From: Eimeria praecox
Lineage: Eukaryota
NCBI GenBank assembly: GCA_963920595.1
Contig: OY986948.1
Span: forward strand, 2,108,001-2,172,000
DNA: 64,000 nucleotides
Reading direction: 5' to 3'
Position 1 is the first letter of the stretch, and the number at the start of each line of letters is the position of its first letter. The position numbers and the translations under genes were made by a program. The notes beneath the pieces were generated by a model. The model ran no database searches. It was not told the DNA's origin and saw only the letters and a program-made list of their open reading frames with translations. This document shows, in pieces, positions 1-64,000 of the stretch.

Positions 1-54278: not shown

Positions 54279-54472
54279 GTTGCTAATTTCCTGGCTGCTG
54301 CTGCTGCTGTGCTGCTGTTTGCTGCTGCGGCTGCTGCCGTTTGTTTGCTGGCAGGGTGAAGGATAGCAACGGGTGAATGCTGCAACACTGCAGCAGCTGC
54401 TGCTGCCTCTACTCCAGCTGCTGTTGTTGCTGTTGCTTCCGCTGCAGCGAGCGATCCTGCTGCTGCTGTATC

Positions 54473-54504
<32 letters not shown>

Positions 54505-54703
54505 TTGCTGCTGAGTGTTTCAGGCTCACTGGGGTGTCTTCGGTCTTCTTGCTCGACTGTATGACTCTGCTGCTGCCTTCTTCTCGCGCTGCAGCGGCGC
54601 TGCAGCAGCAGCAAACGCAGCAGCAACCTTAACTGTAGAACAGGTCAGGCTACTGATGCCGCTGCAGCAACAGCAGCATCTGCACCTACATCTCAGATTG
54701 TCT

Positions 54704-54749
<46 letters not shown>

Positions 54750-55220
54750 AGCGAGGCTGTATGACTTGATGCTTGTGTCTTGCAGGTGCTGGTGCTGCTT
54801 CAGTGTCACTTGCTGCTGTTAGAGGGTTGTAGGCAGCAGCAGCTGCCGACAGGTGCAGCAGCAGCAGCTGCTGCTTCCCTTGAAGCTGGCATACCCCAGA
54901 CAGCAGCAGCAGCAGCAGAAGCTGCTGCTGCTGCAGCAGCAGCAGCGACAGGCTCTCCATCTGCTGCTCAGCTGCTGCAAGATATTCAAAAGAGCCTTCG
55001 CTCTTGCAGTCTACGGACGGAATCGCTAGAAGGTAAACTTGCTGCTGCTGCTCGACTGCTGCTGCTGCTGCTGCTCGACTGCTGCTGCTGCTGCTGCTGC
55101 TGCTGCTCGACTGCTGCTGCTGCTGCTGCTGCTGCTCATCTCTTGCTGCTGCTCAGCGACTTAGTAAGAGCGGTTTCTTATGTTGCCTGCCGCCTCCCAC
55201 GCTTGCTGCAGATAGTATAG
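50821..55220 (+). CDS. Large Leu/Ala/Gln-rich helical hypothetical protein; likely exons 50821-54213, 54524-54643, 54786-(3' end uncertain)
   Basis: 1181-codon ORF from a true ATG with many non-repetitive amphipathic segments. Phase-0 junctions DPQ|gtgc..tcag|AHWGVF and VEQ|gtca..gcag|VLVLLQ. The acid-free, Arg/Ser-containing N-terminus could be a mitochondrial presequence (inference). Confidence 0.7.
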
Positions 55221-55385
55221 CTGAAAGAAATCCTAGCAGCAGCAGCAGCAGCAGCAGCAATTGTTCTCCCTGCTGCACCTCGCATATGTTGTCAGCCTCA
55301 GGCGTATTTCTCTGCTTTTCTGTTTGCAGTTGTTGGAGCCGCGACACACCTCCTGAGCGCGATACAGAGGGCCTCTCAGCAGGGT

Positions 55386-55427
<42 letters not shown>

Positions 55428-55994
55428 TAGCACATGGAGCAGCAGCAGCAGTAGCAGCAACAGAAAGCTTAGTTAGGGTGCGTCATTTAACAGACGTCCG
55501 CATGCAGCAGTATTCGTTTCGGTTGCTGTGCAATTGCTGCTGGTGCAGGCATTGGGGAGGCGGGGTCTGCTGCTGGTGCTCCTGGTGCTGCTGCTGCTGC
55601 TGATGCTGCTGCGCAGCAGCAGCATCAGCGAGTGTCTCTAATAGAACGCTTCATTAGCTGGCTACGTCCCCGGCTGCAACGTCGTGCTTAAAATGTGATT
55701 GTATGTATTTAAACACAGAGCAGTGCATGCAGAGGGGGGGGGGGGGGGGGTTGATGTTGTTCTGCTACTTGTGCTCTGCAGGGTGAAGGATTTGATTTAA
55801 TAATAGTGTATATTGTATTTCTTGTTTTGTTAACAAATCAAAGATTGATGTCTTCCACAGCGTAGAGTGACACAGGGTCACCTGACTAGGAGATGTGCTT
55901 CGACGAGTTGTTGTTGTTGGTGTTGGTGTTGTGTTTACAGCTTAACTCTTCCTTGAAAAAGCCCCAAATTCGAGAATATATCAACACGGAAGAG

Positions 55995-56034
<40 letters not shown>

Positions 56035-56668
56035 GGTTGCTGCAGCAGCAGCAGACTCGAGCTAGCCTGCTCCTCTCGGCTACCGGGGCGTCGCTGCAGC
56101 AGGCATCATATAGAGGATGTAGGTGTGTTTTAATATGCAATGTTATTACGTTTTTAAATGCTTTTAAATATATATTTAGTTTAATTTTATTAAATTATTT
56201 ATTAAATATTAAATATCGTTACTACTTCATCCCCGGGATAGGGCTGACCAGCCACATACAGAAGCTGTCGTCACCTGCATCGACCATTGGCTCCGCGGCC
56301 GACGGTATATTGTTTGCATTCATTCTTTCAAGTTTTTAGAATATTTTTAATTTTCTTTTTTGTTTAAAGTGTTTAATAAATTCGTACAACAGATTCTCTA
56401 TTTTACTGTGCTGTGTGTTGGCTGCTTTCGGACGGCATCACCAGCATCGATGCCCCTATCTATAATATAACCTCAGCAGCTACTACTACTGAGGAGGCAC
56501 AACAACATATGTACGTTTTGTCTGATTTGAAACACCAACATCGGAAAGGAGAAAGACAACAAGCCCATCATTCTGATTTGATGTGTATACGATACTTGTT
56601 GTGATCTGAGGTGTATACGAACGATTCTCTAGGATATACATACACCAGTCATCACACCCGTAGCCGTG

Positions 56669-57001
56669 ATGCGTTTCTTGAATGGCTGCCAGCAACAGCA
56701 GCAGATGCTGCTACTGCTGCTGCTATTAAATGCTGCAACCGCAGCATATGCACTCCACAGCAAGCCGTCACAGCAGCAGTTGTACCTGGGGGTTGAACAG
56801 TTGACTCCTCCGCAGAACAGCGAGCCCAGCAGCACGGCTGGCGTGCCACTCTCTCTCGCGTTGCTGCAGCAGCAGCAAGTAACAACAGGGTTAGACGATG
56901 CCCTTCTAAATATGACTGACGAGAAAGAGAAACCTTCTTTCTTCCAACACAGTGAGTGAGCAAGGAAACGCTACCTAGCAGCACATAGTATATGTTAAGT
57001 G

Positions 57002-57045
<44 letters not shown>

Positions 57046-57242
57046 ATTTATCTGTTATTACAATGCTCTTCTTGTTTTTTTGTATAGGTGGATGGGTATT
57101 GCCTCAAGAATCAAAGCAAACAAGGGGGATGTTTAACTGGTATACAAACCCTTACACCTATGTCATTATTGGGGGGCTGGTGGGAGCCCTCGTCGGGTTA
57201 GGCATCTGGTGTATAGTTGCGTCGTATACCTTCAAAGCGTGA
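56669..57242 (+). CDS. Small (145 aa) protein with putative signal peptide and C-terminal transmembrane helix; exons 56669-56951, 57088-57242
   Basis: [28 protein letters not shown]... with phase-1 intron CAC A|gtgagt..atag|GT. The second exon reads SGWVLPQESKQTRGMFNWYTNPYTYVIIGGLVGALVGLGIWCIVASYTFKA*. Confidence 0.75.
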
Positions 57243-57649
57243 AGCAGCAGCAATAAGCTGCTGCATGCATGCAAACAGCAGCAGGTGTTTCTGTGTTCCT
57301 CTGTTTCGAGATGACAGCCACCAGAACACCGGAGTGCTGTTTACTACGACTCAATAGAGATTTAGCTCACCTGTAACAAATGATAAAGAAGACCCTAACA
57401 GCAGCAGCAGCAGCTCCAGCTGCTGCTGCTGCTGGAGATGCAAACCAGCAGCAGCTCCAGCTGCTGCTGGGGATGCAAAGCAGCAGCTGTCTCGCCCTTG
57501 ACACCACGCCTGCTGCCACAGTTGGCGGTGGGGAGAAGCTGGTTTACGAGCTGCTTTCTTGTTTGCTGTTAATTACACTTTGTAAAAATTGACGTTTTGT
57601 TTTTTCTGAGGATATAACTCCCTCCCCTCCCTTCTAAGCGGTAAAACCA

Positions 57650-57677
57650 TAAACCCTAAACCCTAAACCCTAAACCC
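57650..57677 (-). repeat. Short telomere-like (CCCTAAA)n at the edge of the CAG-rich domain
   Basis: Direct reading; another short copy at ~58081-58095. Confidence 0.85.
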
Positions 57678-58333
57678 GCTAATTTTTCAGGGGTTTCTTT
57701 GCAAACTGTTTTATTTTTTTAATTTAAAGATTAATATTTTGCTGCCTCGTCCCTTCTGACTATCGCCTGCTGGCTGCTTGCTCCCTCCTCTGATTTCCAC
57801 TCCCCAACTGCTGATGCTCCCCCCGCCTCCTTCATTGCGTGAAGGGTATGTAGCCTCTCCAGCTATGGTGATGGGGGAAGACAGATGCATCAAAGTGGTA
57901 TGATCAGCCGTGCGAGTCATCGCAGCAGGAAGAATACAACCGCTGCACTGAAAGCCAGTCTACCTAGCACGGACTCAACCTATAAGCGAAATGTCCAATA
58001 ACTATGTATTGCAAGGCTGTGCTGCTCTCTGGTGCCTCTCTACATGTAGCCTTTTGCTAGGTAAAGCGGAAGCGGGAAGCCTAACCCTAAACCCTAAGAA
58101 GTAGGCAACTACAGGTTGGCATATTCATATCTATCATTACAACAGCATTGCTGGTGAAACGTTAGTTTCAGTATTGTGCCAGAGATTAATATGAAACAAT
58201 AAGTTGAATCAAAACATATGAGTAAGGATGCATCCGGGTAGTCTTTTATGATAGGGAAGACGCCGGCATCCTGGAACAAGTGTAATAAGGCTATTTCGGT
58301 AAAAAATAAAACGACATAACGAGTTTAACTCAC

Positions 58334-61300
58334 TTACTGGGAAAAGGGAGAACCAAACATGTACAAACTAGACGGCATCGAATACAGCTAAACGAGAACC
58401 TGAACTCCGAAACTAACATATTTGAATGTACTACTAGATATTATTATTAGCTATTGCAGCTCACCGGCTGGAGAAAGAAGTATAATAAATAACAAAAAGG
58501 CCCGAATATACAATATACAAGGAAAGCTTAGACACCGAGAGGTGAAGCATGAGGATTATATCAACGTTCTGCTGCCAAGGGATTGCTGCTCACGGCCTGG
58601 CTCAGAAAGAGAAACGCCACGGGTGCAGCGGGTATGAATGAGGTAGGTAGTTCTTTTAAAAAATATGCTCCACACTATTTAAAGTACCACAAACAAATAT
58701 TTACCATCGTTTCCTCTGGCCGCTTAACGTAGAACATTCAACTCACAGCCTGCATGCAAATGGGGGATTGGTTTCTTCGCCTGCCACAAGGTAAGACCAA
58801 CTCAGACGCTCTATGAATATATACTTGAGCATCCCGCAAAAACGTGTATGCAACGACTCAGAAGTGCTCTCCTTTCCTTAAAATATTCAACAACCTTACT
58901 GTCTGCATGCCTTCCACCGCTCAATCTCCGTCGAATACAAAACAAAACAACATATCCTGTGACGATGCCTGTGCTATCGTGCAGCGATTTAGCAACAAAG
59001 AGGTTCTAAGATTAAGATCCAAAATGTCTACAAACGCACCGTCTAAAGGCCCAACAAAAAACGCCAAAGGGATAGTTTTAGTGATACACGAGTACAAGCG
59101 GATCCGTCTCACAGGAAGAGGAAGCTGATAATGTCATTTTTCCTCTCCAGTGGGTAACAATCTTACTGTCTGCAACTCCGCCACCGATCAATACCCCCTC
59201 CCTTTAAATACAAACTTGCACTATCTGCCTTCCTGTGGCCGTGTCGTGCTTGTGCCGTGGTGTAGCGAAGGGGCTGCAGTGCGCGAACAAGTATACCCAT
59301 GAAACCAGGTAAAACATTCATAAACTCACCGTCTGGAAGACAACAAAACCCGCGGAAAAATTCTTTATATTGAAATACCAATGCATGTGAACTTGCCCCT
59401 AAATTAAACTAAAAACTTCCTTCTCGTTTCCCTAGACTGGGGAAAAACCTTACTGTCTGCAAGTCATTCACCGCCCAATCCCCATCCAATACAACAATAC
59501 AATGCATTGCGCGTCTTTTTGTTAATCTGTCTGTTCGAGAATGCAGTAATCCAGCAACAAACATACCCTTCAAATCAGATCAACAATACTAGTTAATGCG
59601 CCGATACGAGAAACTCGCTGAAGTGCTAGTTTAAGCCATATACCACTGCATGTGAATCTTTGTTGAAGGAGAAGTAAGCCACTGGCACATGTCATATCTA
59701 TCTCGCATGGTAAAAAAAGCTTACTGGCTGCAAGCCATTCATCGTTCAAACCCCATTCAAGCCAATACAATACAGTGCATGCCTTCCTCTGAATCTGGCT
59801 GCTCAACGGTGCAGCAATGCATCTAATAAATCCTTCGAATCAAATCATAGTTAACTCGCCGATACAATAAACTCACGGAAATGGTAGTTTCAGTGGATTT
59901 TACCCCACTGCATGCAAAACTGTTTCGAAGGACAAAGAAGCCACTGGCACATGCCATCTCTCTCTCTCTCTCTCGCATGGGCAAAAAACCTTACTGACTG
60001 GAAGTCATTCATCGCTCAAACACCACCAAACCAAAATACAATGCAGTGCATGCATTCCTATGAATATGCCTGTTCAAGCATGCAGCAGTGCAGGAAGAAG
60101 TATATCCTTCAAATCAGATCAAAGGCATCTGTAAACTCACAAATCCAAGAAGCCCGTCATCAACGAGCGAGTTTAACCCATACACCAATGCATGTGAATC
60201 CTTGTCGAAGGATAGATAAGGAAACCACTGGCAGATATATCATCTCCCACACTTGCGGGAAGGCTCACTTTCTGCAAGTAAGACACCGCACAAACCCCAT
60301 CCAAGCCAAGAATACAATGCAATGCATGCATCCGTATGAATCTGCTAGTTCAACAATGCAGCAATGCATATAATAAATCCTTCGAATCAAATCAAAAATA
60401 TTAGATAAACTCGCCGATACAATAAACCCAGCGAAATGGTAGTTCAGTGGATTTTACACCACTGCATGGGAATCTGTGTCGAAGGACAAGGAAGACACTG
60501 ACACATGCCATCTCTCTCGCATGGGCAAAAACGCTTACTGGCTGCAAGTCAGTCATCGCTCATGCTCCATCCAAGCCAAAATACAATGCAGTGCATGCCC
60601 TTCAAAGAATATGCCTGTTCAAGCATGCAGCAGTGCAGGAAGAAGTATATCCTTCAAATCAGATCAAAGACATTTGTAAACTCACCAATCCAAGAAGCCC
60701 GTCGAAAAGCGAGTTTAACCCATACACCAATGTATGTGAATCTGCGTCGAAGGATAGATAAGGAAACCACTGGCAGATATATCATCTCCTACACTTGCGG
60801 GAAGGCTCACTCTCTGCAAGTAAGAAAGCGCACAAACCCCATCCAATACAAAAATACAATGCAATGCATGCGGAGGTATGAATCTGCCAGTTCAACAATG
60901 CAGCAGTGCATCTAATAAATCCTTCGAATCAGATCAAAGATAAACTCGCCGATACAATAAACAAACCAAAATGCTAGTTTTAGCGGATTTTATACCACTG
61001 CATGTGAAACTTTGTCGAAGGAGAATGTAGCCACTGGCACAGGCCATGTCTATCCCGCATGGGCAAAAAAAAAGCTTACTGCCTGGAAGTCATTCATCGC
61101 GTAAACACCATCCAAGCCAAAATACAATGCAGTGCATCCCTTCCTAAGAATCTGGCTGTTCAAGGGTGCAGCAATGCATCTAATAAAACCTTCAAATCAG
61201 ATCAAAAATATTAGATAAACTCGGCGATACAATAAACCCACCGAAATGGTAGTTTCAGTGGATTCTACAACCACTGCATGTTAATCTGTGTCGAAGGACA

Positions 61301-63811
61301 AAGAAGCCACTACCACATGCCATATTTATCTCTTATGGCGAAAAGAGCTTACTCCCTGCAAGCCATTCATCGCACAAACCCCATCCAAGCCAAAATACAA
61401 TGCAATGCATGCCCTTCTGTGAACCTGCCCGTTCAACCATGCAGTAATGCATCAAGAAATAAATCCATCGTATCAGATCAAAAATATTAGTTAACTCGCC
61501 GATACAATAAACCCACCGAAATGTCCGTTCGGGCGACGTTCGCAACCACTACGTGTGAATCTGTATCGAAGGACTAGGAAGACACTACCACATGTTATAT
61601 CTCTCTCGCATGCGCAAAAGGACCTTACTGTCTGCAAGCCATTGACCGCTCAAACCCCACCCAATACAAAAATACAATGCAATGCATGCTTCCAAAGAAT
61701 CTGGCTGTTCAAGCATGCAGCAATGCATCTAATAAATCTTTCAAATCAGATCAAAAATACTAGTTAACTCGCCCATACAAAAAAACATACCAAAATCCTA
61801 GTTTCAGTGGATTCTACAACCACTGCATGTTAATCTGTGTTGACGGACAAAGAAGCCACTGGCACTTGTCATATTTATCTCGCATGGGCAAAAGGAGCTT
61901 ACGTCCTGCAAGCCATTCATCGCACAAACCCCATCCAAGCCAAAATACAATGCAGTGCATGCATTCCTATAAATATGCCTGTCAAGCACGCAGCAGTGCA
62001 GGAAGAAGTATATCCTTCAAATCAGATCGAAGACATCTGTAAACTCACCAATCCAAGAAGCCCGTCATCAAAGAGCGAGTTTAACCCATACACCAATGCA
62101 TGTGAATCTGTGTAGAAGGATAGATAAGGAAACCACTGGCAGATATCATCTCCCACACTTGCGGGAAGGCTCACTTTCTGCAAGTAAGACACCGCACAAA
62201 CCCCATCCAAGCCAAGAATACAATGCAATGCATGCATCCGTATGAATCTGCTAGTTCAACAATGCAGCAATGCATATAATAAATCCTTCGAATCAAATCA
62301 AAAATATTAGATAAACTCGCCGATACAATAAACCCAGCGAAATGGTAGTTCAGTGGATTTTACACCACTGCATGGGAATCTGTGTCGAAGGACAAGGAAG
62401 ACACTGACACATGCCATCTCTCTCGCATGGGCAAAAACGCTTACTGGCTGCAAGTCAGTCATCGCTCATGCTCCATCCAAGCCAAAATACAATGCAGTGC
62501 ATGCCCTTCAAAGAATATGCCTGTTCAAGCATGCAGCAGTGCAGGAAGAAGTATATCCTTCAAATCAGATCAAAGACATTTGTAAACTCACCAATCCAAG
62601 AAGCCCGTCGAAAAGCGAGTTTAACCCATACACCAATGTATGTGAATCTGCGTCGAAGGATAGATAAGGAAACCACTGGCAGATATATCATCTCCTACAC
62701 TTGCGGGAAGGCTCACTCTCTGCAAGTAAGAAAGCGCACAAACCCCATCCAATACAAAAATACAATGCAATGCATGCGGAGGTATGAATCTGCCAGTTCA
62801 ACAATGCAGCAGTGCATCTAATAAATCCTTCGAATCAGATCAAAGATAAACTCGCCGATACAATAAACAAACCAAAATGCTAGTTTTAGCGGATTTTATA
62901 CCACTGCATGTGAAACTTTGTCGAAGGAGAATGTAGCCACTGGCACAGGCCATGTCTATCCCGCATGGGCAAAAAAAAAGCTTACTGCCTGGAAGTCATT
63001 CATCGCGTAAACACCATCCAAGCCAAAATACAATGCAGTGCATCCCTTCCTAAGAATCTGGCTGTTCAAGGGTGCAGCAATGCATCTAATAAAACCTTCA
63101 AATCAGATCAAAAATATTAGATAAACTCGGCGATACAATAAACCCACCGAAATGGTAGTTTCAGTGGATTCTACAACCACTGCATGTTAATCTGTGTCGA
63201 AGGACAAAGAAGCCACTACCACATGCCATATTTATCTCTTATGGCGAAAAGAGCTTACTCCCTGCAAGCCATTCATCGCACAAACCCCATCCAAGCCAAA
63301 ATACAATGCAATGCATGCCCTTCTGTGAACCTGCCCGTTCAACCATGCAGTAATGCATCAAGAAATAAATCCATCGTATCAGATCAAAAATATTAGTTAA
63401 CTCGCCGATACAATAAACCCACCGAAATGTCCGTTCGGGCGACGTTCGCAACCACTACGTGTGAATCTGTATCGAAGGACTAGGAAGACACTACCACATG
63501 TTATATCTCTCTCGCATGCGCAAAAGGACCTTACTGTCTGCAAGCCATTGACCGCTCAAACCCCACCCAATACAAAAATACAATGCAATGCATGCTTCCA
63601 AAGAATCTGGCTGTTCAAGCATGCAGCAATGCATCTAATAAATCTTTCAAATCAGATCAAAAATACTAGTTAACTCGCCCATACAAAAAAACATACCAAA
63701 ATCCTAGTTTCAGTGGATTCTACAACCACTGCATGTTAATCTGTGTTGACGGACAAAGAAGCCACTGGCACTTGTCATATTTATCTCGCATGGGCAAAAG
63801 GAGCTTACGTC
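58334..63811 (-). CDS. 3' part of a putative gene built from 3-nt (single-codon) micro-exons; encodes ...(DTGARPK)2-SPTTTTTAAP*; 5' part lies beyond the window
   Basis: 25 sites of YAG|NNN|GT. In transcript order (plus-strand start of each triplet): 63809 GAC, 63535 ACA, 63259 GGA, 62986 GCA, 62717 AGA, 62445 CCA, 62175 AAA, 61903 GAC, 61629 ACA, 61353 GGA, 61080 GCA, 60811 AGA, 60539 CCA, 60269 AAA, 59995 TCA, 59725 CCA, 59454 ACA, 59330 ACG, 59167 ACA, 59040 ACG, 58900 ACA, 58747 GCT, 58594 GCC, 58465 CCG, 58334 TAA. Confidence 0.7.
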
Positions 63812-64000
63812 CTGCAAGCCATTCATCGCACAAACCCCATCCAAGCCAAAATACAATGCAGTGCATGCATTCCTATAAATATGCCTGTCAAGCACGCAGC
63901 AGTGCAGGAAGAAGTATATCCTTCAAATCAGATCGAAGACATCTGTAAACTCACCAATCCAAGAAGCCCGTCATCAAAGAGCGAGTTTAACCCATACACC
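59430..64000. repeat. Tandem array of ~270-276 bp diverged monomers with a near-identical 1906 bp (7-monomer) higher-order repeat; runs off the window
   Basis: Identical ORFs recur exactly 1906 bp apart (60447/62353, 61278/63184, 61827/63733). The monomer anchor ct(t/c)ac-NNN-ctg(c/g)aag occurs every ~272 bp. TGCATG-rich; more degenerate copies extend to ~58.9 kb. Confidence 0.95.

What the first reader, a model, noticed from the sequence alone, without database searches (positions are those of the whole stretch)
58334..63811. A 'satellite' that looks like a one-codon-per-exon gene: 25 tandem 3-nt micro-exons ending in a stop-codon exon
Seen: on the minus strand every ~272 bp monomer contains an acceptor (TTGCAG or TTCCAG), exactly 3 nt, then a donor (GTAAG or GTGAG). 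The AG and GT are invariant, donor variation stays within the GTRAG consensus, and the 3 nt between them are hypervariable. The same geometry continues at 124-163 bp spacing into flank where intron homology fades or is absent (TGCATGCAG|GCT|GTGAGT at 58747, GCCAG|GCC|GTGAGC at 58594, CTCCAG|CCG|GTGAGC at 58465, CCCAG|TAA|GTGAGT at 58334), so it is not just a by-product of repeat amplification. Joined, the triplets give D-T-G-A-R-P-K-D-T-G-A-R-P-K-S-P-T-T-T-T-T-A-A-P-stop. Phase 0 is supported by synonymous third-position alternation (ACA/ACG, GCT/GCC, CCA/CCG) and by the last triplet being TAA, although the other two phases are also open. Inference: all exons are symmetric, so any skipping pattern stays in frame and could vary a Thr/Pro-rich, mucin-like peptide one residue at a time. 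This would be an extreme analogue of schistosome micro-exon genes. Standard gene finders and read aligners would miss it. I do not know of a described coccidian gene of this form but cannot search the literature.
Basis: partly seen in the sequence, partly recalled or inferred. Interest (0 to 1): 0.97.

Follow-up and report, generated by a model that had tools for sequence, protein, structure and literature searches.

The report
Hidden one-codon-per-exon gene in Eimeria
What looks like satellite DNA in this Eimeria parasite is a row of 25 intact splice-site pairs, each around exactly three bases, and likely forms the end of an overlooked gene that adds one amino acid per exon; such arrays are reported from a truffle fungus, but no transcript could be examined here.

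Summary
Observation confirmed. There are 25 acceptor/3-nt/donor sites on the minus strand (24 strict GTRAG). Four lie between introns unrelated to the repeat, where 0 of 20,000 shuffles reach even three sites. Among 10 distinct monomers (61-87% alike) the seven core splice columns never change, while exon bases 1-2 change about three times faster than intron bases. New here: the 272-bp monomer is an old two-intron unit whose second micro-exon lost its acceptor, and that orphan donor has decayed. The doubled seven-codon block is one recent 1.9-kb duplication. The neighbouring gene's only hit is an E. praecox protein. Best reading: the 3' coding end of a spliced gene of single-codon exons, likely ending in a stop-codon exon. 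Not shown: any transcript (no RNA holder listed), the 5' end, secretion, exon skipping, conservation in other Eimeria. The kind is known: codon-sized mini-exons of Tuber melanosporum nank genes. This scan noted similar arrays on other DNA, and a pattern scan here gave 49 more among 117 metagenome loci. My searches found no apicomplexan report. Verdict: new variant of a known kind.

The parts
61906..63811 (-). Higher-order repeat, copy 1: seven ~272-bp monomers, each starting with a 3-nt candidate exon (exon first bases 63811, 63537, 63261, 62988, 62719, 62447, 62177). The array runs on past the window end.
59998..61905 (-). Higher-order repeat, copy 2: seven monomers (exon first bases 61905, 61631, 61355, 61082, 60813, 60541, 60271); identical to copy 1 over 1,665 bp, 18 differences in the last ~240 bp
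59457..59997 (-). Two further ~270-bp monomers with 3-nt candidate exons at 59997 and 59727
58900..59456 (-). Ancestral-type region: five Thr-codon candidate exons (59456, 59332, 59169, 59042, 58902) with 121-160-nt introns; two copies of a two-exon unit from which the 272-bp monomer derives
58465..58749 (-). Three 3-nt candidate exons (58749, 58596, 58467) between mutually unrelated introns of 126-150 nt
58334..58336 (-). Last 3-nt candidate exon, TAA: a stop codon in phase 0, behind a strong pyrimidine tract
58271..58333 (-). Predicted last intron, 63 nt, GT...AG with pyrimidine tract
57700..58270 (-). Predicted terminal exon (3' UTR in phase 0; 8 or 20 further codons in the other phases); its 3' limit is a guess
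   Evidence: inferred
60135..60146 (-). Example of the dead second micro-exon inside each monomer: acceptor deleted, donor still GTGAG here but decayed in 7 of 9 distinct monomers

Best explanation
The region holds 25 conserved acceptor/three-base/donor sites and is likely the 3' coding end of a spliced Eimeria gene in which each exon supplies one codon, likely read in phase 0 and closed by a stop-codon exon. Shown by sequence: the sites, their conservation, and the history of the array. An old stretch of single-codon exons with unrelated 120-160-nt introns gave rise to a two-exon unit; one exon lost its acceptor, fusing two introns into one of ~270 nt; this exon-plus-intron monomer was amplified and diverged to 61-87% identity; and a seven-monomer block was recently duplicated. 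Inferred: the spliceosome removes the introns and joins the triplets; selection keeps the splice signals and favours amino-acid change in the exons; the product ends in a low-complexity Thr/Pro/Ala/charged tail whose length changes by unequal crossing-over. Speculative: exon skipping, secretion, O-glycosylation, antigenic role.
For: Seven core splice columns show 0 changes on a tree of 10 distinct monomers, where only 33% of 241 other intron columns are unchanged. Exon bases 1, 2, 3 show 4, 4, 1 changes against an intron mean of 1.2, and only 1 of 242 adjacent intron column pairs reaches 8. Four sites persist in non-homologous introns. The orphan donor of the dead internal exon keeps GT in 2 of 9 monomers, the live donor in 10 of 10. 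Contigs of three runs laid over one exon list other letters at exon bases 1 and 2 (6-7 contigs each), none at AG or GT, and no indel in the exon (the list is not exhaustive). The only in-register stop is the last of 18 non-redundant triplets and is followed by a well-formed intron. The class is real elsewhere: Tuber nank mini-exons; 49 of 117 metagenome loci against 2 of 80 prokaryote and 0 of 7 viral loci hold long variable-triplet arrays; 54 such arrays have 12, 35 and 139 stops in the three frames over 1,183 triplets. Locus L032 joins a signal-peptide-like exon in phase 0 to at least 30 such exons rich in Pro/Thr/Ala/Lys/Asp.
Against: No transcript was seen. The start of the gene is outside the window and no genome is held. 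All three phases are open. Acceptors in the 272-bp monomers have G-rich, pyrimidine-poor upstream sequence; a branch-like motif was found in 6 of 16 introns, nearly all only 10-14 nt from the acceptor. One monomer type not present in the window has a non-consensus donor (+4 change), and the 59042 site is GTGCG. Monomers are related, so conserved columns are not independent events, and half the array is a near-identical copy. None of 17 metagenome arrays with more than 400 nt of downstream DNA ends in a stop triplet, so a stop-codon exon is not the usual ending. The TAA site also contains an overlapping GTAAG donor. Polymorphisms avoid the splice cores (0 of 20 listed, 1.6 expected), which is not significant.
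Confidence: 0.62

Rival explanations
1. The unique 3' sites are or were real micro-exons, but the amplified 272-bp part is now a satellite inside an intron or a dead gene, and its triplets are mostly skipped or never transcribed.
For: No RNA evidence for inclusion; weak pyrimidine tracts and no clear branch points in the monomers; a near-perfect 1.9-kb duplication and raised depth behave like satellite turnover; one internal exon has already died; one outside monomer has a non-consensus donor.
Against: Splice columns stay fixed across monomers only 61-87% alike while the orphan donor decays; exon bases 1-2 are the second most changed adjacent pair of about 240; plain satellites that carry the motif by chance mostly show uniform triplets.
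Confidence: 0.18
2. It is a spliced single-codon-exon gene read in phase 1 or 2, giving a Gln/Glu/Asp/Lys-rich or Arg/Lys/Asn/Asp-rich tail that ends 8 or 20 codons into the exon at 58270; TAA is then not a stop.
For: Both frames are open. Exon base 3 is A in 9 of 10 monomers and base 1 is the most variable, which fits base 1 as the wobble position in phase 1. Some metagenome arrays also look open in shifted frames.
Against: Base 1 changes about three times faster than intron bases, more than a neutral wobble site should; base 3 changes at about the intron rate. A stop triplet in last place would be a roughly 1-in-20 coincidence. In the metagenome arrays frame 0 has the fewest stops, and L032 enters in phase 0.
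Confidence: 0.12
3. The triplets are spliced but non-coding (UTR or long non-coding RNA), or serve as stepping stones for piecewise intron removal, akin to recursive splicing.
For: No start codon, signal peptide or long exon is visible in the window; the downstream exon has no long frame.
Against: A spacer of exactly 3 nt in unrelated introns and fast change of bases 1-2 point to codons; recursive sites are zero-length AG/GT (recalled), and none of that form lies in the region. No Rfam match in the array.
Confidence: 0.06
4. Chance motif in a satellite, or an assembly artefact.
For: Satellites and protein repeats that carry the motif by chance exist, also in prokaryotes.
Against: Four sites lie outside the repeat; contigs of three runs from two studies cover the unique part and the monomers.
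Confidence: 0.02

Closest known systems
Codon-sized mini-exons of the Tuber melanosporum nank (NACHT-ANK) gene family (Iotti et al. 2012, seen only as cited in PMC4986451 and PMC13449251)
   Same: Tens of exons of one codon each in a row, frame-neutral if skipped.
   Different: Here an apicomplexan, with no NACHT or ankyrin domain visible; the array is at the 3' end and likely ends in a stop-codon exon; introns are 120-270 nt with a satellite-like higher-order repeat; alternative splicing is reported for nank and untested here.
Schistosome micro-exon genes (MEGs) (PMC4015677, passages)
   Same: Parasite gene with many symmetric tiny exons and possible in-frame skipping.
   Different: MEG exons are mostly larger than one codon (6-36 nt, recalled); MEGs mostly have signal peptides and shown splice variants, neither testable here; no homology is implied.
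SmPoMuc polymorphic mucins of Schistosoma mansoni (PMC4015677, passage)
   Same: Tandemly repeated exon-plus-intron units that change the length of a repeat region.
   Different: The SmPoMuc repeat exon is 27 nt and near the 5' end; here each exon is 3 nt, varies between units, and lies at the 3' end.
Single 3-nt cassette exons such as in RPS24 (bioRxiv 10.1101/2024.12.24.630263, passage) and cytohesin-1 (search listing, PMC6314551)
   Same: They show that spliceosomes can include a 3-nt exon.
   Different: Isolated cassettes between normal exons, not a run of 25 or more.

Membership tests
Codon-sized mini-exon arrays (Tuber nank type) | Tens of tandem 3-nt exons with canonical splice sites | tested here: met
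   25 sites, 18 non-redundant
Codon-sized mini-exon arrays (Tuber nank type) | Triplets variable while splice signals are conserved; frame open | tested here: met
Codon-sized mini-exon arrays (Tuber nank type) | Transcripts show inclusion and alternative splicing of the triplets | not testable with these tools
   No RNA holder listed; the runs laid cover the introns without junctions and look genomic
nank gene family itself | Linked NACHT and ankyrin domains | tested here: inconclusive
   No long frame downstream of the array; upstream lies outside the window
Schistosome-type micro-exon gene (MEG) | Symmetric micro-exons | tested here: met
   All 25 are 3 nt
Schistosome-type micro-exon gene (MEG) | Micro-exons make up most of the coding sequence | not testable with these tools
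   5' part outside the window; no genome held
Schistosome-type micro-exon gene (MEG) | N-terminal signal peptide, secreted product | not testable with these tools
   5' exon not in the window; seen only in the unrelated analogue L032
Schistosome-type micro-exon gene (MEG) | Splice variants by exon skipping | not testable with these tools
   no RNA
Plain satellite DNA | Monomer positions vary without regard to splice signals; motif confined to the repeat | tested here: not met
Recursive splicing sites | Zero-length AG/GT junctions (feature recalled) | tested here: not met
   0 hits at spacer 0 in the region

The most novel reading that the evidence does not exclude
An Eimeria secreted or surface mucin-like antigen whose tail is written one residue per exon and is diversified three ways at once: by positively selected codon changes, by gain and loss of whole exon blocks as a satellite, and by in-frame skipping of single residues. 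It would be the first such gene in Apicomplexa and invisible to gene finders and read aligners.
Probability: 0.25. Interest if true: 0.85.

Novelty: new variant of a known kind. Interest (0 to 1): 0.62.

Why it matters
If spliced, it shows that an apicomplexan parasite of poultry can encode protein one codon per exon and that sequence masked as satellite can hide coding genes. It would give a directly testable case of how a spliceosome defines dozens of consecutive 3-nt exons, and a candidate variable antigen that annotation pipelines would likely miss. The simple pattern used here also shows that such arrays are common in eukaryotic metagenome DNA, so the class is probably much wider than the one fungal family my searches found in print.

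Tried and rejected
No whole genome is held, so the array could not be followed upstream. A monomer-specific pattern found 0 matches in metagenome contigs. blastn of the array against the 124 loci then held gave no hit, and the rest of the window holds no monomer copy. The L032 array shows no DNA homology to this one (score 32 against a shuffled maximum of 31). Rfam: nothing within the array; 11 weak sub-threshold hits, all on a CAG run near 57400. Pfam on 13 open frames beside 9 metagenome arrays gave one KH domain and one transposase, no NACHT or HET domain, so their host genes stay unidentified. Literature: 'Eimeria' with 'micro-exon' or 'microexon' gave 0 papers; 'microexon' with 'Toxoplasma' gave 8, none on an apicomplexan array by title or abstract start; searches gave nothing further. 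Iotti 2012 and DeMarco 2010 are not held; most subscription papers are not searched and no supplements were read. Earlier-findings look-ups by sequence, by genome and for coccidian arrays were empty. An inverted-repeat search was not completed. Rejected: tandem introner-like insertion with 3-nt target duplications (the triplets would be identical; they are not); recursive splicing (no zero-length sites); synonymous alternation as proof of phase (one unit copied).
Full report
Setting. The window has the CAG runs, AAACCCT repeats and TGCATGCA motifs typical of Eimeria (the association is recalled). The gene on the plus strand just left of the feature (start 56669) has one hit among 5 candidates, Eimeria praecox EPH_0018920 (E 4e-60), whose end matches the window's next exon. 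No genome is held.

Observation. On the minus strand 25 sites of the form YAG, three bases, GT run from 63811 to 58334. 24 have GTRAG donors; the one at 59042 has GTGCG. Spacers of 0-12 nt other than 3 give one hit in total in the region. In the whole window 24 of 25 strict matches lie here (shuffle mean 9.6); the other is the neighbour gene's intron donor.

Anatomy. Seventeen sites lie at 269-276-bp spacing. Fourteen of them belong to two copies of a seven-monomer unit of 1,906 bp, identical over 1,665 bp, so there are 10 distinct monomers, 61-87% alike. Next come Thr-codon sites with 121-160-nt introns, then four sites whose introns are unrelated to each other and to the repeat (z at most 1.8). 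Those four sites in 691 nt compare with a shuffle mean of 0.044; none of 20,000 shuffles reached three. The last triplet is TAA, followed by a 63-nt GT-AG intron and an acceptor at 58270 with no long frame behind it in any phase. In any phase, then, the triplets would encode the end of a protein.

History. The alignment shows that the middle of each monomer matches the micro-exon at 59332, with six bases including its acceptor deleted. The monomer is therefore a former two-exon unit that lost one exon. The orphan donor keeps GT in 2 of 9 monomers; the live donor keeps it in all 10. These losses share ancestry, so this is a modest internal control, about four changes in five columns against one.

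Selection. On a tree built from intron columns, the seven core splice columns show no change, whereas 33% of 241 other intron columns are unchanged. Exon bases 1, 2 and 3 need 4, 4 and 1 changes against a mean of 1.2, and 1 of 242 adjacent intron pairs equals bases 1+2. So base 3 looks neutral and bases 1-2 look accelerated, which fits amino-acid diversification in phase 0. It fits phase 1 less well, where base 1 would be a wobble site changing at about the intron rate. Contigs from three genomic-looking runs laid on one exon (33, 24 and 23 contigs) list other letters at exon bases 1 and 2 in 6-7 contigs, one donor +4 change in a monomer type absent from the window, none at AG or GT, and no exon indel. 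The table omits differences known from the window itself, so it is not exhaustive. The same call shows diverged monomers on contigs of about 0.9-1.1 kb. A contig with one difference from the block monomer has 2.5 to 4.4 times the depth of single-copy contigs, a rough hint of three or four block copies, perhaps varying between samples; the tool warns that depth is not copy number. Listed polymorphisms avoid the splice cores (0 of 20, 1.6 expected; 16 rows were not shown), which is not significant.

Against. No RNA holder was listed, so splicing is not shown. Monomer acceptors lack a good pyrimidine tract, and branch-like motifs occur in 6 of 16 introns, nearly all close to the AG; I had no validated Eimeria introns to calibrate this. 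All three phases are open. The TAA site overlaps a second GTAAG.

Comparison set. Arrays of at least 8 units with at least 6 different triplets and a period of at least 55 nt occur in 49 of 117, 0 of 7 and 2 of 80 loci; the two prokaryote cases are 129-nt repeats with little first-base variation (flanks differed: 6,000, 2,000 and 1,500 nt, and about 40 metagenome loci had short flanks). With a looser donor set, 54 of 81 arrays of 8 or more units were classed as variable; they carry 12, 35 and 139 stops in frames 0, 1 and 2 over 1,183 triplets, and 0 of the 17 with over 400 nt downstream end in a stop. Most have ~70-nt periods and none is homologous to this array. One, L032, has a signal-peptide-like exon ending in phase 0 followed by at least 30 triplet exons rich in Pro, Thr, Ala, Lys and Asp with an internal repeat.

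What is known. [quoted passage not shown] Schistosome MEGs and SmPoMucs use larger symmetric micro-exons with signal peptides and shown skipping (PMC4015677, passages). Single 3-nt exons are included in RPS24 (bioRxiv 10.1101/2024.12.24.630263, passage). Searches pairing Eimeria with micro-exon terms returned no paper, and the Toxoplasma pairing returned none on this topic by title or abstract start. Earlier notes of this scan describe like arrays in other genomes; they gave the lead to the Tuber paper and are not counted as evidence.

Verdict. The feature is real. It works, most likely, like a codon-sized exon array; membership of that kind is met on sequence features and untested on transcripts. 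It is not shown to be a nank gene or a schistosome MEG. It differs from the described case in lineage, 3'-terminal position, probable stop-codon exon and satellite-like amplification. Confidence: 0.62 for the phase-0 gene, 0.74 for a spliced coding array in any phase. Novelty: new variant of a known kind. Interest 0.62.

Noticed in passing
L032:4452-7536: Metagenome contig with a signal-peptide-like exon ending in phase 0, followed by at least 30 three-base candidate exons encoding a Pro/Thr/Ala/Lys/Asp-rich repeat; runs off the contig end; no homology to the window array.
   Followed up: partly
L001-L117 (e.g. L002, L026, L046, L017, L039): Dozens of ~70-nt-period arrays of variable 3-nt exons, up to about 76 units, mostly open in frame 0; host genes not identified by Pfam on 13 nearby frames.
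   Followed up: partly
L013, L104, L114 (array ends): The last triplet found is a stop codon, but only 9-108 nt of contig follow, so it may not be terminal.
   Followed up: no
window 58334-63811 and L032: Exon last base and donor type tend to covary: A mostly with GTA (13 of 18 here, 7 of 9 in L032), other bases mostly with GTG (5 of 7 here, 15 of 18 in L032); copies are related, so not independent.
   Followed up: partly
window 56669-57242 (+): Two-exon neighbour gene matching E. praecox EPH_0018920, which carries a 25-residue duplication absent here. Another frame of the second exon would give a hydrophobic, membrane-anchor-like C-terminus.
   Followed up: partly
window 57769-57893 and 59311-59447: Two haplotypes at roughly 30:70 or 45:55 depth in the runs laid, 6-9 differences each, suggesting mixed parasite populations.
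   Followed up: no
window 57365-57375 (-): A pyrimidine tract followed directly by CAG and GTGAG, a zero-length acceptor/donor-like site, about 900 nt past the predicted terminal exon start.
   Followed up: no
window 50755-54366 (+): A 1,203-codon open frame rich in Gln/Ala runs, probably a large coding exon; not examined.
   Followed up: no
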